The notes beneath the pieces are model-generated. The model did not search any database. It was not told the DNA's origin and saw nothing but the letters and a program-made list of their open reading frames with translations. A stretch of 64,000 bases of DNA from a virus. Lineage: Duplodnaviria > Caudoviricetes. Of this stretch, positions 1-64,000 are shown in pieces. Both the position numbers and the translations under genes were made by a program. The stretch covers positions 96,001 through 160,000 of IMG/VR virus record IMGVR_UViG_3300044712_000786; one strand, written 5' to 3'. Numbering within the stretch: the first letter of the stretch is position 1; each line of letters opens with the position of its first letter.

Positions 1-158
1 AAGTGATTGTCACCATCAAGCGATTCAAATCAGCAAAATAAAGCAAAGGAAACTCAACAGATTCTTCTACTTGATACCACATGTTGGGAAACCCGCCAAT
101 TCCCGTAACGTTCGATACGATACTATAACAGCTATTGTCCAGATTCCAAGCAAAAAAG

Positions 159-3100
159 TTAAATAAAGACTTCATTATAGCTCCATAAAGTATCCATTCT
201 TAAGGCATATCTTAAGTCCCTCAAAGACAGTTTGATATTCGTATTTAGGTTAGCTTCCCTTATTTCTTCAAAGCGAACAAATTCCGCTAATAGCGCCCAT
301 GCCTCGGAGTCTAATTTGTCAAACTTAGTCCCGATAGGCTTCATTAGATATCCTATCCCTCAGAACAAGAAATATATCCCTTATAAAATAGGGGATTCCG
401 AGACGTTCTGTTTTAAAATAAGCGTTGGCGGATATAGAAAGCCCAGCCACCCTCGTAACAGCTACCCAGCCAAGAGCATCAGCACCATCAAAAATATTTA
501 TCCTATTCATTCTGTTAGAGCGAGAAATCTTCTACATAATCATCTACTATCCACTCAATACCATACCTAAGATATTCGGTCACGCCTTTGTAGGTTTCAT
601 TAATCATGCGAGCACTAACTAGAGAGAACATACCTTGATAACATACCATTTCATGGCGACCAAACTCATCACTTAGACTGTTCATAAGCTAAATAGTTTT
701 TTCCGTATCTTATTGCAGTAGAACGAATTAACGGGTTTAGCACATAAACGTCAGATATGGTCTCTATCCCATAATAAGCTCTAAAATATGAAATAACAGG
801 GACAGAACGATTGATAGAATTCCAACAAATAGTATGGACTATAATTTTGACATTTTTAATCGGTTCCATATCCTACCAGCTATTTTCAAAAATACAACTG
901 TTTTTTACTTCCCAATATATCAAGCCCTTCAATCTAATCCTGTCTATCATAATCTCGACCCGATGGAAGACATGATTAACGATAGGCATGGGCGAGCCTT
1001 GGGTTATCACAGCATAAGCTTTCCTCTGCTCATCTATATAAAACCTATCACGTAAGTTGTTCATCCGCAAGCCTTAACTTAGTCTCCAAGACTATAACGC
1101 GAATATAAAACATTCTCATATTAGAATAGCATTCGCTCCAATCGACAGTACTAATAGTATCTTCTGGAAAAAGGAATTTTTTAGTAGATTTCACAGCGTC
1201 CACCAGCCGCGCCACCTAATCATCAATGGAAACTGAAGATGCCAATAGTTAATCTTACCATTAGCCTTCAAAGCTTCCCCTTTCATGCTGTAAAACCCTT
1301 CAGGAGTAGCACAGGCGGCACAAAGCCTAGGATTCCCGCCCAAGATGGGAGGGTTAAACTTCCCGCAATTATCGCATCTTTTAATCTTCATATGTTGCGC
1401 CAAACAACTTCCCAATAAACCGTAGAACGAATATCGGGTCTAAGTTTAATTTTAAACCTAATTCCTTGTCTGACAACGTGAAACACCCCCGCATCTAATG
1501 CTTCGGGCCAGCCTCTTCCGCCATCAAAATGGATTCGTTTCATATTTCCAAAAATCTATTTAGGGCACTTAGACAGGGCTTTTTCCAAAAGCTCAAAAAA
1601 TTCGTCTTGAAAGCCAATATTAGGACTTCCGTAGTCTTCGGGGGTCTCGAACTGTTCAATATTATCTAATTTATTCACATGGGTCAAACCTGACCTTACC
1701 ACACTGTTAGAGCTTTCACCGATGATAGCCAGAAGAATATAGGCTTCCTTGGGGCTCAGAGTTAAAACTACGTCAATTTGTTTTGATATAAGGGCAGCTT
1801 TCATTTTTCAATTTTAGCAGTTATTTTCTCAGGGTCAAGGCTAAGATAAAAAACGAAATTGTATATTAACCATTTAGCTTGAATGTTTGTTGGGGGACGT
1901 AAAGCTACATGAGCTTCATCTACGGGACGAGTATTGACTATTTTGCTTAACTTATTAAATGCGTCTATAGATGCATCTTCCCTAAGTCGAAACAAGCTCT
2001 TCATAAGTCTCTATGTAGTTGACAAGGTTGGTTAGATGAATCCAAGGGCAAGCCTCGTGCGGGGCAAAGTGTTCTACTTCAAGACGATAATTCCAAATCT
2101 CATGATTAAAACGGAGTGTATAACTAAATGATTTCATGTATCACAAAATAGTCATTTCATTTACGTCGAATAGCCAATCGTAAAGTATCCATACATGCTC
2201 TTTAATCACTTTAGTTTCTAATTCTTCCGAAACTTGCACTAGAATCTTACTTTGTAATACCTCGCCAACGTGAGGATAGAAAATTAAGCCACTTACATTA
2301 GTCATATTTTAAGCCCCAAGATATTATCCATTTGTTATTGCTTTCTATGTATGGCTCTATTCCTTCCTGAATCTCTAAGATAACGTCATAAGACATCACT
2401 CTAAATAAGTCAACGTTATAGGGGCGGTCACCACAAAATTGAGCCCATAAGCTTTTCATTTTCAAAAATCCAACATTTCTTCTAGCTTGCGACATACTCT
2501 TCCATCTAACCTATGCATAAAATTACCCGCTCCTCCTACAATAAGCTGTTGTTCAAAGGTAATGATTTTATTACCCATTTGTCTTATTACAAGACCAACT
2601 AAATTATAACCGACCTTTTGCGTTACGGGACTCCAAAGCTCTTGACTGTCCATAAATTGGAATTTAAATTGCTCCATCTGTTTCCTTAACTTCTATAGAG
2701 ATAGGCCCAACAAATCTAGCTATTGCCCTCACTTCTTTAGTAACTTGCCTTATAACTAATAAATCTACTTCCGCGCATAGAGAATACCAAGGGGAAAGAT
2801 TCATTCTATTTTTGATAGACTTCATTTATAACTTTCGTAAATAATGGAGCTACTACGAACCTAAAGGTTATGTTTATTTTGTCTCTAGCTAAGCCTCTAA
2901 GATTTTTATTAACCATCTTGCTTATGTAATAACAAAGCATAGGGTCAATGGGATATTTAACTGGCTTCATATCTTCCAACAGCCGCTTTTAATTGTAAGC
3001 AAGATTCAAAGTAAAGAACGCTAACCTTTGTTCTAAATTGTGCCCGAGCTGAGCTAGTTGTCTCTCTATTTAATGTAGTAAAAGACTCGGTGTCACAGCC

Positions 3101-6100
3101 CCAAATTAACAGATGAACGCTATTCATGTATATTATCCAAATTCTTCAAGTGACAGACCTTCTACCGTTCGATGTTTCAAATAAAGAGCCGAACAATTAA
3201 ACTCTATCTCTTGCAAAGATATTAAACACTGGATATAAGAAAGGCATTCTTTGCTCTGAGACCAGCAAACCGCATTATAACTATTAAAGATGTCTCTTAC
3301 TGTATTCATTCTAGCGTCTTTTTTTCCCAGAGCAAGCTATATTAAGAGATTAAATGAAAAATACCGTTCAATGACCTAAAAAAAGCGATATTCCTTTCTA
3401 TTCCTTCTTCCGCTTCATAATAACGGCCATTACTAACCTCGAATACAGATAACTTATTACGAACTGACTTCATAATTCCAACTTACGTATTCCTTGGGGA
3501 TAGGTATTCTCGGCATAAATTGCCCTAGCCACCATAAAGCAGAAGCCTCTTCTAAGTTATGAAAGGCATCCGCTCTAACCCAATATGATACGTCATCTTG
3601 GAAGTCTCCCCAAATGTCATAATTCAGGTTAAAAACTTCAATTCTCTTCATAATGAAATAGATTTCTAGGAATAAATATCAACTGCTCTCTTATTATGAA
3701 TAGCCTAGAACTAACTTCTATTGACCTGTAAGTAAGATTTCGCACGTCAACAGAAAGAGGAATTGCGGACCATATGCAAGTATCTATTCTATTAAACTCT
3801 CTACGTAGAGATACCATAATGCCTTACTCCCCTATAAACACTATTAGATATTTCATAAACATCTGTCATACCATATCTTACGTCCTGAATGACCCTTCTA
3901 ATGAATTCTCCTTCTACATGATAGAGTAACTCATCGAATACGATATTAGACAATCCTTCGGGCGTTACTGCAAGAACCTTTTTCATCTAAAGCTTTCTTG
4001 GAAAACAAAAATTTCCTTTTCAAAGCTAACCTCCCTATAGAAACTAGAATTCGGACCCATTAAAGCTACAATCCAGTCATCTAGCTCTAATGCCGCTAGC
4101 GCTATATCAGTCATGTCTCCATTTATAAAATGACTCCTAACCGTCTGCCAATCGGTAGTTTTTTCTCTAAAAAATTCCCTTAAGTTCAGCATAGATTGCT
4201 CCCTGAAGCGGTTCGACAAGACTCCAAACTTTCAATTGGACATTAAAAACACAAGCCCATCGGACGCTCCAATCGGCATCCCTTAGAATAGCGTCCCAAC
4301 AGTGGTCTCGTATTTCATTAAATTCAGTAATAGGCTTCAATTGCTTTCTTGGAGGTATCTTCTATAATGTCGATTATCTCAATTATAAAGTCATGGTGAT
4401 ATTCAATTCCGAATAAACCCGCCCGTTGAACAACATAAGATGTCCGTTTCATTACTATATCTCCCCACGCTCCAATGCTATAATCTGTAAAATTGTTCAA
4501 ACGTTTCATTTGTTAGCACAAGAGAATCTATTACCGCATCGCTCGCAAATATATTATCAAAAGCCCTTTTAACGACGATTACCTTGCGGTGATATTGCGA
4601 TATAGCCCTAGTCGATTCTAGTTCCACGTTATACAGTCTGTAGACAACGTTATTCATTTAAGAATAGCTGTCTTATTTTTAGCCAACTGAATAAAATCGT
4701 TGACTTTCGCATCTGTAAAACAGACGTATTCGCGCAAGCAAGACTTTAATTCATACATGTTAACAGCATGACGTATCTTGTTGGCTTCCTTGTCTTTACC
4801 CATGCTGCGAAGTTCCTGCAAGCACGCTTCCAAAATTTCACGATAGCTCATTTAAGTATTCTAGACAAAATTTTTCCAAAATCAAGAGCATTCATCACTG
4901 TACTTTTTATTCTGATTACTCTTAACCCTTTAACAACCCTTCGCTCCGCAGGGGTTAAATCGTACAATAGAAGAAACCTTACCTTTTGGCTGTTATAAAA
5001 TGTTATGTATTCCGAAATACTGTTCATAAAAACCCTTCACAGAGTCGTATATTCTTCCCGAAATACGAACGCAATCTATCTTTTCTATAACAAGGTCATC
5101 TGTAGAGTTACGGGGATGAAACAGAAATCTTACTTTATCGTGCCTTAAAGATATCTTGTCCTGTAGTGGAGTCATATATTCCATTTCTAATAGGGGCCAA
5201 TAAGATGGATAATTCCCTTTCTATTCTATCAACGGGGAGAGTCATCCTTAATATAGAGCTAGGCATATTCCGCCACCAGATATCCATATTCTCGGGAAGC
5301 ATTAGTTTAATAGTGTCCATGCCTGATTATCGCTAATTGAAGATTTATATTACCATAACGAGCGTCCAGAGGAATTTTAGATATCCAATTTGATATATCT
5401 GGCTTAATGTTATAAGGGATGAGATAATAAAAAGCCGCAAAACAACCAAGGGAGTATCTTCCTAATGGATTCATACCTCTAAAGCATCAATAATCTGTCC
5501 GTAAGCTTTATCGATAACTTTATGTTCCCTTGTAGTAATAGGCTTCCTGACTTTCTCGGGAATAAACTTAAGGTGCCCGTAGTCACGAACCTGATTAATC
5601 TTTTCTTCTAGCCGCGAGGGGGTTATATCCCCCATAGCGATAAGGATAATGTAAGCTTCTCTGGGAGAAAGAGTTAGACTTACTCGCTTATTCTTACTCT
5701 TGATTTTCACAGCAGTCCCCTTCGGCTCCGTATTGCATTCGGCGCATCCACTGATTTACATCAATAGGTTCGCTTTGCAGCTTAAAAAGCCCATTGTTAA
5801 AGGTTACAATCTCTTCTTTGGGCTTGTAACTAACCTGCCTACGGGCGAAAAATTCAAATCGTTCTTGGTCGTTCATGATTCAATAGTAATAGGATTCTCG
5901 GGGGTAGCCCAATATTCAACATTAAAACCGTCCAGCTTGCTATCAAAGGTTAATTTCTCGCCCACCTTAAAAGGTATCAAATCGCATGAAAGATAAATGC
6001 CCTCGCTCTTTGATAGGGCTAAAACTACGACATCCTTCCATCTCCTGTCCCCTGAACCCACCGCTCCTTGATGAACTAACACACAGGGATAGTCCTTCAC

Positions 6101-8676
6101 GTAAGATACTTTCCTAGTCGCGCTTAAATTAACTTTAATCATACCCCAATTTTAAATTGAATTTTTAAAAACGCAAGAACTATTTACGAACTTGAGCCAT
6201 GGACGAAACATAACATCTGCTCCAAGTTTCAAAAATGAAAAACTCATTCGAAGTAGCTGTATCGGTAACATAGATAATAGTGCGGTAAGTATCTAGTTCC
6301 TGAGTCTCTACAGTAAAGCGGCGTTTAGGGGGAGGGGGAAGCGGGGCTTCCGCTTGCTGAGTAGTTTGCTGGCAGCAACCCGCCAACATAAGGAGTAATA
6401 GACAGTATTTCATAGAGTTTTAAAGAGGGGCATTTTGAAATAGCGCGAGGCACGCTTAATCATCTTGTCATAAACGGGAATCATATGGCGGGGCATCACC
6501 GCAACCGTTCCAGTTTTGCAGCGCCCTTCAGCAATGGTCAGAGCTTTAGCCTTATCGAACCTATCGCCAGCCTTGACGTTAGTGTAGCTCCAGCCCAAGC
6601 CCACAGCTTCGCCATGCTTAGCCGCCATAACGCAACCCCGCAATTGATTAGTGCGGGGGTCTCGAACGAATTCATAGATTTTGTCCATATTTTAAATTTA
6701 ATTAAATTTTTTCGAAAATAAAGCTAATTTTGAACGTTTCTTCTCTAACAAGGTACGCTAAATCTAGTATCGTATCGTTTACTTGATTATAAATTACTAT
6801 TCGTGCTTTATAGGTGATATTCCAAAACACATTTGCTCTTGTGGGAGCATTAGCAACTACCTCTCTTAAGGGCTTCATTCCTGCTCTACTAATATAGGCT
6901 TTACATTAGGAGAAAAGGTTACTTTAATAGTAATAACCTGATTAGTCTCAGATTTAAGCGCCTGAAGCTCTCGCTTAAGGGCTAGAACCTCATTTCTAAT
7001 AGCTTCTCTTTCGGCGCTAAGACGGGCGATAGACTCTTTTAAAGATATCTCTCTTTTAATATCGGGGGAGTCTGTTGCAATAAGGCCCACCAAACCAGCT
7101 AGAAGAGCCACTATGATACAAAGATATAAACAAATAGATTTCATAAATTTTTGTAACAATCATCCAAAGCATATCTTATGATGCTCGCCCATCCAAAGAT
7201 AATATAATTGGCTTTACGAATTAAATCGCCCTGTCTGCATAGTTCAGGACAATTATTACTATTCCACTCTTGGACGGGCATTAAATCCCTGATATGTTTA
7301 ACGCTATTCACTGGATAAGGTAATGCTGCCCTTAAAGGGCTTCCAAATGGGCGACATGATATCTTGGTTACAATAGGCTTGCCCCGCTTTAACATGAGGG
7401 TTAAGACTAGACCAAAGGATAGAGCAAGTAAATGCGTTTGAAAAAACGACAATTATACCCCTCCAAAGCTCATTTCCCTTCCCATCCGCCAATAAACCTT
7501 GATGCTCCATTAAAACGGGATATTCCATTTTCCTTACCTCTTCCTTCTGATGATTCACTTCAATCTTCATATTCTAATTTTATCTTGGTTTTTTAAAAAA
7601 TCAACAACGAACAGCTTTAAATTGTGCCTTAATCCAAGGGTCCAATCGGGTCTTTTCTCCGTTCTCTTTGAGAAGTCTGTAAAAGAAACTTTATTTAAAA
7701 CTGTATACATAAAGTTACAGTATATCGGTAGCTCTACCTTATTCATAGCTCCAATCCATAACAATACCTTGCATATTAATCCTTAGTGTCATAGTCCAAT
7801 CGGCTCTTTGACGAACAACTAATTGAAAGGATTTGTGTCCTATGCTATCTATAATAAATTTTCTAAATTCTAAATATCTAGGTGTGGCTATCTTATTCAT
7901 TCCTGAGTCTTTTCATAGACGATATGATTAATATAAACAGAACTTAGCAGACTAGCATAAACTATAGTAGCGGTCACGAACCAACCTAAAGAAATACATA
8001 ACCACGAAACAATGAAGTCGAAAGCCATGTTGACCATTAATCCCAAAGGCCAAATCCTCTGTCGGCGCATTGTCCGAATCATCGTATTATAAATGTCATC
8101 CCCGCTAGTCACCCACATGGATACAGCGACAAAGACATTACATAGATTTATAAACCAAAGCAGCCCTTGAGTCATTAAAGGCGTATACTTACCATGGGAA
8201 AAGAAACTGAGAATGACCATTCCAAGTATGCAGAGGTTGCCTATCAAATACTTAAGCATACTGTATGGTCTCAGAATTTTTTAATAAATCAATAAATAAT
8301 TCGGGATAAATATCGATAACCTCATCGATTGTTCTAACATAAAAAATACCGAAGCAATCAGAAGATACATTTAGTATCCTAGTCACATTAACGGAAGCGC
8401 GAATAGCCGTATCGACTTTACGTCTAACGCTTTTCACGGCTCTTGAACTTCCTTCAAATCGTCTTCCTCAGTTAGGACAGAGTTACAGATGGCGCAAAAA
8501 CACTCTTCTTTCTCATAGGACGGGTGCCTTGACCCATCGGGCTCTGTCTCCAAGGCTTCCTCTACGTCCTTCCTAAAGCAGTAGAGTAAGTCAGCTATAA
8601 CATCCATGTCCTCGGGACTGGGGGGAAAACAATCCGCGCAAAGGTCTACAAACTCATCACCTACTTCAATTCTCAT
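159..8676 (-). other. Dense tract of small hypothetical phage ORFs (about 50-120 aa), early/host-takeover-like region
   Basis: Many abutting or ATGA-overlapping minus-strand ORFs with no recognisable domains, interspersed with sigma70-like promoters. Confidence 0.75.
7897..8259 (-). CDS. Hypothetical membrane protein
   Basis: 120 aa with several hydrophobic segments. Confidence 0.6.
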   Translation of the reverse strand: MLKYLIGNLCILGMVILSFFSHGKYTPLMTQGLLWFINLCNVFVAVSMWVTSGDDIYNTMIRTMRRQRIWPLGLMVNMAFDFIVSWLCISLGWFVTATIVYASLLSSVYINHIVYEKTQE

Positions 8677-8770
8677 AAGAAAAAAAGGGCGACTTACGTA
8701 GAGCCGTGAGAAACCACACCTAAACCAGTGGAAAACTCAAACGTAAGCCGCCCAATCTGTTAACGCTCGC

Positions 8771-9067
8771 TTAGTCAGCTACGTTGCGGATAGCTTCAGG
8801 CGTATACTCAACCTGAATAACCGACTTATAAATACCCTCGTCAATCGTGATAGGGTCATGCTCTTGGTGAACAAGAGTCGCTTTGTCCTTGACTTCAATA
8901 TACTGAGCCAAGCCTTCCTCGTCATCAGCGAAGCCAACGGCCCCGCCGAAGATGGAGTGATGATGTCCAGTAGCTTCGCCATAAGCGAGAGTTACCTTCT
9001 TCGTGCGCTTCAGCCCCGCAGGAACCGAAGCAACCTTAACCAATAGAACGTCACCTTGTCGTTTCAT
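8771..9067 (-). CDS. Conserved small protein usually paired with DUF6745 proteins
   Basis: RQGDVLL...LAYGEATGHHH...HQEHDPI motif pattern; adjacent to the DUF6745 gene. Confidence 0.7.
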   Translation of the reverse strand: MKRQGDVLLVKVASVPAGLKRTKKVTLAYGEATGHHHSIFGGAVGFADDEEGLAQYIEVKDKATLVHQEHDPITIDEGIYKSVIQVEYTPEAIRNVAD

Positions 9068-9073
9068 ATTTTA

Positions 9074-9101
9074 ATTCTACCAATGTTTTTGTGGTTGTCA
9101 A
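9074..9101 (-). promoter_or_regulatory. sigma70-like promoter, 16-bp spacer, leaderless
   Basis: TTGACA-N16-TAGAAT, 6 nt before the ATG at 9067. Confidence 0.75.
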
Positions 9102-9113
9102 CTATTTACACTA

Positions 9114-10160
9114 TTATGTTTGCACTTCACAAACATATTCTTCGGGGCGAATGAACAGCATCGACCCATCTTTATTCCTCCAAGTGGACGCTACGGCAGC
9201 TTGGGCGGTCTTAATGCCACCGTAAGCCTTAGGGTCTACCCGAATGAAATAGTCTTTAAAGGTGCCATCAGGCTCAGGGGTTGAGTTAACCACCTTAACC
9301 ATATAGATAGGCTCATCCGCACCTTGCTCCTTCTTATAAAGGGTGCCATAGTCATCCTGACTGACAATAGTCGCCCCGCTATCCAAAATATACTTGGCTT
9401 GCCCGTAGATTTCAACCATCACGCGGCGAACTTCAAGGTTATTCTCCTTGTCAATATCCTGCCAAGTAAAGTTCTTGGTGATAATCTTCTCATTAACGGC
9501 GACTCCGTTATAATACCAGAGCTTAACCACCCCACCACGATAAGCCAAAGCGGGGCCATTAGGATTATGGAGCACATTACGCTCGTTCAAATGAATTTCT
9601 TCAGGGCGATGCTGGAAGATAACCACCTTTTCATAAGGTGCCCACCAACCGCAATTCTCTGCAATCTCATTCAAGCCTTGCAGCTTGCTAAGGTCAATGC
9701 CAACCTCGCGATGAAAGTAGTCATACAGCGAAAGCCAGCTAGCTTCCATGCTACCGAAAATCATATCTTGCACATACTTGGAGAAGTTGCTCTTCAAGTC
9801 TTTGTGCGCCATATTCATGGCCTTTTTGCTCTGCTTGGCGAACTTAGCGGGAAGCTGGGCCAAAAGAGCCTTATTGACCTTCTGCATAATCTCAGAGGGT
9901 TCAATGTTCTCCGCATCTTTCGCGCTATCTTCAGGGAAAAGATAAGCTTTGATAAGCCCCGCTCCGATAGCCGCAGTCACAGGGCAATCGAAGATGAAGA
10001 AATGCTCGGGAGCCTTAAGCCCCGCCAATTCATATGCTTTAATAGCCCCCGCTTTCGCTTTCTCGAAATCGCAAGGTTGCGTGTTTAGGCCAATCTTATT
10101 CCACTTAGCAACATACTCGGGAAACTTGGCCACTTGTTCAGGTGTTAGATTTTCAATCAT
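9114..10160 (-). CDS. DUF6745-domain protein
   Basis: C-terminal ENNLEVRRVMVE...VVNSTPEPDGTFKDYFIRVDP...AVASTW signature. Confidence 0.75.
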   Translation of the reverse strand: MIENLTPEQVAKFPEYVAKWNKIGLNTQPCDFEKAKAGAIKAYELAGLKAPEHFFIFDCPVTAAIGAGLIKAYLFPEDSAKDAENIEPSEIMQKVNKALLAQLPAKFAKQSKKAMNMAHKDLKSNFSKYVQDMIFGSMEASWLSLYDYFHREVGIDLSKLQGLNEIAENCGWWAPYEKVVIFQHRPEEIHLNERNVLHNPNGPALAYRGGVVKLWYYNGVAVNEKIITKNFTWQDIDKENNLEVRRVMVEIYGQAKYILDSGATIVSQDDYGTLYKKEQGADEPIYMVKVVNSTPEPDGTFKDYFIRVDPKAYGGIKTAQAAVASTWRNKDGSMLFIRPEEYVCEVQT

Positions 10161-10165
10161 ACTCT

Positions 10166-10193
10166 ATTCTATTAACTATTTTTGGTTTGTCAA
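10166..10193 (-). promoter_or_regulatory. sigma70-like promoter, 16-bp spacer, leaderless
   Basis: TTGACA-N16-TAGAAT, 5 nt before the ATG at 10160. Confidence 0.75.
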
Positions 10194-11611
10194 CGGTTTA
10201 GTTGTGGAACGCGGTTTGTTTCTTATGTTCTCGGATAAGCCCCAGAGCCTTAACAGCTTCCGTCGCTATGGAGTTCGCTTTAACGTCTCCTTCGTTTTGA
10301 ATCCGCACTAGAAATTTAACTACGTTCTTTTTGGTTAATTTCACTTCCCCATCCTCTCAAAGTTTTTTAAAATGTCAATAGCGCCTATCGCTAAATTTCT
10401 AAAATTAGGGAGAATTGCATTCAGCATATTCCATCCGCTCGCAACGCAATAATTCTTCGACTCAATTTTACGATACATTTCTATGGATAATGCTAATGTT
10501 ACTTCATATGCAATGGGCTTCATAAGAATAGTTCCTTATAATGAAGATAATGTCCCATAAATAAAGAGACTGCATGGGAAAGTATTCCATCAGGTCGATA
10601 TCTTTTTCGACGCTTACATTAACAATCGGAAGTAGCAAAGAATTCATAACTAATAGACATCTGTATATTTATTACCGTGCTTCTATCGAACATTCGGCCT
10701 ATTCTATCCGCCGCTTCCCATATCGGCGCAAATGAATCAATTTGTATCTTTCGCTTAATTTGACGGGCACAAGAATCCTCGGAGTGGACGGGTTTATCGA
10801 AAACCTTGGCGATAACGTTTTTCAGTGTCCCTCCTTATAATATCTCTAAAACTGGTTACTTTATAGACTAACTTATCTCGGACTAAGTATAAGACACTGT
10901 ATGAAGCTATAGAGCCTAAAAACCCAGTCCCTACAACGCGAGAAAGTAATTGGGTATGATTCACGCAGGCTTATTTTTAATTTCGTTTCTAGCTTCTGAA
11001 ATTTGCGTTCTAAGCATTGTAGCCCTAAAAGGTCTCGTTATGTCCCAATAGGGCTGAAGACTCTCTATATTCATCTTCGCTTTAATGCGTTTATAACAAG
11101 CGTCAACATCATCCCAGACGATTTTATCGAAAACATCAAAAATTACTTCATTCATTTTAAGTTTTATTTTTAAAAAGTCAATGCATACTTACAGTAAAGA
11201 TAGATAATTCCCCTTAGCTCCGCAGAAAGTAACCCGTCTCTAATTCCATAGTGTGAATCTATCCATATATTATCGCTAATCATCCCCGCAGTAGACATAG
11301 GTTTAGTTAGCTGATATAAGCTTATAGAATTCATGGCGGCAATCAAACTCTATTTGATTTACTAAAAATCTACTTAATCTAATATTAATAGATAAATCGC
11401 ATTGACTCCAAATAACCCAAGGAATGTTACAAACTGCGCTAGGGAAAATGAAGACGCATTTCATTATGGATGACTATATCTATATGGTTTACTAACCAAG
11501 GCAGCTTTCCATACGTTTCACGTAAGACTGTATGATATACACCATCATTAAAAGAAACCCGCTTATCTGCCCATGATTCTGAGTCGCTCCTAATAAAAAG
11601 CGCAACAGATT

Positions 11612-12217
11612 TCATCGAACTTCGTCCAGAGTAAGGACGGGGGGCTTTTCTTTAATTGTAACTTCCCAGCGTTTGTCATGTAATATTTGAGTTAGTTGAT
11701 AGTAAACCCGAAGAAACAGATGCTTATTCGCCTCGCTTAAGAGGGGAAGGAGTAAAAGCTTCTCGGTTAAATAGGTTTTAGCAAAGCCTTCGTCATTCTT
11801 TGCGATGTCTTCAGTATTATCTAGCAAATCGGCAAGCTTAATTAGCTTAGCCTGAGGGGAGGTTAGCTTCAGCCGAAACCGCTCCAGTTCTTTGCGGTCA
11901 GCCCTAACTAGAGTAGGATATCGCTCCTTAGTATACTGGTCGGTTAGCTCATCGACTAGAGATAAGACTCTTGCGCCGAAACGATTCAGAATCCAATCAT
12001 CGTTATACTCTGGAGCTAAAGGAGTTACGTCTTCCTTTAAATCGTGAGCTAATGCGGCGATAATAACATCTTCGTCAGAAGTATACTGAGAGACAATCTC
12101 GGCGACCCTCTCAGTGTGAGTCCAATAGGGCTTTCCCGTATACTTGCGAACCTGCTTGATGCTATCATGAGCATCCCGCAAGAGGGGTCTGGCAATATCT
12201 ACATCGTTCATCTTCAA
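11612..12217 (-). CDS. HD-domain hydrolase, RelA/SpoT/Mesh1-like (small alarmone hydrolase-like)
   Basis: AH..QVRKYTGKPYWTH, ALAHDLKED and IKLADLLDN motifs. Confidence 0.8.
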   Translation of the reverse strand: MKMNDVDIARPLLRDAHDSIKQVRKYTGKPYWTHTERVAEIVSQYTSDEDVIIAALAHDLKEDVTPLAPEYNDDWILNRFGARVLSLVDELTDQYTKERYPTLVRADRKELERFRLKLTSPQAKLIKLADLLDNTEDIAKNDEGFAKTYLTEKLLLLPLLSEANKHLFLRVYYQLTQILHDKRWEVTIKEKPPVLTLDEVR

Positions 12218-12405
12218 ATCCTATCAGCTATTTTTAAAAAAGCAAATTAAAATCATGAATTATCCTATCCCTCATTCCATATCCAGAGTGATTAGAAGCC
12301 AGCCCAAAGGGGCTCCTTCCCTCTGTCTCTCCTTCAATAAATCTTTCTTGAGGGTGAAACTTAATCAGATTCCAAGCCCAAGCTAATCCATTATATTGTA
12401 GACTA

Positions 12406-13188
12406 TTAAACAGGGGATTCATTAGAGAACAACGCGCAGTTATCCAAACAGAGCTTGTTATTAATAAACAGCCCCGCTACAATGGGATAATAAATAGCTA
12501 AACAAAGCGAGTTAGCTACCTCTTCATTAAAGGTAAACCTAACCGTTGTCTTGTCATAGGTTCGCTTAACCTCTTCCTCCGCGTCTTCTACCATCTTATT
12601 TAACTGAGCTTTAGTATAAGAAGCGGGGTGAGTTTTAATATCCATTAGGATATCTGCCATGCCTGAGTCAATCTTCCTGACATTGACGGGGAAAGACCCA
12701 TTAATAAAGAAATACTTAGCCGCCCAAGCTAGCCTAAGTAGTTGTACTGCATTCTTTTCAGAGAAGCCATGAGACTCAATAGAAGCTTTTCTCTTGCTGC
12801 CTAATGCTCCCGTCCGCTCGCCGTTCATTAGCCTCTTTTCCCCTGACATATAGCCTAGGATAGACTTAAAGAACTGCGCCGAATCTATTAAATCATATCG
12901 ATGCTTAACAACTAATTCCCATTCATTAGAAGTAGTAGTAAAGTTGTCAGTAAATAGCAGCTCCATAGCCTGAGTATTAGTCTTGCGTAAAGAACAAAGA
13001 AAGTGTCTAAATTCAAAGAGGAACTTATCTTCTCCCCCCGCTCTTAAGTCCTGATGCTCAAAGCGGTCAACGCCGATTACTTTATTAAGTTCGGTATTGA
13101 CAAAGCACCCCCTTTGGTCTAAATCACTAGTGGGGGTATTTAACCCGTAAGCATGGGAGCCCCCCAGAGTTTCACAAATAATCTTCAT
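12406..13188 (-). CDS. Nucleotidyltransferase (YcgL/RNA-repair-associated family)
   Basis: GGSHAYGLNTPTSDLDQRG (GS..DxD) motif. Confidence 0.8.
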   Translation of the reverse strand: MKIICETLGGSHAYGLNTPTSDLDQRGCFVNTELNKVIGVDRFEHQDLRAGGEDKFLFEFRHFLCSLRKTNTQAMELLFTDNFTTTSNEWELVVKHRYDLIDSAQFFKSILGYMSGEKRLMNGERTGALGSKRKASIESHGFSEKNAVQLLRLAWAAKYFFINGSFPVNVRKIDSGMADILMDIKTHPASYTKAQLNKMVEDAEEEVKRTYDKTTVRFTFNEEVANSLCLAIYYPIVAGLFINNKLCLDNCALFSNESPV

Positions 13189-13972
13189 ATTGAAATTGAA
13201 ATCTATACCATCTTTCTAAATTAATGGATAAGTCTCTAATGTTTATTAGCCCTAATGCCCACATATGACTTTTGTATTTGCTATGTGCGTGATTATTAAT
13301 TGCATCGTCCCCGTATATTTCTAAAAATCTACGATTCATAGTCTAAATAAGATGGGGACGGGGGGCGTTTTTCGCTTAGTACTATGCGGTTTCCCCTACT
13401 TTATTCGGAACCGCATTTCCATACCCCCGCCTCGCGTTGTCCCATCTAAAACTATCTTACTTTAAATTTTTTCTTTGTCAACGTTATCCCTGACAATTCT
13501 CTCGGCAGTCTCTTTAAGTTGCACTACAATTTGGTTTCTTCTCATAATTATATTAGTATATCCTAATTGATTCTGTATACGAAGAGAACAATGAGTCCCC
13601 CAGCATGTAGTATATCCTTTCGACCACCAGCCGTATTTAAATAAATTCTTCATAAACAAAGCGGCTTAATTCTATTACCCTAGGTCTAGTTAGACAAGGA
13701 AATTCTTCGAATATGGGGTTCATGATAACATTCATGTTAACTAAGTCATTTAGGTTACCATTAGCATCGCTAAACATTTTATCATCTATCAAACAAATAC
13801 AACTATTCATATCGTCTTTCCATAATGTCCCCCTTAATCAACATTGCTTCTGCTCTAGTTAAGCGATACTGACTCTTACTTACCTGTGCGAAAACAGTCA
13901 AACCCAATTCTATTTCTATTTTACGCTTTAGCTCGTAAAATATCTCTGAGTCTATTTTAGAATCGATGCTTT

Positions 13973-14914
13973 TCATATGCCCCTTACCTCCTTTAGGATA
14001 TCCCTGCCTAACTTAGTTATAACTCGACCCCTTTGCTCTATTCCTATCAAGTGATGCCTAAGTAAGAATATCTCTATGTCTCTTTGAACACAAGCTCGGG
14101 ACAAGCCAGTCTTAGCCGCTAGAGAGGTTAGTGAGCACTCCCCGCATTTTTCCAAAATCTCTAGCACCTGAATTTCCAAGGGGCTTAGACCCAAAGGATG
14201 AATATAAAGCTGTTTCTTAATGTCAAGCCAGTCCCCCAAGCTAAGAACATTCTCCTTAATTGATTGTAAATACAGATTTATCTTATTGCCCAGCTTAAAG
14301 GCGTCTCGACCATGGCCCCGAAATACTCTCTTAATCTCTTCCATAGCCTTGTTAGAAATGACGCTAGGAGCCGCCCCCTTACGTGCAATCTCGCAAAGCT
14401 GGTCAGTAGTATAGTCTTGCAAGTCGATACGTTCTAGACGGTCCAGAAGGGGATTAAAGACCTTTTGAATCTCGCTGGTAGCCAATAGCCAAGTAATCTT
14501 GCTAAAGTCTATATCTAGTTGCATGTCCCCGTAGACAAATACGTTCTTATTACCTTTTTCAAGGTCAAGAACTGACAAAAGATTCATTGACAAATCTTTA
14601 GGTATCTCGGAAGCTTCGTCTAAAAATAGGGTTACCTCCCTGCCTATTACCATGGGAAGGAGAACCCTATTGACGAATTGGGCAGTATTCCTAATAGTCG
14701 AACAGTTAATTCTTAGAAAAGGCTTTATCTTAGTTGGGTCAGAAGGGCAAACAAGCTCTTTAGCGAGGCACTTAGCCATACTAGTCTTGCCATTACCCTT
14801 GGGAGCAACGAAGATAGTAGGCATAAAAATGCCCGAAGCTTTATAGCCGTTGAAAGCAAAGCTTAGTTTAGACTTAGCTTCCTCTTGCCCAACTATTTCA
14901 TCAAGATTTAACAT
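13973..14914 (-). CDS. ruvB: RuvB-like AAA+ ATPase (Holliday junction branch migration)
   Basis: N-terminal LDEIVGQE, Walker A APKGNGKT, Walker B LFLDEA, C-terminal winged helix with IEIFLL...QRGR. Confidence 0.75.
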   Translation of the reverse strand: MLNLDEIVGQEEAKSKLSFAFNGYKASGIFMPTIFVAPKGNGKTSMAKCLAKELVCPSDPTKIKPFLRINCSTIRNTAQFVNRVLLPMVIGREVTLFLDEASEIPKDLSMNLLSVLDLEKGNKNVFVYGDMQLDIDFSKITWLLATSEIQKVFNPLLDRLERIDLQDYTTDQLCEIARKGAAPSVISNKAMEEIKRVFRGHGRDAFKLGNKINLYLQSIKENVLSLGDWLDIKKQLYIHPLGLSPLEIQVLEILEKCGECSLTSLAAKTGLSRACVQRDIEIFLLRHHLIGIEQRGRVITKLGRDILKEVRGI

Positions 14915-15143
14915 TAAAGTCAGTCTGAGTTACTTCAATTTGCTCCCCTATAGTTTCGGTCACGTTATGGGACGCTTTAAAGGCAATCCCATTGACCTTA
15001 TTGAAATCCGCCCACTTACGACCAACTACTATGACGGCGTCAGGCTTAAATATTCTATTAAGTTCAGCCAAACTTACTTCAAGGAAACTATATGAGCCAA
15101 GTTTTCTTCCTGACCCAACTCGCCTAGTCTTCTTTTCCATAAA

Positions 15144-16007
15144 TTACCTACGTTTAGCCGCAAAGCGCCCATTCTTGTCTCTCTTAGGGCGATAAGCGGG
15201 AATAAAGCGCCCGTTTTCGTCCCTGCGAGGCTTATAAGCCTTAATCTTGCCTACCTTGGACGAATAAAGCTTCTCTGTCAAGATGTTCCCGTTTTTCCAG
15301 TTGCCCACAACATCCATAGGAACATACTCACAGCAACGCCCCTTAGTGTTGTTGTAATCCGAAGGGATAGCGCAAACGTTTTCGGGAGCGACCTTAACGA
15401 CAATTACTTTACAATCATCCCCCTGATAACCATTAAGATAATCATAAGAGCAGAAGTGCAATCCAGTAGAGCAGGTAACATTCCTATCGGAGTCTACCTC
15501 GCTCCGCTTCATCCTAACAGGCTTGCCAATAACATGCTTATTGTGGCTACCATCGGGATTAGCGTTAAACGAGCGAAAATCGCTATCTACTTTCTTCCAC
15601 GCCAGAAAGCACCCATCATCGGTAATAGGCATCTTTCCAACTTCCAGAAAATCATAAAGCTCATTGCGAGCACTGGGAAGAGGATTCTTGTAAAGCCTAT
15701 CTAAGAACTTCACATAAGGTTGATAAGGCATCCCCTCTTGCATGAATGTAATAATGCGCTTAGTGATAGTGCTATGGACAGGCGAATTCTTATAGAAAAC
15801 CTCCCCATTAATCACCCGCACCTTTCCAAAGCTATACTTCAGAAGAGCCTTGCCAGCATCGAAACACTCTTTAAATGTCTCCCAATCCTTATTGCGCCAT
15901 GCCGTTAAAATCGAAGCCCACATGGGATGAGACTTGTTAGCGGTATAGTTTTTACCGTCAACAAAAGCGGAAATCGAATTTCCGTTATAAATTACAGATG
16001 CACTCAT
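15144..16007 (-). CDS. rIIB: rIIB-like protein
   Basis: ELYDFL..GKMPITDDGCFLAWKKV, CSTGLHFCSYDYL and IPSDYNNTKGRCCEY motifs; downstream of rIIA. Confidence 0.85.
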   Translation of the reverse strand: MSASVIYNGNSISAFVDGKNYTANKSHPMWASILTAWRNKDWETFKECFDAGKALLKYSFGKVRVINGEVFYKNSPVHSTITKRIITFMQEGMPYQPYVKFLDRLYKNPLPSARNELYDFLEVGKMPITDDGCFLAWKKVDSDFRSFNANPDGSHNKHVIGKPVRMKRSEVDSDRNVTCSTGLHFCSYDYLNGYQGDDCKVIVVKVAPENVCAIPSDYNNTKGRCCEYVPMDVVGNWKNGNILTEKLYSSKVGKIKAYKPRRDENGRFIPAYRPKRDKNGRFAAKRR

Positions 16008-16013
16008 ATTCCA

Positions 16014-16041
16014 ATTTTAAATTAAATTTTTAAACAGTCAA
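16014..16041 (-). promoter_or_regulatory. sigma70-like promoter of rIIB
   Basis: TTGACT-N16-TAAAAT, 6 nt before the ATG. Confidence 0.75.
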
Positions 16042-18150
16042 GCTTTTCTCGACCAAGTTGATATAATCTACAAACAGTTGCATATCATTCTCTTTCACCT
16101 GCCAGCTATGGTTGAAATGAGACTCGAAAACTCGCATTAAAGGATAATGCTGGCGAAGATTCTCTAAAACCTTATCCATCTTAATGCGGGGCTTGCCACC
16201 TTTAGCTAGACTAGACTTGTCTAGATAAATAGAGTCGCAAACTTCTTCAATTGCACTTAGCTTATCGTTAGCAATCTTTAGCTTGATAAACTCTCTAATT
16301 GCGCCAGCTAGGGCAGAGTTTTTACCAATCCCCCGAAACTTATGGTCAGTAACAAAGTTTGTATCATACTCTTCAGAGTCAGCAATATACTGAGACAAAT
16401 CATTAGTTTCAAGGTAGCGCTTTACGGTATCTACAATAAAGGTGTGCAAGTTAATCCAACCCTTGCCAATCTTCCCGCTTTGAGAGACTTTAAAACCGTA
16501 GATAGTAGGGACAGGAGTAAACTTGCTCAAAGATTTAATAATATCTTTTAAACTTCCGCTACTATATTCACTGCTACCGAATTTAGCTTTGTAACGGTCA
16601 AGGATGATATAGACCCCCGTTCCATTCTTTAAGTCAGCAGAAGCAATATCCCAGCAAGCTTTCTTATCTGCCCGATATCCCGTATGACCAGTTACATTGA
16701 AAGTAAAAACCTTACTAAGATTCTTGGCGTCAACATAGCCACCCCCGCGAGACTCCTTAGGAGGTTCGGGCAGAGTAGTAGCATCCCCAAAGATAGGGGC
16801 TCCTTCCAGTCCCCATTCTTTGATAATTAGCCTAGCGTCGGCGTCATTATTAGCTTTAACTAGGAAGACATATCGGTGCTCGTTTTCCTTAGTAAAGTGA
16901 CGAATCTTAGATACTAGCCGCTTGATATTGTCAGATTTCTTAACAATAAATACCTTGTTATCGTCATTTACCCGCAGTTCGGAAGTCTCTACCCTTACAA
17001 CTTTATCCCTGCGACCCAAAGCAAACCTCTCTATAGAACAAATAATCTGATGCTTGCTCTTAAAATCATCGGGCAGATGGAATAGAGTAGAACGAATGGT
17101 TACCCCATTAAAAGTAAAGGGGATACTATTAATTACATTCCTTAAGCTGCCTAGAAATAGCTCGCTATTATGCAATTCATGCCAGAGGGAACGAATTTCC
17201 CATAAGCTGGCGCATTGACCAATCCTAGTAACAATGCCAGCGCCAATTTCAGCTTGGACAATATCTAACTGAGCTTTAATGGCGGTCTTAGTCTTGTCGG
17301 TATATCGCAACATTTCACGATTAGCCGCAAAATCCAGAGACCCAAGGGGACAGCGCAAACGCAAGCCAGCTTCAATCAAGCTTTGATGTTCAGGCGTGCA
17401 TCCCAAAGCTTTAGCGTCAATAGGATAAGCAACGTTGCCCATTACCGCCACGGGTTGAGAATCACGATATACTTCCCAATTAGTTCCCTTAAAGTCAGGA
17501 CTAGAATAGTCGCAAGTATTATCCCACTCTTCTTTGCTGATGCCAGTTATAACAGGCTTAATATCAAAAAATTGGAAAACATAAGCCGCTTCCCGCCGAA
17601 TGTCATAAAAATCAGCTTCATCAATAGGAATGATAATCTCAATTCCATTATGCTCATTGGTAGGGGTAGAATCCATCTTGGCTATTTTACCTACTTGAGA
17701 TTCATCGATAAAGGCTGTATAGAAAGTCTTTAGCCCATTATAGTAACTGACAATAGAGAAGGAGTCGGCATAAGCGAAAGCGGACTTGGAACCAATTCCC
17801 AAAGCTCCCGTAGTCAAGTTGTTACCACGCTTAGTAGACTTGCAATACTTAACATAAGTATTCTCAATGTCATTTTCGGACATTCCAATACCAAAATCAC
17901 GAATACGCAATTCGGGCTCTAAAGCATTAGGAAGATGGACACGAATAGGAAGGGTAGGGGTGCCAGCTTCTATATGGGAGTCGGTACTATTTGTTGAGTA
18001 TTCTCTAACAATTGCTTGGTTTTTATTAGAATATAAGGAGTTACGTAAAATAAACAACAGCATCGGAAAATCTTGAACATCTACCCCAAAATCTTTGGTA
18101 GTAAAATTTCCCTCAGACTCAATTGTTACTTTAGCCTGTTCAAATATCAT
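16030..18150 (-). CDS. rIIA: rIIA-like protein (N-terminal GHKL/HATPase domain)
   Basis: LYSNKNQAIVREYSTNSTDSH, IRDFGIGMS, STKR, GALGIGSKSAFAY. Confidence 0.85.
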   Translation of the reverse strand: MIFEQAKVTIESEGNFTTKDFGVDVQDFPMLLFILRNSLYSNKNQAIVREYSTNSTDSHIEAGTPTLPIRVHLPNALEPELRIRDFGIGMSENDIENTYVKYCKSTKRGNNLTTGALGIGSKSAFAYADSFSIVSYYNGLKTFYTAFIDESQVGKIAKMDSTPTNEHNGIEIIIPIDEADFYDIRREAAYVFQFFDIKPVITGISKEEWDNTCDYSSPDFKGTNWEVYRDSQPVAVMGNVAYPIDAKALGCTPEHQSLIEAGLRLRCPLGSLDFAANREMLRYTDKTKTAIKAQLDIVQAEIGAGIVTRIGQCASLWEIRSLWHELHNSELFLGSLRNVINSIPFTFNGVTIRSTLFHLPDDFKSKHQIICSIERFALGRRDKVVRVETSELRVNDDNKVFIVKKSDNIKRLVSKIRHFTKENEHRYVFLVKANNDADARLIIKEWGLEGAPIFGDATTLPEPPKESRGGGYVDAKNLSKVFTFNVTGHTGYRADKKACWDIASADLKNGTGVYIILDRYKAKFGSSEYSSGSLKDIIKSLSKFTPVPTIYGFKVSQSGKIGKGWINLHTFIVDTVKRYLETNDLSQYIADSEEYDTNFVTDHKFRGIGKNSALAGAIREFIKLKIANDKLSAIEEVCDSIYLDKSSLAKGGKPRIKMDKVLENLRQHYPLMRVFESHFNHSWQVKENDMQLFVDYINLVEKSLTV

Positions 18151-18156
18151 ATTTAA

Positions 18157-18184
18157 ATTTTAATAAATATTTTTGAAAATGCAA
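18157..18184 (-). promoter_or_regulatory. sigma70-like promoter of rIIA
   Basis: TTGCAT-N16-TAAAAT, 6 nt before the ATG. Confidence 0.7.
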
Positions 18185-18227
18185 TCAATTTTTTCACAAA
18201 TCTAACCATTGGTGTAAATATTCTCGG

Positions 18228-18920
18228 ATGAATAGCAAAATTTGCACCAAATGTCTTATTAATAAACCTTTAGATGAATTTGCGAAAGACTCTCGGGGGA
18301 GACTTGGGAGACGGTCTGATTGTAAGATATGTAATTGCGAAAGGAGCAAACGATATCAAAAGCTTCACCTAGAGCAAGTATTAGCAAAAAATAGAGCATG
18401 GGTATCAAAAAATTTAGACCATGTAAAAGAATATAGAAGGAAAAATTTACCTCGCGATAGAGAAAGGACCAGACTAAGATATGCTAACGACGAAACGTTT
18501 CGTATTAAAAAAATAAAAAACGCACGAGAATTCAGAAAAGACCCCAATAATAAACAAAAAATTCTCAGCACCCAAAGAAAACTCGCGAAAGAGTATAGAA
18601 AGAATCCTATATGGCGTATTAAAGCTAATCTCAGACGTAGATTATGTTTTGTTCTACATGGAAAACGTAAAGCTGAACACACTTTTAATCTAATCGGTTG
18701 CACTTTAGAACAACTAAAACAGCATCTTGAATCTCAATTTACAGAAGGTATGCGTTGGGATAATTATGGTAGAAATGGCTGGCATATAGACCATATTAAA
18801 CCATGCGATGCATTTGACTTTTCTAAACCAGAAGACCAAAAGGCTTGTTTTCATTATACTAACTTACGGCCATTATGGGCTAAGGATAACCTATCTAAGG
18901 GTTCAAAAATTATATCCTGA
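18228..18920 (+). CDS. HNH homing endonuclease
   Basis: N-terminal CTKC...CKIC; C-terminal WHIDHIKPCDAFD...FHYTNLRPLWAKDNLSKG; opposite strand to its neighbours. Confidence 0.85.
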   Translation: MNSKICTKCLINKPLDEFAKDSRGRLGRRSDCKICNCERSKRYQKLHLEQVLAKNRAWVSKNLDHVKEYRRKNLPRDRERTRLRYANDETFRIKKIKNAREFRKDPNNKQKILSTQRKLAKEYRKNPIWRIKANLRRRLCFVLHGKRKAEHTFNLIGCTLEQLKQHLESQFTEGMRWDNYGRNGWHIDHIKPCDAFDFSKPEDQKACFHYTNLRPLWAKDNLSKGSKIIS

Positions 18921-19204
18921 TATTATTTTACCGCTAAGCTTCGCTTCATAAGTAATAACGGTAACATAAGATACTAAGTTAATGCCTCTACGTAAACCCG
19001 CTAGACGCACTTCATAAGAGAAATCCTGATATTGATTTACATCCTGCTCAGAATCATATCTGACAATAAACCTAACGGATTTCCCCATATATCCCAGCAA
19101 TTATTAAATGCATGTTAACCAAAGAGCTAGTATTCATCCCCGCGTTCCAAATGGGCTGTCCTAACCCAGCAGCGTAAAAAACCCCAGTTCCTAGAAATAA
19201 GACT

Positions 19205-19756
19205 TTATTTGCTAGGGGTTTCATTAATCCCAAGAAGTTGTAAGGTCTTCTCCCACATGTCTTTATCTACGAAAAACATGAATCCATTAGAGCAGTCCAA
19301 CCAACCCACGGTCTCCAGCCCCCACTTAGGAGGTTCCTTTTGAAAATGGATATCCAAGTTAATAAACTCTTTTGAACGATAGTTCCCCGCAGCTAGGGTT
19401 TTAATATGTTCCTGAATATCCTTAGCGTGAGCTTTATGGCAAAGGTAATAGACAGTAGGCTTGCCTTCTTTAATTACTAATGAACCCGTGATAATCTTCT
19501 CTCTGTTTTCGATAAGGAAAGATAGGCAGGACGGGACAATGCCCCATTCAAACTCAGAGCTTCCCATATAATCGAAGGAGAAGATGTTTCTAATTGCGTC
19601 CATTCCTTCTTTAGAAATGCCTCCGTTTTTCAACCCCCCGCCAAAGCTAAAAGGATTGTCTTGTATTCCGAGCTTTTCATGAAATACTTGGGGGGCATTC
19701 AACCTTTGAACTAGCCAACTACGGTCCAGCTTCTCTTTGAAATAAAATTTATCCAT
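19205..19756 (-). CDS. Conserved hypothetical phage protein
   Basis: 183 aa ORF with FGGGLKNGG and FDYMGSSEFEWG motifs. Confidence 0.6.
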   Translation of the reverse strand: MDKFYFKEKLDRSWLVQRLNAPQVFHEKLGIQDNPFSFGGGLKNGGISKEGMDAIRNIFSFDYMGSSEFEWGIVPSCLSFLIENREKIITGSLVIKEGKPTVYYLCHKAHAKDIQEHIKTLAAGNYRSKEFINLDIHFQKEPPKWGLETVGWLDCSNGFMFFVDKDMWEKTLQLLGINETPSK

Positions 19757-22727
19757 ATTTAGTTTTTAAAGTCCACCAGCAATCTTGGCATACATATTCG
19801 GGTCCAAGCTTTCTATAATTATAACCGACTTTTTTGCAACGTAAACAAGATTCTTCGTGTTTTAAAAGGGGGGAATCGTGCTTTTGAAGTTTGGGAAGTA
19901 TAGCGGGATGCATACAAACATTATGCCCGTCATTCCAAAGACAGCCAGTATGGTCATTAACGCACATTCCTTCTATGTCGTTAGTAACATTCGTTTCGGC
20001 TAAACGAAGACAACGTTCTGTGCCTTGCCAGCTATGAGTGTTCATGCCCCCAATCCTACCCGCTATTTTTTAAAAAGCAAATTAAAAATCGAAATTCGTA
20101 ATCCCATTGGAGCGAAGAAGGGTTATGACTAAATCAGTTGCCGACATAGGAAGACGTAAGCCTTTACGATAAAGCGCGCTGTATAATTCATTATACTCAA
20201 TAGCGCTGCTACTATCGTTAAATCGAATAGCATTGGAAACAATACGGTTAGAGTTCATAGTCAACTACTTTATTCTTTATATCTTGCCTGAGGTTCTCTG
20301 TTAATCTATTATCAGCTATACTCTTAAAAAGATAACGGCCAAGAGCAATCCTAAATGAATTAAACCTCTCTAGGTCTTCGGAGTCATTATCTAGACGAAC
20401 AGTAAGTTTAAGGGAATTCATTGTTAATCACACGCGAAATATTGGAAAGTAATTGAGAAATATCCAAAGATGGAGCTAGCTTATACCCAAATGCTAGCAG
20501 CAAAAGTTGTCTATACTCGCTCATATTTGCCGTATCATCTAAACGGACAATCACTTTAAGCGGGTTCATTTACAGTTTGAATACTAAGGTTTTCCCTACT
20601 GTCTTACATCGCCAGCCATCGGAAACGCAAGAATTACCCAATGCTTCTAGAATTACTCTGAATGTCTGAGCTTCCGCTTGAGTAAGTTCTACCGCATCGC
20701 CTTCTTCCATATGTTCGGCGAGAAGTATAAGGCTATTTAGCTTTGTTCTTCTTTGGGGCTTTCCTCGGGGCTTTCTTAGACCCTTTATTACAGTATAAGT
20801 CTGCATGTATTGTAGCCAGTGCATGTTTCGGACTTAATCCACTAAAGTTATATTGGGGTTTTACTCCAATTAAATCCTTCCAACCATCCGAAGGCTTTTC
20901 TTCTGAATCTCCATCCATCCAATAACGGGCGGCAATCGCTTCCCTTCCTACATCGAAAGTCCACTCCCTAGACTCGTTTTCTTCTTCGCTTAAAGTTTCT
21001 TCTTGCGTATTGTTATAGATTTCTTCAGATGATAAGTCTTCTTCTAGAACCTTAATACTCGCATCTATTTTATCCCAATTACTATCCCCGAAAGCCGTCC
21101 TCTCGGGAATGAGAGGCTTGATTTCTTTCAGCTTGGCTATTTCAGCTAGAACTTCTTTATTAGTCTTCATATATTAACGTCAAATTCTCATTAGCTTCAT
21201 TCATTATAACCGTATGATATGATAATATGCCATAAGAGAAGCGTATCCCCGAATCTACGATAGCGATTTTCATCGATAAATATTCGGCGGTATCATCATG
21301 GGTATCATACCTTACTTGCTCTTTTATACTATCCATGTAATATTCACGCCTACTTCCACCAATTAGGGTCTACGGCAGCTAAAGCATCGCCTAATTCTTT
21401 AGGGGATACCCAAGCTAAGTCAGCGTAGGTATGTTCGTCATTGTCATTAGGCATATCGGTAACTAACCTAAGGCAACGGTGATTTTTAGTTAAATGAGCT
21501 ACCGTGCGTAGAAATTGCTCTAATTTTTCTTTATCGTGAATTTGTTTCATAACGGCTTCTTAGACGCAGCTTTGCAAGCTTTGCACATTTTAGGATACAT
21601 AAGCTCATAATTAAAGAACACTGCATCAAACATAATTAATTTGCCGCCCGATATCCCACATAGGGCCTTACTTCTAGATAGTCTTTTATACTTATCCGCA
21701 TCAACGAAGTGCCGAATTGTGCCACGGCGAGAACCGACAGTTACTAAGTTCATGCTCTCTCTTCGTTTATATTAAAATACTCGGCAGCTACCTTTCTAGC
21801 ATACTCATAGCACCTATCTCGTTCTACAGCCGCCCTAGTCCATTCGTTTTTAGCTCGCTTGCTAGAACCGCTTCGCCCCGAAACATCGCACAGCCTTTGA
21901 CTATACCTCTCAGCTTTTCGGAGGCTTCTAACTGCTAAGTATAGTTGTTCTAGGCTATCTATGTCTTTCATTTGTATTTAAAACATTCTCCATCTTTACA
22001 TTTGAACATTTCGCCCACGATGAATGTATGAGCAGGAATATAGGCTAATACAGCCGTATAAGGCCCCCCTTCTATCTTCTCCCCATTCTTTAGAAAGGTT
22101 TCTATATCCTTCATGGCCTCTTGCTTAGAGCGATATGTCCTAGAGTAAATTGTTACTTGCCCATACTTATCGTATCCAATATAACTCCACCCAAGAAATT
22201 CATCAATCCTTACTTGCCTTGTATTAGTAATTTTCTTCTTTTCAGGGATACGGGGGGTATCCTTCCAATGACAATTGTGGCAATAGAATTGAAGCTTTCG
22301 ACCTACGCACCACCTATCCCCAATATCTTCAGAGCCGCATTCAGGACAAGTTTTCATTTTTAAAAAGTTTCCAAGCTAACGCTCCCATAAAAATCACTAT
22401 TCCTGTAGCAAATATCTCTATTCCCACGCTAAAGAATAATCGGACAATAAAGGGCACTACTTCGTCTGGAACAGAAACAAAAGATTCGTATGATAATGCG
22501 GTAAAAACTAACCAAACCCCGAAACAGATTAATACTGCAATGTATTTCATACCCCTAGTCTCGCAGATATTTTTTAAAATGCAATAAAAAATCGTGAGTT
22601 CTCCCCGATATCATATCGCAATCAAACGGGGGAATAGTTATCTCATTACTCAACAAAGCTTCCCACGAATGAGAAAACTCTTTAAGACTATCAGAAGTAT
22701 CTAAACGAACTATCCTATTTAAGGGCT

Positions 22728-23372
22728 TCATATCTTAGTACAATAATACATAGAAGAGGGGCCATCAACGACTTCTTCTATTTTAAAGCGGGGGGATAAT
22801 ATATCCCTATATTCTTCCTGAGAAATCCAATCAAAGGTAGTTAGATGAGGCTCTAGCCCCGAAGATGTTTGTATATGATGAATCTTATCACCATCCATAA
22901 AAGTGACTTCCATATACCTTCTATTATTTAAGCTATAGCGCCTCGCCTTAGGTTCAGAAGAAGGTTTGCGCCCGAAGGTATTAAACACAAACATACCTCC
23001 AGCAACTAATTTATTAGCTAAGTCTTTGGCATCTATCTCTTTAAGCCAATAATTCACACCTTGACGGCACACGATTAAATCAAATGGCGCGTCTATCTCC
23101 TTAAGCCACCGTTGGATAGAACAATTATGGTATCCAAACTTATGAGAAACATGAGCTTTAAATTCATCGGGCACCATTAAAGGCTCTTGGTCTACTAAAG
23201 CAACAAAATTAGCCCCATGACTCAAAGCATATTGAGATAATAACCCATTTCCACAGCATAAGTCAGCAACGTCCTTACCCTTAATATCCGTCTTAGCGAA
23301 GAATGCCTCGGGGCCTTTCTTTAAGAAACGTGCATAAAGAGCTTGATAAGTTTGATAAGCGGGATATCTCAT
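22728..23372 (-). CDS. Class I SAM-dependent methyltransferase
   Basis: VADLCCGNG motif I, LVDQ motif II, FDLIVCRQ, GGMFVFNT. Confidence 0.85.
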   Translation of the reverse strand: MRYPAYQTYQALYARFLKKGPEAFFAKTDIKGKDVADLCCGNGLLSQYALSHGANFVALVDQEPLMVPDEFKAHVSHKFGYHNCSIQRWLKEIDAPFDLIVCRQGVNYWLKEIDAKDLANKLVAGGMFVFNTFGRKPSSEPKARRYSLNNRRYMEVTFMDGDKIHHIQTSSGLEPHLTTFDWISQEEYRDILSPRFKIEEVVDGPSSMYYCTKI

Positions 23373-24463
23373 ATTCTATTCCCATTTTTATCTAACAAGA
23401 GGAAACAGCCATGGTCTTGGATGTTAAAAGAACTAAGTATATCTCTTTGAGAATCCCTAACCGTACCTGCGATAGCATAAGGCAACGTAGGCAATTCGGG
23501 TAGCTGCCTATGGAAATGAACGATAGCTTTAACACTTTTGTTTTTCTTAAATAACCAATGCAATAAAGGCGCATTAAGAGTAGCTTTAGCGCCACCAGTG
23601 CAAACCTCACGCAAGTCATGTTTAACAGCGTATACGGGAACTAAATCTTCTAACTCTCTCTTGCCCCTTCCAGTAGTCAAGAAGGCTAGACTCTCTGTTT
23701 CATAGCGAACGGCTATAGTCCCAAATACATATCCTTCGGGAGTTGCCTTAAATTCCTCTTTATAGGTCTCTGCCAGTTTATGGAAAGTGCTCTGTTCGCT
23801 TAAATAGTCGGTTGTTCTACCCCAGACTTCCGTTTTATAGTATTGGTCTTTGACACACGTAATTACAAAATCAACTATTTCTCGATTACTCATAACGTGT
23901 TCCCCACGCTCTTTGGTAACCGCATACTTAGTAAGCAAATCTTTAGCGTCATTAGCAAAAACAGCCGTTGCTTTAGATTCCAATAAAACTCCGTAAGCAG
24001 CACTAATTAACTCTTCATGAGTAACTTCGGATAACAGTTTAAAGCCAAACAAGTGAGTCTTGGGGGCTACCTTTTTAACTTCATCGATAACTCTAGGAGC
24101 AATTGTAAAATCAATAGGTATAACATCCCCCACTTTATAATTATGAGAGGGAAACTTCCCTCTAATAGCATTAAGAGGAATTAAATTGGCTACAGCAGCC
24201 CCAAGAATTACAGCGTCCATTTTGGGAGCTAGCTCTTTTACTTTGTCAATATAGTCATGAATACCACAATGCTTAATTAATGTCATTCTATGGGGATGAA
24301 AAGGAGCTTTAGCTTCAGGACTAGAAAGATACGTAACCTTACAATCCTCTAGACAGAATCTATCCGCTAAATCCGCCATTAACCCACCCTTAAACTTATT
24401 AGTGATGATTTTTACTGCATCTAAATGAGCGTGAACAGGACCACCAGTAATTAAGACTTTCAC
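23369..24463 (-). CDS. CoaB-like (phosphopantothenate-cysteine ligase fold) domain fused to a class II aldolase/adducin domain
   Basis: N-terminal ITGGP..HLDAVKIITNKFKG, GAAVA, GFKL; C-terminal GTIAVR..FLTTGRGK, AIVHFH, DHGCF. Confidence 0.7.
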   Translation of the reverse strand: MKVLITGGPVHAHLDAVKIITNKFKGGLMADLADRFCLEDCKVTYLSSPEAKAPFHPHRMTLIKHCGIHDYIDKVKELAPKMDAVILGAAVANLIPLNAIRGKFPSHNYKVGDVIPIDFTIAPRVIDEVKKVAPKTHLFGFKLLSEVTHEELISAAYGVLLESKATAVFANDAKDLLTKYAVTKERGEHVMSNREIVDFVITCVKDQYYKTEVWGRTTDYLSEQSTFHKLAETYKEEFKATPEGYVFGTIAVRYETESLAFLTTGRGKRELEDLVPVYAVKHDLREVCTGGAKATLNAPLLHWLFKKNKSVKAIVHFHRQLPELPTLPYAIAGTVRDSQRDILSSFNIQDHGCFLLLDKNGNRI

Positions 24464-24876
24464 TTAGTTCCTTTCTCGGAGAACTTACTAAAATAGCGCA
24501 AGGGTCTCCAAAGATGATTATTAACCCAAAAGCCCCACTTACGATAGGGACGACTGCAAAGAAGAATAGTCCAAGCCCCACCTTCGGGAATTTCTAAACG
24601 GTGCTGTTTATCTCCCCTAGCATACCATATAGAAGGAGCTTTAATATGTCTACTGCCATCGGGGGTAACATTAGTATAGCTACCTTTGAATAAGATGCTT
24701 ATAAAATCAAAAGGATGGTCATGAAAATGGGGACCAACGTCAGAACCAATCCAGTGATGCAATCTTATTGAATAACCAAACAAGATAAGCGACCAACGGC
24801 GAAGATAAACTTTATCGCCCTGAGTCAGGGTCTCGCGCCTGAATTGAAAAGCTTTAAATTGTTGATAATTACTCAT
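24460..24876 (-). CDS. Cupin-fold metalloprotein (dioxygenase-like)
   Basis: RLHHW...HFHDHPFDFISILFKGSY and HRLE motifs; start moved to MSNY because the longer ORF overlaps the tRNA-like RNA. Confidence 0.75.
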   Translation of the reverse strand: MSNYQQFKAFQFRRETLTQGDKVYLRRWSLILFGYSIRLHHWIGSDVGPHFHDHPFDFISILFKGSYTNVTPDGSRHIKAPSIWYARGDKQHRLEIPEGGAWTILLCSRPYRKWGFWVNNHLWRPLRYFSKFSEKGTK

Positions 24877-24893
24877 GTTCAAACTTAAAGGAC

Positions 24894-25077
24894 TCAGCGA
24901 GGGAGGACTCGAACCTCCAACCTCGTTCATGTAATGAACCCCTATTTACTGACTATCCTCGATTTTCTTACTAGTAGTGAAGGGTTGCAACCCCGCACTA
25001 TGTTCAAATTATCTACTTTTGTCAGCTTTTTCGGGAGGGTTACTAGCCCTGCGCTCTGCCAATTGAGCTACTCGCCG
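24894..25077 (-). ncRNA. tRNA-like RNA (Pro-type acceptor, AGT anticodon loop) with an approximately 110-nt structured insertion
   Basis: CGGCGAG/CTCGCTG acceptor, GCTC-AATTGGCA-GAGC D arm, AGGG-CTAGTAA-CCCT, GGAGG-TTCGAGT-CCTCC T arm; no encoded CCA. Confidence 0.7.
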
Positions 25078-25607
25078 ATATTTAAATTCTAAAATAAATT
25101 TTTCAAAAAGCAACCTAAAAATTCTCGTATGCAATTAGGTAATTCCCAAGAGTGACTCTGACTCCCTCAATCGAAAATTCAAAATTTAAATGTTCGGGAA
25201 AAGCACTCATTAATTCAACGTACTCATCTAAACTAGATGAATCTTCCCAACGGGCAAAGCGGCGAATAGAATTCATCTACCAAGAAGTCTTGCCACGAAT
25301 CTTATCTATAGCACCCAGCACCATCAAAGGAAAAAAGACGATGAACATTCCCACTTTAATACAAACCCACATAAAAAACTTGATAAGAGTATTCATATTT
25401 TGTCTACCTCTTTCAGTATCTCTAACGCTCGTTCATCCCCGCCGCTTCCTTCGCAAATCGCTTTAGCTAACCCATCGGGGATAGGATAGCCATGTTTTTC
25501 GAGAATACTTAACATATCTAAAGCTACTGTATGTCTACAAATAGAAGGAAAAGGAAAGTTAAGCATATTCCTTACCTCTTGAACCAAGTCATTCTTTATA
25601 TCTTCCA

Positions 25608-26081
25608 TTAGTAACTATCAGAGGAATATTGATACTCATCCCCGTTATCGTCCCCAATAGGATTGTCAAGTCCATACTTAACTGCGACTGCCTTGTATAG
25701 AGGGAGCCCGTATTGAGCATAATTCTCAAAATCTTGTAATTCATCGTCTAGCACCCACATCCACATCTTAATGACATCCCACATGAGGCTAGAAGAAATA
25801 CCCCTTTTATTAAGAGCTTTTTCGAAAGCAAAGCTCAAATCACCCTTAAGGCGTTTAATAACTTCTTCTTGAGTTAAAGGAACCGTTACGACAGTCTTAG
25901 GGTCTACTCCTTCTTTAAGGGTAAAGCCAAACTTAGACCAATCTTCTACAGGGATAAAGTCTATCAGGCGAGACAAGTCTCGATTGTCAATAAGGCTAGT
26001 AGTCTCCCCGCCTTTGTATTCGTATAGTTGTTCTAGCGTTTTCATCTTTCCTAAGTCTACCCGCTTTTTTTTCGCTTGCAA
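25608..26081 (-). CDS. Hypothetical protein
   Basis: 157 aa ORF in an operon-like run. Confidence 0.6.
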   Translation of the reverse strand: MQAKKKRVDLGKMKTLEQLYEYKGGETTSLIDNRDLSRLIDFIPVEDWSKFGFTLKEGVDPKTVVTVPLTQEEVIKRLKGDLSFAFEKALNKRGISSSLMWDVIKMWMWVLDDELQDFENYAQYGLPLYKAVAVKYGLDNPIGDDNGDEYQYSSDSY

Positions 26082-28203
26082 GAATTTTTTTTAATCTTAT
26101 TAAAATAAATCTCGTTCGCCCAATCTGAATCTTCCTTGTTGATTTCGAAGGGTTTAACAGGTTTTCGACGGCAAAGATACCAATACAATCTATCGGCTAA
26201 ATTTGTGCTCGGAACGCTGCTCCCCTGAATGATTACCCATGTCGGTACCCCCTGAGTATTAAGTAAAGCTTCTATCTTCTCTAAAGTGACCTTATTTAAG
26301 TTGACTTTGATTTCCTCTAGCCGCTTTTTAAGTTTATTCGTCTTTACCATAGAAGAGGTAAGTTGCTATTTCTTTGCCTAAATAACTAATAAATGTAATA
26401 ATACCCGAAATTACCGCGAGTGGCCAGCCGAATAGGTAAGTCAACGTATCTTCCCAGAACCTTTCCCTAAATAATCCTTTCGAATATTTATGAACGAATT
26501 TCAACTGAAACAAATTAAAGATAGCTACAAAACAACCAATCAAAAAATAAGCTATTACACACGAGAGGACAATAGCCCCCTCGCTAAGTTTGACTGTTTC
26601 AGCTTCGGCTAACATACGTCATGATTCCTTCAAACCCGCTTCTTCTATAAGCTGTTTTCGTTTCTCCTGATATAAAGCGTAAGCCATAGCCATATTAGTA
26701 ACTAGAGCTACTTCTCTACTAAATTCTCCTTGCCCAATTGCCAAAACTAACTTCCCGCAGCAGTAGTCGTTAAACTTGTTATAGTCATATTTTAAAAAAT
26801 CAGAGCCCCCACCAAAACCAACAAAATACATTAAGCTTAGCTCTTTTTCAATCCTCTGCTCGGCAATTAGTAAGTCTCTCTTGCTCATTTCTTTTTCTTC
26901 TTTTTGGGCTGGCGCAATTCAATCTGCTCGGCTAAAAAGACGCCTACCTGAATATAGTCATACGCCTGATTACTATACTCTTCAGCTTCCGCATCCATTC
27001 CTACTTGTTTAAAAGTGCGGCTAGCAAACTCGCTTTCCTTAGCACATAGCTCTAACTGGCGAGCAGCCCGTGTCATAGCGTTAATTGAAGGTATCATCGG
27101 CATCCTTGCACAATTTCCCAAGCCCTAGCCGCCCGACTTGCCTTGCGGCAGCTATTATCACGGAAGACCTTGCTAATAAGGTCAGTGTTAATCTTTTCGC
27201 CCTTTTTCAAAAGCTCCGCTTCGCTTTTTAGGGTCTCTTCTTTAAAAATTTTCTTCATATTTGAATTCTATTTTAAATTTTTCAAAAGTCAATAGTGTTA
27301 ATTAGCCTTTGAATAATAAACATCTCTGGACATAGCCTAGATACTCTGGAGAAACGGACTGTCCCCTTAACAAACTCCCAAAGAACCACATTGATTCCAT
27401 TTAACTGGGGGCAGTACATTGTTGGATGTTTATCTATAGCTCTCGTTAAACTTTTCATATTTCACTAATAACAACTTCTCCACCCTCCGCGTAGCTGAAA
27501 TAGCTTTCCTTTTTACCGAAATATTTGACTTTAGTTCGATAAGTACCCGATATTGAATCTAGATATCTCAGGGGAATATTTGTTTCTACTTCTCTGAATA
27601 ACCATGGATTATCACTGAAAAGAAACCCGCCCATTCTAGACATATGAGGATTCAGAGAATTCTTCAGTCGCTTCATTTAATAACTAATCTAAAGGTATCT
27701 TCCTTACGTTGTTTGGAAAGCTTCTCTAAGTATAACAAAGCCTGCTTCCTACCTTCTTTATTATGAGGAAAAGCCCCTTGAATGCGCGTTCCACTGTAAA
27801 TACAGTAAAATTTAACCTTTTTGGGCATTTTCAATCGTCTTGTTAAGATAATGAGCTTCCCATTTTGCTCCCAGCTTGCGAGTTAGCTCCGCTATTTTTC
27901 TGCTCTCAAAATCGTTCTTAGCTAATACCAGCTTCAGTTTCTTGCGCCCTTCTTCATCACTTAATTTCCCAGAATCAATTTCGTCAATAGTATTAGCTAA
28001 CTCATTCCACCAAAATTCCACGCTTTGAGCAACGATTTCTCCCTCTTTTTTTAATTTATTTAAATTCGGCTTCATGCAAAATCTGCATTAACTGCTTGAT
28101 ATGAAAGGTCATAGAACTTTCTGCGACCTGAATATTTCCCTCGAAAAGAGACTTATCTTGCTTATCCGTAAGTAAGGAAAGGACTAGCATGTCCTCCAAC
28201 AAA

Positions 28204-28611
28204 CTAATTGCTTGTTCTTTTTTGTTCTCGTTCATTTAATATTAATCCTATAATATAAGCATAGAGAGGGCTTATGCTTAAGTCGAGAATTTTATTCAAA
28301 TGGTCTGTCTCTAATTCGGATAAGGGGACATATTTAGTAGGTTGGTCTCCTTTAGGGCCACTCGTTCCCCAAAGCAATTTCTCCTTGATAGTGTTTATGC
28401 TATCATTACGAGTTAAGCAAAAGTCCGCAACAATCGCTTTAGTATTCTTTCCCTTGGTTCCGCCTCGCCTACAGTAGTCATTTCCACCGTCAACAAACAC
28501 GAAACTACCATCAGCAAAAGTATACTGGTTAAAATGATGTCTACTAACGGAAGCTACATAAGTAGTTTTTCCTTTTTCTATAACTTTAATGGCGTTTTGA
28601 ATCAGGTCCAT
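28204..28611 (-). CDS. Conserved hypothetical phage protein
   Basis: SVSRHHF...VDGGNDYCRRGG motif and LLWGTSG. Confidence 0.6.
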   Translation of the reverse strand: MDLIQNAIKVIEKGKTTYVASVSRHHFNQYTFADGSFVFVDGGNDYCRRGGTKGKNTKAIVADFCLTRNDSINTIKEKLLWGTSGPKGDQPTKYVPLSELETDHLNKILDLSISPLYAYIIGLILNEREQKRTSN

Positions 28612-29165
28612 AGATATCTCCTATTTTGAACTATCCAAGTTAAGTATTCGGTATCTTTATTTTCTAGCTCCGCTTCTACCTTATAGACTTTATCGTATAC
28701 ATTAGGGGGAGTCTTACCCGCCATAATATCTTCTATAGATATATTGGGATAACTTTGTTCTAGCTCTTTTTCCTTAGCGGGGCGACCCTCTTTAATCCAA
28801 GCATAAATTTCTTTGATTTTAGCAGCAACCTCTATGTCTTTTTCGTTATTACCCCACTCGATTACTTCAAAACATTTCTCTCCTTCTACATAATGGACAA
28901 GTCCATTAAAAAGAATGACTCGGAAAAGCTCATCTTTATCCCGCCAGCAACGGGGGACGCCCTTCATTAGCCACTTATTTTGAGGAAAGAAGAAATTCCT
29001 TACGTGATAATAGCCCAACCTCGTCTTTAAACGATTAATTCTAAAGAGCAATTCTACTCGCCAGCCAAGACTCTTCATACCTAATTTTACCACTTTTTTT
29101 TCAACAGTCAATGGCATATTCTTTAAAATGAGCTTTAAAATGCTCAAACGCTTGATTCGGCTCAA
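28602..29165 (-). CDS. Hypothetical protein
   Basis: 187 aa ORF overlapping its neighbours. Confidence 0.55.
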   Translation of the reverse strand: MSRIKRLSILKLILKNMPLTVEKKVVKLGMKSLGWRVELLFRINRLKTRLGYYHVRNFFFPQNKWLMKGVPRCWRDKDELFRVILFNGLVHYVEGEKCFEVIEWGNNEKDIEVAAKIKEIYAWIKEGRPAKEKELEQSYPNISIEDIMAGKTPPNVYDKVYKVEAELENKDTEYLTWIVQNRRYLWT

Positions 29166-29327
29166 TCATCTGAACGAAAGGGTGAGTTTTTATTAGATTA
29201 CTAAAAGTAACTCCGTCGCTTCTATTTATTAAAATAAGAAATACGCTATTCTTTCTCTTCTCTACAGATACAGAATAAGTCAATTCTTGAGGCTTAATCG
29301 CCGCTGTTCCTTCAATTGTAGCTTCCA

Positions 29328-30329
29328 TTATTTGGGTCCATTTACTAAGATGGGCTCATACCAATCTATTCTGCTTAAACTCTTCTGGGGTCCGAATCTA
29401 ACGGTGTGCTGATGTCCTATTCTAAAATGCATCCTAGGACTTAAGTGACTGCCACCCAAATAGTTAGCTTCAGTCTTAATTTTATAGCCCTTGCCAATAT
29501 AGCTAGGGTGCCATAGAGCATCTTTACTTAGTTGTCCCTTCTTAAACCTAGCCTCTCTCGCTATAGAACCACTACTAATCATGCCAGACCTAGCGGACAA
29601 TACTAACAAAATTTTAACTGCTAACTGAGTTAATTTGCCAATAATTTCTCTCTCTTCTTCTTGGGGAGGTATCGGGCAATCATGCTTGCATAAGCTATCT
29701 CCCAAGCCCTCGCTAATTGAATTAAACAGCTTTCTTTCCATCGCTGTAGTATCTTCAAAGTAAGCGTCATCTTTAAAGAGGGTAGTTAAGTCATGGCCTA
29801 AATGATACCAACTCGCGTAACTAATAGCGAAACCATCATCGGGAATAAACAGAAATTGAAACCCCAGAATATCTTTGCCTACAGGAAGAGTTTTACCTCC
29901 CTGAGATACTACTTGATTTGCGTCAATCTTAGAAAAAGCAATATAGGGAATGCGCCACTTAATACTATTGAAGATGTATCCCTGAGGCAGGACGAAGAGC
30001 ATAGAGTCTAGCGGCAACTTTATATCGCTAAACTTAATATCTAAGGGAGGCTTAGTATAATCACAAGCCATTAAGAATTCGGGCTCTACAAAGTAAGTAG
30101 GAAGCCGAAATCTTAAAAGATTTTCCATAATAGCCGCAATGACACAATTAGTCTCACTAGGAAGAAGGTCCATGTCAAACCCACCCCTCGCGGCTATACT
30201 TAAAGAGTAATACTTGGGGTCATAGTATCCGTTAGGACATACTATCCTTCTGGGGTAAACTAAATTCCAGAGTTTGGGGCTATTATCCTTAAACTCTTCT
30301 ATTTGCGAATCTAGCGGGGGAATTTTCAT
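29328..30329 (-). CDS. Hypothetical protein
   Basis: 333 aa with C-terminal SPRMHFRIGH motif. Confidence 0.65.
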   Translation of the reverse strand: MKIPPLDSQIEEFKDNSPKLWNLVYPRRIVCPNGYYDPKYYSLSIAARGGFDMDLLPSETNCVIAAIMENLLRFRLPTYFVEPEFLMACDYTKPPLDIKFSDIKLPLDSMLFVLPQGYIFNSIKWRIPYIAFSKIDANQVVSQGGKTLPVGKDILGFQFLFIPDDGFAISYASWYHLGHDLTTLFKDDAYFEDTTAMERKLFNSISEGLGDSLCKHDCPIPPQEEEREIIGKLTQLAVKILLVLSARSGMISSGSIAREARFKKGQLSKDALWHPSYIGKGYKIKTEANYLGGSHLSPRMHFRIGHQHTVRFGPQKSLSRIDWYEPILVNGPK

Positions 30330-31204
30330 TTAATACCAACTACAATCATAAACCCACTTGACATCATTAAAGTTAAGCTGATGTTCATTAGACCTTATTT
30401 CTAAGGAGTAAGCTTCATTGATAAGTTTCCTATATTCCTCAAAGTCTTTCGGAACTTCGGTTTCTTCTAATAGAATGAACTTATCTCGAAATACGTAATC
30501 AGTATGTCCATCATCGCCATAGTTCTCATGAACTTCAATAGCAACGGTTCGAACATTCTGAGAATATCTACTACCGTTATAGTTCCCTTCCTTTAAGACA
30601 GGGGGAAAATCAGTATAATAATAAAAAGCTTCGTTTAAGCGAAATTCTTGGTTAGGTTTCTCAAGGACTAGCTCGGTGGGCAGGAAACATAAAAAATGAC
30701 GCCCCCGAAGCCACTTTACATTAAAATCCTTTAAACCTATAATTTTCACAAACCTCTTTCGCTCAAATACTTATCGAGCTTATGACATTGCTGAAAAACA
30801 GAAAGCTTTTTATTCTTTTTTAATTTTTCGTAGAATTTATCGACTGCCTTAGTTACCTTTTGATATTTTTTAGCCATGCACCGATTCTATCGAAACTTTT
30901 CTTGAAGTCAACGACGAAGTCAGGTGCCAAAGACCGCAAAACTCGCAACGATAAGCCATAAAGCCCTTAGCGCTAGAGTCTTCCTCCATTATCTCGGAAG
31001 CTCTTAAAAATGCCGCATCGTGACTTTTAAAGCCAATCTTGCCCGTCCTAAGACATTTAGACCGTTTCATTTGTCTCTGTTTTTGCTTTACAAATATCTG
31101 AGCAAAACCAAGACGTTTTCAGGTCTTGAATCTCGGGGGTCCATCCGTCCATCCAAACATCTTTGATGTTTCGAACTTCTAACTCCTTACCGCAGGACTC
31201 GCAC

Positions 31205-31843
31205 TTAACTTTCATTTTTGTGAATTAAGAAGTATTCCCATTCGGGCCTTACAGATTCTTGAATCAGGGCGCAAGCAGGAATCTTCTTGGGTTCTTTTAG
31301 TCTATATTGAGGTTTATATTTCCATTGGGTAACAGGAATGTTACCCCTTTCGCTATTGAGTTTTTTGTCTGCAATAGCTAAATTGCCCCAAGTATTTTTG
31401 CCCTTATGACTCTTGGGAGTCATGTGTTCAATAGAAGCTTCATTTAAACTAAGCTTTCTATTAGACCAAATGCATTTACCCCCATACATCTTGTATAGAT
31501 TTCTCTTAGTGGGGTGAATTTCCTTCATTACCATCCTATCATAGTTTTTAGCAACTAAGACGATGGGGGCACGAATAGTCAGTCTGGGAGTATTAATGGG
31601 AACATCCCAAGGTCTAACAGGAAGGGAAAACCAGTCTTCACACGTAGTAGGGTAATACTCAACATCTTCGGTCCAATTGGGATTACCATCTTTGTCTAGA
31701 GTATACCGTAAGTCTAAAGCAATAGCGGCAACGTCCCCATCTTTGGTGGAGTTCATTGCCACTAAAGCCTTCTTAATCGTTATCACACCAATAGGTTGAT
31801 AAAGCGAATTAAGAACTAAAACCCATTCTTTATTTAGATGCAT
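31205..31843 (-). CDS. HNH endonuclease (McrA-like)
   Basis: VLVLNSLYQPI N-terminus; SIEHMTPKSHKGKNTWGNL...N.ERGN. Confidence 0.8.
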   Translation of the reverse strand: MHLNKEWVLVLNSLYQPIGVITIKKALVAMNSTKDGDVAAIALDLRYTLDKDGNPNWTEDVEYYPTTCEDWFSLPVRPWDVPINTPRLTIRAPIVLVAKNYDRMVMKEIHPTKRNLYKMYGGKCIWSNRKLSLNEASIEHMTPKSHKGKNTWGNLAIADKKLNSERGNIPVTQWKYKPQYRLKEPKKIPACALIQESVRPEWEYFLIHKNES

Positions 31844-31887
31844 GTCAATTACATGCTCGCAGGAATTTTTAAAAAATCAAGAAAAAA

Positions 31888-32124
31888 CTACTTGGTGGGA
31901 GGGACAGGAGGGGACATATTTTCGGTATAGGCTTGCCATACCTTTGAGCCTAGCAAGGCCCCCAGAACGACAACGACACCCCAAGGGATGTCCTCTACCT
32001 TACGATTGAGAATAGAGATAGTCGCCCAGACGGAGACAATTACAGGCACGCAATAAAGCATTACCAGACGCATGGATGACAATGCGCCATCCTTAGTCTC
32101 TTGGAAAAACTCTAGAATTCTCAT
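31888..32124 (-). CDS. Small two-TM membrane protein (holin-like)
   Basis: SSMRL followed by two hydrophobic helices. Confidence 0.4.
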   Translation of the reverse strand: MRILEFFQETKDGALSSMRLVMLYCVPVIVSVWATISILNRKVEDIPWGVVVVLGALLGSKVWQAYTENMSPPVPPTK

Positions 32125-34177
32125 GCAATTTTATGAAATTCAATGATTTTCGCTACCTTAAAAGACCTAACGCCATGTTTATAAGCATAAACCGTGACCC
32201 TGTCCCCGTCAGAGCTAATAGGATGACTTACCCTATAGCTATGTATTTGACCATTAGCCTTTCTATATTTAAGAAAGTAATTAGATGTCTGTGGAATATC
32301 CATATTCTAATTATTGATGTCTTTTAGGATTTTGTCAACATTCATTTTTCAATCCAAGGGTTTTCAAGGGGTAAATTAGTAAGGACTTCCTCCTTAACAC
32401 CTATTTCCCTATGCGCCCGACATACAGAGCACCAACCGCAGGGTTTGGGAGTGGGGTCTTGTTCTTGCGCCCCCCATCTTATCTGAGGACTAAAATTGGG
32501 ACACGAAATACTAGATATAATAGACCTAAGTCTATTCACTTCATTTTTAAGTTCAGTTAGGGACTGTTCCATAAATAATATCCACGTTGGACAACGATAT
32601 AAAATATCACCCAAGCTTGTCTCCGAAATTCAAAAGTATAAGTAATTCCTCCAGCATTATGGAGCTTCATTATATTTTCCTGACTTAAGTTCTTATGACT
32701 AAAAAAAGAAGTTAGAGGCTCACGAAGGCTTTTCATTTTTTAGGAGGCTTAGAATGGTAATTGGCTATGTAGTTAATAGAACACACAGCGCCCGAAACAA
32801 TAAGAGCAGTCGCCGCAAATGTGCATACAAACATTAAAAGCTCTTTACTTTGAGCCAAAATTATTACTGCTATGCTGATAATAAGAATAGCGATTATCGA
32901 GGCTACTACGTAAGCTAAGTAAATCATTTATTCTCCAAAATTACAGAATTAGTTTTAAAATATGTGTTAGGGTTGTTCCAAAAATCAAATCTACTACCCG
33001 CGTATGTTTGGATATACCAGCTAGACCATGCAAGTAAAAATATAACAGTCAATACAGCCGCACTAAATTGTACTTCCTTATTACTGTTTATTACTATAAG
33101 GAGATAAACAATAGCTGCAAGCGTAGCGCAACTAACTATTGTCCAAAATACAACTAAAGCTAATATTAGCATAATTTAAAATACTCCTTTAGATACAAAC
33201 AAATTGCCATCGGCATAGAGAGAGTTTTAACCATTATTCCTTCTTCGGTTATAGTTACTAATCCTTCTTCCATACTAAAGGTAGGCTTGCACCCCTTCAT
33301 AATACCCATTTCCAGAATATACAAGGCATCTGTATAATTATCATGGAAAGAAGGAACAGAACAGACATACTTATTATCATTAAAGACAACCGCACCATCT
33401 GAAATTAGCTTAATATGCTCATTCTCCCTGAGGGCTCCCATAACCCTTTCGTAAAGTAGAGCATCAAGTTCGTTAGTGTTCATATTTAATTAACTGAATA
33501 TCAGGAATAAGTATAGGAAGTCTGTCTCTAACCTCCGACCAGACCACCAACACAGGCTCTAATTTTAGATGATAAATTAATTTTTCATAACTGAGAAGTT
33601 GACACATTCCGCGCTCGAAAAGAAAACGTCTATTCATGATTGAACCTTTCAATGAGATTTGGTATAAAGAGACCCCACCAAACCTTAAACTCAATTTGAG
33701 ACCCAACTACGTAGCGCCTGTTCATATCGGAAAGACAGGCTTTTTCCCATGCCGCAAAGCTCGGATTTTCCCTCAACTCGATTCTACACGAATTCATCTA
33801 ATTAAATGATACTAGATTTTTTTCGTGTGTCAATCGGGAATCGGCTCATGTTTTGCCAGAGCTTCCCAAATTTTAAACCATCGGCTTTCTGTCCAATCTT
33901 GCACATAATAGATTACACTTAGTCAAGTTCTATTAAAGCCTCATATTCGGGAGTTTCTCTATAAGGAGAGCAGTCTCGCATTGCTTTTAAACAACGCCTA
34001 AGCGAATCGACTGCTTTTCCCGTCTTATTCTCAATAAAACACTCCATTCCAACTAGTTCTAAGATTTTGACAGGAAATACTTCGCTATCTACATTCCGCT
34101 CAACTATATCCGCCCAGTGTGGCGAGCAAGCCTGTATCATCTTAAACTCTTTTTCAGAATAATCAGCTTTCATATAG

Positions 34178-34271
34178 TGGCGCAAACGGAGGGATTTGAA
34201 CCCACATTAGGCGTTATCCAATTACGGTAGTTTCGTGCCCAAAGTTTAGGAAACTTTGCCGATACGTTTGC
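34178..34271 (-). tRNA. Atypical tRNA-Arg(CCT)-like RNA with the D-arm-like hairpin placed 3' of the anticodon arm
   Basis: GCAAACG/CGTTTGC-G-CCA; CAAAGT-TTCCTAA-ACTTTG; CGT-AATTGGATA-ACG; GTGGG-TTCAAAT-CCCTC. Confidence 0.65.
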
Positions 34272-34272
34272 A

Positions 34273-34716
34273 TTAATCTATAATAATCTTTTTTTCTACC
34301 CTCATCGCCTTATCAATCATGAGCCTTCCCAATACGGTAGGATTGGGGTGGCTAATTGACCAATAGTGAGGGCGCAACTCATGTCCATAGGCTAGATTCA
34401 GAAACAAGCAAATAGCCCCGCTACGGCTAATTCCAGCCGCACAATGAACCGCGAAATTATCTTCCTTATTCCTTTCGACAAAGTCAACAATTTCATGGGC
34501 TTGCTCGCGGGAAATAGGATTTAGGAAACATCCATCGTAAAAGGTTTTATCTTTTACGTCAGAAAATCTCAGACGCAATAACTTGTCCGAAGGGATTTCT
34601 CTTTCGTTTAAAATAGGATAATAAGCCCCCGCTTCCTCGTTAATGGAAATAACGGCCCATCCCTTGGGGGTTCCCTCTTCCTCTACCTGATATGCTGAAT
34701 AATTAAATGCTTTCAC
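34273..34716 (-). CDS. Protein-tyrosine/dual-specificity phosphatase-like protein
   Basis: VHCAAGISRS (CX5R) active-site loop. Confidence 0.85.
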   Translation of the reverse strand: MKAFNYSAYQVEEEGTPKGWAVISINEEAGAYYPILNEREIPSDKLLRLRFSDVKDKTFYDGCFLNPISREQAHEIVDFVERNKEDNFAVHCAAGISRSGAICLFLNLAYGHELRPHYWSISHPNPTVLGRLMIDKAMRVEKKIIID

Positions 34717-35307
34717 TTCTCAAATATACCGACTATTTTTTAAAAATCAATAAAAAAAATCCCCCGAATGGCAGAAACCATTGAGGGCATAGTAAGCTAA
34801 TGAAACACGCGGAACGAAGGTTGTGTGACCTTCTAAATTAGCTCCTAACTAAATTCTCCCATATCTAAGATATCATACAAGAGCTTAAGCGTTCTATTTG
34901 AGTCTCTTTCAAACTTAGAGGATGTATCAATAAAACCTAACGTTTTGATAAAGCTCGCTACTCTCTCGATGTCTTCTAGTGGAGTTTTCATAAACGGTCT
35001 ATCATCATTTAGACAGTCCCAGAAAAAGTCGGCCACTTTAGATACGGATTTTCGGGTTCTATAATAGAAAATTTCATTATTAGCTAGACAGTCTAGCTCA
35101 TCTAAATATGAATTGATAAATTCAAGGTCTTTTTGTTTCATGCTTCTATTGCCATTTCCATTTGATACTGATAGTAAGCTACTTCATTAACCGCCGACTG
35201 AATCAACTTTTTGTCATCTGTAGCTATTCCGCTCTTATAGTATCTGAAACTTAACAAATCTAGAGCATCCTGAGATATCTCTACGTTGATGTTTACCGAC
35301 TTTGTAC

Positions 35308-35346
35308 GGGACGCATTTTTTTTCATTTATTGGCTGTTAGCGTCCC
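35308..35346 (-). ncRNA. Isolated copy of the 7-bp stem plus TAACAGC RNA motif
   Basis: GGGACGC-TAACAGCCAA-A-rich-GCGTCCC. Confidence 0.55.
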
Positions 35347-36076
35347 AAATCAGTTAAACAACAACTAACGGATTACTGGGAACGACAATGTCATATTCAT
35401 CTAGAGCCGTGCATGGATTGCTTAGCCAACCTTCTGTTTGAGAGCTAATCCATTGAGTTTGTTCTTCATTCAGTTTACTAAATGATGGTACGCCCCAAGA
35501 ACTGGAGCCGAACTTTTCACTAAACAAACCAATACCAGCTAGAGACCGAATCTTTCTTTGGTGTTTGTTCAACCACGCAACGACTTTCTTAAAAGTTTTT
35601 GTTTTATCGCCTTTATAATCGGATATTCTCATATCCCAATCATAGGGAAGATTTAACATTCAGTCAACTCATGAATTGCGCTTCCGCAATCGGAACAAAT
35701 TTCTTTCGTAACCCCTTTATCTCCAACGGTATAGGTAACAGCTTTACAGCATTTGCTTCGGGGCCTTTTCTCTACAAGCATGGAGTTGATATCCTTTAGG
35801 CTCTCCAATAGCCCAGCAATCTCATGCATAAACGATGACTCTAACTCCCGAGTCACTTTTGAATGGAAACCACTCAGCCCAGCTAGGCTTTTCGGTTTTT
35901 TGTTCTTTCGGGTCATAAATATATGCGCCTACGGAAGTCATGCCGACTACCACGCCATCCATTACGGTTTCCCTTTGGATGACTCCGTCTTTGTTTATTT
36001 CTCTAATTACTTTGCCCTTGCGATAGAGCGATACATCATCGAACATACCTAATTCTAGCAAGGCTTATGAAAACTG

Positions 36077-36661
36077 TCAATAAAAAGTTCTCAACATTAA
36101 GATGACATCCCAAGCATCATCTATAGCTCTATGAGTATAATCGGGGGTGTATATCTTAGCCCTAGCCTTACATTCTCCCGTGCTGGGGACAGCGTAGTCA
36201 GTCTTGAAGTTCATAAACATTGGACCGGGGTCCAATATAGTATGTCTAAATCGACACATTTCCATGAAATGAGGCAATTTCTGTAGAAACTGCGCGTCAA
36301 ACCCCCCGAAGTTCTTTCCCGCTGCTGTATAAGGCAACTCTATATTATTGTTTTTAAGAAATAGCTTAAAATATTTAGCTACTTCGCCTTCCCTTAAGAC
36401 GGTGATTCCAGAAGGGGATACTAATTGACCGTTTTCATCCCTCTCGGCTTCAGCTATCTCTTTCAAAACCTCCGCATTCATTGCTAAAGCCGCAGGGGTT
36501 CCAAAGTAGTTATCCCTCCAAACCAAACAATGAAATTTAGGACATTCCTCTAAGGAAAGCTTCTTCTCAGTATCTTCTACAATCGCGCCAATTTCTAACA
36601 AGTTATGCTCTTGGGGGTTTAGTCCCGTCATTTCGCAATCAATACTAATGTAAATCATCAA
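36077..36661 (-). CDS. DEDDh 3'-5' exonuclease (oligoribonuclease/DnaQ-like)
   Basis: ISIDCEMTG, GKNFGGFD and HRAIDDA motifs. Confidence 0.85.
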   Translation of the reverse strand: MMIYISIDCEMTGLNPQEHNLLEIGAIVEDTEKKLSLEECPKFHCLVWRDNYFGTPAALAMNAEVLKEIAEAERDENGQLVSPSGITVLREGEVAKYFKLFLKNNNIELPYTAAGKNFGGFDAQFLQKLPHFMEMCRFRHTILDPGPMFMNFKTDYAVPSTGECKARAKIYTPDYTHRAIDDAWDVILMLRTFY

Positions 36662-36836
36662 ACCTTTCCGATAGAAACCTTCTAGCTTCTGTTATCTCTT
36701 CCTGTTTTTTCTGAATTTGTTGACCGATAGAATAAGAATCAGAAATTTTACCGCGCTCTAAAAGCCATTTAAATGCTTTAATGTCTTCTTCTCGCTTCTG
36801 GATAAAAGTTCTGAGTAATAGTTGATTAAGCATAGA

Positions 36837-36913
36837 TGGAGACGCAAGTTGGATTTGCACCAACGAATAGCAAGGTTGCAGCTTGCTGGTTTAGACTACT
36901 CACCCATTGCGTC
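36837..36913 (-). tRNA. tRNA-Cys(GCA)
   Basis: GACGCAA/TTGCGTC, U73, CCA; GCAAG-CTGCAAC-CTTGC; T loop TGCAAAT. Confidence 0.85.
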
Positions 36914-36920
36914 CTGAAAA

Positions 36921-37919
36921 TTACTTCAAAACAAGAAGTTGCGTGCCAGCAACCAAATTTCGGTTGAGGCTAGTAGACTGGATAAAGACATGCCACTTGC
37001 CATGACTAGCAGGGTCTACTTGGATTTCGTAATCGGGCAGACCGAGCATATCTCGCGCATTAACGCCAGAATATACCTTCGCCGTTACTTTATCCTGAAT
37101 ACATACCTGTTTGTAAGCTTGAACCTTCTCGGGCTTAGTAATTTGGTAGTAAGCCGAACCTTTGACGTAAGGCTTTCCAGTCCAACTTTCTACGAAGCTC
37201 TTGATATCCTTCTTCTTACTAACAGGGAAAATCTCATATTGGTGAGTCTTTAGCTCATCCAAATTCCGTTTGACACTAGTTGTCGATAGGCTGCTAGCGT
37301 CAAGATTAAAAAGATTCTTTGTACTGCGAACTCCAGTGCTACGAGCCCTCATAAAGGAAGTCGTAACTGTAGTCATAACGTCACCGATATCGTTCATACC
37401 CTTGGCGGTAGTGTCCCAAGTCATTACATTACCGGCGGGGAACCCACAAGCTTTAGCTTGCTTAACTCCATATTCATTGGGGACCATTACGGACACGGTC
37501 CAATTATCCTTGAGTTGAGAAATCGCTTTCTTTAATTGAGGTTCCTTGTTCCGACTAGCATTCTCTTCGCCATCGGTAATAGCAATCAAAAGAAACGCAT
37601 GGTCTCCATAGAGTTGAGGCGTCTGCTCAAGGTCAGAGATTGCTTGCATCGTCCCATCGATAAGCTTGGTATTGCCATTAGTATAATAATGGTCTTTAAT
37701 CCTAGGGAGCCTCAATACATCCATATCGTATACTAGCGGCTCTACGCTGCTATTAAACAAATAAATTGAAACCCGTGTTTCTTGGTCAGTTTCTTTAGAG
37801 CTTTTGGCTAATTGAGCTACGTGAGTGTCAATGACTTTAATGGTTTCGTCCTTGATGCTGCTCATCGAACCGCTCGCATCTACAACCAAAGCTACGTGAT
37901 TGATAAGATTTTGAATCAT
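36921..37919 (-). CDS. von Willebrand factor A domain protein
   Basis: VALVVDASGSM MIDAS motif, T.LID, ITDGEENAS. Confidence 0.85.
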   Translation of the reverse strand: MIQNLINHVALVVDASGSMSSIKDETIKVIDTHVAQLAKSSKETDQETRVSIYLFNSSVEPLVYDMDVLRLPRIKDHYYTNGNTKLIDGTMQAISDLEQTPQLYGDHAFLLIAITDGEENASRNKEPQLKKAISQLKDNWTVSVMVPNEYGVKQAKACGFPAGNVMTWDTTAKGMNDIGDVMTTVTTSFMRARSTGVRSTKNLFNLDASSLSTTSVKRNLDELKTHQYEIFPVSKKKDIKSFVESWTGKPYVKGSAYYQITKPEKVQAYKQVCIQDKVTAKVYSGVNARDMLGLPDYEIQVDPASHGKWHVFIQSTSLNRNLVAGTQLLVLK

Positions 37920-37925
37920 ATCCCA

Positions 37926-37953
37926 ATTCTAAAAAGAATTTTTGAAAAGTCAA
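37926..37953 (-). promoter_or_regulatory. sigma70-like promoter of the vWA gene
   Basis: TTGACT-N16-TAGAAT, 6 nt before the ATG. Confidence 0.75.
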
Positions 37954-38402
37954 CGTTAAAAACCAAAGGGCTGACTAAGAAGCGCCCCGCTATTGGAGAC
38001 CCGATATCGTTGAAGTCTGCCTTCCCTTTCCCATACCCCTGACAATTGAGGGGCAACCCCAGTTAAATAATCCCTTCCCTCTAAAACAAATGTATCTAAA
38101 TCGGCTTGCCCCGTAGGAAGCGAGTGCAAACGATTCATATAATTACCTTGGGAGCCGCTGATATACATACTCTTTATTACACCTTACAGGGGCATGTATC
38201 CTTTTCGGGATTAACCCCCTTACCACAAACTGGACAAACCCACCCCTTTTTAACGGCAAATGGATAAACGGGATGTATATCTTGAGCCAAGCCCCCAACT
38301 GTCGTATTATAACAGCTATAACACAAATTTTTTCCCTCAAAACAATACAAGGCCGAAGTGAGATTCCCGCAACGAGAACAGGCAAACTTAAATATACTAT
38401 CG

Positions 38403-38756
38403 TTATCTTTCATACAACTTAGCTAGACCATTTTTCAACAGTTCATCATTCAAGTTAGTAGAAGAACCATTAGAATCATAGTAAACTTCAGCTAGATAGC
38501 GCCCAAAGGCGTCTGCTTTGAAAGTTTGGATAACAACCAACTTATTCAAAACCGTATTAACTACGTAAGACTTACCTAGGAGGGCTCTTTGCTTATCCTC
38601 GGCGTTAGAACTCGTTAACTCCCAAGTATTTATGCGATTCAGCCGCAGACGAAGAAGCATCTTTATCTTAAATCCTACATCTACTTCCGCGTCTACCGTA
38701 TCGCCGTCTACTACATTAGTTATTAAAGCCTTGTATAAATATGCTGGTTGAACCAT
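38403..38756 (-). CDS. Thermonuclease (staphylococcal nuclease family)
   Basis: VVDGDTVD, RLNRINTWE, DAFGRYLA, LNDELLKNGLA. Confidence 0.85.
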   Translation of the reverse strand: MVQPAYLYKALITNVVDGDTVDAEVDVGFKIKMLLRLRLNRINTWELTSSNAEDKQRALLGKSYVVNTVLNKLVVIQTFKADAFGRYLAEVYYDSNGSSTNLNDELLKNGLAKLYER

Positions 38757-39431
38757 GCATAAAATTACACGCGCAATGGGGCGAAACCCGTAAAATCTAA
38801 CCCATTATGCAATAACTCGTCCCAATAACCTTCAGAGTCTTTATAAATGATTCTCTTAGGGCCGAATCTATTAATGACTTCTTTAACTACCCATTCAGCA
38901 TCATTAGTAACGCTTATGTTTCCTAAATCCAAATCCTCAATATAAACGATATTAGCGGTATCGTTGACTACCTTGAAATCAGCATGGGGTTTCATTGGGA
39001 TAAATTTTCGCTCCGCTATGTTCCAAAATGTAAGCGGTATAACAGGGCACGCAAAGCTCTTTGTAATTCCAGATGGTATGAAAATTGTCGCCCGTTATGT
39101 TGTTTTCTACCCCACAATCAATCTTATACGAAGATACTTCATCCCTAGTATGGCAAACGTCGCATTCGAGAATAATGTGCTTCATATCGTCTCAATATTA
39201 TTAGGAATAGGTCCAACTTCTCGACCAACTTGCTCGTTCCAATCTTTGTTTATTTCGTCTAATTTGTCCGCTAAAGCCCTGAGTAACCACGCAACAAAAC
39301 AACCGCCTTGATTAGGCGGGGGCCAATAATAAAAATATCCATCTACATCTTTTAGAAAATCGCCTATATAAGCCGTTTCAACGAATACTTGATAACAGCT
39401 ATCGGAATCTTTCTCAAGCCTTAACATAAAA

Positions 39432-39506
39432 TGGTAGCAGCAGAGGTACTCGAAACCTCAGGGAAAACAGCCTTATGAAAGCCGCCCGTCACCTAGACTT
39501 GCTGCC
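39432..39506 (-). tRNA. tRNA-Met/Ile2(CAT), canonical TTC T loop
   Basis: GGCAGCA/TGCTGCT-A-CCA; CGGCT-TTCATAA-GGCTG; GAGGT-TTCGAGT-ACCTC. Confidence 0.8.
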
Positions 39507-40056
39507 AGTTTTTTCAGAGAGTTGTCTACTTGCTGCATCGCCCAATCTAGCTTAGACTCGTCCATTTTTTCAACAACGTCCTCTATACTAAGTTCTAAAT
39601 TCTTGTGAGAGTACATTCGTTTAAATACCATCTGATGCCCCTCGGGGAGTTGGCGCAACCCATTTAAAATAGTATCTCTCGCAAAACGCTGCAAAGATTC
39701 GTTCATTACTCCAAGTCTACCAAATCTTTTTCCTCTGTCAATCCCTGATTTATCAGTTTTACAAAGGATTCCCTTAATTTCCTTCGGACCTTTTGATTAG
39801 CCTTTTTTTTATTAAATTTTTTCTGAAGTCTCGCTTCCCTTCTCATCGTTTCCTCCTTTAATTTGGACTTCAATGGGATTATCCAAGAAAATAGTTTGCT
39901 TCTTCTTTTTACTTAGCCCTGAACGACGTTCATAAGCGACAATAAAAAGCCTGCCTTCATTATCTATTTTGAAGACAGGCTTAACTCTATCCTTGGCGAT
40001 AAGTTTCTTAAGATGATTCTTCACGCTTATATTATAGCGTGGAGCAGATATTTTGT

Positions 40057-40506
40057 CTACGGAACTATCCAAACAGCATTAATTTTATCAAGCTTCTTAT
40101 TATAGCTATAGACAATGTTCGTCCAAGGGCCTACTTCATAAGACCCTACGGTAAAAGCATTTGAGCCAACGGGACGGCACCAGAATTTATATGTCCCGCT
40201 GGGAACGCTTTTGGCTAGCAAATTGACAAAAGTAAAATTAGTAATTGACTGCCCGTTAACCCTTAAGAACTGAAATGTCCCAGTGGTATTAGGCAGAGCA
40301 GGGTCTTCATCCAGAATTTGACCCGCTACCAAGTTTGTGGTAGTAACCGCTACAACATTAGTGCTCGAAACCCCAATATCATACCCGAGAACGGTATAAC
40401 TAGAATCTACATACTTCTCCCAACTTAATAGGGATTTAGAAGTAGCTGTTTGCGCAAACGCACTAAAACCAGCCAAAAGACAGACGGTAAATAGTAACTT
40501 TTTCAT
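40057..40506 (-). CDS. Putative secreted/surface beta-rich protein
   Basis: Signal-peptide-like MKKLLFTVCLLAGFSAFA; Thr/Asn/Ser-rich. Confidence 0.6.
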   Translation of the reverse strand: MKKLLFTVCLLAGFSAFAQTATSKSLLSWEKYVDSSYTVLGYDIGVSSTNVVAVTTTNLVAGQILDEDPALPNTTGTFQFLRVNGQSITNFTFVNLLAKSVPSGTYKFWCRPVGSNAFTVGSYEVGPWTNIVYSYNKKLDKINAVWIVP

Positions 40507-40525
40507 AAACTTTATTACACTAAAA

Positions 40526-40599
40526 TGGTCCGGTAGTCTGGATTTGCACCAGAACAGTTCCCTTCACAGGGGAAGATGCTACATTACATCACGTACCGG
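40526..40599 (-). tRNA. tRNA-His(GTG)
   Basis: TTCCC-CTGTGAA-GGGAA; T loop TGCAAAT; A73-CCA. Confidence 0.8.
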
Positions 40600-40900
40600 A
40601 TAAATCGGGAAGGAGTTATCAATTCCCCGCTGACTCAGTCGGCTTTTCAAGGGCCTTATATAGATGATAAGTCTAAGTTTCTGTATGCTAAAGCTTTATG
40701 AGAGCTTTACCCGAAAGTCTAAAATCTCTTCTGGAAAATATAATTCATCCGCCCTAAGAGCATACTTAGTATTAGAGCCATGAGGACGAACGGTCCAAAG
40801 TTCCGTTTTATATTCTTCAAAATACTCTTTTTCTAATACGTCAACGGTCTGACCGTAGTTTAGTCCAAAAACAGGTTCATTAATAATTGCTATCATAAAT

Positions 40901-40984
40901 TGGTAGCCCCGAAGAGACTTGCACTCTTAAAACCATCGGGTTTAAGCCGAAATGCTGTTCTATTCGCAATAAGGTCACGGGGCC
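40901..40984 (-). tRNA. tRNA-Leu(TAA), short variable loop
   Basis: GGCCCCG/CGGGGCT-A-CCA; CT-TAA-AC loop; T loop TGCAAGT. Confidence 0.8.
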
Positions 40985-40991
40985 ATTAAAT

Positions 40992-41069
40992 TGGTACTGG
41001 CGGCAGGAGTTGCACCTGCGAGCATCTAATTTTGAGTCAGATAGGTATTCTAGTTCCCGTCACGCCAGC
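40992..41069 (-). tRNA. tRNA-Leu(CAA), short variable loop
   Basis: GCTGGCG/CGCCAGT-A-CCA; CT-CAA-AA loop; T loop TGCAACT. Confidence 0.8.
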
Positions 41070-41660
41070 ATTAAATTTAGGAAAAGCCATCTTAAAGAAG
41101 AACTTGCTCGTTTCCTCTTTAACATATCTTACTCCTACTTTGTGTTCATCTGTAATAACTACATATGAAGGAACAATATCTATAAAAGAACCGCTATTAG
41201 CGTAAATTACATCGCCATCTTTATAGACTTCAGGATGATGATTATGTCCCAAAAATATAGCTTTGTAATGTTCCCGCTCTGCAAAATCCAAGGCTCTCGG
41301 AATCATCCGTCCCTTTGAAAACAAAGAGGAAAACTTATGTCCATGAGCCGCATAACACGCATCGCCATCTATAAACCACGAGTATGAATCTAAAAAATTA
41401 AGAGAAGTTATCTTATCTAAGCCGAAAATTCTGCTATCATGGTTGCCCTTCGTAACCACAAGTCGGCCCATTCTTTCCATTCTCTCTAATCGGCGCAAAA
41501 TCTGTTCATCATCTTTTCTCAACTTTCGAGCATAACGAAAATCCAATACATCCCCATTAACTATAAAAAGCTCCGCTTCTTGGTCTAGCACTTTGTTAAT
41601 CGCTCGGCGGTTGCAATAGGGATTTCCCAAGTGCAAATCCGATAGAACTACATTCTTCAT
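41037..41660 (-). CDS. Calcineurin-like metallophosphoesterase (LpxH-like)
   Basis: SDLHLG, NGDVLD, GNHD, HGH and GHNH motifs; 3' end runs into tRNA-Leu(CAA). Confidence 0.85.
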   Translation of the reverse strand: MKNVVLSDLHLGNPYCNRRAINKVLDQEAELFIVNGDVLDFRYARKLRKDDEQILRRLERMERMGRLVVTKGNHDSRIFGLDKITSLNFLDSYSWFIDGDACYAAHGHKFSSLFSKGRMIPRALDFAEREHYKAIFLGHNHHPEVYKDGDVIYANSGSFIDIVPSYVVITDEHKVGVRYVKEETSKFFFKMAFPKFNAGVTGTRIPI

Positions 41661-41705
41661 GTGTATAGACTAGCGACTTTTTTTAAAAAAACAAGAAAAA
41701 AAAAT

Positions 41706-41791
41706 TGGCGGTTCGCAGATGTTCTGCCCATCATTCCTTGCGGAACCATCCGCTTTCCAAGCGGTGATAGTCCTTGACTACTTTACGAACC
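41706..41791 (-). tRNA. tRNA-Ser(GGA)
   Basis: GGTTCGT/GCGAACC-G-CCA; TT-GGA-AA; long variable arm; T loop GGCAGAA. Confidence 0.8.
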
Positions 41792-41792
41792 A

Positions 41793-41878
41793 TGGCGGAT
41801 AAGTATGATACCGCCTCATATCCCCGTGGGGACGCATAGTTTTCGAGACTAGCCTTAGTCTTACTAAGTTACTTATCC
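41793..41878 (-). tRNA. tRNA-Ser(CGA)
   Basis: GGATAAG/CTTATCC-G-CCA; CT-CGA-AA; variable arm; T loop GGCGGTA. Confidence 0.8.
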
Positions 41879-41882
41879 AAAG

Positions 41883-41974
41883 TGGCAGAGGGGTAGGGAA
41901 ATGCTCCCTAGTCCGAATTTACGGCTCCGTGCTGGTTTCAAAGCAGCCCTTAGCTCTTGCTAAGTTACCCCTCT
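41883..41974 (-). tRNA. tRNA-Ser(TGA)
   Basis: AGAGGGG/CCCCTCT-G-CCA; TT-TGA-AA; variable arm; T loop AGCATTT. Confidence 0.8.
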
Positions 41975-42558
41975 ATAATCCTAAAACTCTTCTTTCCTCT
42001 AAATTAAGTTTCTTGAGGGCCTTAAGTCTGGTTCTTTCTCTCAGACCTGATTCGTTTTCCTCTTTAATGCGTGCGGCATCAGCTTTATCATGCTTAGCTA
42101 TCCATTTTCGAGTCTCATTAGTAAGCTCTTTTTCGAGATTATTTCTTCTCAGAATAGTTCTCATATCGCAAGCTGCGCGAGTAGCTTTGTCAGCTTCTTT
42201 TCTGAGAATGCTCTCTTCGCTTTCTCCGTAATCACATCTACAAGGCATATAGTTTCTTTCTAAATAGCGGTTGCGTTGTCATCCATTACAATTTCGTGCA
42301 TGAGTTGACGAATCACAGAAGGATTGACAGCACCCTTATAGTACTTCAGAATATTACCTTCTAACTCTTTCACGGATAGGACTTTCCAGTTAGAAAAGTT
42401 CCCCCGCAATAACTTTAGAAGTTCTTCTTTCGTCGGTTGAGTGCAAGCTTGTTGCATAAAATGGCGGTTAGTTGAAGTCCTGCCCTCCATGCCCTTTCGA
42501 GGCACAATTACGTTAGCACCGTATTCTAAGAACTTTCTTAGTTAACTAACCATTAAAT

Positions 42559-42650
42559 TGGTCCCTCAGGGGAGAATCGCGCTCCTTCGTCTAACTACCC
42601 CACTTATTTTGAGACATTAGATTTACAGGCTAACGTGGGGAACCCTCGGG
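42559..42650 (-). tRNA. Atypical D-armless tRNA-Tyr(GTA)-like RNA
   Basis: CCCGAGG/CTGAGGG-A-CCA; TTAGC-CTGTAAA-TCTAA; CCCCAC in place of the D arm is complementary to GTGGGG in the variable region. Confidence 0.6.
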
Positions 42651-42948
42651 ATTAAATCATTTTTAAATCTTTGTGTTTGTCTACGAATCTCTGGCAAACG
42701 CCCTTCATATAGAATACTGCGCGAGCTTGGGGTGTTCCCATGGTATCTATAATTTCATGATTATAAGCTTGGTCTTTAGCTCTCTTAAGGTCATCTATAA
42801 GCATTTCGAGTTCCACTTGGGGACACTCAATTAGCTCATTCATCCTTCTCTGCCATTCAGCCTGCATTTTCTCATGATTTAAACAGGCTTCCTCGGTTTG
42901 GAATGTCCTACCGTCGCTTGATTGATAAACAAGAAACTTAATCATAAA

Positions 42949-43317
42949 CTATTGTGCGCTAAAATCTTTTATTACTGGAACGGTCCAAGATAGTGGTTCT
43001 TCTACTCCAGTAGTAGAGTTAGTAACCAAGAGCGTATAGAACTTCGTTTCAGATAAGTTTAATCTAATCTGGTTACTCTTTGTAGTCGCCACTAAAGGCC
43101 AAGCTGAATAAGACGTTGAATTAGGGACGAATTCCCTAATATTAAACGAAATAGCGTTTGACGGAGTGGGATACTGCCACTTGAACAAACAGGGCTTAAG
43201 GGTGCCTTGAGCAAAAACACTAAAGGCAATCAAGCTTACGACTAGCATCATTTTTTTCATAAATTGGTACCCTCGGATGGACTTACACCACCAACGTCTC
43301 GCTAATCGGGCGAGCAT
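42949..43317 (-). CDS. Putative secreted protein
   Basis: Likely start MKKMMLVVSLIAFSVFA (signal-like); beta-rich. Confidence 0.5.
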   Translation of the reverse strand: MLARLARRWWCKSIRGYQFMKKMMLVVSLIAFSVFAQGTLKPCLFKWQYPTPSNAISFNIREFVPNSTSYSAWPLVATTKSNQIRLNLSETKFYTLLVTNSTTGVEEPLSWTVPVIKDFSAQ

Positions 43318-43339
43318 TCTATTTTTGAATTACGAGGGC
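43265..43339 (-). tRNA. tRNA-Ile(GAT), C33/U37
   Basis: GCCCTCG/CGAGGGT-A-CCA; CTCGC-CCGATTA-GCGAG; T loop TGTAAGT. Confidence 0.75.
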
Positions 43340-43345
43340 TTAAAT

Positions 43346-43420
43346 TGGTCCCGTCGAGTGGAGTCGCACCACTTTTTCTGGTTCTTCAGACCAGCACACA
43401 AACTCTTGTGTTACAACGGG
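43346..43420 (-). tRNA. tRNA-Phe(GAA)
   Basis: CCCGTTG/CGACGGG-A-CCA; CTGGT-CTGAAGA-ACCAG; T loop TGCGACT. Confidence 0.85.
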
Positions 43421-43519
43421 TTGTCCTTAAGAACATGGTCAGCGCACATCAGCCTGTCCCCATTTACGCTGTGCGGCGAACGCGAGGATTAGGTAACTAC
43501 TTACATGCTCTTAAGAAAT

Positions 43520-43594
43520 TGGTAGCCCTATCGGAACTTGCATCCGATTTCTCTGGTTGAAAGCCAGAACTCCTACTACATAGAGGATAGGGCC
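43520..43594 (-). tRNA. tRNA-Glu(TTC)
   Basis: GGCCCTA/TAGGGCT-A-CCA; TCTGG-CTTTCAA-CCAGA; T loop TGCAAGT. Confidence 0.85.
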
Positions 43595-43690
43595 ATAATG
43601 TCCTTAATTGCTAGTATAGGTCGCTCTCCTTACTAACTATCAGCCAGCGAACTTGTTTGCACTGAGTTCTTATGTAATTAAGGACTAAAT

Positions 43691-43765
43691 TGGTAGCCCT
43701 ATGCGGTTACGCTCCGCACCCTCTACCTTGAAAGGGTAGCGACCTGTCTACTAGTCGATAGGGCC
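43691..43765 (-). tRNA. tRNA-Glu(TTC), second copy
   Basis: GGCCCTA/TAGGGCT-A-CCA; CTACC-CTTTCAA-GGTAG; T loop AGCGTAA. Confidence 0.85.
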
Positions 43766-44021
43766 ATTAAATTATCATGGAACAAATGAAGGAGATTCTC
43801 CTTCAGCTAAAATAATGTTGCTAGGAAAAACTGGTTCTTCTGGCGTCTTAACTATTTTCAACATAATAGGTTCGCCAATATTCGGGCATTTAGCCCAATG
43901 CGTCCATTCATCTTGAATTCTAGTTAGTTTCTTAAATTCCAAATTAGTATGGTCTCCGCCGCATCTTGCACAAGTACGCACGGTAACTACCATATTATCC
44001 GCTTCTTCTATTTTCATAAAT

Positions 44022-44100
44022 TGGTGCAAGCGGTGACAGTTGCAGTCACAGGAATATTCTGGTTAAGAGCCAGTTGCCCCTCTACTGTAGCTTCGCTTGC
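44022..44100 (-). tRNA. tRNA-Lys(CTT)
   Basis: GCAAGCG/CGCTTGC-A-CCA; CT-CTT-AA; T loop TGCAACT. Confidence 0.85.
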
Positions 44101-44377
44101 GAAATTGTTTAGCAGCCTTTGCCGCCCCTTCTACCGCCCTTTTTGGGCATTTCTTTCTTAGCCATATCTTGATAATTTTGATATACTACTTTTGTTAATC
44201 CGTCATTGATATTAGTTACAGAACGTTGAACTAATTCTAAAAAATTCCTAGCATCCGTTTCTTCTAAAAATCGCACCCCAAATCCCTTCCATACGCTATA
44301 ATATGAGTAAGAGCTTTTTTTGTATTGTTGAGGGACATATAGAACACCCTTTTTAACAATTCTCAACTTCATACTCT

Positions 44378-44405
44378 ATCTTAGCAAAATTTTGCCAGAA
44401 GTCAA
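44378..44405 (-). promoter_or_regulatory. sigma70-like promoter
   Basis: TTGACT-N16-TAAGAT, 5 nt before the ATG at 44372. Confidence 0.75.
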
Positions 44406-44637
44406 CTACAAAGCTTTTCCGCAAATCAAACATTCGCACCAACCATCGGGGCCAGTATGATAATAGGTCTTGGGATGTCCACACAAATTCTGTTGTTTTT
44501 CAAGCTCTTTATTAAGAAGCCGCTTATTTCTTTCGAAGTCCTCTTCTAGTTTCCAAAGCGCTCGTTTATACCTAGAATAAGGGGAAGATTCTAATACTTG
44601 TTGCTGTTTAATGTATTCTTCGGACGTTAGCATAAAT

Positions 44638-44713
44638 TGGCTGCTCAACTAGGATTTGCACCCAGAATCTTTCGGGTCAGAACCGAAAATGTTACTAATT
44701 ACACTATTGAGCA
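44638..44713 (-). tRNA. tRNA-Gln(CTG)
   Basis: TGCTCAA/TTGAGCA-G-CCA; TTCGG-TTCTGAC-CCGAA; T loop TGCAAAT. Confidence 0.85.
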
Positions 44714-44902
44714 ATGTTAGTTAAAAGAGAAACCGTACAACCCTCAGAAACATAATGGACTTGATTCGTCTCCGTATCTTTAAATATCCAAGAGTCGCCA
44801 GTAGCCTGAGGGACATGGTAGACTATCGCTTTAGGGCAGAGAGTAAAACATATGCCATGAAAGTTTACACAAACGATATCTCCTTCTTTAATATGCATAA
44901 AT

Positions 44903-44962
44903 TGGAGCCCAACGCCTGCTTTGCACAGGTCAACTCACCTATACCTTATTACATCGCAGAGC
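44903..44962 (-). ncRNA. Anticodon-armless tRNA-like RNA
   Basis: Weak acceptor GCTCTGC/GTTGGGC-T-CCA, D-like loop, CCTG-TGCAAAG-CAGG T arm, no anticodon stem-loop. Confidence 0.45.
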
Positions 44963-45065
44963 AAGCACCCCGCTAACTGCCCCGTTCAAGGGGCTTATCG
45001 GCTTTTTAGTAGATGTGTTTTTTCTGTCCCCAGCTAAGGGGTAGTTAAACTAGTTGGGCTTAAAA

Positions 45066-45110
45066 TTGGGGCCTCGTCAGATATTGCAATCTGCACGCTA
45101 CGCTACGAGG
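45066..45110 (-). ncRNA. tRNA minihelix-like RNA (acceptor plus T arm only)
   Basis: CCTCGT/ACGAGG, C73-CCA; CAGA-TTGCAATA-TCTG; 11-nt linker. Confidence 0.55.
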
Positions 45111-46192
45111 GTAGACTAGGTTCTTACGCGAGGCTTTTTATTAATCTGTTTTCTTGCGCAACAATAAAACTGTAGTCGCCAATCTTTGTATTCTTCTATA
45201 AAACTCCTGAGCATCGAATCATAAGCATCAGACAGAGACGCACGGTATAGGCTTGAACAATCGCAGTTAATACCTGCCCACCTAACGCAAATCTTATAAC
45301 CATCTTTATTATGCCATACTGTCAAAGTGCGAAAATCGCGAGTTTCAGTAGTATGTTTCTGGGTAGTGGCATCTATGCCAGACCATTCAATATAGCTGTC
45401 TTTTAGTTTCTTTAGTAGAGATTCGTATGTCATAAAATGGTGTCCCCATTCGGGTTTGCGCCGAAAGTCTTTAGATTGAGAATCTAAGATGTTACTAATT
45501 ACACTATAGGGACTTTTAGCCGCCCATTGCAGTCGTTCGAGCGGCGATAATCTGTTCAAAAGTAGCAGAGGGTATTCGCATGTTATTAACATAAACGTCC
45601 CCATCTGCTTCAAAAGCCCAATTATACCCCGCAATTCTTTGTCTAACTCGGGGGTTATTCTTAATTGCGCTTATAATAGTATTAAGCTGAGTCAAAGCAT
45701 TATAGGTTCCATCAACTGTTTCAGAGCCTACAGCCGCCTCTACTGTTTTAGCTACAGTATCAGCTAGTAAGAAGCTTTTTTCTGCGGTCCAATCCACAGT
45801 TTTAATGAGGGAGCCAGTATAATCAGGCATAGGAAACGGTCCTTTTATCTGCCAACTATACTCTTCTGCAAGAGTAAGAATGAACCTACATGCCGCCTGT
45901 TTCTGAGATTCTGTTGAATAAGAACTAAAATCAATTAATGCTTTCATAATTTACTTTACACAATTCGTTATAGAGTTAATCTTTGCGCCTGTAAAAAACA
46001 TCATTCCATTAGTCCGAAAGTCTATGATAATAATGTTCTTAGAATAACCCGCTCCCCAAGAACAAGACGCCCAATTAGTCATATTAGTAGACATAAGTGA
46101 ATAACTATTAGTCACTTCTACATCAACTATAGTAAGGTTCTGAGCCGCCAGAGAACAAGCAAAAAACATCGCCAAGATGAATCTCATATTTC

Positions 46193-46220
46193 ATCTTAGC
46201 AAGATTTTAGGGGAAGTCAA
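46193..46220 (-). promoter_or_regulatory. sigma70-like promoter
   Basis: TTGACT-N16-TAAGAT, 5 nt before the ATG at 46187. Confidence 0.75.
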
Positions 46221-46230
46221 CTATCTAAAG

Positions 46231-46308
46231 TGGCAGTTGCGGTTGGATTTGCACCAACGGTTTTACTGCTTCAAAGGCAGTTGGATTGGACTACTCTCCC
46301 ACGCAACA
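46231..46308 (-). tRNA. tRNA-Gln(TTG)
   Basis: ACTGC-CTTTGAA-GCAGT; T loop TGCAAAT; G73-CCA. Confidence 0.85.
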
Positions 46309-46389
46309 ATTTTGCCAGTGTTTGATAGACGCTTCCTTTGAAGACTTACCGCTAGGTAATAATCATACCCTTAACTGGCTAATATAAAA

Positions 46390-46464
46390 TGGCGGTCTAT
46401 ACGGGACTCGCACCCGTTATTCCTGCGTGACAGGCAAGTATGATAACTCATTCAACAATAGACC
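46390..46464 (-). tRNA. tRNA-Asp(GTC)
   Basis: GGTCTAT/ATAGACC-G-CCA; CT-GTC-AC; T loop TGCGAGT. Confidence 0.85.
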
Positions 46465-46578
46465 AAACAAATACTAGCTGGGACCCCAACACGTTATAGC
46501 CGTAAGGGTATTTCGCTCAGGTTACATGTTACATTACCTGCTTCAATTACACATGTATGCGCCAGCTAGAAAAAACAA

Positions 46579-54173: not shown

Positions 54174-54545
54174 ATGAGGCATAGCCCTATAAAATTACTT
54201 TGCGCGTTTTGTAAAGAATCTTTTACTCGACCACTGTCTAAGTTAAAAAATAGTAAATCAAAAATATACTTTTGCTCTCGTCATTGTAAAGACGAGGCTC
54301 AAAAAATAAAGAATAAATTTACCGATATCCACCCATCGCATTACGGAACAGGCTCTTGCAAAGAAACATATAGACGCATTGCTCTAGAAAACCTTCCTCA
54401 TAAATGCAATCGTTGTGGTTACAATAAATTACTAGGCGTATTAGCAGTACATCATAAAGATAGAGACAAATCAAATAATCTAGTTAGTAACTTAGAAATT
54501 CTTTGCCATAACTGTCATGCCGAAGAACATATTCTAAACGATTAA
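54174..54545 (+). CDS. HNH homing endonuclease inserted in the tRNA cluster
   Basis: CAFC...FCSRHC zinc finger; CNRCG...VHHKDRDKSNNLVSNLEILCHNCHAEEH. Confidence 0.85.
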   Translation: MRHSPIKLLCAFCKESFTRPLSKLKNSKSKIYFCSRHCKDEAQKIKNKFTDIHPSHYGTGSCKETYRRIALENLPHKCNRCGYNKLLGVLAVHHKDRDKSNNLVSNLEILCHNCHAEEHILND

Positions 54546-54548
54546 AAT

Positions 54549-54641
54549 TGGTACTCCCCGTAGGTAACGCTCCTACACACGGCACTCATCTAGTGCGACT
54601 TGGGCTTATAAGGCCCACGATTCTCTTTGAATTAGGGGAGC
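54549..54641 (-). tRNA. tRNA-Ile(TAT) with a long variable arm
   Basis: GCTCCCC/GGGGAGT-A-CCA; TGGGC-CTTATAA-GCCCA; GCAC-TAGATGA-GTGC; T loop AGCGTTA. Confidence 0.75.
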
Positions 54642-54716
54642 AAAAAATTACCATCAGGCCATGGTTTACATTACCATCTTTAAGACTTACGGTTTGTATC
54701 GTCCTGATGGACAAAT

Positions 54717-54790
54717 TGGAGCACTATATCGGTACTGCCCCGACTTATCCAGATTGGCAATCTGATGCATCACTTTTATGCTAATAGTGC
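54717..54790 (-). tRNA. tRNA-Gly(GCC)
   Basis: GCACTAT/ATAGTGC-T-CCA; TT-GCC-AA; T loop GGCAGTA. Confidence 0.85.
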
Positions 54791-54796
54791 TGAAAA

Positions 54797-54870
54797 TGGT
54801 CCGATATGTCAGAATCGCACTGACCCCACAAGTTCCCAAAACTTGCATGCTACTTCAACACCTATATCGG
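54797..54870 (-). tRNA. tRNA-Pro(TGG)
   Basis: CCGATAT/ATATCGG-A-CCA; CAAGT-TTTGGGA-ACTTG; T loop TGCGATT. Confidence 0.85.
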
Positions 54871-54879
54871 AGTGTAAAT

Positions 54880-54963
54880 TGGTAGGCGTAGAGAGACTTG
54901 CACTCCCAAGGCTTCATGGTCCTAAGCCATGCGACTCTGCTATTCGTCCTTAACCATACGCCC
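54880..54963 (-). tRNA. tRNA-Leu(TAG), short variable loop
   Basis: GGGCGTA/TACGCCT-A-CCA; CATGG-CTTAGGA-CCATG; T loop TGCAAGT. Confidence 0.8.
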
Positions 54964-54969
54964 ATTAAA

Positions 54970-55245
54970 TAGTTTCCTGAGGATTTCACTCACTTTGTTC
55001 CTTCCCTTTCGTGCCCTACTCGGGAGTCTATCTCATTCCACTAGGTTAACCGATTCAAGAGAAGGGGAGCGCACAATGCTGCTCAACCCCTCAAATCAGT
55101 AGATAGTTAGTTAACCTCTAAGATTACTTTATCGCCAATCTGGTTCTGCATTATCACAGGCATAACACCAGTTGACCAATCACCTTTTTTGTCGCACTTG
55201 GGAAAGCATGATGGAGTTTGCTTAAACCCAACTCTATCTATCTAA
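54970..55245 (-). ncRNA. Unclassified approximately 275-nt structured RNA at the head of the tRNA cluster
   Basis: TAGATAG/CTATCTA, AGGTTAAC/GTTAACCT and GGGG/CCCC stems; starts just after the promoter at 55246-55273. Confidence 0.45.
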
Positions 55246-55273
55246 ATTCTATCAAACATTTTAACTAAGTCAA
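55246..55273 (-). promoter_or_regulatory. sigma70-like promoter for the ncRNA/tRNA cluster
   Basis: TTGACT-N16-TAGAAT. Confidence 0.75.
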
Positions 55274-55282
55274 CTCAAACCA

Positions 55283-55310
55283 ACAAAAAAGCCCACTCTT
55301 TCGAGTGGGC
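55283..55310 (-). terminator. Intrinsic terminator
   Basis: GCCCACTC-GAAA-GAGTGGGC followed by TTTTTTGTT on the minus strand. Confidence 0.85.
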
Positions 55311-55834
55311 TCCTTATACTATGTTCTCCATCCTACGGCCCACTCAAGATATCTGGATAGAGAAATGACGGTTCCCACCCCGATTGGGTAGAATTCGCGT
55401 CACACACTGTTAAAATACTTTTCACTCTATTTAAATCTTACACGCAATTTCGAAAAATTCAAGAACTTTTTTTGAAAATCTTTAAACCATTCAAAATCAA
55501 GATGTTACGGCTAAACTTTTCTTATCTTCTTCCCTGTCTTTAAGGGTTTTCCACGTTTTACCAGTATGTTTTCTCACCCGATTGCACAAATCATCGTAGG
55601 TTTCTTGGGTCCCACCAGCGATAAAGTAACCACAATCGAATTCTTCCTCAACACACATATCATCAATGACTTGCTGTAAAGGAATCCTCATATCACATTG
55701 AAAGACAAGTTCTTCGTTCTCGTAAAGCTCGTGCCATTCCTCGCCAAGCCTCTTAGAGAAATCCCAACTGTAATCATAGCCCAGTTCTTTAAAAAACTTT
55801 GCAAAATCACAATCGGTATTAGTCGTTAGTGGGT

Positions 55835-56278
55835 TCATTGTCCGATTTCTTGAACCAGCTTGGCAATCTCAATAGCCCTGCGCTGCTCGGGGCTGACAAG
55901 GGCATTAACGCGCTCTTCCAGCTTGGCTAGCTCATCACGCTTAGACTTGATTCTAAGACCGTTAAGGCGGGTCTGAATGTCGAAAACCCACTGCTCATAA
56001 GTAAACCCAAGCCACTTAAAGGGGGCTTCATTACCTTTTAAGCCTAACGCAGCTAAGGACTGATTATAAGCAGCCGCCTTAAAGGTAAGAAAAGCGTGAA
56101 TTTCCACCAACTGCTCTAGCTCTCTAACGGTCTGTATATTAACGCTAGCATTACTATTTGGGTCAAATCTAAAAGAACAGTTTGTAGCCCAAGAAGGGCG
56201 CTCCGCATTTCCAATTTGTTGCTTCTTATCTTCTACCTTCTTAAGAAGGTCTAGAACCAGCTTGTCGGTATTGTCCAT
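55835..56278 (-). CDS. Conserved hypothetical phage protein (coiled-coil C-terminus)
   Basis: 147 aa ORF in an operon with the neighbouring large ORF. Confidence 0.65.
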   Translation of the reverse strand: MDNTDKLVLDLLKKVEDKKQQIGNAERPSWATNCSFRFDPNSNASVNIQTVRELEQLVEIHAFLTFKAAAYNQSLAALGLKGNEAPFKWLGFTYEQWVFDIQTRLNGLRIKSKRDELAKLEERVNALVSPEQRRAIEIAKLVQEIGQ

Positions 56279-56282
56279 ATGT

Positions 56283-57431
56283 TTAGTGTAGTAATTCTCT
56301 TAACGACTGAATACATTGCTCTTTGCCGTTTTCAAAAATAATATAAAGATTAAAAAATTTCAAACTCTGCATATATTCGAGGGAATGGGAAGTATTTCTT
56401 TGATAACTTGTCCAGCCAGAGACACGAGGATTTTGTAAAACTTCACCCGTATCTTCTTTAAGACAAGTAGAGCCCTCATTATTTAGTAAGAAGCCCTTAA
56501 ATACATAAGTTCCTTTTCCAGTCTCATTATTAACTTCGTAGCCAGTCTCAACGCTAATACCCGCCTCACCGTAGGTCTTCGAATTTTTATCCCTCAAACA
56601 AAAATAAGTAGAACGTTTCGGGGTGATATAATAATCCCATTTCTTTTCTGTGCTGGGGTCAAAATCAACGGGACGAAACTCATACTTCACGATTTTATTG
56701 GCGTAAGCATGGCTATTAAACTTTTCTACTAATTCAGCTAAATTACTTACGGGAACATCGGAATTAGGCTCCGAAAGAAACTCAACGGAAGTTTTATAAA
56801 AGAATGACTCCCCGTCATTATCTGTAAAAACTAATACTTTTGACTCCTGTCTTGACCCAACTTTTGAGTAATACTTGCCTTTATACTCATACCAATTAAA
56901 GCGCCCAATAAAGATAACGTCCCCCTGTCTCTTAGTCTTGTAAGAGATACCAGCTACCAAATCTTTAGCTTTGACTTTCTTAGCTAATCCAGACGTATAT
57001 TTAACTGCTTTCTGATACTCTTCGCTAGTAGTGGGCAATAAGACTAATTCGGGGCCTACCCAAGCATAAACAAACTGACCGATTAAGCCTCTCTTTAAGC
57101 AGTTAGTATGCATTAAAATACCAATTAAGTTCTCAGTAGTAACCTCGAACTCAAAGCCTCTGGGGTCATGAACCCGAATCATAGTTCGGGTAGAGCTAAA
57201 CCATTCGCCGTTGTAGCGCTTAATATCCTTATTAATCGTAAAGCCTTCTGTAGGAACGTTTTCGAATTCCTCGGGCTCTATCTTTTTGTCTCTCCAAGAC
57301 TCCCAGCTTTTCTCTTTACGGAGCTTACCTTTTTCATCATAATAGATGACGTAAGCAAGCTTACCCGTAAAGGTTCCCTGTCGTTCTTGAAACCCAACTT
57401 TGATTTTGGGCGCTACAAAGACGTTGCTCAT
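56283..57431 (-). CDS. Conserved hypothetical jumbo-phage protein
   Basis: KIKVGFQER..TFTGKLAYVIYYDEKGKLRKEKSWESWRD N-terminus; start set at MSNV, which overlaps the upstream stop. Confidence 0.65.
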   Translation of the reverse strand: MSNVFVAPKIKVGFQERQGTFTGKLAYVIYYDEKGKLRKEKSWESWRDKKIEPEEFENVPTEGFTINKDIKRYNGEWFSSTRTMIRVHDPRGFEFEVTTENLIGILMHTNCLKRGLIGQFVYAWVGPELVLLPTTSEEYQKAVKYTSGLAKKVKAKDLVAGISYKTKRQGDVIFIGRFNWYEYKGKYYSKVGSRQESKVLVFTDNDGESFFYKTSVEFLSEPNSDVPVSNLAELVEKFNSHAYANKIVKYEFRPVDFDPSTEKKWDYYITPKRSTYFCLRDKNSKTYGEAGISVETGYEVNNETGKGTYVFKGFLLNNEGSTCLKEDTGEVLQNPRVSGWTSYQRNTSHSLEYMQSLKFFNLYIIFENGKEQCIQSLRELLH

Positions 57432-57876
57432 GTGATAATCAGTCCCTTGCGGAACCAACCAAACTTATTCATTTGCTCTTCGTCAAGAGTAAAAATCTCA
57501 TTACCCTTGCCAATTAAAAGCATAGTACAGTTCTTAGCCCTGAGAGTCTCGCCGTAGCGATTCGCAATTTCGCGCAAAGCCAAAGCTAGATTCACGTCTA
57601 CCTCTTCCGTAGTCATCCTAAGGAAGATAATCGAGTTTTCTTTAATGTCATCGACATTAACTATCTTTGCCACTTCCATCTTCAGAGTTTCGGATAGTTG
57701 AGGCGTTTGTTCAACGACTGCTTCGGGTTTAGCCGCAGGAGTCACAATATCTGTATCGTCTTGTAGTCCCATAAATTAAAAAAATGAAAAAAAGAGCCAA
57801 GCCAGCACTATGAACGGCATAATAACTAACCAAAAAACAATTATTATTATTTTCTCGGATGTACTTGGCTCTATGT

Positions 57877-59352
57877 TCACACAGTCACTTTGTTATAGCG
57901 TTCCTGACCAATAACTTCCATCATCGTGTCATAAGGGGTAAAGTTCTTACCCGATAGGACGGTTTTAAAGATAGAGGGAGAGAAACCACTAACTAAGGTT
58001 GCTCCGCGCTCATCCATTTCAACGGGCGATTGACCCGTATTAACTCTAGCGTCCAAGTTCCAAAATACAACATGAGGAACCTTGTATCCAGCCTTATCAA
58101 ACTTTTGCTTGATAGTCTCGAAATTACTCTTGCTATTATTGTCGCAAGCCTTATCGAACTGCATATCAGACAGGATATACAATACGTCAGGCATTTCCTT
58201 CTTAGGAACCTTATTCGCTACAGCAGCATTCAGAATCAAATCAAACGCAGCCTGTAAGTTAGTGTTTCCACCCCAAGGGGCACGCATTACGTTCAAAACC
58301 CGCTCAGTTAAAGAACTTCCTTGCACTTGCAATAAGCTAGGGCTAGCCTCGAAAGTAATGAAGTGATTCTTGAAGAAACCCTCAATTCTTTCTGCCATAT
58401 AGATGCCTAGACCAACACTAACCAACATCGGCTGTCCAGCCATAGAACCCGAAACGTCTACCAAGCAGAGACCATTGTGAGGATTCTCTTCTAAGTAGTT
58501 AGGCAAAGCCCTCCACTGCAACTCAACAGTAGGGTCTACTCCAGACTGAGCCTTTTGGACTAGCTCATGAGGATATAGCACAGACGCATTAATCTTAGCT
58601 TCGCCCGTAGCTACCTTACCAAGGTAAGCAGTATAGCCAATCGGGTCATGCTTGCCGAAAGCCTTTCGATAAATCATGCTGGCGCGAGAAGGAACAGACT
58701 CATAGTCAATCTCGTTCCAATTCTTGGAAGACATCTTTACTTCAACCACGTTAAGGTATTTCCTTAAGGAAGTAAGCATCTTGCGATAAGTCTTAGGAGA
58801 CATATCCAAAGCCTTCATAAGCTTCTTAGCAATAAGAGCCTCCGAAGAACCCTCAGAAGGCATCCACTTAGCCAACAGGGAAATAGCTTCCCCCTTCTTC
58901 ATAAGCTTCAAATCAGCTTTAACTTGCTTAACTAAGAACGAGGTAACTTCATCCTCTACCTTAGTGCCAAATAAGCAAAAAAGGTCATCAAAACGACCAA
59001 ATTCGGCTACATTAGCCAAGTTTCGAACAACAATTTTGGGATTGTTATTCGCCAACCAGCTTAGCATAGTGCGAAAAGCCTTGCGTTGTCCTTGACCCCC
59101 GCGAACATCACGGAAGTAAAAGGCAATCTTAGTAGCTAGCAACTTATCTTCGTTGAAAGCGTTGGAGAATAAGCTCAGAACATTAGCTTCGGGGGTATTT
59201 CGCAATGCGCCACCCAAGGCAAAGAAATCAACCAAGCTGCTCTTAGAAGTCGAAGGAGTGATAGCTCCATTTTCGGTTTGAGTCATAGTGTGAATCTTAG
59301 TAACGGTCTTAGGTGCCTTACTGTTCTTAATAGCTTTAATTAGTTTGCTCAT
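57877..59352 (-). CDS. DUF2828-family protein (TROVE/Ro60-like helical domain plus vWA)
   Basis: TENGA, VDFF, FYFRDVRGGQGQR, GRFDDL, LLAKWMP, VPSRAS; vWA LVDVSGSM, WGGNTN, ILSDMQFD, FWNL, VSGFS. Confidence 0.85.
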   Translation of the reverse strand: MSKLIKAIKNSKAPKTVTKIHTMTQTENGAITPSTSKSSLVDFFALGGALRNTPEANVLSLFSNAFNEDKLLATKIAFYFRDVRGGQGQRKAFRTMLSWLANNNPKIVVRNLANVAEFGRFDDLFCLFGTKVEDEVTSFLVKQVKADLKLMKKGEAISLLAKWMPSEGSSEALIAKKLMKALDMSPKTYRKMLTSLRKYLNVVEVKMSSKNWNEIDYESVPSRASMIYRKAFGKHDPIGYTAYLGKVATGEAKINASVLYPHELVQKAQSGVDPTVELQWRALPNYLEENPHNGLCLVDVSGSMAGQPMLVSVGLGIYMAERIEGFFKNHFITFEASPSLLQVQGSSLTERVLNVMRAPWGGNTNLQAAFDLILNAAVANKVPKKEMPDVLYILSDMQFDKACDNNSKSNFETIKQKFDKAGYKVPHVVFWNLDARVNTGQSPVEMDERGATLVSGFSPSIFKTVLSGKNFTPYDTMMEVIGQERYNKVTV

Positions 59353-59362
59353 ATTTTTATCC

Positions 59363-59423
59363 GAGACGCATTTTGTATGCGAGGTTTGTTAACCTTGTTT
59401 TTTTAGTTTGCTGTTAGCGTCTC
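59363..59423 (-). promoter_or_regulatory. Stem plus TAACAGCAA RNA motif in the 5' leader of the DUF2828 gene
   Basis: GAGACGC-TAACAGCAA...GCGTCTC ends 10 nt before the ATG; same motif as the 47023-47270 array. Confidence 0.7.
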
Positions 59424-60038
59424 ATTTTCAATACTAACAGGAATTTTTACTTTGTCAACGGCTTTGCTAGGCCAAAAATACGGTAAATCATCTTTTTCGC
59501 CCCAACCAAACTTTAGATACCAATTCTGGCCAATAGTAATTCCATTCTCACTACAGAAATGCTCTAGTTTCTTAACGTGCATCTGGTCTAGCTTGTTTTT
59601 ATAGGGATAGCCGTTTGCTTCAAGCCAATCGTTTATTTTTTTAATTTTTAATTTCGTCTTGATGGCAGCGCAAACAGAGTCGTAACGTCCCTTAAATAAA
59701 AGCTTACTACGGTGCGAAGAATGAAATCTATCGTCTCCCAACCACCAAGGGGCTATGCCCATCCAAGATTTAGAAACTTCGTTCTTGAAAAATTCAACAT
59801 ATTCTTGGACCTGAATACCCCTGCTAAGAGCTTCCTCCGCAATAGCTTTGCCATAAGAGACAAGAAAGCCTCCATGACCCCTCCACTGGACACAACAAGG
59901 ATGATTCTTCCAGCCCTCGGATTTACCCGTAATAGTGTAGAAAATTTCTTTAGCTTCAAAGACTTGTTTAGTCAGCCTTTGGTTATCGAGGCACTTCGCA
60001 GACTCCGTAAAAGATTCTAGGGGTAAAAACGTATTCAC
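59403..60038 (-). CDS. Pyrimidine-dimer DNA glycosylase family protein (DenV-related)
   Basis: MNTFLP..F.ESA..LD..RL.KQ..EA...WKNHP...QWRG; PWWLG. Confidence 0.8.
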   Translation of the reverse strand: MNTFLPLESFTESAKCLDNQRLTKQVFEAKEIFYTITGKSEGWKNHPCCVQWRGHGGFLVSYGKAIAEEALSRGIQVQEYVEFFKNEVSKSWMGIAPWWLGDDRFHSSHRSKLLFKGRYDSVCAAIKTKLKIKKINDWLEANGYPYKNKLDQMHVKKLEHFCSENGITIGQNWYLKFGWGEKDDLPYFWPSKAVDKVKIPVSIENETLTAN

Positions 60039-60239
60039 TACCCCTAATCTAGCGGAATTTTTTGAGAAGTCAAGGATTACGGATGTCGAACATACTTACT
60101 TCTATAACGAATTCATTTCTTTTGACAAGAAAAGTATCTTCGTTTTTAACTCCAACGACTTCCCCCGCCCAATCCCCTTCGGGGTCAACAACTTTTACGA
60201 GTTTTCCCAACATGCGGGAATTCGCCTGATTTTTATTCA

Positions 60240-61550
60240 TCAGACGTTTTTACACGCTTTTTCTGTATCTAGTAGCCAATTTTTATCTTCGGGAGTAGGT
60301 CCCTTAGAGGTTACTAAGACGGGCGTTTCCAAATAGTTAGCTATAAAACTAATTATATCTGTATTACCCAACTCAACATATTTGGGTTTACTACCATTCA
60401 TTCTCTCGGTAAGGTGGCTTTGATAAGCAATATTGGTAGTAGGAGACGAATGAAGCTCCCACTCAACCTTATCATAATAGCTGAGACATATCTTCCAACT
60501 CTTCTTTAATGAAAGCTTATCTAAATGAGAAATAGCCAAGTAGTCTATCCCCCCATTTACCTCCATACAGTAAGCTAGTAGATTTAAGTCCAGCCAACCG
60601 ACTCTAAATCCACCTTGAAACTCATTTTTCTTGTTAAAATCATCGGGCAAAATATCCGTAAGCTGTTCATCTTCAGTAACTAACGGACCAGCGCCATGCC
60701 GAGTTGTATAAGCCCTCGTAATTCCTATTGTTTTCTTAGGATATGTCCAATCGCATCCCTTCAAAATCTCTTCCGCATTCTTAGAGGTAACAGTAGTCCA
60801 AGTAGTATGAGGAAAGAACCCAAAGTTTTCGTCTATTCCTATCCCTTGTGCCGCTTCGAATATAGGATGTTCGGAAGTTTTGACTAACAAGCCTGACATT
60901 TCATCATCAAGCAAAACAACGCTATTGGCAACGGTTTTATAATTACTTATTAAATCCTCTAAAGACAACTTGAAAGTATTGAAATTCTTATCATTTTTAC
61001 TAACCTTAGAAGCTAGCTCGAACATCCTAGACCTAACTCCTATCAGCTTCTCCATTAGTAAAGTGGGACTCTTAATATCCTTGAACCTCAAAACGAGATT
61101 GGGGTTGCTAAGAAAGTCTTGCATAGTGGCACCAATACCCATGCCGCAAGAACCGTGTCTTCCATCCCCCCGACTATTCTCTAAAATCCTATTATAAGCT
61201 TTATGAAAAGGGGTTGTTATCAAAGCCTCTTCATGAATAAACATTCTCTTGAAGCAATCGGTAATACCCAATTCTTCTAGCTTTTGATTTTCTACCAACA
61301 AGCCAACTGGATTAATTAATACATGTTTTGAAAGCAGGGTCCTAGTTCCAGCTACTAAAGTCCCGCTTCCAAATTGAGAAAAAACATGCGTTTTACCATC
61401 TGATAAAACAACCCTATGAGCACATTGGCTTCCCCCACTATATCTAACTACTAAATTAGACTTGTATTTGCGGACTAGGGAATCTACGAAAGTTCCCTTG
61501 CCACAATCGCCAAATCCACAATCTACCGTTATAAAAGCACAATTAGCCAT
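60240..61550 (-). CDS. purA: Adenylosuccinate synthetase-like protein
   Basis: GFGDCGKG, RYSGGSQCAH, HGSCGMGIG, FEAAQG, TRAYTTRHGAGP, RVGWLD; start set at MANC. Confidence 0.85.
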   Translation of the reverse strand: MANCAFITVDCGFGDCGKGTFVDSLVRKYKSNLVVRYSGGSQCAHRVVLSDGKTHVFSQFGSGTLVAGTRTLLSKHVLINPVGLLVENQKLEELGITDCFKRMFIHEEALITTPFHKAYNRILENSRGDGRHGSCGMGIGATMQDFLSNPNLVLRFKDIKSPTLLMEKLIGVRSRMFELASKVSKNDKNFNTFKLSLEDLISNYKTVANSVVLLDDEMSGLLVKTSEHPIFEAAQGIGIDENFGFFPHTTWTTVTSKNAEEILKGCDWTYPKKTIGITRAYTTRHGAGPLVTEDEQLTDILPDDFNKKNEFQGGFRVGWLDLNLLAYCMEVNGGIDYLAISHLDKLSLKKSWKICLSYYDKVEWELHSSPTTNIAYQSHLTERMNGSKPKYVELGNTDIISFIANYLETPVLVTSKGPTPEDKNWLLDTEKACKNV

Positions 61551-61619
61551 ATTTTTAAAAAAGGGCGGGTCTCTTTCGAAACCCGCCCCCACCAACATGC
61601 ACAACTAACCCAACCTCTA

Positions 61620-62627
61620 TTACACGCGGGTAACAGAATCTTTTTTAGTGCCCTTGGGCAACTTACCAGAGACTTTAGCAACTTTTTTAACCGACTTGCT
61701 GCTAGTAACCTTAGCCAAGGCTGAAGAAGAACGGTCAACCGCTCCAGCATCAGCACCAATATCCTTAAGGTCATCCTTGATATCCTTGATATCATATCCT
61801 TCGGATAATCCGATTGTAGATACGATAAACTCAACAATATCTTCAGGGGTAGCCAATTTGAGGAAGTTCTGACCCATGAGTTTCTTCATGGTGTCATTGA
61901 CATGCTTGTTATTGAAGTAGCTTCCTCCTTCGGGCATAATCCAAAAAACCTCATACTTCTGTTGAAGCTCTTGGAGAATACTCTCTGTCGAAATTGCTTC
62001 GCTTACGTCATCCCCAATGATAGACTTAATCTCAGTATACTTGACTTTAGCGTAAGGAGTTTCGTCCCCTATGATAAAAAGATATCCCTTGTCTCCACGC
62101 TTCTCTAAACAGTCAAGTTCGGTATGGCGAGCCATGTAATACATAGCTAGTTCATAGCTTTCTGTTTGCTGACCGCCTCCACCCCCTTCTTTATAAATCA
62201 GGGTTAGCCAATCGACCATTTCATTTCCCGCCTCGAATTGGCCAATCTGGAGAGGCGCAGCATCACAAGTGGCGTCACCAATAGCCCCAAATAGAATTTG
62301 AGGGTCCTCTACGTAGCCCTTTTTAACGAGGGCAGACATAAGAGAGTTAAGCTTGGTGGAGAAAAGAACAGGTAAAGTATTCATAGAGCCCGTTACGTCA
62401 AATAGCACGGCTATAGCACGGCTATTAGGGTGCTCTTTACTATCCCTTGACTCTCGAACGTTTTTACCCGCCGAATTTAACTTCGAAGGGTCTAATTTTT
62501 CGTGAACAGCCGCAGCAGCCTTACCGCTCCGAATGTCGCTGTCATGAGTAAACATATCTGTTCCAGTAGAGCTATGATAGCTCACTCTTGCAGTATATGT
62601 ATCACCGTCATATGATGTATGTCCCAT
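61620..62627 (-). CDS. vWA-like domain protein
   Basis: AVLFDVTGSM, GAIGDA, PLQIGQFE, GGGGGQ..ESYELA, GYLFIIGDE. Confidence 0.8.
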   Translation of the reverse strand: MGHTSYDGDTYTARVSYHSSTGTDMFTHDSDIRSGKAAAAVHEKLDPSKLNSAGKNVRESRDSKEHPNSRAIAVLFDVTGSMNTLPVLFSTKLNSLMSALVKKGYVEDPQILFGAIGDATCDAAPLQIGQFEAGNEMVDWLTLIYKEGGGGGQQTESYELAMYYMARHTELDCLEKRGDKGYLFIIGDETPYAKVKYTEIKSIIGDDVSEAISTESILQELQQKYEVFWIMPEGGSYFNNKHVNDTMKKLMGQNFLKLATPEDIVEFIVSTIGLSEGYDIKDIKDDLKDIGADAGAVDRSSSALAKVTSSKSVKKVAKVSGKLPKGTKKDSVTRV

Positions 62628-62628
62628 A

Positions 62629-63717
62629 TTATTTTATTTCTAGTTTTCTAAATTTTCTATCACCGTAAAGAGCCGTTAAAATCTTCTGAAAATCCTGATA
62701 TAGTTCCCAAACATCTTGGCTTCTATGCTTATAACCTAAGAAACACGCCTTAAGCAATCCTCTTATAGCCCTCGGAACCGAATTAGGAACCTGTTTCGTG
62801 CTCGGGTCTCCCCCAAGCAGTGCTACCATACAAGTAGCAGCACTATACAAATCATAACCGAAATTTGCTACAAGTCCAGTCAAAATTTCAGGAGCGCAAT
62901 AGTCCTTATAATCAGGGCAGATGGCCCTTATTTTGTCCCCGACTTTGACGGAATGAGACCATCCAACTATAACACCATTATGAACTTCCGTATCGGTTAT
63001 ATCCCCCGACTTGATAATAATATGCGATGGATTTAATGCCCCGTGGACGACGCCAGCTTGATGAGCACAGAGCAAACCAGACAGAGTTCTATTAAACATC
63101 CAAGCAGCATCCCTAGGGTCAATCCCATTAGGGTAGTTGTCCAGAACTTTTTGTAAAGAGTAGTAGCCTTCATGCTTATCTAAAACGTTAACTTGTAATT
63201 TGACTTTATTTGAATCTTCTAATACAAATGAATCTCTTAGAACGGGAATATGTCTTAATACCTTTAAATCTTTAGAGGGCGACTCATTCCTTATCCAGTT
63301 TAGGATACTTGCCTCGTTGCGAAGCAAATCATTACTAGATGGGCTACGAGAAATTTTAACCAAAACCCCCTGCTTAGTATCAAAAATATCTGAAATATCC
63401 CCCGACTCGAAAAGAGTGGTAATGTTGTAAGTGCTTGTTTTGGAAGATATTACGACTTCTTCAGAAAGGACATTCTTATTTCCATAAGTACCATCCTTTA
63501 CTTTTTGTTCGGCTTGTTCTAAAAACTTACCCAAAAGAGTAAAAGCTTCATGCGCGAGATTTTTATCTGAGCATAAATCAGGATGGACTTTTTTAGCCCA
63601 ATCTCTATAAGCTACATCTAGCGACTCATTCTGTGGGACTTCCAATTCCCCAAATACATCCTCAGGGCAGGTTGCCTTTTGAAGGTCTTTGAATAATTTT
63701 TTGACTTTAGCAGACAC
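62629..63717 (-). CDS. J-domain / Ser-Thr kinase-like fusion protein
   Basis: N-terminal YRDWAKKVHPD; kinase-like VLVKI, NEASIL, HQAGVVHGALNPSHI, APE, DLYS. Confidence 0.8.
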   Translation of the reverse strand: MSAKVKKLFKDLQKATCPEDVFGELEVPQNESLDVAYRDWAKKVHPDLCSDKNLAHEAFTLLGKFLEQAEQKVKDGTYGNKNVLSEEVVISSKTSTYNITTLFESGDISDIFDTKQGVLVKISRSPSSNDLLRNEASILNWIRNESPSKDLKVLRHIPVLRDSFVLEDSNKVKLQVNVLDKHEGYYSLQKVLDNYPNGIDPRDAAWMFNRTLSGLLCAHQAGVVHGALNPSHIIIKSGDITDTEVHNGVIVGWSHSVKVGDKIRAICPDYKDYCAPEILTGLVANFGYDLYSAATCMVALLGGDPSTKQVPNSVPRAIRGLLKACFLGYKHRSQDVWELYQDFQKILTALYGDRKFRKLEIK

Positions 63718-64000
63718 TACCCAAGTCTAGCAATTATTTTTTGGAAGTCAACCGCTTAAAATCCTTTTCGTAAATGAAACCGTAATCAATACAAAAAAGC
63801 CCTTTATTTGTGACCGTAGCGACTGCAAAACAGGGAAATTCCTCTGGTTCTAATAGAGAATCCTTATGTGGGACATCGGCTATGCGATTTTCCATTATGG
63901 TTTTGAATTCGAGCCACTTTTTTTTATTTTTTAAAAATTTAAGGTTCAACTTTCAGCCCCCGCGTAGTCCTTATTTTTGCCTTAGGAATAGACCAGTAAA

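What the first reader, a model, noticed from the sequence alone, without database searches (positions are those of the whole stretch)
24894..25077. Pro-type tRNA body with an AGT anticodon loop and an approximately 110-nt structured insert, heading a biosynthetic operon
Seen: the acceptor CGGCGAG...CTCGCTG-A has the C1-G72/A73 pattern of Pro tRNAs. A hairpin with an AGT loop follows the D arm, then an insert with CTGAC/GTCAG, TAGTG/CACTA, GGGG/CCCT and GTTCAT/ATGAAC stems, then the T arm. It lies just after a promoter and directly upstream of the cupin-CoaB-methyltransferase operon. Known: A34 anticodons other than Arg are rare in bacteria. Inference: an unusual intron, a mini-tmRNA-like RNA, or a tRNA-shaped leader or substrate of the operon.
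Basis: partly seen in the sequence, partly recalled or inferred. Interest (0 to 1): 0.62.

Follow-up and report, generated by a model that had tools for sequence, protein, structure and literature searches.

The report
Phage valine-tRNA look-alike beside cupin
This soil-phage gene is a real tRNA-shaped RNA, but it belongs to a widespread family of valine-tRNA look-alikes with extra folded arms that sit just before one small metal-enzyme gene in many large phages; I found no paper describing the family, and it probably works unspliced with that enzyme instead of decoding.

Summary
On the minus strand, window 24894-25077 encodes a 184-nt RNA with perfect acceptor, D and T arms, an AGU hairpin and about 110 extra nt.

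The reading needs changing. The conserved anticodon arm is the UAC (Val) hairpin next to the variable loop. The AGU hairpin is part of the insert.

In this lineage the anticodon stem opens between positions 27 and 28 into a linker-free four-way junction. It carries an anticodon-like hairpin, an expandable arm (6-nt loop in relatives, 86 nt more here) and the Val hairpin. Two relatives keep this fold: 10 of 30 pairs covary.

The RNA belongs to a family of tRNA-Val-like genes with C1-G72, U71, A73, A35 and C36. U33 is not conserved, and inserts lie at varying sites. A family element lies upstream of the same small cupin gene in 48 of 79 viral loci and in cultured Caulobacter, Brevundimonas and Paraglaciecola phages. 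The CoaB-aldolase and methyltransferase genes are not part of that module.

The phage has its own tRNA-Val(UAC) and none of three splicing or RNA-ligase families searched. Best reading: an unspliced, non-decoding, probably valine-accepting tRNA mimic that works with the cupin. A new kind of intron is not excluded. There are no expression data.

This scan has found the same family before on other DNA.

The parts
25086..25113 (-). Promoter TTGCTT-16-TAGAAT. The predicted transcript start is 2 nt before C1 of the RNA.
   Evidence: It belongs to a family TTG[AC]NTTTTNAAAAAT..TA[GA]AAT with 14 copies on the coding strand and 0 on the other strand. In most copies the -10 box is followed by 6 nt and then ATG. 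The same spacing here ends in AT|C. The exact-pattern count in the window is 3 against 0.47 expected.
24894..25077 (-). The whole tRNA-Val-like RNA: 184 nt, with no encoded CCA.
   Evidence: Model R1 scores it at 100.4 bits.
25053..25077 (-). Acceptor 5' strand (25071-25077), U8 A9, and the D arm GCUC-AAUUGGCA-GAGC (25053-25068) with G18 G19.
   Evidence: Read directly. The pairs are invariant or covary in the relatives.
25036..25051 (-). C27, which pairs with G at 24924, then hairpin 1: AGGG-CUAGUAA-CCCU. This is the 'AGU' anticodon-like arm.
   Evidence: Three of its four pairs covary among ours, L002 and L075. The loops read CUAGUAA, CUAAUAA and UUCCUAA.
24940..25035 (-). Arm 2 of the junction. 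Its base helix is CCCGA/UAGGG, with one mismatch. It carries an 86-nt extension containing CUGACA/UGUCAG and the hairpin UAGUG-C-GGGGU-UGCA-ACCCU-U-CACUA.
   Evidence: The base helix covaries in 3 of 5 pairs. The relatives have only a UGAAUU loop here. The extension has no copy elsewhere in the genome or in the fetched loci.
24924..24939 (-). Hairpin 3: GUUC-AUUACAU-GAAC, then G43. This is the Val anticodon arm, with UAC at 24931-24933.
   Evidence: A35 and C36 are conserved across the family. One pair covaries, G-C to U-A. Deleting positions 28-138 gives a canonical tRNA-Val.
24894..24923 (-). Variable loop AGGUU (with A15:U48), T arm GGAGG-UUCGAGU-CCUCC, acceptor 3' strand CUCGCUG, and A73.
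   Evidence: The 15:48 pair changes to G15:C48 in L002 (read).
24460..24876 (-). Gene for a 138-aa cupin with an HFHDH metal motif. This is the conserved partner gene.
   Evidence: PHROG 4786, E = 2e-28. AlphaFold model pLDDT 90.8 with generic cupin matches. A family element lies upstream in 48 of 79 loci.

Best explanation
The locus encodes a stable tRNA-shaped RNA that is a valine-tRNA mimic, not a decoding tRNA.

How it is probably made and folded:
- It is transcribed from its own phage promoter. The transcript starts about 2 nt before C1 and runs on into the cupin mRNA.
- Ordinary tRNA-processing enzymes probably release it.
- It folds into a normal L-shape, because all canonical elbow and core contacts are present.
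- Its anticodon limb is branched. C27:G43 closes a linker-free four-way junction with three arms: (i) an anticodon-like hairpin whose 'anticodon' is free to vary, (ii) an expandable arm, lengthened by 86 nt in this phage, and (iii) the Val anticodon hairpin (UAC), whose strand runs on into G43.

What it probably does:
- It keeps the bases that valyl-tRNA synthetase reads (A35, C36, A73, G45). After CCA addition it is therefore probably charged with valine.
- The branched limb should keep it off the ribosome.
- It most likely acts together with the adjacent cupin, as that enzyme's substrate, carrier or cofactor.

Shown: the anatomy, the covariation, family membership and the gene linkage.
Inferred: processing, valylation, exclusion from decoding, and any role for the cupin.
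For: Fold kept in relatives. Ours, L002:2080-2182 and L075:1185-1287 keep the four-way junction. 98.9% of cells pair, against 36-52% when the partners are slid, and 10 of 30 pairs change on both sides. These three score 100-123 bits with model R1; every other match scores 55 bits or less.

Family features. In 31 distinct C1/A73 elements (the set was selected on C1 and A73):
- U71 in 26 of 31 and C74 in 28 of 31.
- A35 in 24 of 31 and C36 in 23 of 31, but U33 in only 14 of 31.
- Uninterrupted members have G33 or A33, a pyrimidine at position 37, or loops of 5-8 nt. That fits recognition by ValRS but not decoding.
- Val identity elements A35, C36, A73, G20 and G45 are from PMC9976931.

Linkage to the cupin. 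A family element lies upstream on the same strand in 48 of 79 cupin loci, against 7 of 79 downstream. A strict 3' signature gives 35 against 1. It is also present, unannotated, in Paraglaciecola GD virus 1, Caulobacter phage CcrColossus and Brevundimonas phage Bajun, and in 2 of 3 MAG contigs. Where a gene separates the RNA from the cupin in L003 and L002, it is a homing-endonuclease type (HNH, T5orf172).

Not needed for decoding here. The phage has its own tRNA-Val(UAC) at 53148-53221. All 17 tRNAs of its array have G55-type T loops, no GG in the D loop and an encoded CCA. This element has UUCGAGU, GG and no CCA.

No sign of splicing. No RtcB, splicing endonuclease or Rnl2-type ligase was found in the complete 203-kb genome. 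No intron or ribozyme family matched in Rfam.

Insert sites differ between lineages: the D loop, the 5' side of the anticodon loop, between positions 27 and 28, and the variable region (by inspection).
Against: - There are no RNA data: no RNA run holds this DNA.
- Deleting positions 28-138 leaves a flawless tRNA-Val that looks able to decode (U33, A37). An intron would look the same.
- Introns also keep conserved structure, so covariation alone does not prove that the arms stay in the mature RNA.
- The host could supply an RNA ligase.
- This copy lacks CCA and has C20 instead of G20, so charging is unproven.
- More distant cupin homologues in Mycobacterium and Gordonia phages have no room for such an RNA upstream. 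The cupin can therefore exist without it.
- The cupin fold gives no clue to a substrate.
- Only three sequences support the junction subtype.
Confidence: 0.55

Rival explanations
1. It is a tRNA-Val(UAC) gene interrupted by a new kind of intron, roughly positions 28-138. The intron is removed by an unknown ribozyme or host activity, giving a normal decoding tRNA.
For: Exact deletion gives a canonical 73-nt tRNA-Val that ARAGORN finds at its default threshold. Other family members lack the insert, or carry inserts at other sites, as mobile introns do. 'Enigmatic' introns have been reported in Lak phage tRNAs (PMC6784885).
Against: No Rfam intron or ribozyme family matches. At about 110 nt the insert is shorter than the smallest group I tRNA introns I know of (about 200 nt, from my own knowledge). 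The phage genome has no RtcB, splicing endonuclease or Rnl2-type ligase. The phage already has a tRNA-Val(UAC). Uninterrupted family members already have anticodon loops unfit for decoding. An equally exact deletion of 43-153 gives a tRNA-Thr, so a clean deletion product is not diagnostic.
Confidence: 0.2
2. It is a decoy or sponge. The RNA displays anticodon arms (Val UAC, plus an arm of the type that reads A-starting codons, ending in U36-A37-A38) to soak up a host factor. That factor could be an anticodon nuclease, a modification enzyme or ValRS. The cupin link would then be indirect.
For: It carries two anticodon-like 7-nt loops on one tRNA body. The same window holds another small RNA displaying a UAC anticodon arm, CUCGC-CUUACAA-GCGAG, at 48962-49044 (sequence seen; noted earlier by the scan).
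Against: I know of no nuclease that targets tRNA-Val, and I made no search for one. This reading does not explain why the RNA keeps its acceptor end, A73 and the cupin neighbour across so many phages.
Confidence: 0.12
3. It is a cis-acting leader: a tRNA-shaped 5' end that only sets the 5' end, stability or translation of the cupin mRNA through RNase P or RNase Z cleavage.
For: The transcript start is about 2 nt before C1 and the cupin ATG is 17 nt after A73, with no clear ribosome-binding site. This phage's promoters of the same family otherwise start directly at an ATG.
Against: In other phages the element lies 200-900 nt away from the cupin, inside tRNA arrays, in tandem pairs, or with an encoded CCA. 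A simple processing signal would not need A35, C36 and A73 conserved.
Confidence: 0.08
4. One reading: a tRNA with an AGU (Thr) anticodon, or a proline-type tRNA, carrying a giant variable region; or else a decayed pseudogene.
For: Deleting positions 43-153 gives a canonical tRNA-Thr.
Against: The loop of hairpin 1 reads AAU and CCU in the relatives, so no anticodon is kept there. Family conservation lies on the NAC hairpin. Ten compensatory pair changes argue against decay.
Confidence: 0.05

Closest known systems
Valine-accepting tRNA-like structures of plant and insect RNA viruses (TYMV TLS-Val; PMC9976931)
   Same: Both are viral RNAs that mimic tRNA-Val and keep A35, C36 and an A73-type discriminator. 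Both are not used for decoding. In some TLS-Val, large stem-loops inserted into the core do not prevent valylation.
   Different: A TLS sits at the 3' end of an RNA genome and builds its acceptor arm with a pseudoknot. This element is a separate gene in a DNA phage. It has a true 7-bp acceptor stem and full D and T arms, and it has a conserved protein-gene neighbour. TLS-Val conserves A35-C36-A37-C38; here position 38 is U.
'Enigmatic' introns in tRNA genes of Lak megaphages (Devoto et al. 2019, PMC6784885)
   Same: Both are over-long phage tRNA genes with conserved inserts that fit no known intron class. In one Lak case the insert itself looks tRNA-like.
   Different: That paper reports them as predicted introns in various tRNAs. 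It names neither a Val-like family nor a cupin partner. Whether the Lak cases belong to this family was not tested here.
YrlA, the tRNA-like Y RNA bound by Ro60/Rsr (Rfam RF02553)
   Same: Both are non-decoding RNAs of bacteria and phages with a tRNA-like module and a dedicated protein partner. This phage also encodes a Ro60-like protein (noted earlier by the scan).
   Different: In YrlA the two RNA ends form the Ro-binding helix, not an acceptor stem. No YrlA match was found at this locus; there was only a weak sub-threshold match in L002 (27 bits against a cut-off of 69). The partner gene here is a cupin, about 33 kb from the Ro60-like gene.
Group I introns in bacterial tRNA anticodon loops (tRNA-Leu UAA, tRNA-fMet, Azoarcus tRNA-Ile)
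   Same: Both are structured inserts in the anticodon region of a bacterial-type tRNA gene.
   Different: Group I introns are about 200 nt or longer and have a defined catalytic core (from my own knowledge). No Rfam match was found here. The insert here lies in the stem between positions 27 and 28, and it is mostly made of tRNA-like hairpins.

Membership tests
Phage tRNA-Val-like RNA linked to the cupin (no paper describing it found; defined here and in earlier notes of this scan) | A tRNA body with C1-G72, U71, A73 and a canonical elbow (G18 G19, U54 U55 C56, A58) | tested here: met
   All are present in the element.
Phage tRNA-Val-like RNA linked to the cupin (no paper describing it found; defined here and in earlier notes of this scan) | An NAC triplet (A35, C36) placed directly 5' of the 3' strand of the anticodon stem, followed by a 5-nt variable loop | tested here: met
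   The sequence reads AUUACAU-GAACG-AGGUU. A35 is found in 24 of 31 members and C36 in 23 of 31.
Phage tRNA-Val-like RNA linked to the cupin (no paper describing it found; defined here and in earlier notes of this scan) | Lies upstream, on the same strand, of the PHROG 4786 cupin gene | tested here: met
   17 nt separate A73 from the start codon. 48 of 79 loci have a family element upstream.
Decoding tRNA-Val | A continuous 5-bp anticodon stem with a 7-nt loop, at the standard distance from the elbow | tested here: not met
   111 nt are inserted between positions 27 and 28. ARAGORN at default settings and Rfam at its gathering score both miss the gene.
Decoding tRNA-Val | ValRS identity set: A35, C36, A73, G20, G45 (PMC9976931) | tested here: inconclusive
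   A35, C36, A73 and G45 are present. Position 20 is C. No CCA is encoded. Charging cannot be tested with these tools.
   Neither anticodon-like loop (AGU, UAC) has GG at positions 35-36.
tmRNA | A tRNA-Ala-like end with G3-U70, a tag reading frame and pseudoknots | tested here: not met
   ARAGORN's tmRNA search and Rfam found nothing. The G-U pair is at 2:71.
Group I or other self-splicing intron, or a small ribozyme | A match to a catalytic-core model | tested here: not met
   No Rfam family matched at E up to 10 in 24700-25300. An undescribed ribozyme cannot be excluded.
Protein-spliced (archaeal or eukaryal type) tRNA intron | A splicing endonuclease and an RNA ligase are available | tested here: not met
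   PF01974, PF01139 and PF09414 are absent from the complete phage genome. Host enzymes were not tested.

The most novel reading that the evidence does not exclude
The RNA is a dedicated valine carrier that is kept out of translation. Host ValRS charges it, its branched anticodon limb keeps it off the ribosome, and the adjacent metal-dependent cupin then acts on the aminoacyl-RNA or on a base of the RNA. That would be a phage-encoded enzyme pathway that depends on a tRNA-like RNA and is shared by many large phages.
Probability: 0.15. Interest if true: 0.9.

Novelty: new variant of a known kind. Interest (0 to 1): 0.66.

Why it matters
Large phages carry many unexplained tRNA genes, and over-long ones are usually dismissed as tRNAs with introns or simply left unannotated. 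The copies in CcrColossus, Bajun and Paraglaciecola GD virus 1 are unannotated in GenBank.

This locus shows that at least one such class is a conserved RNA family with three properties:
- It keeps the valine identity bases but not the features needed for decoding.
- It tolerates large structured arms.
- It travels with one small metal-enzyme gene.

That points to an RNA-protein system of unknown function, present in phages of very different hosts. It can be tested directly, because cultured Caulobacter, Brevundimonas and Paraglaciecola phages carry it.

The subtype found here also shows an unusual architecture: a second cloverleaf-like junction nested inside the anticodon stem. In principle either of two anticodon arms could stack in the canonical place.

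Tried and rejected
- DNA similarity to GenBank phages: no match.
- Exact-pattern scans of IMG/VR. The first pattern found nothing. A second was off by one base and gave only an unrelated interrupted tRNA, L019. The corrected 5' pattern gave 46 loci, mostly ordinary A34 tRNAs, plus L050 and the 5'-half remnant in L055. The 3' pattern gave L050 and L073.
- Metagenome pattern scan: it returned only tRNA-Thr(AGU) genes with short introns after position 37, which look eukaryotic.
- Sequencing runs: no RNA holder is listed. Laying DNA contigs gave an identical copy, plus unrelated abundant bacterial tRNAs that share only the D and T arms. No useful variants came from this.
- The 86-nt extension has no second copy in the genome or in the fetched loci.
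- An alignment of this element with two other ARAGORN 'intron' calls in the genome showed no shared insert.
- The fold of the L003 element is no better than its shuffles. It was kept only as a weak family member.
- The cupin function could not be narrowed. Pfam and NCBIfam gave nothing, the fold search gave generic cupins, and the protein-atlas search gave only a weak lead to cysteine-dioxygenase-like proteins.
- Our methyltransferase against the one between RNA and cupin in CcrColossus: only the SAM-binding motif aligns.
- An 8-bp acceptor stem (N-1:A73) was considered and rejected. Position -1 is T in 18 members and A in 11, which matches the AT-rich flanks.
- The literature searches found no description of the family.

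Full report
**What is there.** The window is part of a complete 202,704-bp phage record with terminal repeats. DNA runs from rhizosphere metagenomes hold it. Nearly all genes lie on the minus strand. On that strand, 25077 to 24894 reads as a tRNA body with a long interruption. Element positions below convert to window coordinates as 25078 minus position.

- Acceptor stem CGGCGAG/CUCGCUG: 7 bp, with G2-U71.
- U8 and A9.
- D arm GCUC-AAUUGGCA-GAGC, then G26.
- About 127 nt that a normal anticodon arm of 17 nt would occupy.
- Variable loop AGGUU.
- T arm GGAGG-UUCGAGU-CCUCC, then A73.
- No CCA is encoded.

The fold is more stable than shuffled sequence: -59.5 kcal/mol, z = -3.2. ARAGORN finds the gene only when introns are allowed. 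Rfam gives two sub-threshold tRNA fragments and no tmRNA, intron, ribozyme or Y-RNA match.

**Anatomy of the interrupted limb.** C27 pairs with the G just before the variable loop. Between them lie three helices with no linker nucleotides.

- Hairpin 1: AGGG-CUAGUAA-CCCU.
- Arm 2: closed by CCCGA/UAGGG and extended by 86 nt of further helices.
- Hairpin 3: GUUC-AUUACAU-GAAC.

Deleting positions 28-138 leaves a perfect 5-bp anticodon stem with loop AUUACAU, which is tRNA-Val(UAC). Deleting 43-153 leaves an equally perfect tRNA-Thr(AGU). ARAGORN finds both products at its default threshold, but not the full gene. A clean deletion product is therefore not diagnostic on its own.

**Close relatives.** Two contigs whose cupin is 73-75% identical to ours carry the same RNA inside short tRNA-like arrays: L002:2080-2182 and L075:1185-1287. 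Both encode ACCA at the 3' end.

| Part | Ours | L002 | L075 |
|---|---|---|---|
| Hairpin 1 stem | AGGG/CCCU | CGGA/UCCG | CGAG/CUCG |
| Hairpin 1 loop | CUAGUAA | CUAAUAA | UUCCUAA |
| Arm 2 | CCCGA/UAGGG plus 86 nt | CACAG-UGAAUU-CUGUG | CCCGA-UGAAUU-UCGGG |
| Hairpin 3 | GUUC-AUUACAU-GAAC | GUGC-UACACAU-GCAC | GUGC-AACACAU-GCAC |

On the three-way alignment with the structure I wrote down, 98.9% of cells pair, against 36-52% when the 3' partners are slid by 1-3 columns. Ten of 30 pairs change on both sides: 3 of 4 in hairpin 1, 3 of 5 in arm 2, 1 in hairpin 3, 1 in the T stem and 2 in the acceptor stem. The Levitt pair also switches, from A15:U48 here to G15:C48 in L002.

The 86-nt extension is private to this phage and has no copy elsewhere. 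L055 keeps only the 5' half, through hairpin 1, and then runs into coding DNA. It looks like a remnant.

**Which hairpin is the anticodon arm.** The 'anticodon' of hairpin 1 is AGU, AAU or CCU in the three sequences, so nothing is conserved there except Y32-U33 and U36-A37-A38. Hairpin 3 keeps N-A-C-A-U. The wider family settles the question, as follows.

**The family and its partner gene.** The ORF that starts 17 nt after A73 encodes a 138-aa protein with an invariant HFHDH motif.

- It matches PHROG 4786, annotated 'cysteine dioxygenase'.
- It has no Pfam or NCBIfam family.
- A confident model (pLDDT 90.8) matches generic metal cupins.

An alignment of 36 homologues retrieved 80 IMG/VR loci, each with 1.5 kb on either side of the gene.

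- In 48 of 79 loci a tRNA-shaped gene with C1 and A73 lies upstream on the same strand. Only 7 of 79 have one downstream.
- A strict 3' signature (T arm, five bases, then YG and AC) gives 35 upstream against 1 downstream.
- The covariance model finds further expanded copies directly upstream in loci that my first scans missed, for example L122, L124 and L153.
- Some loci are near-duplicates, so these counts overstate the number of independent lineages.

Thirty-one distinct C1/A73 elements range from 70 to 204 nt. The set was selected on C1 and A73. Beyond that it shows U71 in 26 of 31, C74 in 28 of 31, U54-U55-C56 in 30 of 31, and a recurrent T stem GGGGG/CCUUC.

Reading back from the T arm, A35 is present in 24 of 31 and C36 in 23 of 31, but U33 in only 14 of 31. 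Most of the misfits have an extra insert in the variable region, and their AAC-AU sits further upstream; this was confirmed for L125, L134 and L130, where covariation supports the fold. Uninterrupted members have G33 or A33, a pyrimidine at position 37, or loops of 5-8 nt. A35, C36 and A73 are the main determinants for ValRS (PMC9976931). U33 and a purine at 37 are the near-universal requirements for decoding (my own knowledge).

The family therefore looks selected for recognition as tRNA-Val but not for reading codons. Insert sites differ between lineages: the D loop (L079, L084), the 5' side of the anticodon loop (L091, L105, L107, L117, L118, L137, L154), between positions 27 and 28 (ours, L002, L075), and the variable region (L125 group). 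These sites were assigned by inspection.

**Cultured carriers.** The module exists in cultured phages, where it is not annotated.

- Paraglaciecola Antarctic GD virus 1: one 127-nt copy with a GAC triplet, behind a promoter and next to RNA ligase and phosphatase genes.
- Caulobacter phage CcrColossus and Brevundimonas phage Bajun: two tandem copies of 250-275 nt, then a small methyltransferase, then the cupin.
- More distant cupin homologues in Mycobacterium and Gordonia phages sit in tightly packed ORFs with no such RNA upstream.
- Among 185,579 species genomes only three MAG contigs encode the cupin. Two have the RNA directly upstream and one has it downstream.
- Where a gene separates the RNA from the cupin in L003 and L002, it encodes an HNH or T5orf172 homing-type endonuclease. 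This suggests that direct adjacency is the older state.

**What is not part of it.** The CoaB-like/class II aldolase fusion and the methyltransferase that follow the cupin here form their own conserved pair in L004-L006, with no cupin upstream. None of the 80 cupin loci has that pair within 1.5 kb downstream. 'Heading a biosynthetic operon' is therefore true of the map of this phage, but the conserved link is to the cupin alone.

**Context in this phage.**
- The promoter TTGCUU-16-UAGAAU belongs to a family of 14 promoters, all on the coding strand. In most of them the -10 box is followed by 6 nt and then ATG, which suggests leaderless mRNAs. With the same spacing, this transcript would begin 2 nt before C1.
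- The phage's tRNA array is built differently. All 17 tRNAs I checked have G55-type T loops (UGCAAAU, AGCGUUA), no GG in the D loop and an encoded CCA. This element has the canonical elbow and no CCA.
- The array includes a tRNA-Val(UAC) at 53148-53221, so this element is not needed for decoding.
- Searches of the complete genome for RtcB, tRNA-splicing endonuclease and Rnl2-type ligase found nothing, while the control genomes gave matches.

**Reading.** The best explanation is an unspliced, non-decoding tRNA-Val mimic that works with the cupin.

- I put family membership at about 0.9.
- I put 'functions unspliced' at about 0.65.
- I put valylation at about 0.4. This copy needs CCA added after transcription and has C20 where tRNA-Val has G20.
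- I put a direct functional tie to the cupin at about 0.5.

The main rival, at about 0.2, is a new kind of intron, because the deletion product here happens to be a flawless tRNA-Val with U33 and A37. Smaller rivals are a decoy or sponge for something that reads anticodon arms, and a purely cis-acting mRNA leader. The decoy idea gains a little from the fact that this window also holds a small RNA displaying a UAC arm.

**Known things.** The closest described objects are:
- The valine-accepting tRNA-like structures of plant RNA viruses: same identity logic, different architecture and genomic setting (PMC9976931).
- The 'enigmatic' introns of Lak megaphage tRNAs: the same kind of observation, with no family or partner defined (PMC6784885).
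- YrlA Y RNAs: a tRNA-like module with a protein partner, but a different topology and no match here.

I found no paper describing a tRNA-Val-like family coupled to a cupin. Earlier follow-ups of this same scan reached the same family on other genomes. I treated those notes as leads and re-derived the linkage, the identity pattern and the unspliced reading from my own searches. New here are the nested four-way-junction subtype with its covariation, the separation of the cupin from the CoaB-methyltransferase pair, the promoter family, and the contrast with the phage's own tRNA set.

**Limits.**
- There are no expression data.
- Only three sequences support the junction subtype.
- Insert sites across the family were assigned by eye.
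- Locus counts include near-duplicates.
- E-values from model R1 are rough.

Noticed in passing
Genome-wide; in the window for example 18157-18184 and 25086-25113 (minus strand): A promoter family TTG[AC]NTTTTNAAAAAT..TA[GA]AAT has 14 copies, all on the coding strand. In most copies the -10 box is followed by 6 nt and then ATG, so these genes are probably expressed as leaderless mRNAs.
   Followed up: partly
G000:C1:85222-85409 (minus strand, outside the window): A second over-long tRNA-shaped gene of 188 nt: acceptor GCGCGAU/AUCGCGC, with the D arm apparently split by an insert of about 110 nt, right next to a tRNA-Leu(UAA). Its insert shows no similarity to the one studied here.
   Followed up: partly
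window 46578-46731 (minus strand): With introns allowed, ARAGORN calls a 154-nt 'tRNA-Phe(gaa) with a 60-nt intron'. It has a weak D arm and lies inside the tRNA array.
   Followed up: no
window 36837-54870 (minus strand): All 17 array tRNAs I checked have T loops of the UGCAAAU or AGCGUUA type, no GG in the D loop and an encoded CCA. This confirms the 'rewired elbow' noted earlier by the scan.
   Followed up: partly
L002:1998-2269 and L075:1104-1453: Tandem arrays of odd tRNA-like genes lie in the closest relatives. One has an 8-nt anticodon loop (GCAA). One has a 7-bp anticodon stem and a poor T stem. One is a plain family member with UAC. All encode CCA.
   Followed up: partly
L003:2447-3004 and L002:2293-2925 (minus strand): Homing-type endonuclease genes (HNH; T5orf172/GIY-YIG-like) are inserted between the tRNA-like gene and the cupin.
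   Followed up: partly
L073:300-640 (361-kb phage contig): A cluster of unusual tRNA-shaped genes. One has two T-arm-like elements between one pair of acceptor strands. Another has an insert of about 130 nt between the D and T arms.
   Followed up: no
L055:1248-1292: A 5' half of a gene close to ours (CGGCGGG..CAGGA-CUAAUAA-UCCUCCC) is followed at once by a ribosome-binding site and an ORF. No 3' half lies within 13 kb. It is probably a deletion remnant.
   Followed up: partly
L019:385-430: A tRNA 5' half ending in the loop CUAAUAA is followed by AT-rich DNA and an ORF rich in Cys pairs. This may be a tRNA gene split by an intron that carries an endonuclease gene.
   Followed up: no
window 22728-24463 (minus strand); L004-L006: The CoaB-like/class II aldolase fusion and a SAM methyltransferase form a conserved gene pair in other large phages, independent of the cupin. 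Their function is unknown.
   Followed up: partly
IMG/VR loci L020-L065: Dozens of viral contigs, including giant-virus bins, carry otherwise canonical tRNAs with A34 anticodons (AGU, AAU, AUU). A34 is therefore not rare among viral tRNA genes.
   Followed up: no
L154:1-885 (Paraglaciecola Antarctic GD virus 1): In this cultured phage the tRNA-like gene and the cupin lie just after genes annotated as RNA ligase and phosphatase.
   Followed up: no
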